A stretch of 63,840 nucleotides of DNA, filler included, from Pelomyxa schiedti (taxonomy: Eukaryota > Protista > Evosea), in NCBI GenBank assembly GCA_020536535.1. It is 8 parts of 8 records of this genome, joined end to end, with 100 filler letters (N's around TTAATTAATTAA, not from the genome) between each part and the next. Parts side by side here need not be neighbours in the genome. Positions count along the whole stretch, not along the records: positions 26,972 to 41,341 come from JAHLWZ010000204.1; 7 more parts are not named here. One strand, 5' to 3'. The notes beneath the pieces were generated by a model. The model had not been told where the DNA came from. It ran no database searches and was given only the letters and a program-made list of their open reading frames with translations. Below, one piece after another: positions 1 to 63,840 of this stretch (its first letter is position 1; the number at the start of each line of letters is the position of its first letter). A program made the translations under genes and the position numbers.

Positions 1-120
1 CTCGCACCAGCACTGGCGCACCCACAAGGCACCACATCAGATGAGGAGCTTATTGCTGTGATTGACGAACTGACAGGTGTGACACTGTGCCTGTGCCCTG
101 CTGCTTCAACTTGGTACTAG
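1..120 (+). CDS. C-terminal fragment of lineage-specific family 1 protein (partial, 5' end outside window)
   Basis: Frame 1 reads LAHPQGTTSDEELIAVIDELTGVTLCLCPAASTWY*, matching the C-terminus of 6108-7343 (EVIDELTGITLCLLPA). Confidence 0.7.
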   Translation, partial: LAPALAHPQGTTSDEELIAVIDELTGVTLCLCPAASTWY

Positions 121-306
121 TCGTCGTTTTAGTGCCCAACCAACAAAAGCACGTTTTGTTACAACATGGGTGTTCTCAGAATTCTGAAGCGACTTGCAAC
201 CTCCTGAAAATGGTGTGTGGTGATGTCACAGTGACTGCTCCTCTTCAGGAAGAAGTAAAGAAAATGTCACACCACTCAAAACTGGGTGTGATGTGATCAG
301 AAGTCG

Positions 307-645
307 ATGGGCAAATTTACCTCGTGTGCCTTTGCAGTGAGCCTCAGGACAGGGGAGAAGACCTGCAGGCTGTTTGGTGACTGCATGCGAATGCAGGTCG
401 ACAAGGCCAGCAACCAGCTGGTGCGGACTGGCCCGGACGCCATCAAATTCTACAACGTGTTCACAGGCAAGGAGTGCCACGAGATACCAACTGAAAGATT
501 CCAGACACTCCTGGATCGTGGGTTGATCCTCAAGCCTGTACTGGCACACCCACACCGAGGCACTTCAGAAAAGCTCGTGGCAGTGATTGACGAACAAACA
601 GGTGTGACACTGTGCCTGTGCCCTGCCACATCAAGTTTATTTTAG
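307..645 (+). pseudogene. Truncated tandem copy of family 1 (C-terminal ~110 aa only)
   Basis: AVSLRTG...FYNVFTGKECHEIPT...QTLLDRGLILKP...VIDEQTGVTLCLCPA aligns with the last third of 6108-7343. In-frame TGA at 289-291 upstream; no N-terminal motif found. Confidence 0.55.
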
Positions 646-753
646 GCTCGAAAATAAAACAGTTCATCTACTTCGAAGTTTCAATCAAAAGTGGCGTGGT
701 TACATCAAAAAGAAGGAAAGGGTCATAATTCTTTGACTGGCACACGGACGGAT

Positions 754-3700
754 TTAGGACCTATTGTCCTGGCCAGGGTACATCGCCTTCCGCATGGAGA
801 GTAGTTTGCGTTGCGCTGAGTGCAGTTCCTTCTCGAGCTTGATTATCAACATTTGTTGCTCCATTTCCTTTATTTTGAACTGGTGTGGCTTCATCGGGCC
901 CACTTCCTCCTCTTCCTGTACCAATGTGTTAGATAAAAATGTTACCACCGGTATTACTAAGTTGCTTTACCTTTTCGCGGGCGGAAGCAATTGCATTAGC
1001 GGCAGCAACGAGGAGTGCAGTTGCTTGCGATACACCTTTGGCCGCGTTCTCTACGCGCTCTTGTGAAGGACTGAGGAGAGTGGCTTTTGACCTTGGTGGA
1101 ATCAGTATCAAAGAACTACAAGGAATTGTATTGTACCTTGTGGCAGCAACAAGTTGGGCTGTTGAGGCAGCTACCCGTTTTGAGGCGGCCAGCAGGCCTT
1201 CCTGAGCCATATCGGTGTTACCCGATGCGGCGTTGTTCGCTGCGGAAACTAACACGTTAGTTGCCTCAGCAACAGCTTTTCCGGCACTAATCAAGCCCTC
1301 GGCCTGTTGGTAAAATAAGAAAGTATTACTTCAGGGAGAAGAGTTGTACCCAGGTAGCATTCACAACATAGGGAGTGATGTGGGACATTGCCTTGCCTCT
1401 GGCTACACGGTCTCTCTGTGCCTCTGCGGCTGCGGCAACAAGAAGGCTTGTAGCCTGACTTATGGCAATGGCCGCTTCCAAAATGGTGTCATTCACATCG
1501 ATTTGACCGGGCTGTGGAAGGTTATAACAAGCCGAACGTAATGGGGTATGGACCTTAGCCTTTGGCTTTCTAGACATCGCCTCAGCTAGTTGTTTAGCAA
1601 GTGCCTCGATAGTGTGTGCTGCTGCCAACAACTCCCGCTCAGCAAGGTCATCAATGTTAGTACTGAGTTATGTCATGCAATGAACTTGCAGCTACAGTAA
1701 CATACTTATCAGTTTGTACAACCCTGGCTTGTTCCGCCACAGAAACGGCTTGTGTGAATTTGTTGCAACGAGTAGAAATGAGGGATGCTGCCACCTCAGC
1801 TTCTTCTACGCCGCCCTGCATTAAACCAACAGAGACAAAAGCCCTCACCGCTTCACCAATTCCTGATGCTGCTTGTATGACATTGGTTTGGTGTGTTACC
1901 TCCTGTATTAGAATTAAAAATAGGAAATTTGAACTGGAAAGATTTACTTTGAGGCCACGAGAATATCCTTTGGAATCAAGCATGAGATTGTAATTTTCCC
2001 GAGAAACACCAACTGCCGCATTCTGAAGCTCGGCAGTTTCAGGGTTGCCAAGGTTTTTACCAAAAGCAGTTACATGCTAAAAAGAAGGTTATAGAGAATA
2101 AACTCTTGGGATTGGTACTTGAAGAAGCTTGGTGATGTCATTCGTCAATTCAGTTTGGGAAGCATCAGAGTTACCATTATTAGAAGGATCATTTAAGGCA
2201 CTAAGTCCCTTCTCAACATCCAGTAATGCTTGATTGACAAAGGCAACTGGGGTGCCGTTAGTGTGCATATGTGTCTGCTTTGGAAGTACTTGTTTTGTTC
2301 CATCGTTCCTTTGCTTGAGCTTCTTTTAACGCTGCCAATTGGGCTTGTAGGTCAGCCAGTTGAGCCTGCAAATCATTGTTTTGGGCTACCAGAGAAAGGT
2401 TTTGCGTGGTAAGTGATTCTGCATGAGTATTGCTTTCCCGGGATGCAGTTTCTAGTGTGACACAGCGAGATTCTGCTTTCTCAGCACGTGAAACTACTTC
2501 TGCAAATTGTCTATCGGAATTTCGCTTCTGTTCTTGGAGTTGGTCATGGGAGGACTGCTGGAGGGCCCGAAGTTGCGCTGCTAGTTGAGCATGTTGAGTT
2601 GTTAGAGCCTCAAGTTTAGTATTAGTAGCCAAATTGGATTGCTCGGCTTGTTCACATTGCCTCTGAAGCTGAGATACCTTGTCTTGGAGATGTAAGAAAA
2701 AGAATAGAAAGAAGGGGAGGACTTGAAGCCTCAGCAAGTTGGGCAGTGAGTGTGGCAACGTTATGTCTTTCGGAAAGAAGAAGCTTTTCCATGTCTCTTA
2801 AAGTGCTTTCTGTTCAAAGGTAAGCCCACATATTACTGCTACCAGAATACCCAGAGGCGTTTTTTCATCAACAACGGTTTGAAGAAGTTGACTGCGTTTT
2901 CTTTCATATTCCAGTTGTTCCAGCAACTCCTTTCCTTTACTCTATTTTCCCTGTCAACATCACTTGTAAGACCCCTCTGAGATTACCTGCTCTGTGTTAA
3001 GAGCGTCTTTGAGGTTCGATATTTCCAATTGAATTTTCATATCGGAATTATGGGCAATTTCTAATTCCGATGCCATTTGTTGAATTCTTACCTATAACGA
3101 AATTTAGCCAAGATGATAAAGACGGTATACCTCTTGTGATTTTATCAATTCTTTGTTTTGTCCATTTTCAAGTTGCAGTTGTGAGTACAACTGTTTTTCT
3201 TTTTCCAATGAGTCAGTTGTCTCTTTAATTTTTGTCTGAAAGTCCTTTCAGGAAAGAGCAAATATAAAATCATACTACCTGTTGTTTATTGATAGTTTCT
3301 TTCAGCTGCGTAATTTCCGCCTCTAAATTTCGTATTTTAGTTTCCAACTCCGCAATAATTCCCTGCAAACCGTTGACGAAAGAGAAGAACTGAGTGAGGA
3401 TCTTATACTTGTAACCTAGTGATCTCTTTCGTGTCAACGATAGTGTTGGTTATGACCTTCTGAATCACTTTTACAGGTTGAGCTGGTTCGGGTTTGGGTG
3501 GGGCCGGCTGCGGAGTTACAGGGGTAGTTGGCAAAGGCGGGTTGGAGGGAGTTCGTTTTCTTCTGGATAGTGTTAGCCTAAGAAGGAATGTTTGTGGCTT
3601 ACGAAAATAAATTAGCAAAGAACTCGTTTGTCTCAGCAACTGAATCGGGTTCTATTGAAATGAGTTGGTGCAAGGGAGAGTAGGAGAGCGTTACTTTTTT

Positions 3701-5268
3701 CAGGAGTGGAAAATAAAGACTCCTGAGACGAGAATGTGACCCATTGGTTTGCTAGGTAGGGTTAAAAGCAGAAAAACGAAAAAAAGAAAAGAACTTGGAG
3801 GAGCAGGCTTGTTAACGGGAGCCGTGACTAACGACGGAGAGGTATTGGACCGCATCACAGATTGTATCGGAACAGGGGCTGGAACTACCTGTGGCATAGG
3901 TGGAGGAGGGGCTGGAGCCGGTGTAGGGATGGGAGTTGGAGTTGTAGGTGGAGTCGTATGTGGTGTAGTTGGTTTGGCTGGCTTTGCTTTAAATGGGTAG
4001 ATAGGCTTAAGCTGTGGTGGCTCCTGTTCGATAAAGTATTAGAAATGAAAATGCACTATGCAGAAGTGTGCCTCTGGAAGCGACGGGACGAAGGTCAGAG
4101 AAGTAATGAATCGAATGAATGAACACTCTGTGTAGAACCCACGAAGACGGAAATGAGTGGTGATAAAACGACTTGCTACAGTATCAACTTGGGGGGTGTC
4201 CTCCTCTAGAATATTTTTATACACAGAAATTGGTTGATCGGACTACTTTTATAAAGATACTGCAGTAGACTTTTTGTATAGTTGTAAGCATTCCACTCAT
4301 CAGCGATAAATGGGATCAGGGGTGCGAGTTTACATTCATTGACGTGATTTGGATCAACACCACGTACAATTCGTTCAGCAAAAGTAATTCCAAGCTCCTA
4401 AAAATAGATAAGTGGAGAGTAAGTCATATTTCTTATTCACCATGAACTCCAAAACTTCTTGAACAGTGACTAGGCTAGGAAATTTGGTTGGGTAAAGAAA
4501 ATTTGTCAGGAGGCATACCCCACAGCTACATCAATCCTGGCAGTGCCATCCATAAAACGATCAACAGAAAAGTTTCCTTTTAAACTGCAAAATGTCAGAT
4601 ATGGAATGATATAGAGAACAAGTACTCGGGGTATTGATCGTGAAGAACAAGTTTCTTTCTCAAAAATGCGGCATATTCTCGAATGACTGGTCCGAAACCT
4701 GGAAACAATCAATAAGTGAACCAAAAGTCAATGGAACAACCTTTGTCATCTCGTGAACTGTAGTCCGCAGCTATCTGAGTCATCCAATTTGGATGACAGT
4801 ACTGTGGTTTGAGGCACTACAAGGGCAGAAATACTGGTGAGATACAACAAAAAGTACACTGTCGAGAAGCATACAGCAGGAGAGCCATTTATAAACAAAT
4901 TGTGGATCGTAATCAAAGCTTTTAAGGGAGGAACAGGAGACTTATCCGGTGTAAGTTTCTGAGACAGCTCGTGCATTATAACCGCCACAATTCCCTCACT
5001 TTCATGTGACTTTATAATGAGTTCTATTGGTTATCCCTTAATCCAAAACAATTGAATTGTTTGACAATGAAAGATTAAAAACCAAGAAACGAGAAACGAT
5101 GTTAAAAAACAGGTAAAAGTATATATAAAAAAAAAAAAAAAGGTGGTGGGAAAGTAAAAAAAAAAGTTACATACGCCTGACGTGCTTTGCCTTTGGTGGT
5201 GACACTGACGTGGTCGTGGCCTTGTTTGTGGCCGACATCACGCTCTTGAGCACCTCCGTGTCAATCAT
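754..5268 (-). CDS. HIP1/SLA2: HIP1/Sla2-like endocytic adaptor (ANTH + coiled coil + I/LWEQ), multi-exon
   Basis: Exon 1 MIDTEVLKSVMSATNKATTTSVSPPKAKHVR and KALITIHNLFINGSPAV (ANTH); coiled coil at 2258-2758; I/LWEQ segments ILEAAIAISQATSLLVAAA, LLAASKRVAASTAQLVAA, KIKEMEQQMLIIKLEKEL. Confidence 0.9.
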
Positions 5269-5429
5269 GATTATGGGTCGTTATGCCTCGAGGGATCCCT
5301 TCGGTCTCGATGTTTGTGGCACGGCAGCACAGCTGCTTGGTTGTTTTGTGTTTGTTTTTTGATTTGTATTTTTTGCTTCAAGCAACAAAGGAAAAACCCT
5401 TGTTACTGTGAATGGGTCTTTCGCCGTGA

Positions 5430-6065
5430 TCCGCGAAAATCGTTAGTAGAAATGTGTGCACGCGAAGTCAGCCCTGGCACCCCATATTTCCTGAGGCATG
5501 TTCATCTTCACCCTTGGATTCGCTTTCTCCCCCAAAGCAGCAGCACCACCGGCAGCATCGTCTTGGATGCGGCAAATTGACACTTATTTCCCCCAAGCTC
5601 TGGGAGCGACGTATCCCTGCGTTGGAGACAGGATCTCTGCCTGTATCGGCGACACCTTCATCCCTCCAACACCGGCGCCCTCTTTCGCGAAGTCCACGAC
5701 CTGCAGGTGGTCCACGGCGCCGTTCTCGTTGTAGGGATCGAAGTGGTGCGTGAGGATGCTGTCGCAGCCCAGGTGGCAGATAAACGTGTGGTCGCTGGTC
5801 CACCACCCGCCGGCATCGTCGGCGCCGACGATCCCGAGCGTGTGGCTGACGGAAACGACGACGTGGTGTGGGGGATGCGATGCGCTCCAGACAATGAAAC
5901 GACGGACGGGAGAGAGCACCCAACGCTCGCCGATGGACCTCGTCACCAAGTCGTTTGTGAGGAGCGAGGCGTCTGCGACGGGATTGTGGGTGCTGGTGGT
6001 GTCGGGCACAGTGCGAGACACAACGCAATGAATTGCTCCTTGGTGTCGATCACACGTTCGATCAT
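5430..6065 (-). pseudogene. Disrupted family 1 paralog
   Basis: MIERVIDTKEQFIALCLALCPTPPAPT, then a frameshift near 5965 into LTNDLVTRSIGERWVLSPVRRFIV...PRAWGK, then TAA at 5584-5586. Homology resumes (VSICRIQD vs MSIYQIQG) and fades; left end approximate. Confidence 0.7.
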
Positions 6066-6107
6066 TGCTTTGGAAGTTTCGAGTTGCTCAGTGAAAACTT
6101 TGAAGGG

Positions 6108-7343
6108 CTAAAAGAAAACCACTTTGTGTGTGGCAGGCAGCAGGCACAGGGTAATGCCTGTCAGTTCGTCAATCACCTCCACTGGCGAATCTGAGGTTCC
6201 ATGTTGGTCTGAGTTGACATGTGCCAAGGGCTTGAGGAACAGACCACGATCCAGGAGTGTCTGGGGTAGGTCAGTTGGCACCTCGTTGCACAAATTGCCT
6301 GTGAAGACGTTGTAGAATCCAACACCAGCCCCGAGCAGAACCAGGTGCTCATTTGCCTTTTTGACCTGTGCACAGTTTTCACGCAGCTTGATCTGTTTGC
6401 CTGTTATGGGGCTCACTGCGACGGCAGTGGATAAGTACGGTATTTCCGTGGCATACTCCTCGTACACAACCCTTGCCTCACCACTTTCGTCGTCCATGAA
6501 CAGGGAGTGGCAATTGGCTCTAGGTGGAATTTCGCACCTGGGCCCTGCCTTCACCACCACCATTGACGATGTTGAGAAGCTCTTGGCCAGGTCAACAGTC
6601 AAGACCCCCCTGGCACGCGTGGCTAGTATCACCAGCACCGAGGCCTCGTCGCCAAAGCCAATGAGTCCAGGCTCATTGTGGGAGAACACAACATCAACAA
6701 CCTGGGCACCCATTTCATTTGGCACATTCACCCACGTGCCGGTGGATTTCGCTTTCGCTTTTGCTTTTGCTTTTGCTGTTGCCAACGATGCGGAAACACC
6801 CACCCCCTCCACCACAGCACTTCCTTGGATCTGGTAGATTGACATAATGCCTGATGCAGCGACCAAACTCACGGCCCACTTGTGGTTCCCCCAAGCCCGG
6901 GGCAGCAGGAGGCTCTGCAGTATGGTTGTCGCCTTGGTGCAAAGAAGACTGCGGGCACTAAATTCCACGAGCTCCACGTTGTAGTTCACGCGGTCGTGGG
7001 GGCCACGGTAGGTCGTGAGGATCCTGTCGCAGCCCAGCCAGCACGTGAACCTGTGCTTGTTGGTCCACACCAAGTCGGTCTCGTCGGCGCCGATGATGCC
7101 CAGCGTGTGTCCGATGGAGACGACGACCAGGGGAAGCGATTCTCTGGCAACAATGAAACGACGAGCGGGAGTGAGCACCCAGTTCTCACCGATGAGCCTT
7201 ACGACGTCGCTTGTGAGCCGAGGGGGCGCGCTGGAGGCGATTGTGGGTGAAGGTGTGGGTGGAGGGCACAGTGCGGTGCACATTGCCAGGAATTGCTCAC
7301 GGGCATCAAGCACCCGTTCTACTGTGACGTTCCCCTTCTGCAT
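6108..7343 (-). CDS. Family 1 hypothetical protein, intronless (~411 aa)
   Basis: Single ORF, first ATG at 7343 (MQKGNVTVERVLDAREQF). Family motifs DVVRLIGENWVL, AWGNHKWAV, TVDLAKSF, VIDELTG. Confidence 0.85.
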   Translation of the reverse strand: MQKGNVTVERVLDAREQFLAMCTALCPPPTPSPTIASSAPPRLTSDVVRLIGENWVLTPARRFIVARESLPLVVVSIGHTLGIIGADETDLVWTNKHRFTCWLGCDRILTTYRGPHDRVNYNVELVEFSARSLLCTKATTILQSLLLPRAWGNHKWAVSLVAASGIMSIYQIQGSAVVEGVGVSASLATAKAKAKAKAKSTGTWVNVPNEMGAQVVDVVFSHNEPGLIGFGDEASVLVILATRARGVLTVDLAKSFSTSSMVVVKAGPRCEIPPRANCHSLFMDDESGEARVVYEEYATEIPYLSTAVAVSPITGKQIKLRENCAQVKKANEHLVLLGAGVGFYNVFTGNLCNEVPTDLPQTLLDRGLFLKPLAHVNSDQHGTSDSPVEVIDELTGITLCLLPATHKVVFF

Positions 7344-7474
7344 GCTGATCTGTTTCACTCAAAGCAGATTTTTGATGTTCGAGAACACATCTCACGTCTC
7401 ACTGAATGCCCAGAAGTTGGCCGACACTGTGACTTTTTTCGGGCAGTCACCACCGCACACACAGAAAAAAAAAA

Positions 7475-8321
7475 ATGCAAGGCGGCCGCGCCACCATCCA
7501 ACGTTTGATTGATGCACGGGAGCAAATTTTTGTTGTGTGTCTCGCAGTGCACAACCCAACAAGCGCGTGCGCCATCCTGACAAACGACGTTGTTCGGCTC
7601 ATCGGTGAGCGTTGGGTCCTGACCCCCGTGAGGCGCTTCATCGTCGTCGTGCCCTCCACCAGCAGCTCCGGCGCCGGCCTGTTGCCTCCCACGTCCTTCG
7701 TTGTCTCGATCGGTCCCACAGCGGGAGTCGTCAGGGTCCACGAGACTGACGGTGGGGAAGGACCCTTCCACTACCTCTCGGTGATGTGCTGGCTTGGCTG
7801 CGGAAAGCTGATGCTCCTTAACCTCCGTGACCTGCAGCTCCAGGTTGCGGACGTGACGCAGGGCTGGCTCACACGAGTCCTGGAGCCCCCAGGGGGCGAA
7901 CTGTCTCTAGAAGCGTGGGGAAATCACAAGTGGGCAGTGGCCAGGTGCTCCAGAGGGTTGTACCTTCACTTGCACAACAAGGAGGAGGAAGCTCCTGAGC
8001 TCCGAGGTAATAATAATGACGATGTGAGGTCCTCTGGTTGCGATTCAATGGTGTCAGGAAGCGGCAGTGCAGCGTGGGTGTTGATTGATGCCTTCAAAAA
8101 TGTTAGACAAGCAGATGTTGTGTTCTCGCACACTGTGCCTCGTGATGTCATTGGGGATGGTGACGAGGCATCGGTGCTGGTGTGCATTGACAAAGCTTCG
8201 CTGAAGCTCTTGACTGTGGACCTAGCAAAGAGCTTCTCAAGGGGATCCTTGGTCACCGTGACGGAGGCTTCGCACTGTGGATACTGGCATCCCTTCCTGT
8301 TCATGGATGACCTGGGCCACA
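7475..8321 (+). CDS. Family 1 hypothetical protein, 3' end lost in gap
   Basis: MQGGRATIQRLIDAREQ...DVVRLIGERWVLTPVRRFIV...AWGNHKWAV...DEASVLV...TVDLAKSFSRG; divergent from 6108-7343. Confidence 0.85.
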
Positions 8322-8421
8322 NNNNNNNNNNNNNNNNNNNNNNNNNNNNNNNNNNNNNNNNNNNNTTAATTAATTAANNNNNNNNNNNNNNNNNNNNNNN
8401 NNNNNNNNNNNNNNNNNNNNN
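8322..8421. other. Assembly gap (100 nt, TTAATTAATTAA spacer). Other gaps: 26872-26971, 28212-28311, 41342-41441, 47546-47645, 52278-52377, 58145-58244, 59674-59773, 61317-61416
   Basis: Runs of N. The spacer places stop codons in all frames and is a scaffolding artefact; the gaps at 28212 and 47546 lack it. Confidence 0.95.
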
Positions 8422-8526
8422 TTGTATTACTGTATCTTCTTTATCATCCCAATCCGGCTCTGCAATGATGCCGCCCTTGGACAAAAGCCAAGAGAGTACT
8501 GCTTGCTCCATTTCAGGGACCCAAGC
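8422..8526 (-). repeat. Inverted copy of ~9114-9233 at a contig edge (probable amplification chimera)
   Basis: ttgtattactgtatcttctttatcatcccaatccggc...ggaccctttt is the reverse complement of aaaagggtccag...gatacagtaatacaa with 2 mismatches. Confidence 0.8.
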
Positions 8527-8637
8527 ACGAACTGGACCCTTTTTTTCCTTTTTCTTTGATGTTCAATTCCATTTAATTCCTTCAGAATTGTTGTTGCGGG
8601 AGGGATGCTATGAACTGAACTTATGTAGTAAACAGGG

Positions 8638-11350
8638 TATGGATAGAATGAGGGAGCGACTCCAAGAGATGGAATTGCATGCATCATTCATAACAGAACA
8701 TGTCAACCAACTGGAAACTGCTCTTCAACCTGACTTGGATTTCTCCCTTGCCGACGCAGAGGCTGAAGCTGAAGCCCAGTTTGAAGATGGAGAGGCAGTA
8801 GAGGGTGAAGGATATGACCCATACTATGAAGTTGCAAACCAAGAATTCGTGTTTGATGATGCAGAAGGATGGGCTCAAATGGGAGCAACAGACACCCCAG
8901 CCTTTGATGAAGAAAAAGAACAGAGACGATTGACAAAAAGGCAACAGAGGAAGAGTGCATGGCTCCGGAGGGAGTTTGAGGCCAGGTGGCTCGTGGAAAA
9001 AAGTGTGGAAGATTTTGCAGAGGAATTCATGGGAGACATATGTGGCCTCCCAACTCGTTCCCGAGCTCCAAGGCTGAGGGAGTGGTTATTTGAAGAAGGA
9101 ATGGGGGGAAGCAAAAAGGGTCCAGTTTGTGCTTGGGTCCCTGAAATTGAGCAAGCAGTACTCTCTTGGCTTTTGTCCAAGGGCGGCATCATTGCAGAGC
9201 CGGATTGGGATGATAAAGAAGATACAGTAATACAACAGCCATCACTTGGTATCTGGGCACCTGTTTGCCCTAAGGAACATGAAGTCCAGCACGTTGGGGA
9301 AGCTAAGCCAGAGAATAATGCCATGGCAGAAGCTCTACGTGACACAACTGCTACTCTCGTTCAGCGTAATAAGGAGATCCAGCAGCTTAATAAGGAGATT
9401 CAACAACTGCAAAGCCAACTATCTGTTGCTTTGTCCAGTGCCGTAGAGAAGCAACAGAGCACTGAGGATTCTCAAAAGGCGCAGCAAACATCCGTGACCT
9501 TACGTTCCATTGTGGCCAGCTGGACAGGAGGTGTGGATGAAGTGGCTGATGCTGTTATGAGTGAAATTGGAAACTCCTCCTTTCCACCTCGCAGCAGACA
9601 CGCTCGGTTCCGTAACTGGGTGCAAACAGGCTCCTGCTTTGGTTGGGAAGTTCAGATAGAGGATGCTGTAAAGCATTGGGCAGAGGGAGTTGGTATTGAC
9701 TTTGAAGAAATAACCTCTCAGCGTTGCTGTGCTGCAGCTGAGACACCACTACATACTATTGTATGTCTATTGGTGCAGGAGATAAAACTAAGAAAAAACC
9801 CACATAGATTTTCAAAAATCCACAGCAAGATTCCATTGCTGCCCTAGAAGCAGAAAATATTGCTCTGAAAAAAAGAATAGCTGAATTGGAGCTTGAGAGA
9901 ATTCATCCAATCGATAATGCCAAAAAGGTAGTACAGGAGGGCCAGTTGGAAGTAGGGAAGGCAATAGGCGTCCACGAAGTCAATGTAAGTCTCTTCCTAA
10001 TATGAACTCATTGCACATCCTGAAATGTAAAAGGAACTTACTGTGGAATCCCTTCTGGGTCAAGTGAAAGATCTACAGCAGCAGCTTTGCCAGAGTCAGG
10101 AAGAGAACAAAGAGTTGGCCAAACAATTAGAAGAGAGAAACAGTGTGGACGAAATAAAGGCTCAGAAAGAGCTGGAGCAAGCACATGATCTGCACTCTAC
10201 GGTTCTCAGAGAAATTGTGAACAACGAGTGGCTCACAAAGCACACATTGGAAGAATTTGTTGCGGAGCACATGTCTGGTGCTACGGGAATCCCCCAAAGG
10301 AGTAAAGTGGCTCGGTTCAGACAATGGATGCAAGGTGGGTGTTCTGGATGTGAAGAGGTGATAGAATTATGTGTGGAGCAGTGGCTTAAGAGCGAGGGAA
10401 TGGAAATCGAAGTTACTGGCCAAAATAAAGAAGTTACTGTCAATGTGGTGTGTATAACCGCTCCTATTTTTTTTTTCCCTTACTCAAGTAGGTTTGCGTA
10501 CCTGTTACACAAGGCAATGAAATTGTCAAGACACATCCAATTGTTCACGAGTCTCACAGTGCGCCTTCTGACGTGGTTCAGACACAGGAAATGGAAGAAA
10601 TACAAGAAGAGCTCTCGACCTTGCGTGGTATTATAGCCAAAAATGAAGACAAGAAGCAGAAAAGGCGAAAAGCAACTCACTCTGCTAAATTGCGTCAGCT
10701 GGTTCGAGATACTTGGCTCCCAAAATTCTCGCAAGAAGAATTCGCTGACGAAATTATGGTTTGTGTGCCAGCAATCCCCGAGAGGAGTCGCAGGGCGCGT
10801 CTTAGGTATCTCCAACCTTTCTCATTTGATTCCAACGAAATTCAAGGGAATGGCTGGAGGGTAAGCCCTCAATATGGGAAAATGAAATTGAAGCAACTGT
10901 GCAAACATTCCTCGAAGTTAAGGGATTGTACAATTCTGAAGAGGAGGTTCTTTCCTCCAATGACTTCTCTCATGCTTATCCCAACAATCGAACAAAAACA
11001 GGGTGAAACCGTCCCTCTACCACCAGTGCACCCGGTAATGACTTGCCAGCCAGTCAATAAATACGAGCAAGAAGACCTCAAGGAACAGTGTCAACTACTA
11101 TCCACTGCTAACAAGGAGCTGTCATCACACTTGTCTTACCTGGTGTGTAGTAAACTCTGTCCTATGATTTGCTTGACCTTACAACACTACAGGAAGGGGA
11201 CCAAAAATCCCTCCAGCAAGACCTTGAGGACATCAAATTCCGGTACTTCCAGTCCCTCGTTCTCTCCTTCAAGCTGCAAGGAATGTATGAACCTATTTAT
11301 TTAGCTCAACCACCCTTCTCAGCCCATCACACAATAACATACCACACCCA
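8638..11350 (+). CDS. Hypothetical coiled-coil protein with four copies of an unrecognised ~70-aa domain, multi-exon; end approximate
   Basis: Long ORFs 8465-9847, 10043-10636 and 10573-11304. Repeat W...EEF.EE.M...IP.RS..ARFR.W...IE..V..W...G alternates with heptad-rich segments. Confidence 0.7.
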
Positions 11351-11666
11351 CATCTATCTACTTTTCCCAACATTAATAGGCACTTGTCCCACCTCATTGG
11401 TGAACTGTATGAAACGGCACAAAGCCAATGCTTTGACTACACCCAGTATGAATCATTCCTTTGCTCCCTCCTTGCCAGCTGATAGGCTTTCTATTCCCAA
11501 CCTTTCTCTGTATGTTCCATCAGTTTTACAAACAAAACAAAAACCACACAGCCTTTGTTTCGTTCAGTAATTTCGAGTAGAACCCCTGACACACCGAACG
11601 GGTGTCTTTCATTGTTCTATCATTTGATTCGAGATTGAATCGAGGGGATAATTAAAAAAAAAAAAA

Positions 11667-13166
11667 ATGTCGTCGCAAGGGCCAGCGAGCAGTACAACGA
11701 CCACGACCACTACCATGACCACGGCAGCGGCGGCTACTTTGTTGATGGAAAAACATGCCGCGTTCATTAGATCTATCGACGTAGTATGCACTGCGTTATG
11801 GCCTCGTCTCCTTTCTGCCTCTTGATCTTTTACTGACTCCCTGTTCCCGGTATTCTCTTGAGTAGAAGAAGCACGAAGATTTTGAGTACTGGGTGAGTGA
11901 GCACTTGAGAATGAGTGGAGTGTACTGGGGATTTTCTGGTTGGCCTTTTCTTTGTATAAAATATTATATAATAGGCACACTTTTCCTCCCTGTCAGTAAG
12001 GGGCCAAATGCACTTAACGTCTTCACTAGCATTGTACCTGATGAACCAGTTGACCGAAACTGATACTACTGGAGTTGTGGAATGGGTGTTGTCTTGCCAG
12101 CATCCAGATGGTTGATACTTGGCGTCGCCAACGAATTAACCTCCTGTTCAGGAGGTTTTGGTGGCAATGTGGACCATGACTCTCATATGTTGTATACACT
12201 CAGTGCTATTCAAATCCTCTGTATACTCGATTCCCTCAACCAAGTAAATGTTGATTCTGTTGCAACTTGTATGTGATGAGAAAATCTGGGTTAGATTTTC
12301 ACAACCCGTTTTCAAAAACCAATATTTAGTTGTTGCAGGATTACAGCAAGCAGATGGGTCTTTTTTTGGAGATCATTGGGGAGAGGTTGATACCAGGTGC
12401 AGTTAAACAGTAAGAAAATAAGCTCTGACTCGCTTCCAGATTTAGCTATTGTGCTATTGCCTGTCTTTCCTTAATCAAAAGATTGGACAGAATCAATATT
12501 CCTGTATGTCTCTTACGAAAAGCATTTTGGTGAATGTACTTCAGAAAGCAGTTGAGTTTATTTTAAGCTGTCAGAATTTCGATGGTGGATTTGGTTGTGT
12601 CCCTGATGCAGAGTCCCATGCCGGACAAAGTGTGTCACGCAATAACTTTTTTGGCATTGACATAACTTGCCTAGCATTTTGCTGTGTCGGGGCTCTGTCT
12701 ATTGCAGGTGCCTTGGATAAAATAGACAATGCCAAACTTGCTTGGTGGCTGTCTGAGAGACAAGTTCCAAATGGCGGTCTCAATGGACGACCAGAGAAGC
12801 TTCCAGATGTAATTTTACCACCGACTGGATTGTTATATGATAATCACTAGGTGTGTTACTCATGGTGGGTACTCTCAGCGTTGAGCATACTTAGACGACT
12901 TGATTGGATCAACACTACCCAATTATGTGAGTTCATACTCAACAGCCAAGACCAAGATACAGGTGGAATAGCTGACCGACCCGGTGATATGCCTGATGTA
13001 TTCCACACATTCTTTGGCGTCGCAGGTACCAATTAAAGCAAGCCAAAATCCCAACTCACATAAACAAAAAGGTCTGTCCTTACTGGGACAATTATGTGGT
13101 ACCCAAGCCATTGATCCCTCCTACGCCCTCCCTGTCCGTGTTCTACAAAAATTGGGACTGCTGTGA
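11667..13166 (+). CDS. RABGGTB: Rab geranylgeranyltransferase (type II) beta subunit, multi-exon
   Basis: [104 protein letters not shown]. Confidence 0.95.
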
Positions 13167-13214
13167 TGAAAAAGGATTTTTTTTTATTGCATGCTTTCTA
13201 CGCCAAGGCACTCT

Positions 13215-16206
13215 TTATGGGGCTTTGAGTAGCTCATCCACTCTACTGAGTAGGTCCTCAATCAGCAAGATATTTGTTATCACTTGAGCGTTTGTCTGGT
13301 GATTGTGCATTGTTAGCACATTAATATAATGTATGCACATGCCTGTTTGAATTCTTGGATGGACATTTTCGGCAGGCCGAAATTTGTCAGGTCAGCAATT
13401 TTTGAGCTGGCTTGCTCGTCCGTCATTGTTTTTCCATAGCCTGATTGTTCCTTGAGTCTAGTGAGTTCGTCCTTGAGTGGTTGTAGGAAGTTATTGTCCA
13501 CCTGAGAATTATTAGAACAATGCTTGTGGTGCTGGGGAAAGGAAAGAGGATTATCCTGCGAACCTCCAGAATTTCACTTTTGGACCAAATGCCTGTGTAG
13601 TTTGTTCCCCTGTCTCTGATAAGGAGGTACCTGTGTAGGTTGTTATTGGTTGGTAGTGTTCATATGTTTCTCAAACCTGTACAGATTGATGCCTTGGATG
13701 ATAATGTCAAATTTTTCGGAAAAATTTCTGGGCACTAAAAATACAGGAAGAATTTCCAGCAACCTTAGGAGGAGGCACTCAAAATGAACAAATTCTTGTA
13801 CTGTTCAGATACCTTCTACTGGCAAAATTACTGGATTCCTCAGCATCACAACAGGTATTTGGCCAGGACTGATTGATTTCTTCCTTAAGTCTATGAATGA
13901 TGAGTCCTAAACTTTAAGGTTACCAAAGTAGTTAAATAACAAAACAAAACCCGTCATTGTGTAGTTGCTGCACTGCGCAATAAGTTTCTTTATAGCATCA
14001 AATCGGGGACCTGGTCTGAGGAATCCAATCGTCTTTCCCATCACATTGTACATACTAGTGCGTGCCGTACTATCTTCACACTGAGGAAGGGATATGTGAA
14101 AGTCCCAAAAAAACCTACTAAACCTGTGACATGCAGTCTATCATAGCCTTGGCAAGGGTGAAAAAAGAAATAAGGCAGGGTGTGAAAAGTACTTGTATGC
14201 AGGCTGTGATGTCTTCTAATAAGCTTGGCTCTATGGATGCCTTGCCTATTGGTCTTGAAATTACATCAAGCAGGTTCCAGCCTTTGCTGCTGAGAGATTT
14301 CCCTGGTCTAGAAATTAAAAGTTTGTATGGGAAGAAATACATACGGGCGGGCAAGCAAAGCTGTGATAAATGGTAAGGTAATTGCGAGCTTATGGTTAGG
14401 TCGAAGTACTGACGGCAGAACCAATATCGATGGTAGGCACGTCAATGGTAAACATTCTGTGGAATGCAGAAGAACACCAAGACCAATGACTGAATGAGGA
14501 AACCGTTGAAGTAGCATTTCGGGTGTAGCAGGAGAAAGTTTGTTCACCGTTGGTGCGCGAAAATCCTCCATTGCCTGTTCGACAGCGTCTTCAACCTCTT
14601 CCTCTGTTGACTCCTCTATATGTTACATATGAATTACTATGAAGGTGATAATGTAGGAACCAATAATTTCGGCAATACGATGGAAGTCGACAATGGGAGG
14701 GGCCGTGGACTTTTCCGTTTTCCTCAGAGTAACTAAGGTCTCCAAGGAAGTATGCATCGATAATCCAAGTTCAAAAAGAATCCCCTAAAGTGATAAGATG
14801 GTAATATTACAGCCATTGCAAATTACCAAAGCTGTTTTTGTAAGAAATAGTTCTACCTCTGCAAGAAGGGTAAGTTGCAACGATGGAATTTGGTACTACA
14901 CACCACCAGATAAGGAACCAACATGCTCTAACGTCATTAAAACCACGTTTTGAAGCAAGTGCCTTTGTTTTAAGTGAAACGTGTTTGGATGTTGCTTCTC
15001 TTTCTGTTAGGGATGGCTTAGATGAGGTTCAATACAGTAGAACGTGAATTATTAAAGTAATAAAAAGGCGCAGGATTTTAGTGACAGACTATCAAGTGAG
15101 GAACAAAGCCCGCAACAAAAGAGAGAATAGCATTCAGCACTGAAGATTCGATAAGGTTCTCAGCTGGATGGGCACTCTCCATTACAGTGAAGGAATACTT
15201 TTTCGTGTTACTCTCTGTTTCGGTGGTGCTGCTGTCTGTAGTCATGTATTAAGCTTTTCATTTAAGAATCAGTGTTTGGAAAAGCTTTATGTTGAAGGAT
15301 TATACAATCGATATAATTGAAGAAAGTACCGGTAGGGGTGAGAGGGGTCTGTGGGTCAATCTCTTTCAATTGTCGGAAAATTATTGAAATCATTTGAGGC
15401 AATCCTTCCAGGAACTTATGTCTTGTCTCTGGGATTCGCAATAAAACTAGGGAAACTAGTGAGTAATAAATTGTGTGGCGTGCCGTGGGACCTTTTCTGT
15501 ACGAGGGTAGTAATAGAATCTTGGTTGGTTGAGGGTGGAAGGCATCAGATTCAAGGATCTCACTGATAATGATGAACACCTCACGCGGGTTGCATGACTC
15601 TCCAATCAAATCCATAAACTACAACCGGCATTACCAAACAAATACACACTAGCTCCAAACACATAAGAAGTAAGGAAATCACCCCCGAAGACATCCTGGC
15701 ACATATCAATTTGCATCGTTCCACGCTTTGCAAACCTCCTCCACCACTTGGAGCAATACTATTAATAGCAGCAGTCGCGGTCCCATCATTCAGCCGAGCC
15801 GCACAAGGCCCGCACCCAATAAAAGGCACCACCAGATACACCACATCAAACAGCAGCGACGAATTTCTCCACGCAGCACCGCAGCCGGAATTCCCTTGGC
15901 CACCAAAAAGCACCAAGCAGGCCTCTAAGCCACACACAGCCCTATTCCACGCCAACGCCACGTCCCCATCGACGACGACGGCCTCAGAACCACCACAAGG
16001 ACGCGACTTGAGCACTGCTTGTGCGGGGAGGATTTCGTCCTTGAGCAACTGCAGGGCGCGGTCGTCGGACACACCGGGAGCCTGTTTGTAGGGACGAGGA
16101 GCAATACAAGTGTGAGAGGGGGATGGAGGATGGAAAGAAATTACAGTACAGTTATTTCAGTCACGAGGTGCTGGCAGGTACGTAGTGGTGGCTGCTGCTG
16201 TTGCAT
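13215..16206 (-). CDS. GLMN: Glomulin/ALF4-like protein (RBX1-binding cullin-RING ligase regulator), multi-exon; start approximate
   Basis: DLIGESCNPREVFIIISEILE (glomulin CNPKE motif), LIRDRGTNYTGIW, NNFLQPL and terminal LLIEDLLSRVDELL match the glomulin C-terminal pattern as recalled. Confidence 0.75.
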
Positions 16207-16298
16207 TTGCGTTGTTGTGTTTGGGTTTTTCCAGGTTTTAATTGAGGAAGGATTGGGTGCGGCTGGTAGTTACAAGGGTGGAGTGCGGGCGTGTTCTT

Positions 16299-19200
16299 TT
16301 AACCTTTTCCAAACCACTTGGAAGAGGAGGCTCTTATGGGGGTTCCGGCTCGGGTGATAGAGGTACTGGGTGTTAGGGCTGAGGAGGAACCAGTGGCAAG
16401 GGGGGGCCTTGGCTCCCGGATGAGGGATATCTGGTAGAGCAGCTTGTCACTAAGAGCTGGTAGCTCGAGGAGGAACGTGTGCAGTGGTTCTTGTATGGGG
16501 AAGGTGTAGGTTTGGTTTAGTCTGACGGTAATGGCTGTGATAGCTTTGTGCACAAGGGCACGCTTCTCGAAATTGATCATTCCTTCTAGCTGGTCTGGGT
16601 TACCTGCCAAGAGTTACGTTATATCTCGGTATTTATGCTATAAATCCATTTTCGAAATTCGAACCTTCCTCAATGAATGTGAGATCCGAAAGTACTACCC
16701 CGCTGTGAATAGTGAGTCGAGTACAAGAGAAGAATTTGATACATGAAGGGGAGTGATATTTCTGCATTGGTACTAGACAGTTCTTGTCTATAATTTCTGA
16801 AAGAACCAGATGGATCCATGAGGCTCTCTAAAGATTTAAGCGACTTTGCTCGAGCTTTGTCTATTGTGGCCATGAGAGTTTTCAAGCGAGTGATGCTGCT
16901 GTTGGAAAATCCAACAATAAACGACATTAAGGTGTGATAATTGTTCAGTTTCTTGAATTTCTGCCAGAAAGGATATTTCATTGTGGGGGAAAATAGAACG
17001 GTACTTGCCTGCGCAATATCTACGAGCTTTAGAAGCATGGAGCTCCGCATAGCGTCAGTAGGGCACATCAAAATTAACTGAGACATCCAAGCAGATAGTT
17101 GATTCGACCTTGCAAGTAAGTGTATCACATTAGGAGCTCTGTGTTGAAGCTTAGGCTTGCTCCATGCCAAGTCCAAGAGTTCGCGAGGCTGTTGTGTGAT
17201 TAACTGGTTTTTACCCCTTTTTCGCACCCAATTTACCTCTATTGCTTGGAATATTTTTGCGTCAATGAGAGTTAACTGGCGAGCAATGGCAGAAGTCTTC
17301 GTCTCCATGAAGAACCTGATCGGAGATAATCTTTCCTCGGGAATCTAGGAGTAAAGTATGAATTTTTGCTGTGTAAGAAATTATGACAGTACTATAATGT
17401 CACAAGGAGGTATGAGCAAGGTTTTAATTTTTCGTTCTCGTTGCTGCTTTTTCCTTTCAAGTTCCGATTTCATCATACTAACGGCGGTACCCCAGCCGTC
17501 ATTTACACAATTTACATCAAAAAAGTGGTTAAGCCTAGTTAGTTGTATGAGAGGAGAATCTTTCAGAAGAGGTTTGTTACTTGGCTAGGAGCTCGTCGTC
17601 GAACTCATCGAACTGCGATTCTACCCAGTGCTGGGTTATGTTAGAGAGTAAACAAAGGATAAGACTAATACCTTAATAAAAATAATTACACGCATCTGGA
17701 CGATTTTTTTTAAATCCGGTTTCTCGGGAGGGACATTGTACCTTATAGTATTAGTTACAATTTACTCAGGAAACTGCAAACCGTTCCAAGAGTTTGTCAA
17801 ACAACTTCAGAGGTGTAGTAAATGAACAGAAAGTGGTAGCAAAAGTCATCAAGAATGAGGGTTCTAGTCAGAGGTGGGTATTTTCTACGGTAGTACCTCA
17901 TTTTTACCAATAATATTACAGGGTGTTGCACATTCTACTAGTTTATTTAGTGTGGCAGCTCTGATTTGGCCATCAGATGCCATGAGATATTTACGAGGCG
18001 TTAGTAGTTCATCCCACATTGGGCCCTCTCGGTCTACGTCTGATCCATTTAATGATTCAGAGCCTAAGCCAAGTATTTAAGTTCACATTTTTCTTAAACA
18101 AAAAAAAACAAGAACCTCTTCCTTGATTGAGTTTCAAGAATTTTGCTGATTCCACACAATTTGCGAGATTTCCAAGTGCTGAGACAAGGCCAGTTGCAGT
18201 GGAAACGATTTCAAACAGTTGTAATGTAGATGGGGTGTTATTGCATAAAGCACTAATGGTAGAGAGCAATAGGCATAGGTGAACTCTACAGAATGGGTGT
18301 TATCCCAAGTACCTTCCCTTCATAGGACTCACCGAATACAATTTGAAAACGTGAAGCATTGCCGCTCTAGGCCTCCCTCCATAAACTTCAGAGTAAGTGA
18401 TGCTCCTCCAGCAGCGCTTGCAATATTGCTGTTCACAACACCTTTCAGACTTGTGGAACTTAGGTCTACTCTCACAGCCTCATACATCTGGGAGCAAAGA
18501 GTCAGTCAATAGTACTGAAGAGTTTTTCTTACATCTTTGACAGCTGGCAGATCTGGCTCTGGAGCTTCCTGGCTCACTTTTACTAGACACATGGACATTA
18601 AGTCAATCAACAGTTTGTGTGTCGAACTCATCAATGCCACAAACTTGTAAGAACGAAAAGATGAGGGAGAGAAGAGAAAAACAGAAGTTTACTTCAAGGT
18701 ATGTTTCTTCTGTTCTTGAAGAAACAAAACAAGACGTGGCATGCATCATTATTCCCAGAACAGCATCCCCAAACGATGCTTCAAGAATGTCATACAAATT
18801 TATGTGGAAATCAATACACACCTGCAAGAGCTATCAACTCCTCTACTGCAGCATCTTTCTCCATCATTTGTCTTCGTTCTTCTTCTGATGATGGTACTGT
18901 AGAATACAATTGTCAAGCCCTCAAAAGTGGGGAGAAGAGAAAGAAACCGGGGCGTGTGTCAGCGCGGCCTGACAGCCGTTGCCCAATTTTTGTTCTAGGA
19001 AGAAAAGAATCGGTATGATAACAAGATGTGGACTTGTTACCTAATCAGTACTTTTTGGAAATCATTGAAAGTATTGTTTGTTGAATCACGTCTGGAAGAT
19101 AGTGACATCAACACATTCAGGTCTCTAAAAAAGGAAATGGAATCCAATGAGTCTTCATCTGTCACAATGGAGGGAAAGCAAACGTGGATACTTTTTTGAT

Positions 19201-21368
19201 TGGTTTCGAGCATCAGATATCATAGAATTTCGTGGTGACACGGGAGATGGTGAAGGTGAGGTCACAATACATGGCTCTTCAGACTCGTATTGCTGTACAC
19301 ACCAATGAGGTGGTTCTATGTAAATAGCAATACTATTATGTCACAGGCTGAGTAGAATGAATCAACGATGGCATTCTGAATTGAATCCTTCTTTTCTGGT
19401 TCTAAATTATCCCAGGATTCTGCCAGTTGCGGAAGAGAAGTCTTAATTGTAGCAAGCAGCTGGGAAAATATAAAGGATTTTTAGTCAATGTGTGAGAATG
19501 GAAAACAAGAAAACCTGGCTGGAAAGTCTTACTAATTGCTGTTGCTGAGAGAAAGCAGATTTATGCTTGGACTTGAAATGTTTTCGGTGGCGCTAACAGC
19601 ATATGAAGAAGAAGAAATGGAAGACGGGTGAATACCTTAGGTCCAACAGGCGTAGCCCCGGGATCATTAATAGATGGATCAGCAATGACAACCTGTTTTA
19701 TTTGTTTAGAGCAGGAGATAGACGAACTATAAGTACCATTTTTTCTGTTGCCGTTGTGTGGATATCCAAGTGTTGTGGCGAATCAGACGTTGTTGTCTAA
19801 GGAAAAAGGAAGAAGGCTATTGGAGAAACGTTCGAAACTTACATTATCAATTCCAGACTGTGGCTTGGACAAATTAACTTGGATATGTAAAAAAGAGTTT
19901 TAATTCTGGTTCAGTACTTACGATGTGAGATTCTGTTGTCCAATTGGTAGTCTGCAGAGGCTCGTTTTTTCCTAAGAAAGCTCAAAACAGAAGCCAGGAA
20001 TACCTGACACAGTACCTTTCATCAATTGTAGAGTTCGATTCACCTGTCTGTTATATTTTTTTTTAATTTCTGTGTTTTATGTAGGACACGCTACCTGTGG
20101 TTGTGATTTAGATCTTGCATGGTAGTATGGCAAGGATTTCATCTCCTCACTATCTTGGGTGACACTGTTGGCTTCCTCTTGAATGTTCTCCTCTTCTCTT
20201 TTTTCAATACTGAGGGGTGAAACAGGTCTGGGTAACGGGGACAGGGGTGCAGATGAAGGAGAAGTGCCAGAGTGTAAAAGGGATTTGATTGCTTCCGAAA
20301 GTTTAGAAACCCCCTTTTTCAGTTGGTCAACATAGGTGGGATCACTTTTGCTCTAGTTATGCACTTTAGTTGACATATGAAGTAAATAGTAGTACCGTGA
20401 AAGTGAGCTTGGCAATGGAGAGGATTGCTAAGCTCTGTTGTTTGATCCTTATTTTAGGAATCAGAGTCAGAAAACATTATGCATGTGATAAGATAAATCA
20501 CCCAACTGGTCAGCATTTGCCTGTAAACCTTTCAAATTTGCAGCAAATACGAGTTCACCAACTGCGTCATTGAATGACTTAGCGCCAAGTACAAAGGTTT
20601 CTTGGGATAAACTCTGAGCGGATGTTTGAAGCTGAGCTAGCATAACAGCCACATTTTTTACTTTGTGGATAAATCGTAGATTCTCCTGCATCAAGTGAGT
20701 TTGTACATGCATCAGTTATTTTATCACCTCCTTGGAGTTATCACACAACGTGGCAGATACAGTAGCAGCCGCAATGCTTGCATATTCTTCCTGCTGGATA
20801 GTATCAAGCAAGGTGACTACTTTTTTTACCCCTTCTGTCAATGAATGCAGGCTGCTGGTAAGTTGACTTAGTATGCTAGGGTCGCCTGTCCCGTTGTAGG
20901 CCGCCTGGCATGAAGCTTTAGGCGGGTGACATTATGTGGGTTTTTTTTTGTGAAAAAAAGGGGTGCAACAGGTAAAGTGACAAGTGAACTTAGTGCCAAC
21001 CTACCTTAGCTTTTTGTATATAATCACCCACAAGAGGGTCCAGTTTGATTTGCCTAAGAGCCACGACAGATGGCCTACAACCGTTTCAGAAAAACCAAAA
21101 AAAAAAAAAAAAAAAAAGTGCACCCGTCAAATTTGATGCTATGGACAGCAAAAGAAATGTCTTTTAGTGCCACGTAGAGCTTCTCACAAGCGGTCAACAG
21201 AGTCCCGTCGTGGCTCACAGTGCCACACTTGCAGAAAATGAAAAAAACACGAAACCAAACTCCCCGACGTACAACGATGTCCTTGAGCTCCTTGCTCGCC
21301 ACAAGAAGCATTTTAGCAGACTTCATAACCTGGCCATAGTCGTCCTCCTCCTCAGGTACGGCAGTCAT
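16299..21368 (-). CDS. RasGEF (REM + CDC25) with a long N-terminal helical region, multi-exon; single-gene status of 18300-21368 inferred
   Basis: IRAATLNKLVE (REM); IARQLTLIDAKIFQAI, NQLSAWMSQLIL, LNNYHTLMSFIVGFSNSSITRL, INFEKR and LYQISLIREPR (CDC25). Confidence 0.85.
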
Positions 21369-21729
21369 CCCTCCACCTCCCTCACCACTAACCTCCTTTA
21401 GATCCGATCTCCGCTTCTTCTTGTGTCACCCTCTTCGCCCCTCAAGATCTACCTGAACGCCTGGCCTTTGTTTTTATTTTATTCCTTTCTAATAATTTTT
21501 GCTTGACACCTTGGCAGGTTAACCATCTCCATTTCATGCATGATGATCAAATAAGCGAAGAGTAAATAGAGAAAAAAGGGAACCATTTTCTCCTCAAAGA
21601 AGAAACACAGAACAAACCCCACCCACCAACCTTGTTGTGTTTTGTTTAAGGAGAACCAAGGGAGTTTTGTTTTGACTTTGCTTTGAGCATTGGTTAGAAA
21701 AAAAAAAGGTTCAGAGGCAGATTGTGTGC

Positions 21730-24700
21730 TCAAAGACGGGCCTGAGACACCTCAGAAACGAGGGAGGCAGCCAAAGCAGGGTCGTTGCACTTGAGGTCAA
21801 CGCCGATCACTTTGGTGCCGTCCTTGAGGTCCTTTTCCTTGAAGAGGATGGCGACGTGGGCGCCCTGCAGCGTCCGCCCGTAGTATATCCGGTTGTTGGA
21901 GTTCTTGACCGGCACAAGGTGCAGAAGCTCGCCCACGGCTTGGCTCGTGGCCGCCATGTCACTAGAAACCACGTCCGTCGTGGAGAGTGCTGTGAAAAAG
22001 CAAAAGTGTTAGTGGAAGACTGTATGATATTACACAGAGAGTGTGTTTTGTTTTTGTTTTTGTTTGTTTCTGTAGTGGGAAGTATACCGAATTCCATTGT
22101 CTTGAGAAGTGCAACAAGTTCGGATTTTTCTAGGACAGCGGGAGCTACAAATACACTGCACGGGATTGCAAATTGGAAGTCCAGGGATCCAACACCAGAA
22201 GGCTTCTACTTACACTGTGAACATTGTTGGTAATGGAGAACTGGTATAACCTTGAATTTGACGGCTCCAGTTATTGGTTGTGGTACCGAGAAAGTCTTGA
22301 AGTTGAAGAGAAGTTGGTGTGTGGCAACTTGTCCTGGAGCCAAAACAAAGTGTCCCTTCTCAAACTAAATGGGGTGAGTAATGAAACATGTTGAGAAGAG
22401 GGGACCTTTGGTGTATGGGCCATTTGCATGTTGGGTGTATCCACAGAAGAAAATTCGAAGGCTGAAAGTTCGTTTGGAGACACATTCCGTATTTTCAACG
22501 CGACTATCATTTTATTTTTTTCATTGGGGTTCGTCTTCACTTCGTATGCCTGATAAAGTTTAGGTAACAGTTAATTTTGGTAGTTTACACACAAGCTCGA
22601 TGGATTCGTTCTTGCACAAATCTTTTGTAGTTATGGTTACCTTGGTTGGGGTAACTTGTGCGGCTAGTGCAGGCGAGTTTTCTAAATGAAGTTGTTAATG
22701 CACGGTAAACTCAGAACGAACATACGAGGGGGGGTTGTGCCTGTTGGTGCGCGGGTGGAAGGAGAGCCAGGTACGGTGTCCGGTGATAGTTCTGTGATTT
22801 GGGTAGGTCGTTGAATCATCCTGGGTTTACTGTGTTTTGTGAGAAGGGAACTGTAGTTTGAACCAAATACCTTGACGGAGTTGCCGCTTTGGTTGTAGGA
22901 GGTGTTGTGGGGAGGGTGGATTCCTTTGGCGGAGAGTCTCGAAGAATGTATGGTGAGGGATTGGAATGTGTTCCAGGTCTTTGCGGAACAGGAACCGGAG
23001 CCGACTCCTTTCCTCTTCCCCTACCCTTTGTGGCGGTTGCGGGTTCCTGAAAAGCGACATGAGTAACAAAAGCCCAAAAGGGAGAGGAACCTTGGGCTCT
23101 CCAGACCGTGGTGCTGTCACAGGTGAGGAAACAACACGATGAGTGCGTACGGGCAGAACAAATTCCGTATCTTCGGCATTTAGATCTACACGTGAAAGAG
23201 GATCGTCATCTTCTGTAGTCCCCTGCGAAAGCTCAGCAATTTAAGGGAGAAGATGAGCTTTACCTTCTCCGTTTTGGTTGGAGCCGTCTCTGCCCCATCA
23301 GGAAGGTCTTCCACTGTGGAAACCTTGTAGACTTTCGGCTTGACACGGCGCTTTCCGCGACCCTTGCCTGTTTGCTTTGTGCTGTTCACTGAAAAGTGGT
23401 AAGCTCTCAAACGGGTGATTGTTGGAAACCTTGTATGGGGCCCAGATCTTCGTTTATTGCTGTGGTGGGAATGTTTTCCTTATCAGAGAGAATAAACCTT
23501 GTATCAACATTGGGTCGTGTTGACTGCGAATGTGAGGAGAAATTTTATGAGGAAACGCAGTACTTTGGGTGTCTCTTGATCTTCCTGTCCCATTTGGGCC
23601 AGCTCTTGCATATCCTACTGTTGTTAACAAATGGAAAAACAGAATGGAGAAAACCTTTTCTGTTGCCTTGTAGTCCCCATCAAAACCAGGCTCATCAGCT
23701 GCTTCATCAGGGATGAGTTCCCCAATTACATGGTCTAGATCCAACCCTTCTGGAACCTTCACCTTTTTCTGGGCACCTTTGGCAACAGGTAAAAGAGTCT
23801 CTGTGAAAAGGCCAATGAGCTCGTGAGAGATGTCTTGGCCTTGCTCGAGGCACTCAAGATAGAAGCGAATCATTTCTTGAACAAAGCATGCACGCTCTTG
23901 AACTTCAAGATGAACACTTTGCGTAAACATGACAAGCCTAAACACGAGGGAAACATATGTAAAAATTACCCAATTATTTGTAAGATACCTATTTAGTAAA
24001 AGTTGAGCAGCCTCCTTAACTTCATCTGGTGTTGCCGGTTCTCTGGGGTGAATGTCTTCATCCCCCTGAAGTGAAGTTACCAATAAAAAACGAAAATAAT
24101 GGAGCAACCTCTACAGGTTGAGTTCCACCGACAAGAGAGGCAAACAATTTAAGAACCGCTTGAATGTACGTTGCTTGAACATGAGCAGGGAGGGAAGTAA
24201 CGCGAGGTTGTAAAAGTGATTCCATAACTGTCACAATTGGAAGTTGCATATATCTGTGCACCTGGTTGGAAAAGAATAAAATTGGGCTACACGCACGGGT
24301 TATATTCTCCACATAACCAAGCAGAAGCATCAAGTATCTCGCAAACACCCCCTTCAGTTGGATTTGCCATTAAACGAGTTTCTTTCAATAACTCTATCTA
24401 AAAGAGACTGAATGCAAGAGAGTGGCACTTAGAACCTACCACAAGTTGTATTCCGAACGAACGCACAACGGGGACACGGATTATCACATCTAAAATCTGC
24501 TCAGCCACGAGTTTTCCATGTGAAGTACTCTAAGGGGAATGACTTCTAACATAACAACAAAAAGAACAACCTGCATTTTGCATATATTGGCAAGAATGGA
24601 AAGATACCACTCAAAGTCTGTTACGTGGGCATATTGATCTGCCAAAAATTTTCAGACCAAATTATGAAATGAAAGAGCGGACCCATATGACAGAGCTCCA

Positions 24701-26281
24701 CAATTTTATTTATAAGTTCGTCTCTGAAACTGCCCTCAGAGTGTTCCATGTTGTTCAACAACTTCTGAACTATCTCTTTCAAATTTTTCTTTGACACCTT
24801 TTTTGACGTCATAACACGTCTCGGGATTTGAAGTCTAGTACCATTCCCGTGAGAAGGTCCAGAGCACGGTGGCGGATAGTAACATCCTCGTCATCCAAAC
24901 ACATCATAACCAAGTCACGATGCTCTGCTACAGCCTTGGGATGAATCTTCATAATACTGTGCAAAGCCAACAACCCGAGATACTTAACTTTGGGAAAATG
25001 AATAAAAAAAAAAGAGAAGGGGAGGAAGTACGGTTGGGATCTGGGTCTTCAATAAACGATCTCAATTTCACAATGCACAGCTTCATTGTTGGTAAATGAC
25101 CGGAAAGACCAGCGATACAAGTCTGGATCGATTCATACAACAGAGACATTGATGGAGTCGAGTTGATAATGCGGGTAATTGGATCTACGAGCAACTTTGC
25201 AAAACGGTGATCCATGGGAGTGAGAGCCCCAAACTGTGGCAATTAAACAAAAACAAATTCTAACTCCAACATACCAACTTCACGACTTTAATCAACATCC
25301 AATTGTTGTTTTGATGGGTATTCAGAATTTCAAAGAAAGTGGGGGCCAGAGAGATGTAATTGCGGGGATTTTTACGGGCAAGTTCACAAATAACATGGAC
25401 TGCAGCACTCACAACACCTAAGATTGTTTGATCAATTGAAGAAAAGTACTAGGTTAAAGCACCTGCATCTTGGTCGGTGAGTTTGTCCTTCAGCCTTGGA
25501 AAAGCAGGTCTCAAAGCATCCGGGAACTTGACGAAAATGCGGTAAAGAGCTAAAATAGCACGTTTCCTCACGTATGGGCGGGAACTTCAAAGAGTTGGAA
25601 AAATCTTGGTGATGTTTTGTCTACCTATTGCAGATTGGCAGGAGATCCGCCGCCAAATCCCTGGCCAAATCAGGAGTGCAAATATTAGCAAGACAGTTTA
25701 ACGCTGCACCAGTTTCCCACTGTGTCTTGGCAACGAAGTCCTAGGGGGGAAAAATTTAATCAAAGAGAGGAGGATGCAGAGAACAGGAAACCTTCTTGAA
25801 AAAATTTGTCATGAGTAAAATGACTTGGGTGGAATCACTGAAAGATTGAGCAGCGCAGGTGTAGGCAATGCGTTTCAACCAGTACTTGTTACTGCTGAGA
25901 ACTTCCACAACATTGAAAGAGGAAAATGTAATATCATATCCCAGCATTTGAAGCTGCACTCACAGTAAAATAACGGAATCACGAGCTCAATGTACACACA
26001 TAAGTCAACTTTTGGAGTGCAGTGGCTTTCCTCGACATCTGGTCGGACCTAAGCTCGTCCTTGATGACTTGCATTTGGTCGCTAATGTACTTGCCCTCAT
26101 TCTTTTTATTTGCCCTTATTCCTCTGACCATGTCACTCAAGTTGTTCGCAAACAACGGAGCAACTATTGAAAGAGGGAAAAAAAAACCCGTCGTTGGTTG
26201 CCGGGGAAAAAAAAAAAAAAAACAAAAAAAAAAAAAACCAAAGCACTAACCCTTGTTCTTGATCGTGTCAATAGCGTCCAT
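21730..26281 (-). CDS. AP3D1: AP-3 complex subunit delta, multi-exon
   Basis: LSDMVRGIRANKKNEGKYI, LQMLGYDITFSSFNVVEVLSS..KRIAY..AAQSF, HPYVRKRA, LRSFIEDPDPN, HLEVQERA, VAKGAQKKVKVPEGLDLD. Confidence 0.93.
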
Positions 26282-26971
26282 AGGGTGTTTGTTCGCCAGT
26301 TTTGAGCGTTGAAATAGTGTTCCTTACGGACACCGCCTTTTGAAATGTGTGATTGAAAATTTTTTTTTTTTTTTTACTTTTATGTTTTTTGTCTTTTTTT
26401 TCATCCGTTTTGAAAGTGGGGTATTTGGGGGAAGCCGATTCGGGCAGTTGCCTTGGTCCTTTTTTTTCACAGATCCCAGATACCAGTTTGGTGGTCTAAC
26501 ACCTTGGGGGGATGTTGCGAACCACTTTCGAGGAAGAACAAGAGCGATTGCCAACAATTAAAAAACAAAACCACAACACTGGGATCTCTCAGGTGCAGAA
26601 CTTCTTCCATCAGAATCTGGCTGGGTAAATAGGTCTAGATGTTGAAACCCTGTGGTTGGAGGATTCAGTCCCATATCCAAAGTCTCCCTCATTGGAACCT
26701 CCCACTACTTGGTTGGGTTTTTTCCACACATACCCCAAGAAACACAATAGTACCACGTCATAATACCTCCGGTAGTAATAGGTTTAACATGGAAGGAAAT
26801 ACTTTTTTTTTACATTGACAGTGTTCCCACACAAGTGAGAACATTAAATACACGATGATTGGAGATAAATTNNNNNNNNNNNNNNNNNNNNNNNNNNNNN
26901 NNNNNNNNNNNNNNNTTAATTAATTAANNNNNNNNNNNNNNNNNNNNNNNNNNNNNNNNNNNNNNNNNNNN

Positions 26972-27140
26972 AATCATTGCATGTGGATACAGGCCAATGA
27001 CAGAGTTAAACAGGAAGTTATTGTCAGCAGCAAACACAACTGGAGCGCTCAAGGAAAGTCACATCATAGGTGATGCAAAGCAGGTCAAGAACGTAATGTA
27101 TGCAATATGGGATGCCTATGAAGTAGCCAGGTCAATATAA
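26972..27140 (+). CDS. Allelic copy of the oxidoreductase 3' end (partial)
   Basis: Near-identical to 29055-29223 (IIACGYRP...IGDAKQVKNVMYAIWDAYEVARSI*). Confidence 0.85.
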
Positions 27141-27474
27141 TAAAATAAAAATGCAAACATAGAACATAATCCTTGGGGAAAAAAGAATGCATTTACCTCG
27201 ACTTTCTAAAAAGCAAAGTAAAAAAAAGAAGAGTGTTGGCGTCGGGTGAACTTACCGGGGTCCACAATTTAGAATTCGAAGAAACTCCCTTCAGATCAAA
27301 TCAGCCCAGCAGGTGCCAGCAGCACATTGATCATTTTTATTGTTTTTCACAAAACAAGGAAGGATCACCCTAACTACGCACTCCAAGCGTTTGGTCTGTT
27401 TTCCCTTCGGAAGCATTCAAAAACTGCCTGTGACCGTTACTTATGGGTTCCGAAACTCCTGATTTCCCCTAAGT

Positions 27475-28211
27475 ATGAACGGGGTGATGTGCACGGCCAC
27501 TAGTTCTTTCGGGGTACCTGGTACTGTGGGACAGAAGGAACACAATTTGAGTATGGCTTTGCTGGCAGAGAGAGCGGGCCGATTTAACGGTGGCGCCCTG
27601 TTTGCCGTTGCTGGTTGTTTGGGTGCACTCAATATGGTCCTTTATTAGATATGGCGAGGTACATGAAAGTTGTTGCTGAAAACGCTGATGAGTTGAGTGA
27701 GGATGAGAGGCGTTTATTCTCTGTTGCCTATTCCAATGTCATTGGCTCATACAGAACACCTTGGAGGACACTTTCATCAGTAGAGCAAAAGGTGATGTGG
27801 GCACTGTGGAATCCTCTCCCCACAACTTATTCTTACAGGAAGATGACAGAGGGACACCCACAGATAATCTGAGGAGAGTAAGGGAATACCGGCAAAAGAT
27901 AGAGCAAGAAATGTCTGCAGTATGTGCGGAGGTTCTCACTATTTTAGATACCGTTCTCATCCCAAAGAGTACGACCATAGAGGGAAAAGTGTTCTACCTG
28001 AAAATGTATTTCTGTGCTCCTGTAACACCCTCACTCACAAATGCAGGAAGGGAGACTATTATAGGTACATTGCCAATAACAATACAACTGAAGGCCGGGA
28101 GTCAACTGCATGTGCCATGGAAGCATATAAGGCAGGGTCTGAACTTGCAAAAGGCCTTGCACCAAATCACCCAACGAGGTTGGGTCTGGCACTAAATTTC
28201 AGTGTGTTCTA
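27475..28211 (+). CDS. 14-3-3: 14-3-3 protein, second haplotype (partial, cut by gap)
   Basis: Differs from 31698-32434 by scattered SNPs only. Confidence 0.85.
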
Positions 28212-28311
28212 NNNNNNNNNNNNNNNNNNNNNNNNNNNNNNNNNNNNNNNNNNNNNNNNNNNNNNNNNNNNNNNNNNNNNNNNNNNNNNNNNNNNNNNNN
28301 NNNNNNNNNNN

Positions 28312-29223
28312 TAATATCCGATTGAGGTATCTTGTGCTGTCAACCCGGTATGTGGCCGAGAAGGCGAGTATGGAATAACCGCAGCTCCGATTCGAAAAAG
28401 AGTACTTGTAGTAGGCGGAGGTGTTGCCGGAATGGAGGCCGCTAGAGTCTGCGCTGAAAGAGGGCATACTGTTTCGCTCTATGAAAGAGGGGACAAGTTG
28501 GGCGGAGCTCTTATTCCCGGGTCTGTGCCGGACTTCAAGGCAGATGAAAGGGCCCTAATTAAGTGGTACGAGTTCCAACTGGAACAGCTCCACGTGGCGG
28601 TAACTCTGCGGACTGAGGTTACAGAGTCCCTCATTATAGCATCCCAGCCACAGGTTCTAATAATTGCCACCGGATCCTCCGCAATCGTTCCATCTGTGTT
28701 TGCTGACTCCCCGATTGCCATGAAGGCCTGCGATGCTCTCCTAGAACCCAGCCGGATCAAGTCAGATGCCTCAGTTCTCATAGTAGGAGGAGGCCTTGTA
28801 GGATGCGAAACCGCTCTATGGCTCGTTCAAAGCGGACATTCAGATGTAACCATAGTTGAGCAGGAGGCATCATTGCTCAAAATAGGGGGGCCACTTTGTC
28901 ACGCCAATAGGGACATGCTTCTGGACCTATTGCCACACCACAACGTGAAAGTTATGTTGTCCTCTACTGTTACAAAATCCCTACCTGATAACAGCGGATT
29001 CATCGTCAAGAACCTCACCAACGGAGAAGAATCCACACTGAAAGCACACACGGCAATCATTGCATGTGGATACAGGCCAATGACAGAGTTAAACAGGAAG
29101 TTATTGTCAGCAGCAAACACAACTGGAGCGCTCAAGGAAAGTCACATCATAGGTGATGCAAAGCAGGTCAAGAACATAATGTATGCAATATGGGATGCCT
29201 ATGAAGTAGCCAGGTCAATATAA
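28312..29223 (+). CDS. NADH:flavin oxidoreductase (Old Yellow Enzyme multidomain; 2-enoate/2,4-dienoyl-CoA reductase-like), C-terminal part, intronless
   Basis: SCAVNPVCGRE, RVLVVGGGVAGMEAARVCAERGH, LGGALIPGSVPDFK, IIATGS, LIVGGGLVGCETALWL, IGDAKQVKNIMYAIWDAYEVA; 5' part in gap. Confidence 0.9.
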
Positions 29224-29914
29224 TAAAATAAAAATGCAAAACATAGAACATAATCCTTGGGGAAAAAAGAATGCATTTACCTCGACTTTCTAAAAAGCAA
29301 AGTAAAAAAAGAAGAGTGTTGGCGTCGGGTGAACTTACCGGGGTCCACAATTTAGAATTCGAAGAAACTCCCTTCAGATCAAATCAGCCCAGCAGGTGCC
29401 AGCAACACATGAGAGACAACTCGATTCCGTGGCCGAGTTTCCGACAAAAAGCCTTTTAAGGGAACTTTAGCGAAAAATTGTTTTTTCTGCTTCACTTGTG
29501 GCCTAAATAACTCAGGAAATCGAGCAGATCCTCAGGAGAAAATCCTGGAGATCATTAAACACACTGTAAAGAAATGATTCTAGTGATAAAATATGTGGGG
29601 TGCACACCAGCAGCCTGCCAGAGGATCAGTCAACTTCTGTGAAGTAGTTTTTTGGAAAAATAAATCTGTTGGTGCCGGTGGTTGTGCACTGCGGTGCGGG
29701 TGTTTCGGCTGTAATTGTGCTTGGGAGTTCAAAGTCGTTGGAGTTTTTTTTTTTTTGATGGGCCGGGTACCTGTTATGCTCTTTTTTTGTCTAATTTTCG
29801 AAAATTTTTTTTTAATTGGTACCCCAGCCCCCTCGTAGAACTGTTGCCTCAAGGGCAAATATTAATGCTGGTAGACCAGTGCGATGGAAGGTTTTTTTTT
29901 TTTTTTTTTTTAAA

Positions 29915-29972
<58 letters not shown>

Positions 29973-30045
29973 ATCTCTTACATTGCACTAGGGTCACATT
30001 AAAAAAGGAACCATGCAAGAGGCACAGGTTTATTTTTTTTTTCGA

Positions 30046-30117
30046 ATATATATTCTTATTTGTGTATATATATTCTTATTTGTGTATATATATTGCGATT
30101 TGTGTATATATATTGCG
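30046..30117 (+). repeat. 20-bp tandem repeat (~3.6 copies) inside the TIR element
   Basis: atatatattcttatttgtgt x2, atatatattgcgatttgtgt, atatatattgcg. Confidence 0.9.
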
Positions 30118-31221
30118 CTAAAGGAGACGAAGGTGCAAAATGGAATTGCCCGTAATATTGTGGACCTCACTGAAGATATTACTGTAAATGAAGTTGACAC
30201 CAGAGTTGAAGGTAATTCTAAATAACTTATATAACTACAATGAACAAAATTAAATAGACCCTTCATTTGTGGCAGTTGAGCTGAGTACAGCAAGTGCTGA
30301 GGCAAATATAAACTTGTCACCCCACAAACACACCCCTATCTCGAAGCTTCTTCCCAGGTTGGTGCCTCATTACCAGTTCAGAACCTCTGAACCCAGAACA
30401 CCCAATTTCCATAAAACAAAGTTTTCAATTCCTCACTCCAAAATAAATTACCCTCAACAAACAAATAAATGGAGAATTGTCAAATGCTGCTTGCATGCAT
30501 TGCATAGTGTTGCCCATGACAATGTGGCACTATTGGCTTTACTGCATGACATGCAACACCAAATTGAAAGAGAAGTATTCTCTCATGTGGACATTTCACC
30601 TTCTCCACAAATCTCTGTTCAAGCCACACAAGTTCAAACACTTTTCAGCCAATTTCTCATAAAAACCTCAACAAGTTCAATTCACAAGTTTTTCTCCCAG
30701 GAACCAGAAGAAATAACAATTTCAGTTTCATTGTGAAGTAGAACACTTGCACAGTACCTCCAAGCATACTGGGGGCATATTGCGTTGTAAGCAATTACCT
30801 TCTGAGAAGTGTTTTCAAGTTGTTCCACTTCTTGTTGTGAAAGAAGCAGTTCATTTTGAACAAGAGACTGCAAGAAAACATACACAAGCAGCCAAAACGC
30901 AAGCAGATACATCTATGTTATTTTATTTATTTCAAGTTGGTCATACTGCCACTCTCTTTCCACGATTGACTGTATCATTAATGTCTTCATACTTGAATCA
31001 TGTTCATCTCTCCACTCAAGGGAAACAACCTCTACAATCGAATCACAGAGTATGCTATCTCCACTTACGGTGGATTTCCTATCCCACCAGGAAGAGAACC
31101 TCTCTCTGTCCTTCGTTCTTCCCAACAGACCCACCCAACACATAGCAACCCACCAAAAAGGAGAAGGACACAATGCCAATCCCAGTCGCTCTGATAAAGG
31201 TTTGGTTACCAAGAAAAATTT

Positions 31222-31293
31222 TGCCTACAGCAGAAATCGAACCGGGAACCCTTAGATTAAAATCCTCCGGTCTTCCCGCTCGGCTACAAAATC
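31222..31293 (-). pseudogene. tRNA-Lys(UUU)-like degenerate sequence
   Basis: 72 nt with tRNA spacing, A-box TAGCCGAGCGG, TTTTAATCT anticodon region and GGTTCGATT B-box; stems poorly paired. Confidence 0.55.
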
Positions 31294-31697
31294 TTCGGAT
31301 AAGGTTTTCGCTTTGATTCGACGGCATCAAACCTACAACTGAGATGGTCAAGAAAGGAGGGCGATCGTCTCAGGGATGTGTAGGGTATTTCCCGGTGTGT
31401 GCGCTCCGCCCACTGTTGCTTGTTGCTTGTAACTGTTGCGGGTGGTATTATTGCTACAATCTCCCCTTTTCGAAAAGGAAAAAAAAAGGTAAATCTAGAT
31501 CTATTTTTAGGTTTGTCAAACGCAGGCCGATCAATTGAGTTGTCTCTCATTGATCATTTTTATTGTTTTTCACAAAACAAGGAAGGATCACCCTAACTAC
31601 GCACTCCAAGCGTTTGGTCTGTTTTCCCTTCGGAAGCATTCAAAAACTGCCGGTGACCGTTACTTAGGGGTTCCGAAACTCCTGATTTCCCCTAAGT

Positions 31698-32725
31698 ATG
31701 AACGGGGTGATGTGCGCGGCAACCAGTTCTTTCGGGGTACCTGGTACTGTGGGACAGAAGGAACACAATTTGAGTATGGCTTTGCTGGCAGAGAGAGCGG
31801 GCCGATTTAACGGTGGCGCCCTGTTTGCCGTTTCTGGTTGTTTGGGTGCACTCAATATGGTCCTTTATTAGATATGGCGAGGTACATGAAAGCTGTTGCT
31901 GAAAACGCTGATGAGTTGAGTGAGGATGAGAGGCGTTTATTTTCTGTTGCCTATTCCAATGTCATTGGCTCATACAGAACACCTTGGAGGACACTTTCAT
32001 CAGTAGAGCAAAAGGTGATGTGGGCACTGTGGAATCCTCTCCCCACGACTTATTCTTACAGGAAGATGACAGAGGGACACCCACAGACAATCTGAGGAGA
32101 GTAAGGGAATACCGGCAGAAGATAGAGCAAGAAATGTCTGCAGTATGTGCGGAGGTTCTCACTATTTTAGATACCGTTCTCATCCCAAAGAGCACGACCA
32201 TAGAGGGAAAAGTGTTCTACCTGAAAATGTATTTCTGTGCTCCTGTAACACCCTCACTCACAAATGCAGGAAGGGAGACTATTATAGGTACATTGCCAAT
32301 AACAATACAACTAAAGGCCGGGAGTCAACTGCATGTGCCATGGAAGCATATAAGGCAGGGTCTGAACTTGCAAAAGGCCTTGCACCAAATCACCCAACGA
32401 GGTTGGGTCTGGCACTAAATTTCAGTGTGTTCTACTATGAAATCATGACGTATGCTCCCTCCCCTCCCAGTCTAGTTATATTCATTAAATCAACAGATCA
32501 TATGAGGATGCTTGCAGTGTTGCCCGAAGTGCCCTGAATGATGCAATTTTAGAACAGGAGCATTGTCCACCGTCTGAGAATAGAGACGGTTCTCTCATTA
32601 TGGGCCTCCTCAGGGATAATCTGTCATTATGGACAACAGAAATGGGTATTAAGGAATATCTTCGATTCCCCCTTGCTGAACCGTTTATTGTGATAGGTGA
32701 AGGTGCCGATGCCTGTGACCACTGA
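31698..32725 (+). CDS. 14-3-3: Divergent 14-3-3 protein, multi-exon
   Basis: [81 protein letters not shown]. Confidence 0.92.
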
Positions 32726-32929
32726 TGACTGCTGTTACATATCCAATACCATTGTTGTGCCCAAAGGCACTGGTGCATACAGTACAGTATGTTGTACATT
32801 TGTTGTATCATACACAAAGATATGCTTATGCACCAGTGGCCCAGGTTGTACACAATTAAGATGAGTCATTTTAAAAAAGTTTCGTGTGATGCAATATCTC
32901 ATCATTGATCTGTTTTTTCCAAGCAAGAG

Positions 32930-33905
32930 ATGTACCGAGGCGGTGGTGGCATTGCGTTGAAGCGCTTGTTGTCCGAGTACAAGAGTATGACGTTGATTGT
33001 TGGTTTTTCGAATTATGGGAGCGCACGTGCTCATCCGGGTTTTTTTTTTCCTTCACAGAGGTTACTGAGGACCCACCCCCAGGAGTAACTGCAGGCATGG
33101 GAGTCCAAGTGACGAAGACAAATTATTATTATTTCATCCATTGATTTGATTGATTGATTGTGCCTGCCACTCTTGGCTCCACTTTGTGAATTGACTGCCA
33201 TTTTTATTTTTCTGCAGGGCCGATTGATGAAGCGAACCTGTTTGTATGGGAAGCCCTTGTGATGTGCGTGCTTATTATGGGTTGGCTCTGGTTTGGTTTT
33301 TCTCACTAGTTTTGCAGGGGCCCGCCTGATACCTTGTACAGTGACGGCGTTTTCCGGGCTTTATTGACCTTCCCTCAGGATTATCCATTGAACCCGCCTA
33401 AGGTTTTTTGGAGTAATGTGTTACTTTTTTTTTTTTTAAGTATTAATACCCCGGCAGATGAAATTCACAACTCCCATGTGGCACCCAAACAGTGTGCTAA
33501 TTCTCGTTAATTTTTAATATTTTCTCTCGGCTGACAATATCCAGTCTACCCAAATGGTGAAGTATGTATCAGCATCCTTCACCCTCCCGGCGACGATCCC
33601 AATCACTATGAAACAAGTATTGAGAGGTGGACACCCGTGCAATCCGTGGAAAAGATCTTGCTCTCTGTAATCTCAATGCTCGCAGGTCTGTAATTCAAAC
33701 TCAGTTCAGTTCGTCGTCACTAAAAAGCCCATTTTCCACACAGACCCCAATGATGAGAGCCCAGCCAATCTCGATGCTGCGGTATGTAATAACAATAAAA
33801 GTTATAACAAAACCAACAACTACATAGATAATGTGGAGAAATGACCGAGATGCGTTTGCCAAAAAGGTTCAAAAGACCGTGGAACAAAGTCTTGGCCTGT
33901 CATGA
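32930..33905 (+). CDS. UBE2G2: Ubiquitin-conjugating enzyme E2, Ubc7/UBE2G type, multi-exon
   Basis: [76 protein letters not shown] (includes the Ubc7/Cdc34-type acidic-loop insertion). Confidence 0.93.
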
Positions 33906-34006
33906 TTCAAAAAAAATTAAAATACTCTATGCTATTCTCAAGTACAGATTTCTTCTTCGTGGAAGTTTCTTGGTATTTTTTTCGTCGTCGTTTGGGGGAT
34001 AGAGTG

Positions 34007-35163
34007 ATGGCGGCTAATAACGAGGAGTTGTCGGCCAAGGTCGTTGTCATTGGCAACTCGGGTACCCATCCCATAATCAAAAGAGCCCCGTTGAAAACAC
34101 CATTGAGTTTTCGCGATGTGTTTGTTTATTCAAGTGATTTTTGGAGACTGTGAGGTTAAAGGGGGAAAAGTGTTAAGATGCAATTAGGGTGTGGAAAGAC
34201 CAGTGTTAGTACCATGTATGTTAATGGGACATTTACTACTGAACATGCTATCACTATTGGTGCCTCTTTCATGCAGAAGATAGTGTGAGTTAAGAATTAA
34301 CCTTATGGCATTGGTTTGCGGTTTTCCCAAACCAACTAACAGTATGAAACTAATAGGCAAGTCGGAGTCGACACACTTAAACTGCAAGTAATCCCTCCCT
34401 TGTTCGTATTCAAGCAGTAATTACTTGTAGATTGTGTTATTCCCTTTTCTCCACCAAATATGATTTAATATGTCCAAGTGGGATACTGCCGGTCAGGAGA
34501 GATTCCGATCCCTTACGCCCATGTTGAAATTATCTCGCCACACATCCAAGCTTACAGACAGTTAGGTTTTACAGAGAATCGCAAGCAGCCATTATAGTTG
34601 TGAGTGAAATTTCGTATTATCTATATGACATCTCAAACCCGGTCAGTTTGATGTAACAGATAGGACTTCACTCTTCGAAGTTACCTCATGGCTTAACGGT
34701 ATTACTTTCTCTTTGTATTCGGTGGTAATGATATTTCATCAGAGCTGAAGCAAGCTTCCACTGATATATGTGAGTAAATACATGTCACCTTTCCCTTCCT
34801 TTTTTAGAAAAGTCATTCTACTCTCTAGATGTAGTCGTAGTTGGCAATAAAGTTGACATTTTACCCAGAGTAGTTACAACTGACGAGGGGCAACAATTTG
34901 TTAACTCATTACCACACAATCCCAAACCACTGTATTTTGAAACATCGGCCAAGACTGGTCAAGGTAAAACGACCTCTCTCATTCACCCTGTTCTTATTGT
35001 TATATTCTCAGGAATCTCTGTTCTTTTTGAAACTGTGGCTCGAAAAATAGTTGAGAGAACAAAAATGAATACACCCAACACCACAACAAATGGCCATGAC
35101 GGCTCTCTCCTCATCAAACCCACACCTGCAAATGATTCAAGTCCTGATGATGGGTGCTGTTGA
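34007..35163 (+). CDS. Rab GTPase, Rab5/21/22-like, multi-exon with a probable 3-nt microexon
   Basis: VVVIGNSGVGKTS, TIGASF, WDTAGQERFRSLTPMFYR, VVGNKVD, FETSAKTG, C-terminal GCC*. Confidence 0.92.
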
Positions 35164-35231
35164 ATGAATCCATGTTTATTTCAGAAAGGAAGAAAACAGA
35201 AAAAGTAAAGAAAATGGTGGTGTGTAAATTG

Positions 35232-38200
35232 TCAATTATTATTTTTCTTGGCCAGCACACCAATCCCCGCATTGATAATGGAATCAATGCTACTAGTTGT
35301 ACTTGTTGTTGCTGTTGTTGTGGATGAAGAAGAAGAAGCCGAGGGTGTAGTAGTACTTGATGATTGTGGGGGCATACGTGCAAGTGGAGGTGTTGTTGGG
35401 GTGCTGGTGGTTGTGGCTTTCTTCTTCCTCTGGTTGAAGCGGACACACCGCGGGCACATGCTGGGTATGAAGCAATTCTTGTGGAACACTCCAAAGCACA
35501 GCGGGCACTGAACAGCAACGTTCAACTGTTTATGTTGTTAGTTGCCGGAAATGGGGAAACTAAGAGGGGAGAACACACCTGAAACGGAAACAGCGGGTCC
35601 GGTGATTTGCACACTTCACATATGGATGCTCGAGCACAGCACAACTTGCAAGTTGTAACGTGCTGTGTCCATTTTTCAACAACCTCCTTGACTTGGGGGA
35701 GAACGGCTTCTAGATCAAGGAGATCACCCAGAGAGTATGTCTGCCGGAATGAGTGAGAGGGTTATCTTTATCTTGACGCAATCATTACCTCGGTTGAATT
35801 GTACAAGTAGCTTTGAATACCGCACCTCCTTAATGGGCCTTGAGGGTCCAGGCGTGAACAGGAATAAATAAAATCTTTCAGGTGAGTCAACTGGAGTCGC
35901 GAAGCCTGTGGAAAGTAAGGTAAGAACGGTGAAGTTAGGGTTTTAGGCTACCTTTAATTTTGGCAGTACAGCGACTTTTGTGTATAATGTGGGATTAATT
36001 GCGCCGATATCAAATGTAGGTTCTTGATTAAGTGATGTAAGCAGCTCAACTGCATAGTGACTGACTGGATATCGATTAAAGTCCCTTGGTTTACATTAAG
36101 TGCACAAGAAACATTTCGTTGATGAAAACCAGTTGTGCAGAATTCTAGCGGGAATTATTTCTTTTTCCTTCAAATGACACTTTGCGCAAAAAAACTTCCC
36201 AGTGTATTCGCAGTATAGCGTATCAGAAAACAGTCCTATTTCTAGTTGAAAAAGAAGGAATGAAGAAAAAAGAAATACCAAAGTTCAAGGGAGCCCCACA
36301 GTTATAACATAACTTGTTGGCTGTTTCAGGCTTGGGCTTCTTGTGTACATACAGATGCAATACTTTTCTCGGGGGTGTCCAATTGCTCGAGCCACCGTCT
36401 GTCGTTGTAGAGGAAGGAGTTGTGGTAGTCGGATTGGCAGATGTCGAAACATTGCGTTCAGGTTCCCTGATTGGGGTAGCTGTACTGCTAGCAGTCTTTA
36501 CAGGGGAAATTAAACTGGATTCAGATTTGTTGCCACTTGTGGAAGAGGGTGAAGTGGTGGCAACTGTTGGAACAGTTGGTGTGCTCGCGATAGTATCATT
36601 CTTTGCAACTGCGGGTTGAGAGGTGTTTGGTGGTATCTTCATAAAAAAATGAGACATATGAGGAAAAGAAAATAACAGCCGTACTTTATTTGGGGCTTGA
36701 AGGGACTCCTTAGGAATCTGGGTACCAGAATTACTAGTTTCTGGTACTTTGGTAACCCCTGTCTGCAGTTCTGGGTTGCTTGAAACCTTTATCGCTTGCA
36801 TTGCTGCCTGTGCTTGAGCTCTCACTTGAGCGGATTCTTGAAGCTGGAGGTGTAATTGTTGATGCAAATGTAACTGTAGACTTGGTAGAGTAGATTCTTC
36901 CGGGAGTGGTTCAGCTTTGCTTGGCGGAGATACAATTGGTTGGGCATATTGTGATAGGGTATTTGACTGAATGGGAGGCTGTGAAAGTGCCTGGATAAGT
37001 GGTTGTGTTGCGGGTCGTGGCGAAAGTTTCTGTTGAGGCTGCTGGTTATCAGTTGTATTAACTGAACTTGGGTTGATTGTTGATGCACTCTGTGTAGATT
37101 GTTTTGGCTGTGCCATCTGTGTGGTGTGCGGCACAACACTAGTATTAATGGGGTGTAGTTGAGGTTGTTCATGCGGTTCGGGAGATGTGTGAGACGACAA
37201 TGGTGGAGATTGAAGTTTGGTAATCCCGAGTGGGGGTGTGTGTGGTGGAGATTGCAGCCTACCATTAGACGGTGGAGGTGTGGGGGTATGGAGTGGGGGA
37301 GTTTCGATTGGAGGAATTTCAGAGACAGACTTTTTCAGACTGTCAAGATCCACTTTAAGCTCTCTCGTCTTTGTAATAATTAGATGGTTAAAGGGAAGAG
37401 GAAAAGGGAACCTTATGCAAATTTTCTCGAATTTTTTCGAGATTTTTTTTCAACGCCTCAACTCTGTTCTCTGTAGAAGGCGCAGAAAAATCGGAGACAC
37501 GGAGAGAGGTTATTCCAAACCTTGTGCCACTTGGATCCGGTACTTGTTGTGCACTTGTGTTGGAGACATCTTGTGGTTGAGTGTGAAGTGCATCAGGGTG
37601 CAATGTGTTTGTTTGTGGTAACGAGACTGAGTTGTCCAACACAGTTTTTTGCTCGACACGTTGAGATCCAAGGTTATTAGGATTGTTCAAGCCTGGATCA
37701 ACATCCCTGTTCTATTTTGGATTACATTTGACGACATAGTAAGTTTGGAATAAAGTATACTCACAGGCTTGGCTTTTATCGGTTCCACCGACTCAGCTGG
37801 AGGTTCTTCGTGTATGTTAGGGGTTTGAACTGGTTCTTTTGTTGGGGCTGGACGATCAATGGGTGGTCTTTGATACTGAGACAACAATGACAGTGGTTGT
37901 TTAAGGGGTGCCTGTGAGGCCAATGGCGGCTGGTTGATTTTGGTTTCTGGAGTGTGAGCTAATGATACTGCGGTACTTTTGGTCTCACTTGGAGATATTT
38001 TTTCGTGTACAGGTTCTGGCTGCAGTGGCTGGTGGGATTGCTGGTGTGTCAGTGGGAGTGGTTGAGCTTGGGGAAGTGGTTGCTGCATTTGCAGTGATGG
38101 CTGTTGCATTTGAATGAGTGGTTGTGGGTTTTGTTGTGGTTGTGCAGGAGTGAGTTGTACGGGATGAGTCGGTTGTATGAGGGGTGGAGGAAGTTCCGCA

Positions 38201-39546
38201 GGTTGATTTCCTATGTCTTGGAGATTCACGTTATTTGATGGTATTTCTTGGGTGGCTGCCGGGACTTGCTGTGTAGTGTCTGAATATTGAGGAAGAAGAG
38301 CCTTGGGTTGAGTCATTAGGGGCTGATTCATTGGAGGCTCTGTTGGTTGCGCTGCCGGCTGCGATGGCAGAGGTGGGTGTGAAGAATTGTCTGGACCTTC
38401 TATCACAATGACCCGTGCTTGCCGTTTCCGTTTCCCTCGTCCTGTTGGGCCACTTCCCTAAAACATTCATAAGTAAAACAGCTTGAATTATGGGAATGCA
38501 ACATGTGAGCCACTGGTAACCTGAACTGAGGACGAGCTGGGCTCTGTAAGAAGGTGCAAAAGAAACTGAGAAATACCAGTCGACTGCCATGGGCTCAGCA
38601 GGAGCATCAAGCAGTGGGGTATTAGTATTGAGGGCAAAATGTAACGGGGAGAGGCCACTTAATAGTCCCAAGGCCTGTTCCCTGGCGTCCGTACTGCACA
38701 TTATCGCGTGGTCTTCGTATAGGGTCCTATTTTATTTTACATACTGATTGGATAAAATGCAAACGTCGAACACATACTTTGGATTATTCCCAATGAGTTC
38801 TTGAATTTGGGTCTCAAGACTACCTGCATTTAGACCTGTTCTGATCCAAGCTCTTAAATAGCCGTCATCAGTCTGAACCTGGTAATGTGATAGGCCCATT
38901 ATCATTTTAATTTATTTTTTTTAATTACATTAGACAAAGATGGCAATGCAGAAGATAGAGATTTTCCCGTAGACAAGCCAAATAAACTTGACTGTTTACT
39001 GCGTTGAACCAACGCACCAATGCTTTCTATAGGTTTTTAACATAACAAAACTGCATAGAAGTTGTACTTTTGGCACCAAATAGCAAAATTCTTTCGACCA
39101 CCAAGCACAAACACCGTGATTCATTGTATCTATCATCAAAAACCTTTCCCTGTTTTTTGAAGTCAACAAAAAGCAAGTCGCCACCAACACAAAAAGACCC
39201 AATAAAAAAGGGGGAATGCGGCTACGTGATAGCTAATTTCTAATCTATTCAAAACTTCTCCTACGCCCAAGGAAAAAAAAAGAAAAAGACAGCAAACACA
39301 AATTGGCAATCGACGTCTCTAGTTACTACATTTGCCTCAACATGAGCAGACAGCAACGCGTTTACGCACTGCACCAGATCGTCCATCATACGACCCCTGT
39401 CTCTCGTCACCCCCTCGCCGACTCCCCCACTCATCATCGTCGATTATTATTACTCCTAGAAATTATTCACTCTTGGGTCCCTGCCTTGCTCCCCTTCACA
39501 CTTTTTGTTTTCAAAGAATGCCTGTTTGGGACTTGGAGCGCATCAT
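35232..39546 (-). CDS. RUN domain + Pro/Gln-rich linker + Rubicon-homology zinc-binding domain (PLEKHM1/Rubicon/DEF8-like); start approximate
   Basis: LCLVVERILLFGAK and RAWIRTGLN...LLSGLSPLHFAL (RUN); CYNCGAPL, YCEYTGKFFCAKCH...IPARILHNW and CPLCFGVFHKNC...CPRC (Rubicon homology). Confidence 0.85.
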
Positions 39547-39619
39547 CGCAACGGACCGAAACAAAACTGATCAGATCTGGAGTGCCCGAAACTTCTGGTC
39601 TGTGTGCAGTCCACGACCA

Positions 39620-41014
39620 CTAATAGCACATTCTGTGAACGAGCCGTGCTCCGCCTTCCTCGTAATACTCCTCACTGGATATGAGCCTCACGTTGAAATC
39701 ACCCAGTGACGCCAGGATAGACCCACCCGTCCATGCTGAGTACTTCTTCTGTGTGGGTGTGCTGGTTGCTGTGCAGGGCCCGCTCACTTGTATTTCTTCA
39801 TATTCGATGTGTGGTGCTGTTTCTGCTACTGGACTTGAGGTGGCTGTGCTAGTACTCGTTGTTGATGATGGTGGCTGTTGGTGTGAGGTGATGAGAGAGT
39901 GTAGCTCAGCGGATAGGCGGGGAGCTAGGCCCGGCAACAGTGAATTGGCACCACCTAGAACGACATTGTTGAGAAGCTGCTTGTGCAGGTCCGGGTGAGA
40001 CCGAAGGATGGATTCTACGCAGGCCCGGTGAATTCCATCTGGCTGTTGAGACTTTGAGGTGGGGTGCCGTGGAGATAGAATACAGGAAGGCCGGAATAAT
40101 GCCTCGGCACACCGGAAGTGCTCGTTGGTGATTTCGCGCCCATCAGGAAGCTCGAAGAGCCGCTTGGAGGAAGTGGATTCCATTTCAGAATCAAATGCGG
40201 CAGAAACGTAGCAGCGAGTTTCTTTGAAGTTCCGAAGATCAGTTGGACCTGGGGACACGTGTGTAGGGGTGTCACCTTCTTCGGCGGTCTGATAGTTCCA
40301 ACCGCGGGCATTTAGCATTAGGCGCAAGCACTCGCTGATGTCTGAACCAGCCAAATCCAGCCGGGTAGAGGAGTGTGGAATAGCGCAGCCTTCGTATACC
40401 GGCACCACACTTGTTACGCCGTGGCCGCTCTCAATAGCTAATCCAGTTGTACGGCCTGACGGATAGAGTGAAAGTACTGCCTGATTGGCGAAGTATGCAC
40501 CGGGGAAATGGTAGGTCTCAAACACCCGTGTTATGAGGTTCTCTCTGATGTTTGCTGGGCTGAGTGGTGTTTCTGCAATCAGAAGTGGGTTGCTTGTAAT
40601 GCTTCCGGAGGCGACATTGAAGAAAGTATAGTTCAGTACCAGGTGCTGGAATAGTGTGAACTGACGGTGACAGGAAGGAAAAAGTAAGTACCATGAAATC
40701 CCAATTGTTAATTAGGCCCCTCTCAACTGGATGTATGAGGTTGTAAGTCCTCCTGTTATTAGCAGCCTCATCCCCAACCGGCCTCTTTCCTCCTCCAAAG
40801 ATCATGCACCTCAGATCTCCCACAACAGTCTGTGAAATGTTTGTGAAAAGAAGTCAATAACGTATTTTGGTTAAAGCGTCATTTGAAATTGAAACGATGA
40901 ATACAATACAGGGAAAACGAATGACGGTTCCGTGAGCAGACCCGGGGGATCGTTGGCATCCACATTGAACCCAGCCTTGGTTGTCTCTGTCCCAAAGTCC
41001 ACAACGTATGTCAT
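39620..41014 (-). CDS. Divergent actin-related protein
   Basis: YVVDFGTETTKAG, VGDEA, LIAETPLSP, LSLYPSGRTTGLAIESGHGVTSVVPVYEG, ELPDG, RFRCAEALF-like HFRCAEALF, SAWTGGSILASL, EYYEEGG. Confidence 0.88.
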
Positions 41015-41441
41015 CGCAATCTTGGGGGAAAAATTCCGACCGGTGTTGTTTGTTGGCCTTTCGGTTATGCTTCGTCTCTTACCAACCTTTTTTTTCTGAG
41101 GAAAGACTGCGGAAACCAGGTGAGCAAAATCAACAGTTCATGAGCGCTCATTAGTTATCAACTTCAAGGAACGTGGTCCATTTTAGGAAGGAGGCTTTCG
41201 ATACCAATGTAATGTGTGGTTGTGGCAATTTGTGAAAAGAATCACTCTTTATTGAATGTGGCCATGTTGTGTAGAGCTTTTGCGTTAAACCCTGTCATTA
41301 GCATCTGCTCTAATGTGTGTGGGTGCAATTGGCTTCGTAATNNNNNNNNNNNNNNNNNNNNNNNNNNNNNNNNNNNNNNNNNNNNTTAATTAATTAANNN
41401 NNNNNNNNNNNNNNNNNNNNNNNNNNNNNNNNNNNNNNNNN

Positions 41442-43279
41442 AAGAGAGATCCAACTGCAAGTGAGCAGTAACCACAGCACCAGTGGGGACATAGAGGGCA
41501 CACACCGAGGCGTGGGTGCCACCAAGGTAGAACCCGACCCTGACGGCCCTGTCTGCTGTTGGACCATGCCCGGGTGTCTCAACATAGAGGTTTCCAAGCC
41601 TCCTGCAGCCTGGCTCTGTCACAAGCATGGGGACTGTGGCTGTGGGCCAGCTGTACACGTTGAGGTTGATGGACTGGGTCTCCTCATCCAGTGGGTACAG
41701 CGTGGTCTCACAGGGCACATTGTATGCTGTCCTGGTGTTTTTGGTGGTGATGGTGGTCCAGACATTGTCGATGTAGTCCCTGCCTCTTTGTGAGAACCTG
41801 TTGCAACCAACCTGGGTTGCATTGTGGACGGCTGGATTGAATGGAATTGCTGTGGCCAGTCCGTAGCTGCAAGGGGCCATGCGGTACTGAATGTAGTCCT
41901 CATTGAATGCGAACTGCAGAGCACCTTCCATGACAGCACAGTCAGGACTGGCCGGTCTGATCAGGTCCAGTGTCCCTGGTATTTCCAGCTGCTTCATCGC
42001 TTGGTAAAGTAGCTCAGACTTTGCAAATCCACCAACCAAGAAGATGTATCGCAGCCCTCTGACTTGGGCCATTGCGTTCCTCACATCGTTTACCACCGAG
42101 TTGATGACTGGTAAAACGCACTGCAACATAGAAGCAGGTGACATTTGGTGCAGTGCACTTCCTACCGGGAATGAGTAAGGCACGATCCTGCCTTGTGTGA
42201 AGATCTCCTTGTTTGCCTAATTTATGGTTATCTCAAAAAAAGAGCTCTTGTCCATAAATACCTCAATTGCGCGTGACAGTGCCAAGCACTCCACTGAGGT
42301 CTCGAGAGTGCCTGGCGAACTGCCGGTCTCAGCATAAAGCTGAGCGAGAATATTCTTGTCAATATTTGTGGAACCGTTCATGCTGCCGCAGGGAGCTGCA
42401 AGCTCCGATACACCAGAGGCCAACACTTCGTGTGAAGTGATGTCAATTGTGCCTCCCCCTGCATCAACAACAAGGTACCTTCAAAAAGTTAATAACTGGC
42501 AGATACGGCCATATCATAACCTGGTTCCCGGGTTCAACCCAAGGTATGCCATTTTTTTTTTGCAGTACAGGGAGGCTGCTTCCGGTTCTAGAGCGATTAT
42601 AACGTTGGAGTTGGAAGAGTTACTCAGCCCGGCTTCCCGTGCAGCATCGATCATTACCTGCAGAAACAGATTAATATTGGGTCAGAACTGCCTAGAGATA
42701 CCCGCTTTGCAGGTTCATCCCAAATCGCCGGAACAGTAATCACCCACAGAACGTCTTGTGCGGTGAGCACCCTTCCCTGCGATTTGAGCTCATCAAGGAA
42801 CCGCTTCTTGATGTGCCCCATTGTCATTTCCAGAATCTTTGTTATTGGGGCGGTAACGCTAGAGCCAGCAGCTTGACATGTGTTATTCCTGGGCCTTGTT
42901 GGATCCAATCCCAATTTGTATTTCTCAAACAGCAACCAATTATCTGGTTTCACTAGAAAACAATTAATTTCTGGTGGGGGAAACAAAATACACAAAAAGC
43001 AACAACACCACACATACTGTAATAAGCGTCAGTGGCAGTCTGTCCAAACTCCAAAGTCAGTGCCTCAGGAGTAGACGACGCCAGCACAGCCAAAGTGGTC
43101 TTTGTCTTTTGGCACTGTATGCAGCCCTCCCACGCCGCGTTGTATATCACCCTGTCGCGGTCGCCCGCGAAGCAGTAGCAGTACCCAGTGCACGACGTCC
43201 CGATGTCGAGCGCACACGCCGCGCCAAAGACTTGGCCAGAAGTGGGCGAGGGCGACGCAGCAGCCGTAGATGCGGACAT
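41442..43279 (-). CDS. HSPA12-like atypical Hsp70 (stop possibly in gap)
   Basis: ALDIGTSCTGY, WVITVPAIWDEPAK, IIALEPEAAS, LVVDAGGGTIDIT, FLVGGFAKSELL, DCAVMEGA. Confidence 0.85.
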
Positions 43280-43419
43280 TGAGCTGTAATGTGTTGTTGA
43301 TTGGCTACTTGTTGTTGAGTTGGTCCCGGGCACCCGGAAAAAATATTTTTTGGTTTTTGTTGTAGTTTCTTCCCAGCACCAACAAGCTGGTTGGTTGTTT
43401 TCGTTGATTTCCAAAACTA

Positions 43420-44977
43420 GCTTGGCACATTAACACTTCATGGCGTCGATGGGTGGCAATGGCAAGGGAACGGCGGGATAGAACTCTTGCCCTGTGTCAC
43501 GTTCAACAACTGCTGGGAGTCTTGGATGGCCTGTTGCTAACACCTAGAAAGAAGTTGTAAAATTGTGGGTGGTTGTGGTGCACAAACGGTGGCCCAGTCA
43601 TATGTAAGTGGTGGATAACGTAACACCATATACTTGCTCTCATTGTAAATCTGGCAGCAAAAAAGCTCAATCTCTGGAGTAAATTTCCCCTGAAAGGAGT
43701 TAATAACTTAAAGGGTATGAACTTTTAATACCGTGCACCGGACTTGACATATAATTTGGTTGCCCATAGCCTCGGAAAACAGGGAAGCATTATGCTTTTG
43801 ACACCATACTCGTAAGTCAGAGCGTGCAGATTCAGAAAGTTGTGTCTCTAAAGTCCCAAAGTAGCGGTGAAGTACTGCTGAGACTTGTGTAAAAATATAA
43901 TTTACACATTCCAGCACAAACTCAACTTGGCCAGTTTCTTTCAGAGTTCCCTGTAACGCAAGCAAGTCCTTCAATGCCAAGGTGTTAGTACAAGCATAAT
44001 ACTATTGCCCTTACCGAGTTCCGGTACGCTTTCATCTTAGCGACAATGTCCCCATCCCTGGGGAACTCGTCAGGCGGAGCGACCCTCCCTACTCCACCGA
44101 AACATGATCCAATCTGCTGTGTATGTGGCTGTATTGGAGTTTGTGTTTGTGTTGGTGTCTGTGTCTGTGCCTGTGGTTGCGATTGTGGCTGCTGGTTTTG
44201 CTTCCGAGCGAGTTCGGCCGAATCAAGAGCGTCAAGAGCAGAATTGGCAGTGGCCTGCAATTTCTCGATATACGATGTCAAATGAGCAGTGTATTGCCTC
44301 CTGACTTTGCACGACGCGCAGCCTGCCGCCGGCGAGGAGCACGGCCCCTGCTGCTGCTGCGCAGACGCGCCCAGGACCATATCCACCGTCTTGTGGAGCT
44401 CCGCCCCCTCCCCCTGCAGGAAGATGGCGTAGTCTCGCCACGAGGCGTACGAGGGAGGAAGCTGCAGCGGGGGGTCGCCTCCCTCCATTCGCCCACTGCT
44501 GCCTGTGCTTGGGCTTGTGTTTGTACTTGTACTTGTATTTGTACCTGTAGTTGTAGTTGGCGTCGGAGCTGCTGTTGGATTTGGTGGCGTTGGAGTTGGA
44601 GTTGGTGTTGGAGTTGGAGTTTGTGTTGGAGTTGCCGATGGCGGTGTCGCCGCCGGCGCGCCTTGTTTTGTCTTGCTTTTCTTTTTTGGTTTGTTGCTTT
44701 CTGGGTCTTCCTGCGCTTTCACTGGTGGTGCCACTGCGGCTGTTTGCGTGGGAGCTGTCTGTGACGGCGGTTGCTGCTGCGTCGTCTGGTGTTGTTGTTG
44801 ATGTTGAAGCGGTGGCGGGGCCACCGAGGTGGGGGCCAGGGAAACCCCGAAAACAGAACCCGTGGGGGGGACGAAGTTGAACCCAACAGCGGGAGCAGGC
44901 GACCACGGAAGTGAAAGCGGCTGGGGGGCGGATGCGACGGTGGTGGCGGCACCTGGCTGCAGTGAGGTTGGATGCAT
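43420..44977 (-). CDS. Hypothetical protein, Pro/Thr/Gln-rich N-terminus plus helical C-terminal region; end approximate
   Basis: 330-aa ORF 43985-44977 followed by spliced helical exons at 43708-43980. Confidence 0.55.
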
Positions 44978-45180
44978 GCCGCCCTGTTGGTTTTTTCTTC
45001 AAATAGAAACTGCAACCAACTGGGTACAAGAAGTGCCTCAGACCGGTGTCGTGGGCGATTGTTATTTTCGAAAATGACAGCGTTCTGGCAGATTTGTTCT
45101 TCAGACAACACTCTGGGAGGCTTGGTGGAATTCGATCGTCTTTCAGCGAATCTGACAGGCACCCCTTTCATCAAAAAAAA

Positions 45181-48100
45181 ATGACGCAGAACAACGCATT
45201 GACGACACTGTCTAACTTCGCGTCGTCGTTGCTGGGTGACGTTAAATTTGATCTTGCTGGCTTGTGTGTTTACTTTTTCCCTCGCCCAACTTTGAGTAAC
45301 TGTATTGACAGGCAATTGAACGTCACACTGGCAATGAATAGGATACAAGTGCGAAGACAAAAGAACGTGGAGTCAATCAAAAAAAGCAAAAAGGAGGTGG
45401 CTGAGCTATTGGTGGAAGGCAAAGACGAAAAGGCCAGGATCAAGGTAGGATTATTATACTTCACTGTTTTGAAAATACTATTTGAGTCTTGGCCTTACTC
45501 TCGTTCTGCAATAAGACTGGAGCAATCGTTGTGGAAGAATATATGACGGATGTGCTGAACGTAGTAACGCTATCATGCCAGCAATTGCTTGGGAGGATGG
45601 ACCTCATTGGAACAAAGTTTTAGTCTTCCTTTGTTGTAACCATTATTGTTTAAGTGACAAACAGAGGAAAGTGCGCAGCTGATCTCAGAGAACCGTGTTG
45701 CACAATAGTCTATGCAGCCCCGTATCTTGATGATCAACCTGAATTGATGAAAGTAAGCCCGTTTCTCATGTATTTTTTTCCCTCGAAACAATCTCTGGTG
45801 ATATACACTTCCAGGTTCGTGCTATGCTTCTTGCCAGGTTTGGAAGCAAGTTCCCCAATGAATGCGTTGAAGATACCGCAATAAGTCCGAAGGCGCCCAA
45901 TACCGATAAGAGATAGTCCTCTTATTGTAACAATAATACAGGTAGTCACTCGGCTTAAACGAGAGCCACCAGACACATCTCTTGTGAACTGCTACATTAG
46001 TGCGATTGCAAAAGAAAATAATATACCTGGTTATGACACCTCCGTACGACGAATCAGCTTTTCTGTGGTTTTAACAGTAGTAAAGAGTTTGATACCGGAT
46101 GATTTATTTCCAGATTTGCTTCCACCTCAACAACCGCCACAACTTCCTGAACTTGGGCCCCCGCCATCCTTTGATAATACATTTTCTGCGGTATGTCACG
46201 CTTCTCTGGTTTGATGTATCAACAGCATGTCCCTAGACAGATCCCTCAAAATGCTCTGCTCGAGGTCCAGGTCTTGTTGATGGAGTGGCAGGCTCAACTT
46301 GTCAGTTCTTAATAGAAGCCCGTAACCCACTGGGGCAACCACAGATACATGGAGGTGATAAATTCGCCGTTTACGTCAGTGGACCGGAAAACACAAGGAT
46401 TTATGGCCAGGTTGTTGATAACAACAATGGGACCTATTCTGTGTCATATCAACCCCCTCTCAGGTTGTTTTCATTTTGTGCATTAGTTTTTTACACATTT
46501 CAGTGGTGGGTATGCCATTGCCGTTCACTTGGGTCAAACTCCTATTGGGGATGGAAGTCCCTACACTCTATTTATCCGGAATAATGAAGTTTGAGACACT
46601 ATATTACCTTCTTTTTTTATCTAACAATGAAAAAGCCCACAACAGACCCCCGTAATTGCACAGCTTCAGGGGACGGCTTGGGCTCCCCTTTCACCAATCA
46701 GCTTACATCTTTCACTATTACTGCAAAGGATACCTCCAATACTCCAAGAACAAAAGGAGGGGATACCTTCAAAGTATACATAGCCGGTCCTGCGGGAATC
46801 AAGATGCTTGGCACAGTTGTTGATGACAACAATGGAACCTATACTGTTCAATATACCCCGCCAAAGCCGTCAGTTCTTCTTTTCACGAAAAACCAAATCT
46901 AATATGAAAACTAGTGGTGGATATGCCATTGCAATTCACTTGGGAAATGTACCAATAGGAAATGGAGCACCCTTTGAAGTATTTGTGAAAGATCCTCCAG
47001 TGACAGTTAAAGATGTGCCACCAAAAGAAGGTAAACTTTTTGGTTCACGAACAGAACGCTTATTCTGCAGATCCCTTGCGGGCAAGGTTGAATTCCATCA
47101 AGGGTACTACAGTGCAAGCAAGGCCACAACCCGCTCCCCCCGCTCCGAAGCCAGCACCTCCTCCAGTTGTTGTGCTTCCCAAGGTAGTTCTCTTTATGTT
47201 AATTATTTCTTACTTGTGCAGCACGGCAAAATTATTCCCAGTAAAGTTGGCCCAGGTGTTATTTTTGACAACGGAACTGGGTATATGAAAGCCGGAATGG
47301 CTGGAGAGGCTGGACCACGTTGTTGCTTTCCTACTGTAATAGGAAGGCCAATGTACCGACAAAATATGCCAATGCTTTCAGAGCATTTGTATACTTCCTC
47401 ACTCCGCAATGTAATGGTTGTCTGAAGTTTCATTTAGGTATGTTGGAGAGGAAGCCAAAGCAAAGAAGGGAATTCTTGCTCTTAGATTCCCCATCAATCA
47501 TGGCATTATAACGAACTGGGAGGATATGGAAGCTGTCTGGCACCANNNNNNNNNNNNNNNNNNNNNNNNNNNNNNNNNNNNNNNNNNNNNNNNNNNNNNN
47601 NNNNNNNNNNNNNNNNNNNNNNNNNNNNNNNNNNNNNNNNNNNNNAGAGGAAGCCAAAGCAAAGAAGGGAATTCTTGCTCTTAGATTCCCCATCAATCAT
47701 GGCATTATAACGAACTGGGAGGATATGGAAGCTGTCTGGCACCACACTTTTTTGGTAGGCACTTGTTAATTTACATTTTATGTTAACCTTCCAAGAATGA
47801 AATTCGAGTTGACCCAACACAGCACCCTGTCTTCATCACAGAGCCAGCCTTGAATCCACGGGTGATCTTTCCTTCTTTTTTGTATTTTACGTATCGACCC
47901 TAATGCAGGACAGCAGGCACAAACTAGCTGAGGTAATGTTTGAGAAATTTGGTGTCCCGGGCCTCTATGTCTGCCCGCAAGCAATTCCTTCTCTTTTTTC
48001 TGGTGGTCGAACAACAGGAGTTGTTCTTGACGCTGGCGATGGGGTATGAAATTCCTTTCACCACATTTAATTAATTCTTCAAAGGTTTGCCATACTGTTC

Positions 48101-49031
48101 CGATTGTAAACGGCATTCCCGTGAAACGTGCAATACAAAGACTAGAAATAGGAGGTCGTGACATAACAAGCTATTTAGTTACATTACTTACCGAAGATCA
48201 CGTTTGTCTTCCTGCGTTATGTGCATCTCTAATCATCCAACAACAGATTCTCCTTGGCTCTACAAGTGCGGAACGTGACATTGCTCGTGATATTAAGGAA
48301 ACTACTTGTTATATTCCTCTCAACTACCAGTTGGAACTTAAAAAACCGCTGGACAGACTTGTAACAGCCTACAGGATGCCTGATGCAGAGGTCAGAGCGA
48401 ATTATCTTTCCATAACAGGGAAAATTAACATAAACCAGGTTGTTCATGTAACAAAATCCCGTTTCATGTGCGCAGAGCCGTTATTCAATCCAACATTGCT
48501 TGGGAAAGACACCTTGGGACTCCCTGTATATAATTACATTCGCACCCATTATCTTGCTTATATTTAACAGCAAATGATACTTGAGAGCATTAACGGCGTT
48601 GATTCAAAGGACAGACAATCAATGCTACCTAACATTGTTCTTGCCGGAGGCACTTCCCTGTTTACCGGTATTCCATTCCATTCCCAACAAGCAAACCGCC
48701 AACCATTCCCCCAAAAAAGGATTCAAAGAAAGAATCGAGCAGGACCTAAAGCAGATGATGACTCCGCAAGACCGCACCCTAATGAAACTATTTGCGCCGG
48801 AAAACCGCAAGTTTTCCGTGTGGCTAGGTGCTGCCCAAATGGCTGCCAACCACGAGACCTTCTGCAACCTCTGTGTATCCAAAGAAGAATTCGCCGAGAA
48901 AGTATGTCCCATAGAAACAACAACCAACAAAGTAAAACGCGCAGACCAAACACAGCACTGTCTCAACAACACAATAACTAACAACAACAAACCAGGGTGT
49001 AGAGTTATGCATGTCCCAGTTCGACTTTTGA
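45181..49031 (+). CDS. fia: IST1 domain + 2 filamin (Ig) repeats + Pro-rich linker + actin domain (filactin-like), multi-exon, spans a spurious gap
   Basis: IST1: [13 protein letters not shown]...[18 protein letters not shown]. Filamin: [33 protein letters not shown]. Actin: [44 protein letters not shown]. Phase-compatible splices join all parts. Confidence 0.88.
47646..47744 (+). repeat. Duplicated contig overlap across the 47546-47645 gap (assembly artefact)
   Basis: agaggaagccaaagc...gtctggcacca occurs immediately before and after the gap. Confidence 0.9.
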
Positions 49032-49099
49032 TTGCACAGAACCGCGGAGAGGTGGTTTTCGAGGAAGCCATCAATACAACTTCAATAAAAATAAAAGGA

Positions 49100-50150
49100 A
49101 TGCCAAGACGATACACAGTACCGTTTCACTTTTTATTGTTGAGTCTTGAATCTGAGTAACGGGAACCAAGGGATGTGGAACCCTGTGTGGAATATCGACT
49201 GTTGTTGCATTTTTCGGAATGGTGATGCTGGGGCTTGGAATTGCCCTCACTCTGTACAACGCCATATCATTTATAGGTTACGTTTCCTGCCACTTACTCT
49301 CAGAACAGCGGCTTGCCTCTTCACCAATTTATTATAAAAGCGGAAACAATGATGAATTATTATCTTTCCTTTTCTAACTTTGAGATAGGATTCAGTGGAG
49401 AATATAGCGGGAAGTTATCCCCAACTGGAGCATACTGGATGCTTATTATCGGTATTTGGGGACCGGAGGTTTTTCGTTTGTTTGGATTGATTGTGTGGAA
49501 GCGGAGCATGTTTTTTGTGGCATTCACAGAGGACCATACTTGTCAAGTAACAGCTTTTCCCTCATTTCACTTCTAAGTCCAATGAACCATCTAAGCCTTG
49601 CAGTTATGTTGTGCCTCCAAAGCTCCCACAGACTCGACTAAGAAGTGGGTGCCAATCGTTGCCAGTTTTATCATTATAATATACCCTTGGATTTTGCTTG
49701 GTGTTGCAGCCATTAACTTACTTATCATGCCGAAAGTAGGTGAAGAAAGTTCTTTTACTAATTTTGGTGCACTTATCGCCATACAATCAGGCTGCTGATG
49801 TTAGAGTGCCAGTTGGACCACAGGTCGTAGCAACTATCTACCCTGCTTTTTGTTTTTCTTGTACTTTTGCCTCAATGCATTATTGTGAGCCCCTTTGCTA
49901 TTATTATGATCTTGCGAATATGTTAACTCTCCAAAGCATCTATTGCCGAACTTGGCGGATGCAGTCGCTCCTGCCGAGTATGGAGGGGCAGAATACTTGC
50001 ATGGGCAACATACACAATGACAAAGTTCTTCTACCACCACACATGTGACTTCTTCCCAGATACTGGGTCGGCTGTGGACTTCACCACAGCCAGTGCCTAT
50101 TCCTCACTATAAAAATGAACACTTTCACTTGTCCTTTACATCATTGATGC
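49100..50150 (+). CDS. Hypothetical multi-pass membrane protein; exon structure and end uncertain
   Basis: Spliced hydrophobic segments GISTVVAFFGMVMLGLGIALTLYNAISFI, AYWMLII and VPIVASFIIIIYPWILLGVAAINLLIM. Confidence 0.45.
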
Positions 50151-50159
50151 TTATAAGCA

Positions 50160-51250
50160 TCAAAGAGAAATTACTTCTGATCCCTGGTCACTGTTGTCCC
50201 TCAATGTTTGGTGGAAATTGACCAAACAAATCTTGATGTGCCTGGACAGTTCTGGAATGCCAATCCCACTTTTGGTGTTCACAATGCTTACAGTGTAAGA
50301 AAAGAAGGGAAAACTACAACATACAAATTTTTGTAGTCTCTTGTTTTTGTCAGATCCTGATCATTAATCATGTTAGTAATGCTACTGCAAAGTTTGTGGA
50401 AATAACCTTAATGATAGTCTTTATGTGAGGGTCTGTCCATTCATCTCCTATTTTTGTGTTTCCGACCAAGATGAGTTCACAGGTAGACGGACAAAATCTT
50501 TGTCTTTCTTGGTATTTTGTGATGAGCCAGTGGTTTGAAACCTCAACACATCTGTGATCCATTCCAATAGAGCCTCAGCAGAAGACAAGGTATGGTCATA
50601 AACAAGCAGACATACGGCACTATTGCGGAAATGAACACCTATACAACCCATGGTTACAGAAGGCCAGAGGAAACACTAGATGACGCACTGGGTACAGATT
50701 CAACACAACCGTGAGGTGGCAGATCCCACTGAGATGTCAGTAGAAAAGAAGAGAAATGTTGTGGAAAAATACTAGATCAGCGGTACAATTAATGTCCTCA
50801 AGGGTCAATTGCCTCTGTGTTTCATACTAAATTATTAGTTTAGAAGTAAGTGTAAAAAGTTATCAGAACATGTCGAGGAGAATCAACAAATTCTCCTTCC
50901 TGGGTACATCATCAGTGGGAACCAAAGAAACAACACATTTTCTCACCAGCAACTGGTGAAAGAGCGATGTTTTCCCAACTTGCGGGTCTACAAAAAATGG
51001 TGGGCACACAACTGAGGAAAAAAAACAACCCACCACCAGCAATGCAAATCTTTGCCTCGATGGGTTCTGTAGGCCTCGGCAAGACTAGGTCCTCACCAGG
51101 GACCAGCCGTGGGGACATCAGCGACTCGCCGGCCCCCCACCGGTTCCACTGGGTTATCAGTGGTGAAGTGCACCGTGGCGAGGAGCTTGGTGATGGGGGC
51201 AGCTTCTTCCTGCACCCGGAAAAGCATGATGTCGGGCAACTCTGGCCCAT
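50160..51250 (-). CDS. Divergent Rab/Ras-like GTPase with an N-terminal MG..C extension and no C-terminal cysteines
   Basis: KICIAGDPQVGKTSLF (after splicing), WDLPPHG, HFRNSAVCLLVYD, LILVGNTKIGD, VNTKSG; ends ...GSEVISL*. Confidence 0.7.
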
Positions 51251-51496
51251 TATTATTTTGGCAATGCGGGCTGTTTGATTAACAAGGCTGGGTTTTCTCG
51301 CGTGTTTAACTTGGTTTTTCCCTACAATTGCTGTGGATTGTGGTTGTACCCCTGGTCAGGGTTCTTATGGTTGTTTTCCTTGTTTCCGTTTTGCCCGCTT
51401 TTTATTTGTATTCTGTGGTGGTTAGACTGGAGTGTTAGGGTAGAAAAGGGTACCGGGTTTGTTTTTGTTGCTCCTAGTGGCGAGGAGGATACTACT

Positions 51497-52277
51497 TTAG
51501 GTTTCTTTGGGTTCGTTGGTTGTACTATTTGCTTTGTGTTCTGTATTGGGTGAGAAGAACGATAATCTCAGGCAAGCCACAATTACCGTTGGTGTGCTGG
51601 CCAGGGGCAACCTAATATATGTCAGACCGGTATTCTGAAATGGGGTTTGTGCAAACCGTTTCGGCTTTCCGGTTTCCGGCGTTTTACTGAGTGTTGGAGT
51701 GTCAGAGGCGCCTGGGCCGAGTTTTCTTTTTTGTGGGCAATTCTTATGCGGTGTTTCATTGCTTGTGTCCCGTTTCTTCTTGGTCGGGATGCTTAGTATA
51801 GTTGTAGTACTTGTCAATGCCGGTACTGACGGCGTTTCACTGGGCTCGGCTTGTTTAACTGATTCAGGAATTTGGGTGGCCTGTGTTCAAAAGTGTTAAT
51901 GAAAGTTGGAGATGAAGGATGCGGTGCCTTTTCTTCCACAATTTGTTGTACAACAGGTTTTTGATCGGCTTGTGTTGTAGGGATTGCTTCTTTAATGGAT
52001 GTTGGTTCTTGTTGCACCACCGGTGCAGTTACTACTGGAGAGGTCCGAGGTAAATGAATTGCAAGAGCGGAGCTTTCTTCCGGAACCAAGTTTCCAAGGA
52101 GAATCTCTTCTATTCTGGTTGCGGCACTCTCTCTGCCTGTGTGCCACCCGATCTTAGCTTTTGCTTTTTCAAGAAGTTCTGTGGCGGACTTATCTGAGTC
52201 GATGGAACCCACTTCAGGCAGTGGCGGTGGCTCATACACCCTTATATGAAGGAGAAGTTCGGCAATCTGTTCACCAC
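51497..52277 (-). CDS. Hypothetical low-complexity basic protein, partial (5' in gap, 3' end uncertain)
   Basis: ORFs 51814-52239 and 51497-51817 are joined in frame by a 47-nt GC-AG intron; KKKR and KRK clusters. Confidence 0.5.
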
Positions 52278-52377
52278 NNNNNNNNNNNNNNNNNNNNNNN
52301 NNNNNNNNNNNNNNNNNNNNNTTAATTAATTAANNNNNNNNNNNNNNNNNNNNNNNNNNNNNNNNNNNNNNNNNNNN

Positions 52378-52616
52378 GTGGTGGACGAAACGGTAACCTC
52401 GAGGAGAAACGATTTGAGGGTGGGGAGGACGAAGTCGGACCACAACAGATCGCGGACGAAGTGGTGGGCGTGGTGGGGTCCCATAATCGCGAGCAGTGCG
52501 CCGTGGCGGCCGCACCTGGGGTGGCAGCCAGTGGCGAGTGCTGCCATTTGGTCCCTCGTTGTTATGGTGGGACCGTCACTGCTAAAATCGATTGGACCAA
52601 GAGCGACGTTCGACAT
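52378..52616 (-). CDS. Family 1 protein, N-terminal fragment (rest in gap)
   Basis: SDGPTITTRDQMAALATGCHPRCGRHGALL...FVRDLLWSDFVLPTLKSF; close paralog of 55059-56531. Confidence 0.8.
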
Positions 52617-52675
52617 CGACTGGAGGGTGATGGGACTGAAAGTTGCGTCTTCAGGGAAATCAAAAATCAAGGTTC

Positions 52676-54905
52676 ATGTCGTACAACAACACCCACAATG
52701 GAGACTCAGCGGCCGCACAACACGCAATTGCGGTGTCACGAGTTGTGTGGGACTGGGTCGTGGCACCAGGGTGGCTCCTCGGCACCACCAACCCGTCCGT
52801 CGCCCTCAGCACAACACCCGAGGACATCGACCGGGCGTCTGTTGCACTGTACCGAGTGGCAGGTGGGCTGTTCCCGCTGGTCCCGAGGGCGTGCGCCTTC
52901 GTTGGTCGCATGTTCCCGAGGGTGTCTCGCTATACCAGGCTAAGGTGCGCCGCCTGTGCCCCTGCTCCATCTTGCATCACGTGGATAAAATCGCACCTCA
53001 GTGCCGATTGTGGGATGATGCCGATGATGGTTGCTTCAAGGTAATTCTTAAACGTCAATAAGAATCCAAAAATAAATAAGATAAAGCAATGTAAACTACT
53101 ACCAGATTAAACGTGCGCACGACCAATTGAATTGCACAAAAAAAAACACAAACAGAAACGTAACTAACACACACTGTGATAGGAAGAAGAAAGAGTGTGT
53201 TGCAGTTCTGACAGGGCTTCTGTGCTGTGGCCATGTGGACTTGGCTGTGGGGCTTGTGAATGGCACGCCGACATGGTCCCATTACAAGTGCGGAGTGACA
53301 TGGCCAGGGGCACCGGGATCACCAGGGGATGCTGACATGAAGGAAGACATCAAGGGGTGCAACTGGTACAACTCTCGTCTGTGCCAGTCCAGTGACACAC
53401 CACTCGAGTCTGTCAAGTGGATTGTGGGGTGGCTTGGGATGAGGGAGCCTTGGCACTTGGTCCAATTAGCAGTGACAGCCATCGTGTGTGGGAATGTGCC
53501 AGTGGCGCAGTGGCTGGTGATGGAATTTGGCCTGGAAAGAGTGCTGACTGGGACAAATGGTGTTGCTTCCTTGTGCGCGCGGAGCAAGAGCCCAATTCTG
53601 CTGAAATGGTGGCTTGAGAACTTCTCACTGCCAGATGGAGAAGACAAGAAAGAAGTTTTAAGGTACTTGGTGTGCAATGAATTCAGCTCCATTGAGCTGT
53701 GCCAGTGGGTGAAAAAGCAGCTGGAAATAAAAAGTGATGTGACTTTGTCAGACCTGGACTGGCCAAACAACCCACAGTGCTTGAGATGGGCAATTGAAGA
53801 GTTTTCACTTTCCCTGACAGAGGACTTTTTAAACCGTGCCTGCCAGTTTTGTTGTGACCTTGAGGTTGTCAAGTGGATGGTGATACACAAGTCAGTCACA
53901 CCAACACCGGAAACCTGTCTTGGGGCATGTTGCTGCAGGAAAGAGAATTTGGAGGTTGTGAAGTGGTTATCACAGAGAGTGGCCTTATCACCTCGTGACC
54001 ATCAAGTGTCACTGCTGTGGGCATTGTCATGCAGCAACACTGACACTGCTGACTGGCTTGACAGCACTTTCCATGTGATGAACGTGGTGAACTCCACTCC
54101 TGGTTCTGCTGGTTCCCTGTTCACCAAAATGCTCCGCAACATCAGAGGTGATTCTCACTTGCATGGTGTGCAGTGGTTCCTGCAACACGTTGATGTTACT
54201 CAACTCCAAGAATCGTCAGCAGCAAGAGAAGCAATCCTTGAAACAAGGAACGTGGAGGCAGTCTTCTTGGTTCTGAAGGCCTGCCACATTTCTCTTCAGG
54301 ATAACACGGAAGTTCGCCGCCACGTTCTTCAAACTGCCTTGAGGAGTGGATCCATGAGTGATGTGAGGCGTCTTCAAAGCCTTGTCACACTGTCGGCTGA
54401 TGATATCAAGTGCACAAGGGTGAATGGAACCTCCAGCAAGACAGTGAAGTGGGTTGTGTCACAAGTTGGAGTGGAATACTTCAAGGAACAAGGCATCCAC
54501 ACAGTAATACTCGATTCCTGCATTGACCGTCGTAAATCACACTGTTTGATTTGGTTGATGGAAACATGGGGGCTGCAGCTCCATGAAGTAATTTGCCCAT
54601 TCGTACTTTCCAGTAACCCCAAGATCATTTTACTTAAAAAGATCTTTCGGACTGTAGAGAGAATGCCATTGCCCTGGAACATTGACCTCAACACATGGAA
54701 GCTGATAATCAACAAGTTCTCTCCCACACAAGAAGAAGCCATGGCCGAGGCACGTTTCGTGGAAGTAGTCACTTCACAGCCAGCCATCACAGAGTGGAGC
54801 ATCACCAGGTTCTCACTGTCGCAGACCCAGGTCATGGAATACATCTCCAAACTTGATTACATTCCCAGCCTTGTCAGAGTGTGGCTGGCCTGCCACAATC
54901 TTTGA
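52676..54905 (+). CDS. Family 2 protein with degenerate ankyrin-like helical repeats; one intron at 53041-53182
   Basis: VSRVVWDWVVAPGW N-terminus. Repeats such as AIVCGNVPVAQWLVMEFGL, ACQFCCDLEVVKWMV, ACCCRKENLEVVKWL, ALSCSNTDTADWLDSTF. Confidence 0.85.
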
Positions 54906-55058
54906 CTGAACTTTGCAACCTTGGTACAAGAGTACCTCTGGTCCACAACCTGAAACGCGCTCCTGCGCATTTCCCAACTTGGTGGTTCAGGGCAGTATTG
55001 CGTGATGTTGTACAAAAATTAAATATCAATTGCAATTGAAAGACTGCCCCCACGCACT

Positions 55059-56531
55059 CTAGTACTGGGAGGAGGAGAGAAAACAGGAGAAGGGTGTGGT
55101 CATGAGACTGACCCGTCTCTTGAATCCAGGGAAGTGAATGGTGAGAACTGTGTTCCCGTGGAACGGCTCGAGCACAACAATCCGGTCACTGAGAACCTTG
55201 AAGATGAACCCACCCTGTGCTGTAAACCTACACTGTGATGTTCCTCTCTCACCAGTAAGCACAAGTGTTGGGTGGTTTACATCATCGCAGTGATAAACAG
55301 CAAGCTTTTTCACCTGCAGGTCACTGGTGCGGAACGACACACAGAACAGCGAGTTTGTGACACGATTCACCTGATCCACCTTGAAACCATCCAGAAGTGG
55401 AATTTGCTGACATGAACCGGTTCCCTCTTCCACACAGAACAACACAGAGGCAGACCGATCCCAAAAGCTCTGCACAATGAAAACCCTTGACACACCATCA
55501 CCACAATCACCACCGCAAGAGGAGGAACAATTATCGCCCCGCGTCCTCCTCCTCGTCGCCCTTATGCTCCTCCTCAGAACATAGGCACGCAGAAACGAGT
55601 GGCCACTTGGAACCTCCCACTTTGTCGTGCTCAGAACCACCAGGCTCTTCCCGCCACTGTAAGTCCTCTCCACGTCCACAACAACAATCGCCGCCGCACT
55701 CTCGGTGTACTGCGTGATTATCGCCTCGCCAGCAGAGCACTCGTCCATCTGCACGTGCAACCCAGCGTGTGGCATCGTAGCCGTCGCAACAACAACTGGC
55801 ATGTTCACAACTACGAACCCTCCACCACTACCACCACCACAGTCATCTCCTTTGCCACCATTATCACGATCACGATCATCACCGCTGCCACCGACAAGTG
55901 CACCACCAATTGGCACGATGGCAACAGTAACTGCAGTTGCAGCAGCAACAGGAAAAAACGTGATCGGCGGCTTCCCATAACTCACAGACACAGATGCAGT
56001 GACGCCCCATTTGGAGTTTGCGGCCCATGACTGGCCGCTTTGGTGCTGCTGCCCACGTGGCGCCTTTGGAGGGGCCAGGACGACCTTGGTTTTGCCTGGC
56101 AGGTTGTAGACCGTGACGTCGGAGTTGCCGGAGTGGTCGAGCTCGGCGGTGTGGGTCGCATCGACGAAACGGCCGTAGTGGAAGCCGCCGTAGGGCATGC
56201 GGGCAGGCCCGCGGAACAAACTGAAGAGCACGGGGGAGAGCACCAACGAGAGGATTATGGGAGTGTCGCTGCCAGGAGACGCGGTGGAGGAAACGACAGC
56301 GTCGAGGATGAACGACTTGAGGGTGGGGAGAACGAGGTCGGACCACAACAGATCGCGGACGAAGTGGTGGGCCTGGTGGCTGGGTCCCATAATGACGAGC
56401 AGTGAGCCGTGGCGGCCGCACCTGGGGTGGAGACCCGCGGCGAGTGCCGCCATTTGGTCCCTCGTTGCTATGGTGGGACCGTCACTGTACATATCGACTG
56501 GAGGAAGAAGATTGATGGTTGTCCTCGACAT
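55059..56531 (-). CDS. Family 1 hypothetical protein, intronless (490 aa)
   Basis: TRDQMAALAAGLHPRCG, WAANSKWGV, VVDVERTYSGG..VVLSTT, GGFIFKV..IVVLEPFHG. Confidence 0.85.
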   Translation of the reverse strand: MSRTTINLLPPVDMYSDGPTIATRDQMAALAAGLHPRCGRHGSLLVIMGPSHQAHHFVRDLLWSDLVLPTLKSFILDAVVSSTASPGSDTPIILSLVLSPVLFSLFRGPARMPYGGFHYGRFVDATHTAELDHSGNSDVTVYNLPGKTKVVLAPPKAPRGQQHQSGQSWAANSKWGVTASVSVSYGKPPITFFPVAAATAVTVAIVPIGGALVGGSGDDRDRDNGGKGDDCGGGSGGGFVVVNMPVVVATATMPHAGLHVQMDECSAGEAIITQYTESAAAIVVVDVERTYSGGKSLVVLSTTKWEVPSGHSFLRAYVLRRSIRATRRRTRGDNCSSSCGGDCGDGVSRVFIVQSFWDRSASVLFCVEEGTGSCQQIPLLDGFKVDQVNRVTNSLFCVSFRTSDLQVKKLAVYHCDDVNHPTLVLTGERGTSQCRFTAQGGFIFKVLSDRIVVLEPFHGNTVLTIHFPGFKRRVSLMTTPFSCFLSSSQY

Positions 56532-56590
56532 TGTACAGCAAGTGGACGGAAATCGAGTTCTCTGAATACATCAAACAGATCTTGCACTGG

Positions 56591-57895
56591 ATGTCGTCGG
56601 TGCCACATTCACCAATTGCAAAACGACGCAGAACAACCAACACCACAACAAAAAAACAACAACGTCCACAGTGGTTGGGAGACGTGGAGTTGTGCCGGGG
56701 AAACAGAGCACGTGAGCAGGTGATGGTGCTGGCTGTGGCTGTGACATCACAAAGATGCGGTGCACACTCGCCAGCCGCGATTATGGGTGGCTACATCTTG
56801 CAGCAGCTTTGGTGTGACTGGGTCATTGGTTGCTCACGATTGTTTGTTGTCAGAGTGCTTGTGGCACAAAACTGGAATAAAAAGCAGGTGTGCTGCGATG
56901 TGATAGTTGGTGTGTCAGTGCATCTGCTGGGAATCACGCAATTGTGGGTTAGGGATCATGAAAAACCAGAGGGTTGGTTTGGTGAGAACAACGGCACTCT
57001 TTTCTGTGATGACGAGGATGACGAGGGGGGGTTAACACACATCTCAAGCGTCTGCAACGGAATTCCACACTGGAATGAGGATGTCTTTTGTGCGAAAAGC
57101 AAGGATTGGGAGATTTGGAAAGCTGATGAAAGAGAGGATGACACCTTTACTGTTGTGGAAGTTTCCTCCTGGACAGGTGTTGAGGTTGCCCTTCCTCAAG
57201 ATTACTTGTGCTATGCCGACATTGAGTCCATCACCCTTAGTCATGTGAATCCATCACGAGCAGTACTTCTTTTGAAGAGCACAACTGAGGCAACAACACA
57301 GCACAACCTACTGGCCGTTGTTGACGTTCCCCAAACATATGCCACTGGAACCCTGAAAGTTTTGAGCACCACCAGATGCACCTTTCCACCAAGCACTGTG
57401 GAACTCTGCAGAGAAACTGCCGTGGCAATGAAATGCACAAGTGGCCAAATTGTGTTCATTGTCGAGAAGATGTATGATGACTCAAAATCAGAAGTGGCGT
57501 TTTCTGTGCAACAATCATCAAGCAGTGGTGGTCTTGTCCACGGTCTCTACAACGACCTGAACATCGTGAACGAAAAGCGATGGGCCAGAATGTTGTGGGA
57601 AGTGACTGAGTCATTGTTCTCAGTCTACAACCCCGTCCTTTCAACAGTGGATGTGTGGGACTGCAATGACCTCATCGGTGGTGCCACTGGTGCCCATTGG
57701 GAATCACCCAAGCCAAAGACCACCATTGAGCATGTTAGTGCTGCTCCCATTGCAGGTGGTGGGTTCATCTTCCATGTCACATCTGACACACTCCAAGTGG
57801 TTGAACCATCATCAGGCCTTGTTGTTGCTGTTATTACATTTGCTTTGCCTGGTTGTAATGTTATACTTGCCCGTTATGACATTGCTGATCACTGA
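56591..57895 (+). CDS. Family 1 hypothetical protein, intronless
   Basis: AREQVMVLAVAVTSQRCGAHSPA, LWCDWVIG, VVDVPQTYATGTLKVLSTTRC, VWDCND, GGGFIFHV..VVEPSSG; first ATG at 56591. Confidence 0.85.
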   Translation: MSSVPHSPIAKRRRTTNTTTKKQQRPQWLGDVELCRGNRAREQVMVLAVAVTSQRCGAHSPAAIMGGYILQQLWCDWVIGCSRLFVVRVLVAQNWNKKQVCCDVIVGVSVHLLGITQLWVRDHEKPEGWFGENNGTLFCDDEDDEGGLTHISSVCNGIPHWNEDVFCAKSKDWEIWKADEREDDTFTVVEVSSWTGVEVALPQDYLCYADIESITLSHVNPSRAVLLLKSTTEATTQHNLLAVVDVPQTYATGTLKVLSTTRCTFPPSTVELCRETAVAMKCTSGQIVFIVEKMYDDSKSEVAFSVQQSSSSGGLVHGLYNDLNIVNEKRWARMLWEVTESLFSVYNPVLSTVDVWDCNDLIGGATGAHWESPKPKTTIEHVSAAPIAGGGFIFHVTSDTLQVVEPSSGLVVAVITFALPGCNVILARYDIADH

Positions 57896-57899
57896 AACC

Positions 57900-58989
57900 C
57901 CTTTTCTTGGTTTCAACAACAAAAAAACCAATCCTAATCCAGGGTCCCATTTTGAGCTCAACAGGTACCCGAAGTCACCTTGCCAGAGTCTCTTTGAGAT
58001 CAACTGGAACAAAGCCCAATCAATGTGAAAGTGATGACTTCCCGAAAAAGGGAATCACAGAGTCAGCCCTGAGCAACCCTCAGAAGTCGGACAACTTCTG
58101 GGAATTCAATGGCACATGACGCTGTGCTGTGCGTCCACTGAATANNNNNNNNNNNNNNNNNNNNNNNNNNNNNNNNNNNNNNNNNNNNTTAATTAATTAA
58201 NNNNNNNNNNNNNNNNNNNNNNNNNNNNNNNNNNNNNNNNNNNNTGAACCGCAACGGAGCGTCTGAGGATTTAATGTGGTCTCCCAACTTTTCCCTCAAC
58301 AACTTGCTCGCACCAGAGCCTTCAACGCCACAACCAGCATCACAAAAAAGGCTCCAACCTTTCACCAAACGGCCATTCCACAGCAATGGCAAAGTGCCAG
58401 CTCCATAGCTAATCTCTGTTCCATCACCCACCATCCCACGAGCAAGCTTCACATGGCCACCAGCACACAGACCAATCGACACCGCTGTCATCTCCTTGAT
58501 AATCACCTCCTCAGACCTGCCAGCTCCACCTGCGCTAACATAAACAGCCGAAGGAGATGATAACCCAGGCACAGTAGAACCATTATTCAGGATACAACCA
58601 GACACATGAGAAACATAAGCATTCGAGATGGCAACAGAAACCGGAGTAGAACACAACACCCTGAATCTGCTCCTGTGTTCTATGAGCCATGCAACACACG
58701 AGGCACTGGGAACCGCGGCCGCACTTGCAATTGCGTCATAAGACCGAAATTGGTAGCCATCCCTGTCGCGCATCGAAAGTACCCTCGTGCAAACCAGTCC
58801 CACAAGTGGGAACATGGCCTCCGCGGCGCCGAACAGGGCCACCGCCGTCGGAAACACGCCCTTGTCGTCTCGCTTGAATGTGGGGTGGTCGAGCCATCCC
58901 GGGGACACGACGCAGTCCCACACAAGCCGCGAAACCCTCAGTGTCCATTCGACCATCGCCGTCGTCTTCGTGGTTGTTGGTTGCGACAT
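57900..58989 (-). CDS. Family 2 protein; N-terminus at 58245-58989, probable C-terminal remnant left of the gap
   Basis: LRVSRLVWDCVVSPGW, AVALFGAAEAMFPLV, AVSIGLCAGGHVKLA. HIDWALFQLISKRL near 58000 resembles NIDLNTWKLIINKF of 52676-54905. Left end approximate. Confidence 0.7.
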
Positions 58990-59068
58990 CAGGGTCGATT
59001 GTGGGATGTGTCGGCGCAGACACGACGAGTTAGTTTTCTCTGAAATTGAAGTTCCTGATGCGAATCAA

Positions 59069-59673
59069 TTACGTTCTATTTTTGAGCCTGCTGAGCCAAA
59101 TTGCAAGCTCTGGTTGTTCTCTCTCGGTGTGGTAGTGTGGTAGTGTGTCACAGTATTCGCGGACCTGTTCCATTGTGATTCCACACTCGCGGATTGTGAA
59201 GAGTGCAATGTGGGGCGACTGTGCAACAATGGGCATCAGGTACGTGTGTATCACGGCTGTGTCAATGCCAGTTGAGTATCTCGTCAGTAAGACTTGCCAA
59301 CCTGCAAGCTCGATTTGGCCCAGTTCGTCCAGATCACCTGGGTGCTGCAATCGGTAGACCATCTTGATAACCTGTTGACACTTATGTTAGACGAATCAAT
59401 TGGTGCAGCAGATTGAAAAGGGGCCTACATCAGTGAGAGGAATGTCAAAGTGGTTAAGAAGCCACTCTGCACACCTGTTCTTTCCTGAGCATAATAACTT
59501 GAGCAAGAGTGCATTCTGGTGGAACTTGATGTGGGTGTACTGCAGGTTGAATTTGCAAATCACCCACTTCACAGCTTTGCTTGAGAGTGGCTCAAAGTAA
59601 GGCGAACTCAAGCACTTGGCAACAAAATCAGAAGTCAACAATGATGAAGAACCAAATGAACTGACAAACTTCT
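59069..59673 (-). CDS. Family 2 protein, C-terminal fragment with one intron
   Basis: SSKAVKWVICKF...KNRCAEWLLNHFDI and IELAGWQVLLTRY parallel SSKTVKWVVSQV...KSHCLIWLMETW of 52676-54905. Confidence 0.7.
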
Positions 59674-60263
59674 NNNNNNNNNNNNNNNNNNNNNNNNNNN
59701 NNNNNNNNNNNNNNNNNTTAATTAATTAANNNNNNNNNNNNNNNNNNNNNNNNNNNNNNNNNNNNNNNNNNNNAACCCCAACTTCCCTTACCCACTCTCC
59801 CCCGCTTTTCCGCTTTCCAACTACCACACTTTACTGTGACGGGTGCACAACCAGGCCCAAATTTCCCTTCTTACTCTCATGTGTACCCCACAACACCCAC
59901 TTCTCAAAATGTGGATTTAAAAAAAGGTGGCACGATTTTTTATCCAAGGACAAAGGGCATAACTTTTTTTTTAATTAAATTAATAATAAACAATTAAAAA
60001 TTAAATTGAAACAAACACGTCCAGAAATAAAACAATTAGATATTAGATGGAACGACGTGATGGAATAGACAACACAAGGCGGGTACCGCTTGTTCCTCTC
60101 ACCCCAGGGCGGCATGGTCTCCCCTCGTAGCAGTGATTTTTTTGATGATAGTGGAGATAAACAAAGAGGCAAGTCACCCTGCCTTGCTCACTAAAAAATT
60201 CTGTTTTTCTCATTTGACTTGCACCCCGGTGTAACCTTTGTTTTTTTCTTCGTTTCAAAAAAA

Positions 60264-61316
60264 ATGCAAGAAAGGAACAGCCTCAGACGACAACGGGCAC
60301 AGCAGGCAACAATAACGAGGACCCAGATCCGCGTCACCTGCCATGACCAGCTCGCAGCTCTCCTCGCGTCTTCGCACCCCCGGTGCGGCGCGGCCAGCCC
60401 CGCCCGCCACGTCGCCTGCGTCTCCCCGCTCATGCGCCACCTGTGGGCCGCCGCAGTCGTCGCCCCGGCCCGCTGGTTCGTCCTGGCCCCCGTTATTTAC
60501 TCCGAGGAGCCGTCCTGGTGCGTGACCTTCGCCGTGTCGCCCACGACCCTCGGCGTGCTCCGCGGCCCACGGGCGGCTCCGTCCAACCCGCTGTCGATGT
60601 GGCTGGGGCCCAGGGCGTGCCTGGCGCTCGAGAGAGGGACCGGCTTCGATGTGAGTTCGATGGCGCTGGGAATGCAAATTACAAGTGGGTGGTGGACTGC
60701 TTTGGAGACCTGGGGACTCTTTCAATCACGCAACTACATGCACCAGGTGGGACCTCAGACGGCGGGGGAGTTGGTGGTGTGGTGGTGGCTGGAACGACTG
60801 TTGCTGTTCAGTTGCCGACTTGGTTTCCAAAACCCTTTGGCAGGGCGGTGCTCAACAAGGTGGACCCTGATGAGGCATTGTTGCAGAGTCGCTCTGATGA
60901 TGGAGACGGTACTGCCTACTTCATCCTCGTGGATGTGCCACTTTCGCACAGCACCCAGAGCCTCCAAGTTCTCAGTGTCACCAAGTCGAACTTTCCCGAG
61001 GGACTGAACTTTGTGTGTGCTCCACTGATCCTGAGAAAGAGCAGTGGTGATCCCGTGTTTGCCACTCACAGCAAGAGGGATGAAATCAATCTCGTCGAAG
61101 CTTCCACGGGAGTGAAATCTCACATTTCCTCAGAATGCACATGGCCAAGCCTGTCACAAGTGAGTGCCTCTGTGTTCTGCACATGGCACTGCAGAACCAA
61201 GTCCTGCAACCTGTGGGACTGCAACAACAGTGCTCAACCTCTGTGGACCGTGAGAAGCACCTCCGAGGGGCTTTGCCTGAAGCACGTTGTTGGGGGCTCT
61301 GGGTTCTTGTTTGCAG
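60264..61316 (+). CDS. Family 1 protein with an apparent 1-nt frameshift near 60650; 3' end in gap
   Basis: HDQLAALLASSHPRCGAASPARH in one frame; NYKWVV, LVDVPLSHSTQSLQVLSVT, LWDCNN and VVGGSGFLF in another. Confidence 0.7.
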
Positions 61317-61416
61317 NNNNNNNNNNNNNNNNNNNNNNNNNNNNNNNNNNNNNNNNNNNNTTAATTAATTAANNNNNNNNNNNNNNNNNNNNNNNNNNNN
61401 NNNNNNNNNNNNNNNN

Positions 61417-62450
61417 CGTTGACTGCAACAGATCGTAACGGCTCCAGTGGTGAACAAACGGAAAACTCGTCACCCTGAGGCCACACCCGTCGTGTGGGTT
61501 GATGAAATCCCAATTGTGGGTCGCTGTACCGCCACGCCGAACAAATTCCAACGCACGTGGTGCTGGCTTTGGTGTTGAGAAGGACATTCTTCGCGGAAAA
61601 ATCAATGTGCATTTCCCCTTGATCGAAATCGACGAGGAGCTCCTCCCCCAAGTACGACGACGACAACGGGGCTGGGTGGTGGCGCTGTTGGCCGCGGCGG
61701 TGTTCCCCCTGCTGCCCCTCGTGTGCTCCCGCGCGCTCACCCTCGCCGACGCCGCCGGCTCGTCGCGCCCTGCATCGCGGCCAACAGGCACAGGCTCCCG
61801 GAACGCGGCGGCGGCGGCGGCGGCGGCGGCTGCGGGATTATTATGGGAGGAGATCTGATGCCCCGGATTTCAGTGATGATGCGGGGATTCTATTGATTCT
61901 GTTACTTTGGATTACTGTGAAGTCGTGGTGAAGGAGGTGACGGCAGTGCTTGTTGGGTTGTGCTGTGGTGGCCACATGAAAGAGGCTTGTGCATTGTTTT
62001 GTGATGATGTGGCTGTGGTGGTGTGGGTGCTGCCTCCTCTGAGTATTCTTCTTCTGCTGCTGTTGTGGGCACATTAGGTGGTGCAGGGTGTGTTATTGGC
62101 ACTGGTGATTGGAGTGCTGATTTTGGCTGTTTAAGTTCGTCAGAGAACGAGACAAAAAGAAGTCAGAGCAGGGAAAGAGTGAGAGCACATCAAGTCATCA
62201 GTGAATGACTTGAAGGCAATAGTGAATGGATGTGGGGGAGTCAATGTGGTGCTGTGAAGTGGTTGCTGTCTGACTTGGAATTGGGTGGGATGAGGCACCA
62301 TATCATGGGAGGATGGAAGCAGTCAACTGGCTTTTGGATGAGTTCGACTTGGGGTAAAATGCCAAAACAACGATTTTGGGTGGGAAGTCACAGTTTGAAA
62401 GTGGTGGGTCACAGTGTACCCACCACTTCCTTGTTATTTTGTCCACAGTT
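61417..62450 (+). pseudogene. Degenerate family 2 copy
   Basis: VALLAAAVFPLLPLVCSRAL, VKEVTAVLVGLCCGGHMKEA, AVKWLLSDLEL and EAVNWLLDEFDL occur in different frames separated by stops. Confidence 0.6.
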
Positions 62451-62999
62451 CTGACACTTTATATATGTGAGGTACCTATCATGAGGCACCACCCTGTTGG
62501 GGTCTGAGCCAAGTGACAGTGGTGTCAGACCATTTGTTGATCAGACCCACAAAAGGTGCTGGGTTTACTATTGGCTGGGAGGGTGTGTTTGCTGCTGTTG
62601 GGCACACCGTGGTGGTTGTCAACCTGACCTGACCTGACTTGACTGCCTGAGAGAAAAAGGGGTCTCACTCAAAAAAAGGGTGTCAAAACCCTCAATCGAA
62701 AATGCAAAACAAACAAAGTGAACCCCCCAAAGCTCAGCAAGGTAGCACAGCAATGTTGCCTTGTCACTCACACCTGACCGTCCTTTGTGCACACAGCACA
62801 GCCCCACCTGCCATCTGTTGTTCCCTCTTTGCATCAGGTCCATGGCTGGTGCTCCTGTTGATACAGAGAAGAAGACAGCTTCCCTTTCTGCTCAACACCC
62901 ATCCACCAAACTGCACCAGTTTTATTTATGCAGCTGCAAAACGAAAAATATAAAAAGAGTGTTTTGATGTCTTTGGTTTTTTGGAACCAGTAATGGTAA

Positions 63000-63840
63000 A
63001 GGGTCATCAAGACACTGTTTGAATGCCAAGAGAGGTCTTACATCAGTCCAACGCTATGATGTGGTTGAAACCACCTGGGGGCAATGCCCATCAGACCACC
63101 AATTTTTTTCCCCTAAGAACACCCTCTTTTTTCTGAAACCAGTATTATGGGTCAATAATGTATCACCAGAACTGTATGTGTGGCGTGTTGTTATTGCCAC
63201 TGGCGAACTACGGTGTTTTCTCAGTGGTGCAAGATAGGGAGAACTATTTGTTGAAAGCAGTTTTTATTTGCTTCCTTTCCATGTGTGGATAGGGATTTAA
63301 CAGCAACAGCGTTATATACTTCATCAGCTTGTCTTTTCAGTAATTAGTGTTGGTATTTGTTGTGAGTTGGATTAAATTCATCAATACACTTCACATGCAC
63401 ATACACCCTCATTTGTAGACTCTCACTGGGAGGGCTGGGGAGAATTAAATAATTAAACCAAATGTATCAGTGCTAACATCGGAAACCGAGGACAGGTTCA
63501 GACCCGGTTATTATATTAATATGTACATAAAACAGTTGGACCTGCTTTCTTGTGGATAGATGCAAGCTGGTAATAGCTCCTTTTGCATTCACATAATAAC
63601 AGGTGAGGGGAATGAAGGGGAAAAAAAAGAATAGCGAACCTAGATCAATGCATACTATTCCTTGACAGAACTGCTTGATACTGTCACAGAGAGCATAAAG
63701 GAAGCTGCTCCGGTTCCCGCTGTGGTGCAGAATTGACCTGTAAATGGTTAGAGAAAACTTCCAGCAAAATTAACCATACAAGATTGTTGTTAGTATTGAT
63801 TGGCGGTGAGGCTTGTACTGCTGAAAGACCCATTGCTCTC
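63000..63840 (-). CDS. Possible 3' exons of an unidentified gene entering from the right edge
   Basis: Short open segments bounded by GT/AG-like sites (e.g. GQFCTTAGTGAASFMLSVTV); no family recognised. Confidence 0.25.

Follow-up and report, generated by a model that had tools for sequence, protein, structure and literature searches.

A probable non-autonomous transposon with terminal inverted repeats, filled and empty in two versions of one Pelomyxa schiedti locus

A 2138-bp stretch in the genome of the anaerobic amoeba Pelomyxa schiedti is, with a probability that we put at roughly 0.8, a real insertion of a non-autonomous cut-and-paste transposon with terminal inverted repeats (TIRs), polymorphic in that one allele carries it and the other does not. 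The inserted element occupies positions 29411–31548 of the window (the whole stretch of DNA analysed here, 63,840 nucleotides with filler), its boundaries being set by alignment to the empty allele, which was assembled in the same scaffold. A filled and an empty version of the same site are the best evidence that sequence by itself can offer for a mobile element, for its exact ends and for its target. The presence or absence of such an element is ordinary transposon behaviour, seen here in an organism without described transposons. The features of the locus are as follows, in window positions, with slashes marking boundaries within a motif:

26972–28211, plus strand: alternative-allele contig with the empty site, 1240 bp; a bubble branch misplaced in tandem before the main contig
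27326–27327, no strand: unoccupied target AT in the small contig, context C/AT/T
28212–28311, no strand: scaffold gap of 100 N between the small contig and the main contig, a P_RNA_scaffolder join
28312–29223, plus strand: 3' part of a 2-enoate reductase-like gene, truncated by the gap; its stop codon lies ~185 bp upstream of the insertion
29409–29410, no strand: left AT copy of the putative target-site duplication, read from the sequence; a single AT in the empty allele
29411–29448, plus strand: left TIR, 12 nt perfect, 38 nt imperfect
31512–31548, minus strand: right TIR, 12 nt perfect, 37 nt imperfect
31549–31550, no strand: right AT copy of the putative target-site duplication, read from the sequence; a single AT in the empty allele
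31874–32725, plus strand: spliced 14-3-3 gene (public gene call), with its start codon 323 bp downstream of the insertion
39623–40525, minus strand: actin-family exon, 100% identical to "actin 2 [Pelomyxa schiedti]"

Window positions 26972–41341 are the entire scaffold JAHLWZ010000204.1 (14370 bp) of P. schiedti assembly GCA_020536535.1. The DNA behind this assembly came from seven pooled, micromanipulated cells of a non-clonal culture, each amplified with a phi29-based kit (PMC8887013). Reads were assembled with the single-cell mode of SPAdes, 121 being the largest k-mer, and contigs were then scaffolded with P_RNA_scaffolder, which joins contigs that are linked via RNA-seq read pairs (PMC8887013). 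The scaffold opens with a small contig that can be aligned to the main contig along both flanks of the element (356 bp of the left flank, 886 bp of the right). Across these alignments there are 17 differences, of which 15 are SNPs and two are 1-bp indels in A runs, and exactly 121 identical bases lie outside the first variant and exactly 121 outside the last. Matching ends of exactly this length equal the largest SPAdes k-mer, which identifies the small contig as the second branch of a de Bruijn bubble. To judge from these alignments, the small contig represents the second allele across positions 29055 to ~32430. The two alleles came to lie in one scaffold because the scaffolder set a branch of the heterozygous bubble ahead of the main contig; we infer that RNA-seq pairs of the 14-3-3 or the reductase transcript linked the two. 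The comparison exposes a scaffolding error in the public assembly, through which parts of two genes are duplicated, and it makes visible a divergence between the two locus versions in culture of ~1.7% over the 998 bp between the outermost variants.

The word "polymorphic" may refer here to a heterozygous nucleus, to differing nuclei of one multinucleate amoeba, or to differing cells among those pooled, and the filled/empty pair may reflect either insertion into one allele or precise excision from the other. A somewhat different possibility, improbable in our view, is that the two versions are not alleles at all, being either recent paralogous copies of the locus or versions carried by different cells or nuclei in the culture. 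Pelomyxa is multinucleate, seven cells of a non-clonal culture were pooled, and the observed divergence is compatible with either reading. However, each end of the small contig merges back into the main sequence over precisely one k-mer length, as in an allelic bubble, whereas a dispersed duplicate would run into different flanks. Moreover, an empty site in a paralogous copy would fix the ends of the insertion equally well, so the identity of the element is the same whether or not the two versions are allelic.

Across the insertion point, the small contig reads gcagcacATtgatc, with one AT (27326–27327) and no element; the core of this empty site is gcacATtgat. The filled junctions are cacAT/GAGAG on the left and CTCTC/ATtga on the right, with TA at neither. 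Both ends of the element carry the 12-bp perfect inverted repeat GAGAGACAACTC, the right end being its exact reverse complement. In the whole window, with up to two mismatches allowed, this 12-mer has only two occurrences: at the start of the element (29411) and, as the reverse complement, at 31537–31548. With the flanking AT included, a repeat finder reports arms of 18 nt at 29409–29426 and 31533–31550 that are 94% complementary, while a gapped end-to-end alignment of the element pairs 38 with 37 nt (29 matches) at a score of 30, the maximum among 500 shuffles being 26. Since the boundaries were set independently by the empty allele, finding a perfect 12-bp TIR exactly there has a chance of ~4^-12 (~6e-8). 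No subterminal repeat motifs were found in the element. The first-pass annotation, made from the sequence without database searches, had described a TIR element in one allele that was absent from the other. Its coordinates for the element, the AT flanks and the empty junction are all correct by the sequence and by alignment to the small contig; its 12-bp perfect and ~40-bp imperfect TIR corresponds to the exact 12-mer pair and the 38/37-nt alignment; its account of a small contig that matches both flanks apart from SNPs and has a clean empty site agrees with the variants and the single AT given above; and the phased variants and the k = 121 bubble signature bear out the allelic interpretation.

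The same annotation had noted that the palindromic AT permits two readings, and both do fit the empty site. The preferred and simpler one is that insertion created a 2-bp AT target-site duplication, which is the best reading of the sequence of the one copy known. Because AT is its own reverse complement, other readings survive alongside it. One of these, which we regard as improbable, involves the same transposon without any duplication: an element 5'-TGAGAGAC...GTCTCTCA-3' would have been placed between A and T, making it Spy-like or of a new TG...CA kind. The palindromic AT and the continuation of the inverted repeat through it, over the 18-nt arms, agree with this placement; the empty site is compatible with it, and the same superfamily holds transposons that produce no duplication (PMC4122938). 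Against it, the target would be CACA/TTGA rather than AAA/TTT, and a 2-bp staggered cut is the simpler event. A further argument against it is that known elements with TG...CA ends have target duplications of 4–6 bp. Finally, a 3-bp CAT duplication is formally possible and less plausible; the ends of the element would then be unequal, offset by one base.

A much weaker rival, to which we give very little weight, holds that there is no natural empty allele and that the empty site is an artefact, produced either by a chimera formed during whole-genome amplification or by an assembly mistake that left the element out. Whole-genome amplification of the phi29 type produces chimeras, and the first-pass annotation had named an empty junction seen only in chimeric amplification reads as a reason to discard the finding. 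The concern is apt for amplified single cells, given the phi29-based kit and the single-cell-mode assembly (PMC8887013), yet it is countered by the phasing of the SNPs and by the k = 121 bubble. The allele-specific variants closest to the empty junction lie at 27322 (4 bp to its left) and 27429 (102 bp to its right), so that both variants and the junction fit together within single 121-mers; the empty site therefore belongs to the other haplotype, and an amplification chimera is unlikely. Indeed, a chimera made from the filled haplotype would not carry the 17 allele-specific differences found across the two sides of the junction, and its breakpoints would have to coincide to the base with the two transposon ends, with just one AT retained. 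Equally improbable is a one-off indel of non-mobile DNA with TIRs by chance, for instance through loss of sequence between AT microhomologies in the other allele: although a single copy is known and no gene can be recognised inside it, the perfect 12-bp TIR stands exactly at both breakpoints, with the chance given above, and continues imperfectly to ~38 nt.

The interior of the element is poorer in G+C than its flanks (39% versus 45%), and its repeats are of the simple kind, with no others found. Three interior features can be listed:

29892–29967, plus strand: poly-T tract with a 26-bp period (T20 AAA TTT), 2.8 copies
30046–30114, plus strand: 20-bp tandem repeat, 3.5 copies
31223–31290, minus strand: degenerate stretch resembling a tRNA, in which motifs like box A and box B precede a T5 run

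The long poly-T runs and the 20-bp tandem repeat had already been reported in the first reading of the sequence, as had the lack of a transposase ORF. On the latter point, a Pfam scan of 19 open frames of the element (33–160 aa), comprising every frame of at least 54 aa and one short candidate exon, gave sub-threshold noise only and no transposase. The element is non-autonomous, without a recognisable transposase. Wider protein comparisons agree with the scan: a frame of 155 aa has no relatives in an index of 5.8 billion proteins, and one of 160 aa has a single match (E = 1.6e-4) among 1.84 billion cluster representatives, which we judged spurious since it is to a four-repeat protein and sums four marginal alignments. 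Between 30254 and 31252, three plus-strand frames of 131–160 codons overlap and are all open. By a codon-usage score trained on open frames of the host, the frames of the element are separated neither from coding sequence nor from background, the score being mildly positive for all three of the overlapping frames. That three overlapping frames are all open and all mildly positive points to a compositional shortage of stop codons rather than to a gene. In public annotation, no gene is called in the part of the element from 29620 to 31548.

The tRNA-like sequence that had also been noticed has a more mixed standing. At a 70% threshold, ARAGORN proposes the minus-strand stretch 31223–31290 as a 68-nt candidate resembling tRNA-Lys(ttt). 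At its default settings it finds no tRNA, the Rfam tRNA model fails to match in a 141-bp search even when hits up to E ≤ 10 are allowed, and the predicted fold is a long hairpin with no cloverleaf. On these three grounds we reject a tRNA gene in the element; the stretch is at best a decayed tRNA-derived fragment. Also rejected was a weak match to U8 snoRNA over the right junction, which scores under the family threshold and extends into host DNA.

How does the element compare with known transposon groups? Its duplicated dinucleotide is, as a best guess from comparison of features, in agreement with only one of the groups considered, ISL2EU, which makes a 2-bp AT target-site duplication (PMC4482050, PMC4122938). 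In that group the extended target is A/AT/T, the TIRs usually begin with GG and range in length from 6 to 259 bp, and autonomous copies encode a THAP/HTH-DDE transposase together with a second gene for a YqaJ-type exonuclease (PMC4482050). Like ISL2EU, the P. schiedti element has AT on both sides where the empty allele has one (in the one copy seen), and its short TIRs are within the reported range of lengths. The target is a half-match, since C/AT/T has the 3' T and lacks the 5' A; A/AT/T is a preference derived from many copies, and here there is one site. Three differences stand against these likenesses. The ends of the element begin with GA and not with the usual GG, which is a weak criterion; this copy has neither the THAP-DDE transposase nor the YqaJ exonuclease gene; and its host is an amoebozoan, whereas ISL2EU has so far been reported from animals only (PMC4482050). 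The link to ISL2EU that had been drawn in the first-pass annotation agrees with the AT duplication (PMC4482050), and is weakened by the half-matching target and by ends that begin with GA rather than GG.

Other groups compare less well. Tc1/mariner elements duplicate TA. Elements of PHISTA, a fungal Harbinger-like lineage, do the same (PMC12730594). The element resembles both in having a 2-bp duplication and TIR ends, and both are excluded because its junctions have no TA and the duplicated dinucleotide is AT. Spy inserts between AAA and TTT without a duplication (PMC4122938). The TG...CA reading of the element, placed between A and T, shares with Spy the lack of a duplication; the site, however, is CACATTGA and not AAATTT, which excludes Spy. 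Canonical PIF/Harbinger elements make a 3-bp TWA duplication (PMC4482050) and are excluded because the duplication here is AT, or CAT if the ends are read as unequal. [quoted passage not shown] The general character of the element is that of the long, MITE-like deletion derivatives among non-autonomous transposons, with which it shares family-type ends, an interior that is AT-rich, has simple repeats and lacks a transposase, and a presence/absence polymorphism. At 2138 bp, it differs from typical MITEs in being larger. Helitrons have 5'-TC and 3'-CTRR ends, a 3' hairpin and no TIRs, and they insert between A and T; ends of TG...CA or GAG...CTC with a perfect 12-bp TIR exclude them.

From these comparisons a simple course of events can be proposed. 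A transposase encoded elsewhere in the genome would bind the TIRs of the element in trans and excise it. The excised element would then be joined to an AT target whose strands had been cut 2 nt apart, and repair of this stagger would leave the AT duplicated. Judging by analogy, the mobilising enzyme could be of the ISL2EU type, within the PHIS superfamily, although we think this somewhat less probable than some other source. With similar caution, we leave this TIR transposon unclassified; it acts like an ISL2EU-type element and is a candidate member of that group. A more far-reaching proposal is that this amoebozoan element comes from the ISL2EU lineage and was mobile recently, or else belongs to a wholly undescribed superfamily, characterised either by an AT duplication or by no duplication and TG...CA ends; this we consider rather doubtful. 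If the element is an ISL2EU transposon, it would be the first known beyond the animals; the group would then either date far back in eukaryote history or have reached the Archamoebae by horizontal transfer.

Searches for further copies covered both the same genome and large sequence collections. No second copy of the element is present in the 14.4-kb scaffold JAHLWZ010000204.1, nor is there one in 19 kb of another P. schiedti scaffold, which matches the element at the poly-T only. A 24-nt pattern made from the ends has no match in metagenomes and none in viruses; in prokaryote genomes it has one, in a haloarchaeon, which is a chance match. A looser 18-nt pattern that includes the AT finds 25 metagenome loci. 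These are also attributable to chance, as similarity stops at the pattern in every case, no credible second end accompanies it, and BLAST gives no match between any of these loci and the element. At one of the 25 loci, there is a lone 10/12 match to the opposite end, 3.9 kb off.

In the literature, the 12-mer GAGAGACAACTC is found in unrelated papers only, apparently by coincidence. Transposons go unmentioned in the P. schiedti genome paper and in two of its supplementary files (PMC8887013), and our literature search found no transposon survey of Pelomyxa, Mastigamoeba or other free-living Archamoebae. The element had been proposed to come from a family possibly undescribed in archamoebae. With no published Pelomyxa survey found, that description holds, in a trivial sense only. 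The 38-bp ends provide a ready query for cataloguing a putative family in P. schiedti and for testing whether ISL2EU-type elements occur beyond animals.

The genes on either side of the insertion offer two minor observations. The 2-enoate reductase-like fragment has bacterial relatives only in the protein index, with identities of at most 52%, and this restriction to bacteria suggests that reads of P. schiedti are missing from the index. To judge by its position in the spacer between the reductase-like gene and the 14-3-3 gene, the element could influence 14-3-3 expression.

In the public scaffold JAHLWZ010000204.1, the first contig is an allelic bubble branch, separated by 100 N from the sequence after it (window 26972-28311). 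Because of this arrangement, the scaffold contains the 2-enoate reductase-like gene's 3' end twice, and likewise the first exons of the 14-3-3 gene. The doubled gene parts are a scaffolding artefact, one that could distort gene counts and annotation.

Comparison of the two versions of the locus (26972-28211 versus 29055-32432, the latter carrying the inserted element) reveals 17 differing positions, i.e., ~1.7% across the 998 bp spanned by variants, and some of these fall inside the 14-3-3 gene region. The 17 differences indicate that the SKADARSKE culture harbours substantial variation, either as heterozygosity or between cells.

Other features of the scaffold are as follows:

28312-29223, plus strand: 3' part of a 2-enoate reductase/FAD-dependent oxidoreductase gene
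31469-31603, minus strand: weak Rfam match to U8 snoRNA (25.8 bits; threshold, 41)
36223-38406, minus strand: long open frames (376 and 239 aa) rich in Pro, Gln, Ser and Thr
39623-40525, minus strand: P. schiedti "actin 2" gene

The 2-enoate reductase-like gene is cut short by the scaffold gap; the 302 codons that are present are all intron-free. The closest database relatives of the fragment are all bacterial or metagenomic, with identities of ≤52%, and the gene is a candidate for bacterial origin in this anaerobic amoeba.

The U8 snoRNA match covers both the element's right end and host DNA and, with a score below the Rfam threshold, was judged to be noise.

Further along the scaffold, the 376- and 239-aa open frames sit inside a protein annotated as 1139 aa long, which contains RUN and RH domains. 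This region, where the plus strand shows strong positive GC skew, is low-complexity coding sequence. Lastly, "actin 2" is a divergent actin: it shares only 66% identity with its P. schiedti paralogue "actin 4" and about 40% with conventional actins. A Ser/Thr/Pro-rich stretch is inserted close to its C-terminal part.

What the first reader, a model, noticed from the sequence alone, without database searches (positions are those of the whole stretch)
45181..49031. One gene fuses an ESCRT-III IST1 domain, two filamin repeats and an actin domain
Splices are phase-compatible throughout: ...DNTFSA|[12 protein letters not shown] (IST1 region to filamin, intron ~46191-46236), ...PPKE|DPLRAR and ...VVLPK|[20 protein letters not shown] (to actin). 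No stop or new start intervenes. Established: Dictyostelium filactin combines filamin repeats with a C-terminal actin domain; I cannot confirm from memory whether its IST1 domain has been functionally characterised. Inference: a protein coupling ESCRT-III membrane scission to the actin cytoskeleton. The actin part keeps DNGTG and NIVLAGGT but diverges elsewhere (WLGAAQMA for WIGGSILA), so polymerisation is uncertain.
Basis: partly seen in the sequence, partly recalled or inferred. Interest (0 to 1): 0.7.

Follow-up and report, generated by a model that had tools for sequence, protein, structure and literature searches.

The report
Filactin gene of the amoeba Pelomyxa
This is a real single gene that joins an IST1 (ESCRT-III) domain, two filamin repeats and an actin domain, but it is the Pelomyxa schiedti copy of filactin, a protein family already known from other amoebae, so the finding is correct but not new.

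Summary
Window 45181-49031 (+) holds one 22-exon gene whose 870-residue product reads Ist1 core, two filamin repeats, proline-rich linker, actin domain. Spliced contigs cross 18 of the 21 introns, including IST1-to-filamin and filamin-to-actin. The N-gap (47546-47645) hides nothing: it lies between two exact copies of the same 99 bases, and a mismatch-free RNA contig, the sister locus and homologues all show a single copy.

The piece is a contig of the published Pelomyxa schiedti assembly. The gene is already deposited as KAH3761220.1, wrongly named "P-type ATPase", with a spurious 22-residue repeat at the gap.

The architecture is that of filactin, described in Dictyostelium and listed for Entamoeba and Physarum. 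I found it also in Mastigella and in metagenomes, once as a single uninterrupted ORF.

New here:
- a corrected gene model;
- a second syntenic copy (98% protein identity, dN/dS 0.04);
- an actin domain only 42% identical to actin, with an intact nucleotide pocket but diverged filament contacts;
- an IST1-type MIM1-like motif between filamin repeat 2 and the actin domain.

The ESCRT-to-actin coupling remains an inference. Verdict: new member of a known kind, low interest.

The parts
45181..49031 (+). Whole filactin gene: 22 exons, 21 introns (38-94 nt; 20 GT..AG, 1 GC..AG). CDS is 2613 nt = 870 aa plus stop once the gap artefact is collapsed.
   Evidence: Phase arithmetic. The exon set equals the deposited model P0298/KAH3761220.1 except at the gap. 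Spliced contigs.
45181..45263 (+). Exon 1: start codon and a 22-residue N-terminal extension, then the start of IST1 helix 1
   Evidence: First ATG of the ORF. The intron 45264-45311 that follows (48 nt, GT..AG, in frame) rests on the deposited models P0298 and P0154 and on the IST1 register. No RNA junction was shown for it.
45312..45444 (+). Exon 2: IST1 helix alpha-1
   Evidence: Pfam Ist1 profile 3-44, 28.8 bits. Human IST1 6tza residues 12-55.
45516..45616 (+). Exon 3: IST1 helix alpha-2 (TLSC where IST1 has ELYC)
   Evidence: Pfam Ist1 profile 47-75. Found in P0298. No RNA junction shown for its two flanking introns.
45665..45752 (+). Exon 4: IST1 core
   Evidence: Pfam Ist1 profile 80-106. 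The 3' junction 45752|45815 is seen in X4 loose ends (table 7).
45815..45892 (+). Exon 5: IST1 core, followed by the GC..AG intron 45893-45941
   Evidence: X4 joint 45890>45940, skips 49, both=3. Only the GC..AG placement keeps the frame and matches P0298. GC-AG introns make up 1.59% in this genome (PMC8887013).
45942..46043 (+). Exon 6: end of the IST1 core (Pfam Ist1 ends at about 46028)
   Evidence: Pfam Ist1 profile 139-164. X4 joint 46043>46086, GT..AG, 42 nt.
46086..46190 (+). Exon 7: proline-rich linker 1, with the LPELGPPP element at 46143-46166 (MIM2-like, hypothesis only)
   Evidence: resembles vertebrate IST1 LPELPSVP; Physarum has KLPSVPTFPTFPSVP. Disordered in the AF2 model.
46237..46463 (+). 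Exon 8: filamin repeat 1, main part
   Evidence: Pfam Filamin 58.9 bits. Dictyostelium gelation factor 1wlh, 101 bits. The IST1-to-filamin splice 46190|46237 is seen in X4.
46504..46588 (+). Exon 9: filamin repeat 1, last strands
   Evidence: X4 loose ends join 46463|46504. Beta strands in the AF2 model.
46636..46868 (+). Exon 10: filamin repeat 2, main part
   Evidence: Pfam Filamin 54.8 bits. X4 joints 46588>46636 and 46868>46915.
46915..47030 (+). Exon 11: end of filamin repeat 2 and the first residue of the MIM1-like motif
   Evidence: X1 record 1 and an X4 loose end join 47030|47071.
47027..47102 (+). MIM1-like motif [12 protein letters not shown] (aa 450-461), split by intron 47031-47070
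   Evidence: Fits (D/E)xxLxxRLxxL(K/R). 1 of 2000 shuffles gives a match. Same position in Mastigella (VDDLASRLQRLK) and meta156 (DDELRRRLNAL). Vertebrate IST1 ends in FDDLSRRFEELK. It is the only helix (453-460) in the disordered linker, at low pLDDT.
47071..47183 (+). Exon 12: MIM1-like motif plus proline-rich linker 2
   Evidence: X1 record 1 piece 47069-47181.
47222..47388 (+). Exon 13: start of the actin domain (P1 loop [10 protein letters not shown], diverged D-loop)
   Evidence: Pfam Actin profile 7-43. X1 record 1 carries the window's alleles here.
47438..47754 (+). Exon 14 (true length 118 nt): actin subdomain 2 and the H73 sensor. As assembled it contains the gap artefact.
   Evidence: X1/X4 joint 47392>47646 with GTTGG between equals splice 47388|47438 plus a single 99-nt copy.
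47546..47744 (.). Assembly artefact: 100 N plus a second copy of the 99 nt at 47447-47545. To be collapsed; no sequence is missing.
   Evidence: It causes the 22-residue repeat [22 protein letters not shown] in deposited P0298.
47796..47861 (+). Exon 15: actin
   Evidence: Pfam Actin profile 87-107. Joints 47753>47795 (X1, X4) and 47860>47908 (X4).
47909..48043 (+). Exon 16: actin (Q137; P2 loop DAGDG)
   Evidence: Pfam Actin profile 109-151, 41.6 bits. Motifs.
48085..48201 (+). Exon 17: actin (H161; diverged W-loop VNGIPVK)
   Evidence: X4 joint 48042>48085, with the sister-copy SNP at 48043..
48247..48390 (+). Exon 18: actin (DIKET, K213/E214)
   Evidence: X4 joint 48201>48247. The intron shows as a gap against solved actins.
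48439..48525 (+). Exon 19: actin (hydrophobic-plug region [12 protein letters not shown])
   Evidence: Joints 48388>48437 and 48525>48571 in X1 and X4.
48571..48667 (+). Exon 20: actin (adenine pocket [10 protein letters not shown])
   Evidence: Pfam Actin profile 308-338. Joint 48666>48719 in X1 and X4.
48720..48901 (+). Exon 21: actin (RK336; [10 protein letters not shown])
   Evidence: Pfam Actin profile 341-400, 39.8 bits. X4 joint 48901>48996.
48996..49031 (+). Exon 22: diverged C-terminus [11 protein letters not shown] and the stop codon
   Evidence: Found in P0298 at residues 882-892. X1 record 2 has loose letters after 49031, so the transcript runs on into the 3' UTR (table 7).

Best explanation
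The locus is one of two Pelomyxa schiedti (Archamoebae, Amoebozoa) copies of filactin. It is a single 22-exon gene for an 870-residue protein.

Domain order:
- a 22-residue N-terminal extension;
- an IST1-type ESCRT-III core (about aa 23-195);
- a proline-rich linker;
- two filamin Ig repeats (231-440);
- a MIM1-like helix (450-461);
- a second proline-rich linker;
- a complete but diverged actin domain (about 500-870).

Shown here: gene structure, transcription as one spliced mRNA, domain identities, resolution of the gap, orthology to the Ist1-filamin-filamin-actin proteins of other Amoebozoa, and strong purifying selection.

Inferred mechanism:
- The N-terminal half is a whole IST1. Its core co-assembles with CHMP1/Did2-type ESCRT-III subunits.
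- Its MIM-like elements recruit MIT-domain ATPases (VPS4, spastin).
- The filamin pair sits in what is the flexible linker of ordinary IST1 and acts as a spacer or dimerising rod.
- The C-terminal actin fold still binds and probably hydrolyses ATP. It docks the ESCRT module onto actin filaments or actin-binding partners.
- In this lineage its changed D-loop, W-loop and C-terminus make ordinary co-polymerisation doubtful.

I put about 0.95 on the identity and gene structure, and about 0.35-0.4 on the mechanism as worded.
For: Gene model:
- Phases close exactly, and 21 introns have canonical ends.
- 18 of 21 junctions are seen in spliced contigs.
- The exon set is identical to deposited P0298 apart from the gap artefact.
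- It aligns to the sister locus with no exonic gaps.

Gap.

Domains:
- Pfam per exon and full length.
- The IST1 core is 31% identical to fish IST1 over 189 aa, E 8e-29.
- The filamin repeats are closest to Dictyostelium gelation factor.
- For the actin domain, the best 60 PDB matches are all true actins, E about 1e-109.
- The AF2 model shows an ESCRT-III helical hairpin, two Ig sandwiches and an actin fold.

Family:
- Same architecture in Physarum P0251, Mastigella P0155/P0299, P. schiedti P0154 and metagenomic P0003/P0152/P0153/P0007.
- One uninterrupted ORF in L002.
- All 15 Ist1-actin proteins lie on one side of a 97/82 branch in the actin-domain tree.
- Literature: PMC5859476 lists Ist1-filamin-filamin-actin in Entamoeba and Dictyostelia; PMC2441452, PMC4758236, PMC8932920 and PMC5225641 describe filactin.

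Selection: dN/dS 0.041 between the two copies.

Mechanism:
- The nucleotide-pocket residues are all conserved.
- The MIM1-like motif is conserved in position within Archamoebae and matches the IST1 C-terminus.
- Actin-less Ist1 + 4-filamin proteins end in five tandem MIM1-like repeats.
Against: - No binding or polymerisation was tested.
- The MIM1-like motif is absent or degenerate in Physarum and in the P0003 clade. Its helix has pLDDT below 50, and a PDB sequence search with the linker found nothing.
- The LPEL element lies in low-complexity sequence.
- The D. discoideum filactin sequence itself was never retrieved, so orthology to the named founder rests on architecture, the literature and the Physarum intermediate.
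- The actin domain is only 42% identical to actin, whereas Dictyostelium filactin is described as 'extremely homologous' to actin (PMC2441452). Properties may therefore not transfer.
- Three 5' junctions (introns 1-3) were not shown in RNA contigs.
- No single contig spans the whole mRNA.
- X4, which carries most junctions, has no library kind on record.
Confidence: 0.9

Rival explanations
1. Annotation or assembly chimera: an IST1 gene and a separate filamin-actin gene lie next to each other and only appear fused because short introns can be drawn in frame.
For: The contig comes from a single-cell amplified assembly with scaffold errors. The gap here is one. A chimeric 464-aa 'Ist1' gene model also sits at a scaffold join on the sister contig. 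No single RNA contig covers the whole gene.
Against: A spliced contig crosses the IST1-to-filamin intron, and one RNA contig covers filamin, linker and actin. The same three-part protein occurs as complete Trinity ORFs in Mastigella and Physarum. It occurs as one uninterrupted 2433-nt ORF in L002. Both P. schiedti copies keep the frame through all exons, with dN/dS 0.04.
Confidence: 0.02
2. The actin domain is no longer an actin in function. It is an Arp-like, non-polymerising ATP switch that regulates the IST1 module or caps and binds filaments, rather than entering filaments as a subunit.
For: Identity to actin is 42%. The D-loop, the W-loop (YEGYALP to VNGIPVK), residues 286-289, WIGGSILASL and the C-terminus have all changed, while every nucleotide-contact residue is kept. 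The whole Archamoebae clade shares these changes. The D-loop region has low confidence in the model.
Against: The best PDB matches are true actins, not Arps, and align end to end without large insertions. Dictyostelium filactin is incorporated into nuclear actin rods (PMC5225641). The hydrophobic-plug region is partly kept.
Confidence: 0.4
3. The window copy and the L001 copy are two strongly diverged haplotypes of one locus (from one multinucleate cell or from the seven pooled cells), not two paralogous genes.
For: Gene order is the same on both contigs: HSP70-like gene, unknown gene, filactin, and downstream genes. Both versions occur in one sample. The assembly pooled seven cells (PMC8887013). 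A third partial copy sits at L001:1-644.
Against: dS of 0.21, intron identity of 85% and flank identity of 70-81% are very high for alleles. Only 8.6% of BUSCOs are duplicated in the assembly.
Confidence: 0.45

Closest known systems
Filactin (Fia) of Dictyostelium discoideum, and the 'Ist1-filamin-filamin-actin' proteins of Dictyostelia, Entamoeba and Physarum
   Same: Same domain order and number: Ist1, two filamin repeats, C-terminal actin. Similar size (870 aa here; 763 aa in Entamoeba per PMC5859476; 856 aa for Physarum P0251). Amoebozoan host. The actin domains fall on one side of a supported branch.
   Different: The actin domain is far more diverged here: 42% identity to actin, against 65% in Physarum, and 'extremely homologous' in Dictyostelium per PMC2441452. 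There is a clear MIM1-like motif after filamin 2, which is degenerate in Physarum. Two copies are present. The Dictyostelium sequence itself was not compared.
IST1 (ESCRT-III-like regulator of VPS4; human IST1, yeast Ist1)
   Same: The full ESCRT-III-like core aligns to IST1 residues 10-197 at 31% identity, and the full Pfam profile is covered. A motif matching the IST1 C-terminal MIM1 is present, and there may be a proline-rich MIM2-like element.
   Different: Two Ig repeats sit between the core and the MIM1-like motif. An entire actin follows the motif, so the motif is internal rather than C-terminal. ELYC is TLSC.
Conventional actin
   Same: Complete actin fold with no large insertions. Conserved: P1 and P2 phosphate loops, H73, Q137, H161, K213/E214, G301-T303 and K336. 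Best PDB hits are actins at E about 1e-109.
   Different: 42% identity. The D-loop, W-loop, 286-289, 340-349 and C-terminus have changed. It carries a 500-residue N-terminal extension.
Dictyostelium gelation factor (ABP-120) rod repeats / filamin Ig repeats
   Same: Both repeats match PF00630 and are closest to gelation-factor rod domains (1wlh, 101 bits).
   Different: Only two repeats, and no calponin-homology actin-binding domain.

Membership tests
Filactin (Ist1-filamin-filamin-actin) | N-terminal Ist1 domain (PF03398) | tested here: met
   136.2 bits against a cut-off of 33.6, profile 3-164. Exon hits run in order. 31% identity to fish IST1.
Filactin (Ist1-filamin-filamin-actin) | Two filamin/ABP280 repeats between the Ist1 and actin domains | tested here: met
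   135.3 bits in 2 stretches. Exons 8 and 10 give 58.9 and 54.8 bits. Two Ig sandwiches in the model.
Filactin (Ist1-filamin-filamin-actin) | Complete C-terminal actin domain | tested here: met
   332 bits. PDB actins at E about 1e-109 over residues 7-369.
Filactin (Ist1-filamin-filamin-actin) | All domains on one transcript and one polypeptide | tested here: met
   Spliced contigs cross both domain boundaries and the frame closes. Orthologous complete transcripts exist, as does an intron-free ORF. No single full-length RNA contig was seen.
Filactin (Ist1-filamin-filamin-actin) | Sequence orthology to D. discoideum Fia | tested here: inconclusive
   The Dictyostelium sequence was not reached by the searches. 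Homology to Physarum P0251 is shown, and Ist1-actin proteins group together in the tree. PMC4758236 reports a filactin in Physarum.
Filactin (Ist1-filamin-filamin-actin) | Actin domain 'extremely homologous to conventional actin' (PMC2441452) | tested here: not met
   42% identity, against 65% for Physarum. This describes the Dictyostelium protein rather than being a strict criterion.
Filactin (Ist1-filamin-filamin-actin) | Association with actin rods and with spindle / nuclear-envelope abscission sites | not testable with these tools
   Known only from Dictyostelium microscopy (PMC5225641, PMC8932920).
IST1 | ESCRT-III-like helical core | tested here: met
   The model has the long hairpin H25-62/H66-98 plus four further helices.
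IST1 | MIM1 motif (D/E)xxLxxRLxxL(K/R) for MIT-domain binding | tested here: inconclusive
   [12 protein letters not shown] fits, and it is conserved in position in Mastigella and meta156. But it is internal, it is absent or degenerate in other clades, its helix has low pLDDT, and there was no PDB hit.
IST1 | Binding to CHMP1/Did2 and VPS4 | not testable with these tools
Conventional actin | Nucleotide-binding residues | tested here: met
   D11, G13, G15, K18, H73, Q137, D154, G156, D157, G158, H161, K213, E214, G301, G302, T303 and K336 are all present.
Conventional actin | Conserved filament-contact elements and more than about 80% identity | tested here: not met
   The D-loop, W-loop, 286-289, 340-349 and C-terminus have diverged; identity is 42%.
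P-type ATPase (the deposited GenBank name) | P-type ATPase domains | tested here: not met
   Pfam finds only Actin, Ist1, Filamin and a weak Invasin_D3 in P0298 and P0154. The name is an annotation error.

The most novel reading that the evidence does not exclude
Filactin is not 'an actin with an odd extension'. It is the amoebozoan IST1 itself: a complete IST1 (core, MIM2-like and MIM1-like elements) into whose flexible linker a filamin pair was inserted, and onto whose C-terminus an actin was fused once, early in Amoebozoa. VPS4/spastin-dependent ESCRT-III remodelling in these amoebae would then be physically wired to an actin-fold module. The same 'Ist1 - variable middle - actin' scheme exists with other middle modules (cold-shock/OB domains, or none), and an actin-less 'Ist1 - 4 filamin - 5x MIM1' form exists in uncultured eukaryotes. 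In Archamoebae the actin part has since drifted into an Arp-like, non-polymerising ATP switch.
Probability: 0.25. Interest if true: 0.5.

Novelty: new member of a known kind. Interest (0 to 1): 0.2.

Why it matters
For the scan, this is a correct reading of raw sequence that lands on a known family, so it should rank low.

For curators:
- two GenBank proteins of Pelomyxa schiedti (KAH3761220.1 and KAH3763526.1) are misnamed 'P-type ATPase';
- one of them carries a 22-residue artefact caused by an unmerged contig overlap.

For cell biologists, filactin remains the only known protein that joins an ESCRT-III family member covalently to actin, and its function is still poorly understood. Three observations give concrete, testable handles on how the two halves cooperate:
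- an IST1-type MIM1-like motif survives between the filamin pair and the actin domain in Archamoebae;
- actin-less relatives carry arrays of the same motif;
- the actin domain keeps its ATP pocket while losing filament contacts.

They also bear on whether filactin is the working IST1 of these amoebae.

Tried and rejected
- Extra intron in exon 1 ending at 'gacag' with a donor at GGT/GAC: no frame-preserving combination by hand. The real 48-nt intron (45264-45311) came only from the deposited models.
- My first placement of intron 5 (45885-45945) and an unsplit exon 5 were wrong. The RNA contigs corrected them.
- Pfam on ten neighbouring ORFs: no hits. The neighbours were identified only through the sister contig's gene calls.
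- Word search with the actin part of P0003 was mostly flooded by tandem-actin gene models. It still yielded Physarum P0251 and the Ist1-OB-actin variants.
- Word search with the IST1 part alone returned only vertebrate IST1. This says nothing about whether a stand-alone IST1 exists in P. schiedti.
- The 'upstream Ist1 gene' on the sister contig turned out to be a chimera across a scaffold join, not a stand-alone IST1.
- PDB sequence search with the MIM1-like linker: no hit.
- Paper searches for IST1 in Entamoeba or Amoebozoa gave nothing on stand-alone IST1.
- I first took the unspliced X2/X3 contigs as direct proof for the window's copy at the gap. One search showed they are sister-copy contigs. 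For the window's own copy the proof is the mismatch-free RNA contig X1 record 1.
- D. discoideum filactin was never retrieved.
Searches used single exons by reference or the deposited proteins. The only joined computation was a local codon count against the sister locus.


Full report
**1. What is in the sequence**

The piece (41442-52277) has about 45% G+C and many very short introns. On the + strand from 45181 to 49031, exons can be chained so that the frame closes exactly on the stop at 49029-49031.

The bases left of the N-run (47447-47545) and right of it (47646-47744) are the same 99 nt, base for base. Ninety-nine is 33 codons, and the duplicate lies inside one actin exon.

**2. Domain content, exon by exon**

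- Pfam places exons 2, 3, 4 and 6 in order on the Ist1 profile (3-44, 47-75, 80-106, 139-164).
- Exons 8 and 10 match Filamin (58.9 and 54.8 bits).
- Exons 13-21 run in order along Actin, from profile position 7 to 400.
- No profile positions are lost at the gap: 47-81 on the left copy, 52-84 on the right copy, then 87.
- Against solved structures, exon 2 matches helix alpha-1 of human IST1. Exon 8 matches the rod repeats of Dictyostelium gelation factor (101 bits). The actin exons match actins, with the two in-frame introns appearing as gaps.

**3. RNA and DNA evidence**

One study holds this sequence: one run on record as single-cell RNA-seq (X1) and three runs from one sample with no library kind on record (X2-X4). 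All are available only as contigs.

Laid on 45100-49100, X4 and X1 carry spliced forms across 18 of the 21 introns. These include the IST1-to-filamin intron 46191-46236. One 500-nt contig from X1 covers filamin 2, linker, actin exon 13 and actin exon 14.

The contigs corrected my model twice. The intron after ...TAISPK is 45893-45941 with GC..AG ends, and exon 5 of my first model contains a further 42-nt intron (46044-46085). GC-AG introns are 1.59% of introns in this genome (PMC8887013). Introns 1-3 were not among the junctions shown.

**4. The gap**

- Unspliced contigs in X2 and X3 join 47446 to 47646 ('skips 199', with 99 bases fitting either side). That is a single copy of the 99 nt.
- All 40 variant bases in those contigs equal the base of a sister locus. 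They therefore belong to the sister copy, not to the window's copy.
- The window's own copy is covered by X1 record 1. It has no mismatch, carries the window's alleles at 47251, 47320 and 47383, and also passes through with one copy.
- The sister contig L001 has no gap there, and both window copies map to L001:8313-8411.
- Both copies map to the same residues of homologue P0003, whose next residue continues in exon 15.
- Conclusion: the 100 N plus one 99-nt copy are an unmerged contig overlap. Nothing is missing and the frame is continuous.

**5. Whose gene it is**

- The exhaustive search with the longest stop-free actin stretch returned a Pelomyxa sp. transcript fragment (68% identity). It also returned long proteins that Pfam shows to be Ist1 + 2 Filamin + Actin.
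- A word search seeded with one of them found KAH3763526.1 of Pelomyxa schiedti (P0154, 870 aa). Its cluster holds KAH3761220.1 (P0298, 892 aa), on a contig of 10,836 nt, which is exactly the length of this piece.
- Every exon of my corrected model is found verbatim in P0298, which also supplies the 48-nt in-frame intron 45264-45311.
- The only difference is a 22-residue internal repeat ([22 protein letters not shown] twice) where the annotator spliced across the gap. The true product is 870 aa.
- Both proteins are named 'P-type ATPase' in GenBank, but Pfam finds only Ist1, Filamin and Actin in them.
- The genome is the single-cell assembly of Záhonová et al. (PMC8887013): seven cells, 7.43 introns per gene.

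**6. Two copies**

L001 (JAHLWZ010000375.1) carries the same gene order but is only 70-89% identical in DNA.
- Exons are 95.1% identical. Introns are 84.8% identical, with many indels.
- There are 107 synonymous against 17 non-synonymous codon differences: dN 0.0086, dS 0.21, dN/dS 0.041 (a local codon count, not a search).
- The proteins are 98.0% identical.
- Both versions occur in one sample, and both appear in spliced contigs.
- Whether they are paralogues or very divergent haplotypes is open.

**7. Comparison with what is known**

- Later papers call it the IST1-like protein. They place it in stress-induced nuclear actin rods (PMC5225641) and with spastin at spindle / nuclear-envelope abscission sites (PMC8932920, PMC11816917).
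- The Physarum genome paper reports a filactin there (PMC4758236).
One of these is a single uninterrupted 2433-nt ORF (L002).
- In a tree of 43 actin domains, all 15 Ist1-actin proteins lie on one side of a branch with 97/82 support. This is compatible with one origin of the fusion. P. schiedti groups with Pelomyxa sp. and Mastigella.
- The kind is therefore known. The gene is an unrecognised, misnamed member of it.

**8. How it probably works**

Shown:
- The IST1 core is complete: 31% identity to fish IST1 over 189 residues, E 8e-29.
- The AF2 model has the long ESCRT-III hairpin, two Ig sandwiches and a confident actin fold (mean pLDDT 76.6; actin part 80-94).
- The actin domain keeps every residue that contacts the nucleotide: DNGTG...K18, H73, Q137, DAGDGVCH, K213/E214, GGT and K336.
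- It is only 42% identical to actin, against 65% for Physarum filactin. Its D-loop, W-loop (YEGYALP to VNGIPVK), residues 286-289, WIGGSILASL (here [10 protein letters not shown]) and C-terminus are changed.
- Its best PDB matches are nevertheless true actins, not Arps.

New observation:
- Directly after filamin repeat 2 lies [12 protein letters not shown]. This fits the MIM1 consensus (D/E)xxLxxRLxxL(K/R), a consensus I take from established knowledge of ESCRT-III/MIT interactions.
- Only 1 of 2000 shuffles of the protein gives such a match.
- Mastigella has VDDLASRLQRLK and a metagenomic relative DDELRRRLNAL at the same place. Vertebrate IST1 ends in FDDLSRRFEELK.
- In the model, the only secondary structure in the disordered linker 441-489 is a helix at 453-460, although at low confidence.
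- Metagenomic proteins with Ist1 + four filamin repeats and no actin end in five tandem EDDLMAKFNALK motifs.
- Linker 1 contains LPELGPPP, reminiscent of the LPELPSVP element of vertebrate IST1. That region is low-complexity, so I treat this as a hint only.

Inference:
- The N-terminal half is a whole IST1 whose linker has taken up a filamin pair.
- It should co-assemble with CHMP1-type subunits and recruit VPS4 or spastin through the MIM-like elements.
- The appended actin fold ties this module to actin filaments or actin-binding proteins.
- In Archamoebae the actin part may act as an Arp-like ATP switch rather than as a filament subunit.
- None of these interactions was tested.

**9. What remains open**

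- Introns 1-3 lack a displayed RNA junction.
- No full-length RNA molecule was seen.
- The library kind of X2-X4 is not on record.
- The Dictyostelium protein itself was not compared.
- Whether P. schiedti has a separate ordinary IST1 could not be tested. The word search with the IST1 part returned only vertebrate IST1. The 'Ist1' gene called upstream on the sister contig is a chimera over a scaffold join that contains a third, partial filactin copy.

**10. Verdict**

The structural interpretation is right, the function is plausible but unproven, and the novelty is low.

Noticed in passing
window 47546-47744; GenBank KAH3761220.1 (P0298): The deposited protein for this contig is named 'P-type ATPase' although it has only Ist1, Filamin and Actin domains. 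It also carries a 22-residue internal repeat created by splicing across the unmerged 99-nt overlap. The sister protein KAH3763526.1 has the same wrong name.
   Followed up: yes
L001 (JAHLWZ010000375.1) 6001-9701 versus window 45181-49031: There is a second, syntenic filactin copy: 98% protein identity, exons 95% and introns 85% identical, flanks 70-81%, dN/dS 0.04. Both copies occur in one sample and both are spliced. Whether they are paralogues or very divergent haplotypes is undecided.
   Followed up: partly
L001:1-2283: A 464-aa 'Ist1' gene is called here. It starts with a third, partial filactin copy (L001:1-644, 97% identical to the L001 gene), runs into 100 N, and continues in unrelated GC-rich sequence. 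It is a chimera over a scaffold join, not a stand-alone IST1.
   Followed up: yes
P0157, P0158 (ENA metagenome proteins, 827-931 aa): Relatives with an Ist1 core and four filamin repeats, but no actin. They end in five tandem MIM1-like motifs (EDDLMAKFNALK).
   Followed up: partly
P0252, P0255, P0308 (JGI/Logan, 945-1070 aa): Ist1 and actin domains separated by cold-shock/OB domains of the RNase II/R type (CSD2, OB_RNB) instead of filamin repeats. They sit on contigs barely longer than the ORF, and their actin domains are about 61% identical to actin.
   Followed up: partly
P0072 = MDP2437515.1, labelled 'MAG: hypothetical protein [archaeon]'; P0151: An Ist1 + actin protein without filamin repeats is filed under an archaeal metagenome-assembled genome. 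In the actin tree it sits with the eukaryotic Ist1-actin group. It is most likely a eukaryotic contig binned into an archaeal MAG, but this was not checked.
   Followed up: no
window 48273-48902 (run X1, record 2): This RNA contig carries the window's alleles at 48339 and 48453 but the sister copy's alleles at 48606-48826. It is either an assembly mosaic of the two transcripts or a recombinant haplotype.
   Followed up: partly
window 43985-44977 (-) and 44100-44800: The upstream neighbour is a long ORF rich in Pro/Thr/Gln repeats (TPTPTP, QPQ runs) with no Pfam match. It corresponds to the 449-aa gene of unknown family on the sister contig. The region has 56-59% G+C and strong strand skew.
   Followed up: no
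window 41442-43228 (-): This is the 3' part of an HSP70-like gene (weak Pfam HSP70 on the sister contig's 541-aa product), cut by the end of the contig. My Pfam scan of its largest exon found nothing.
   Followed up: partly
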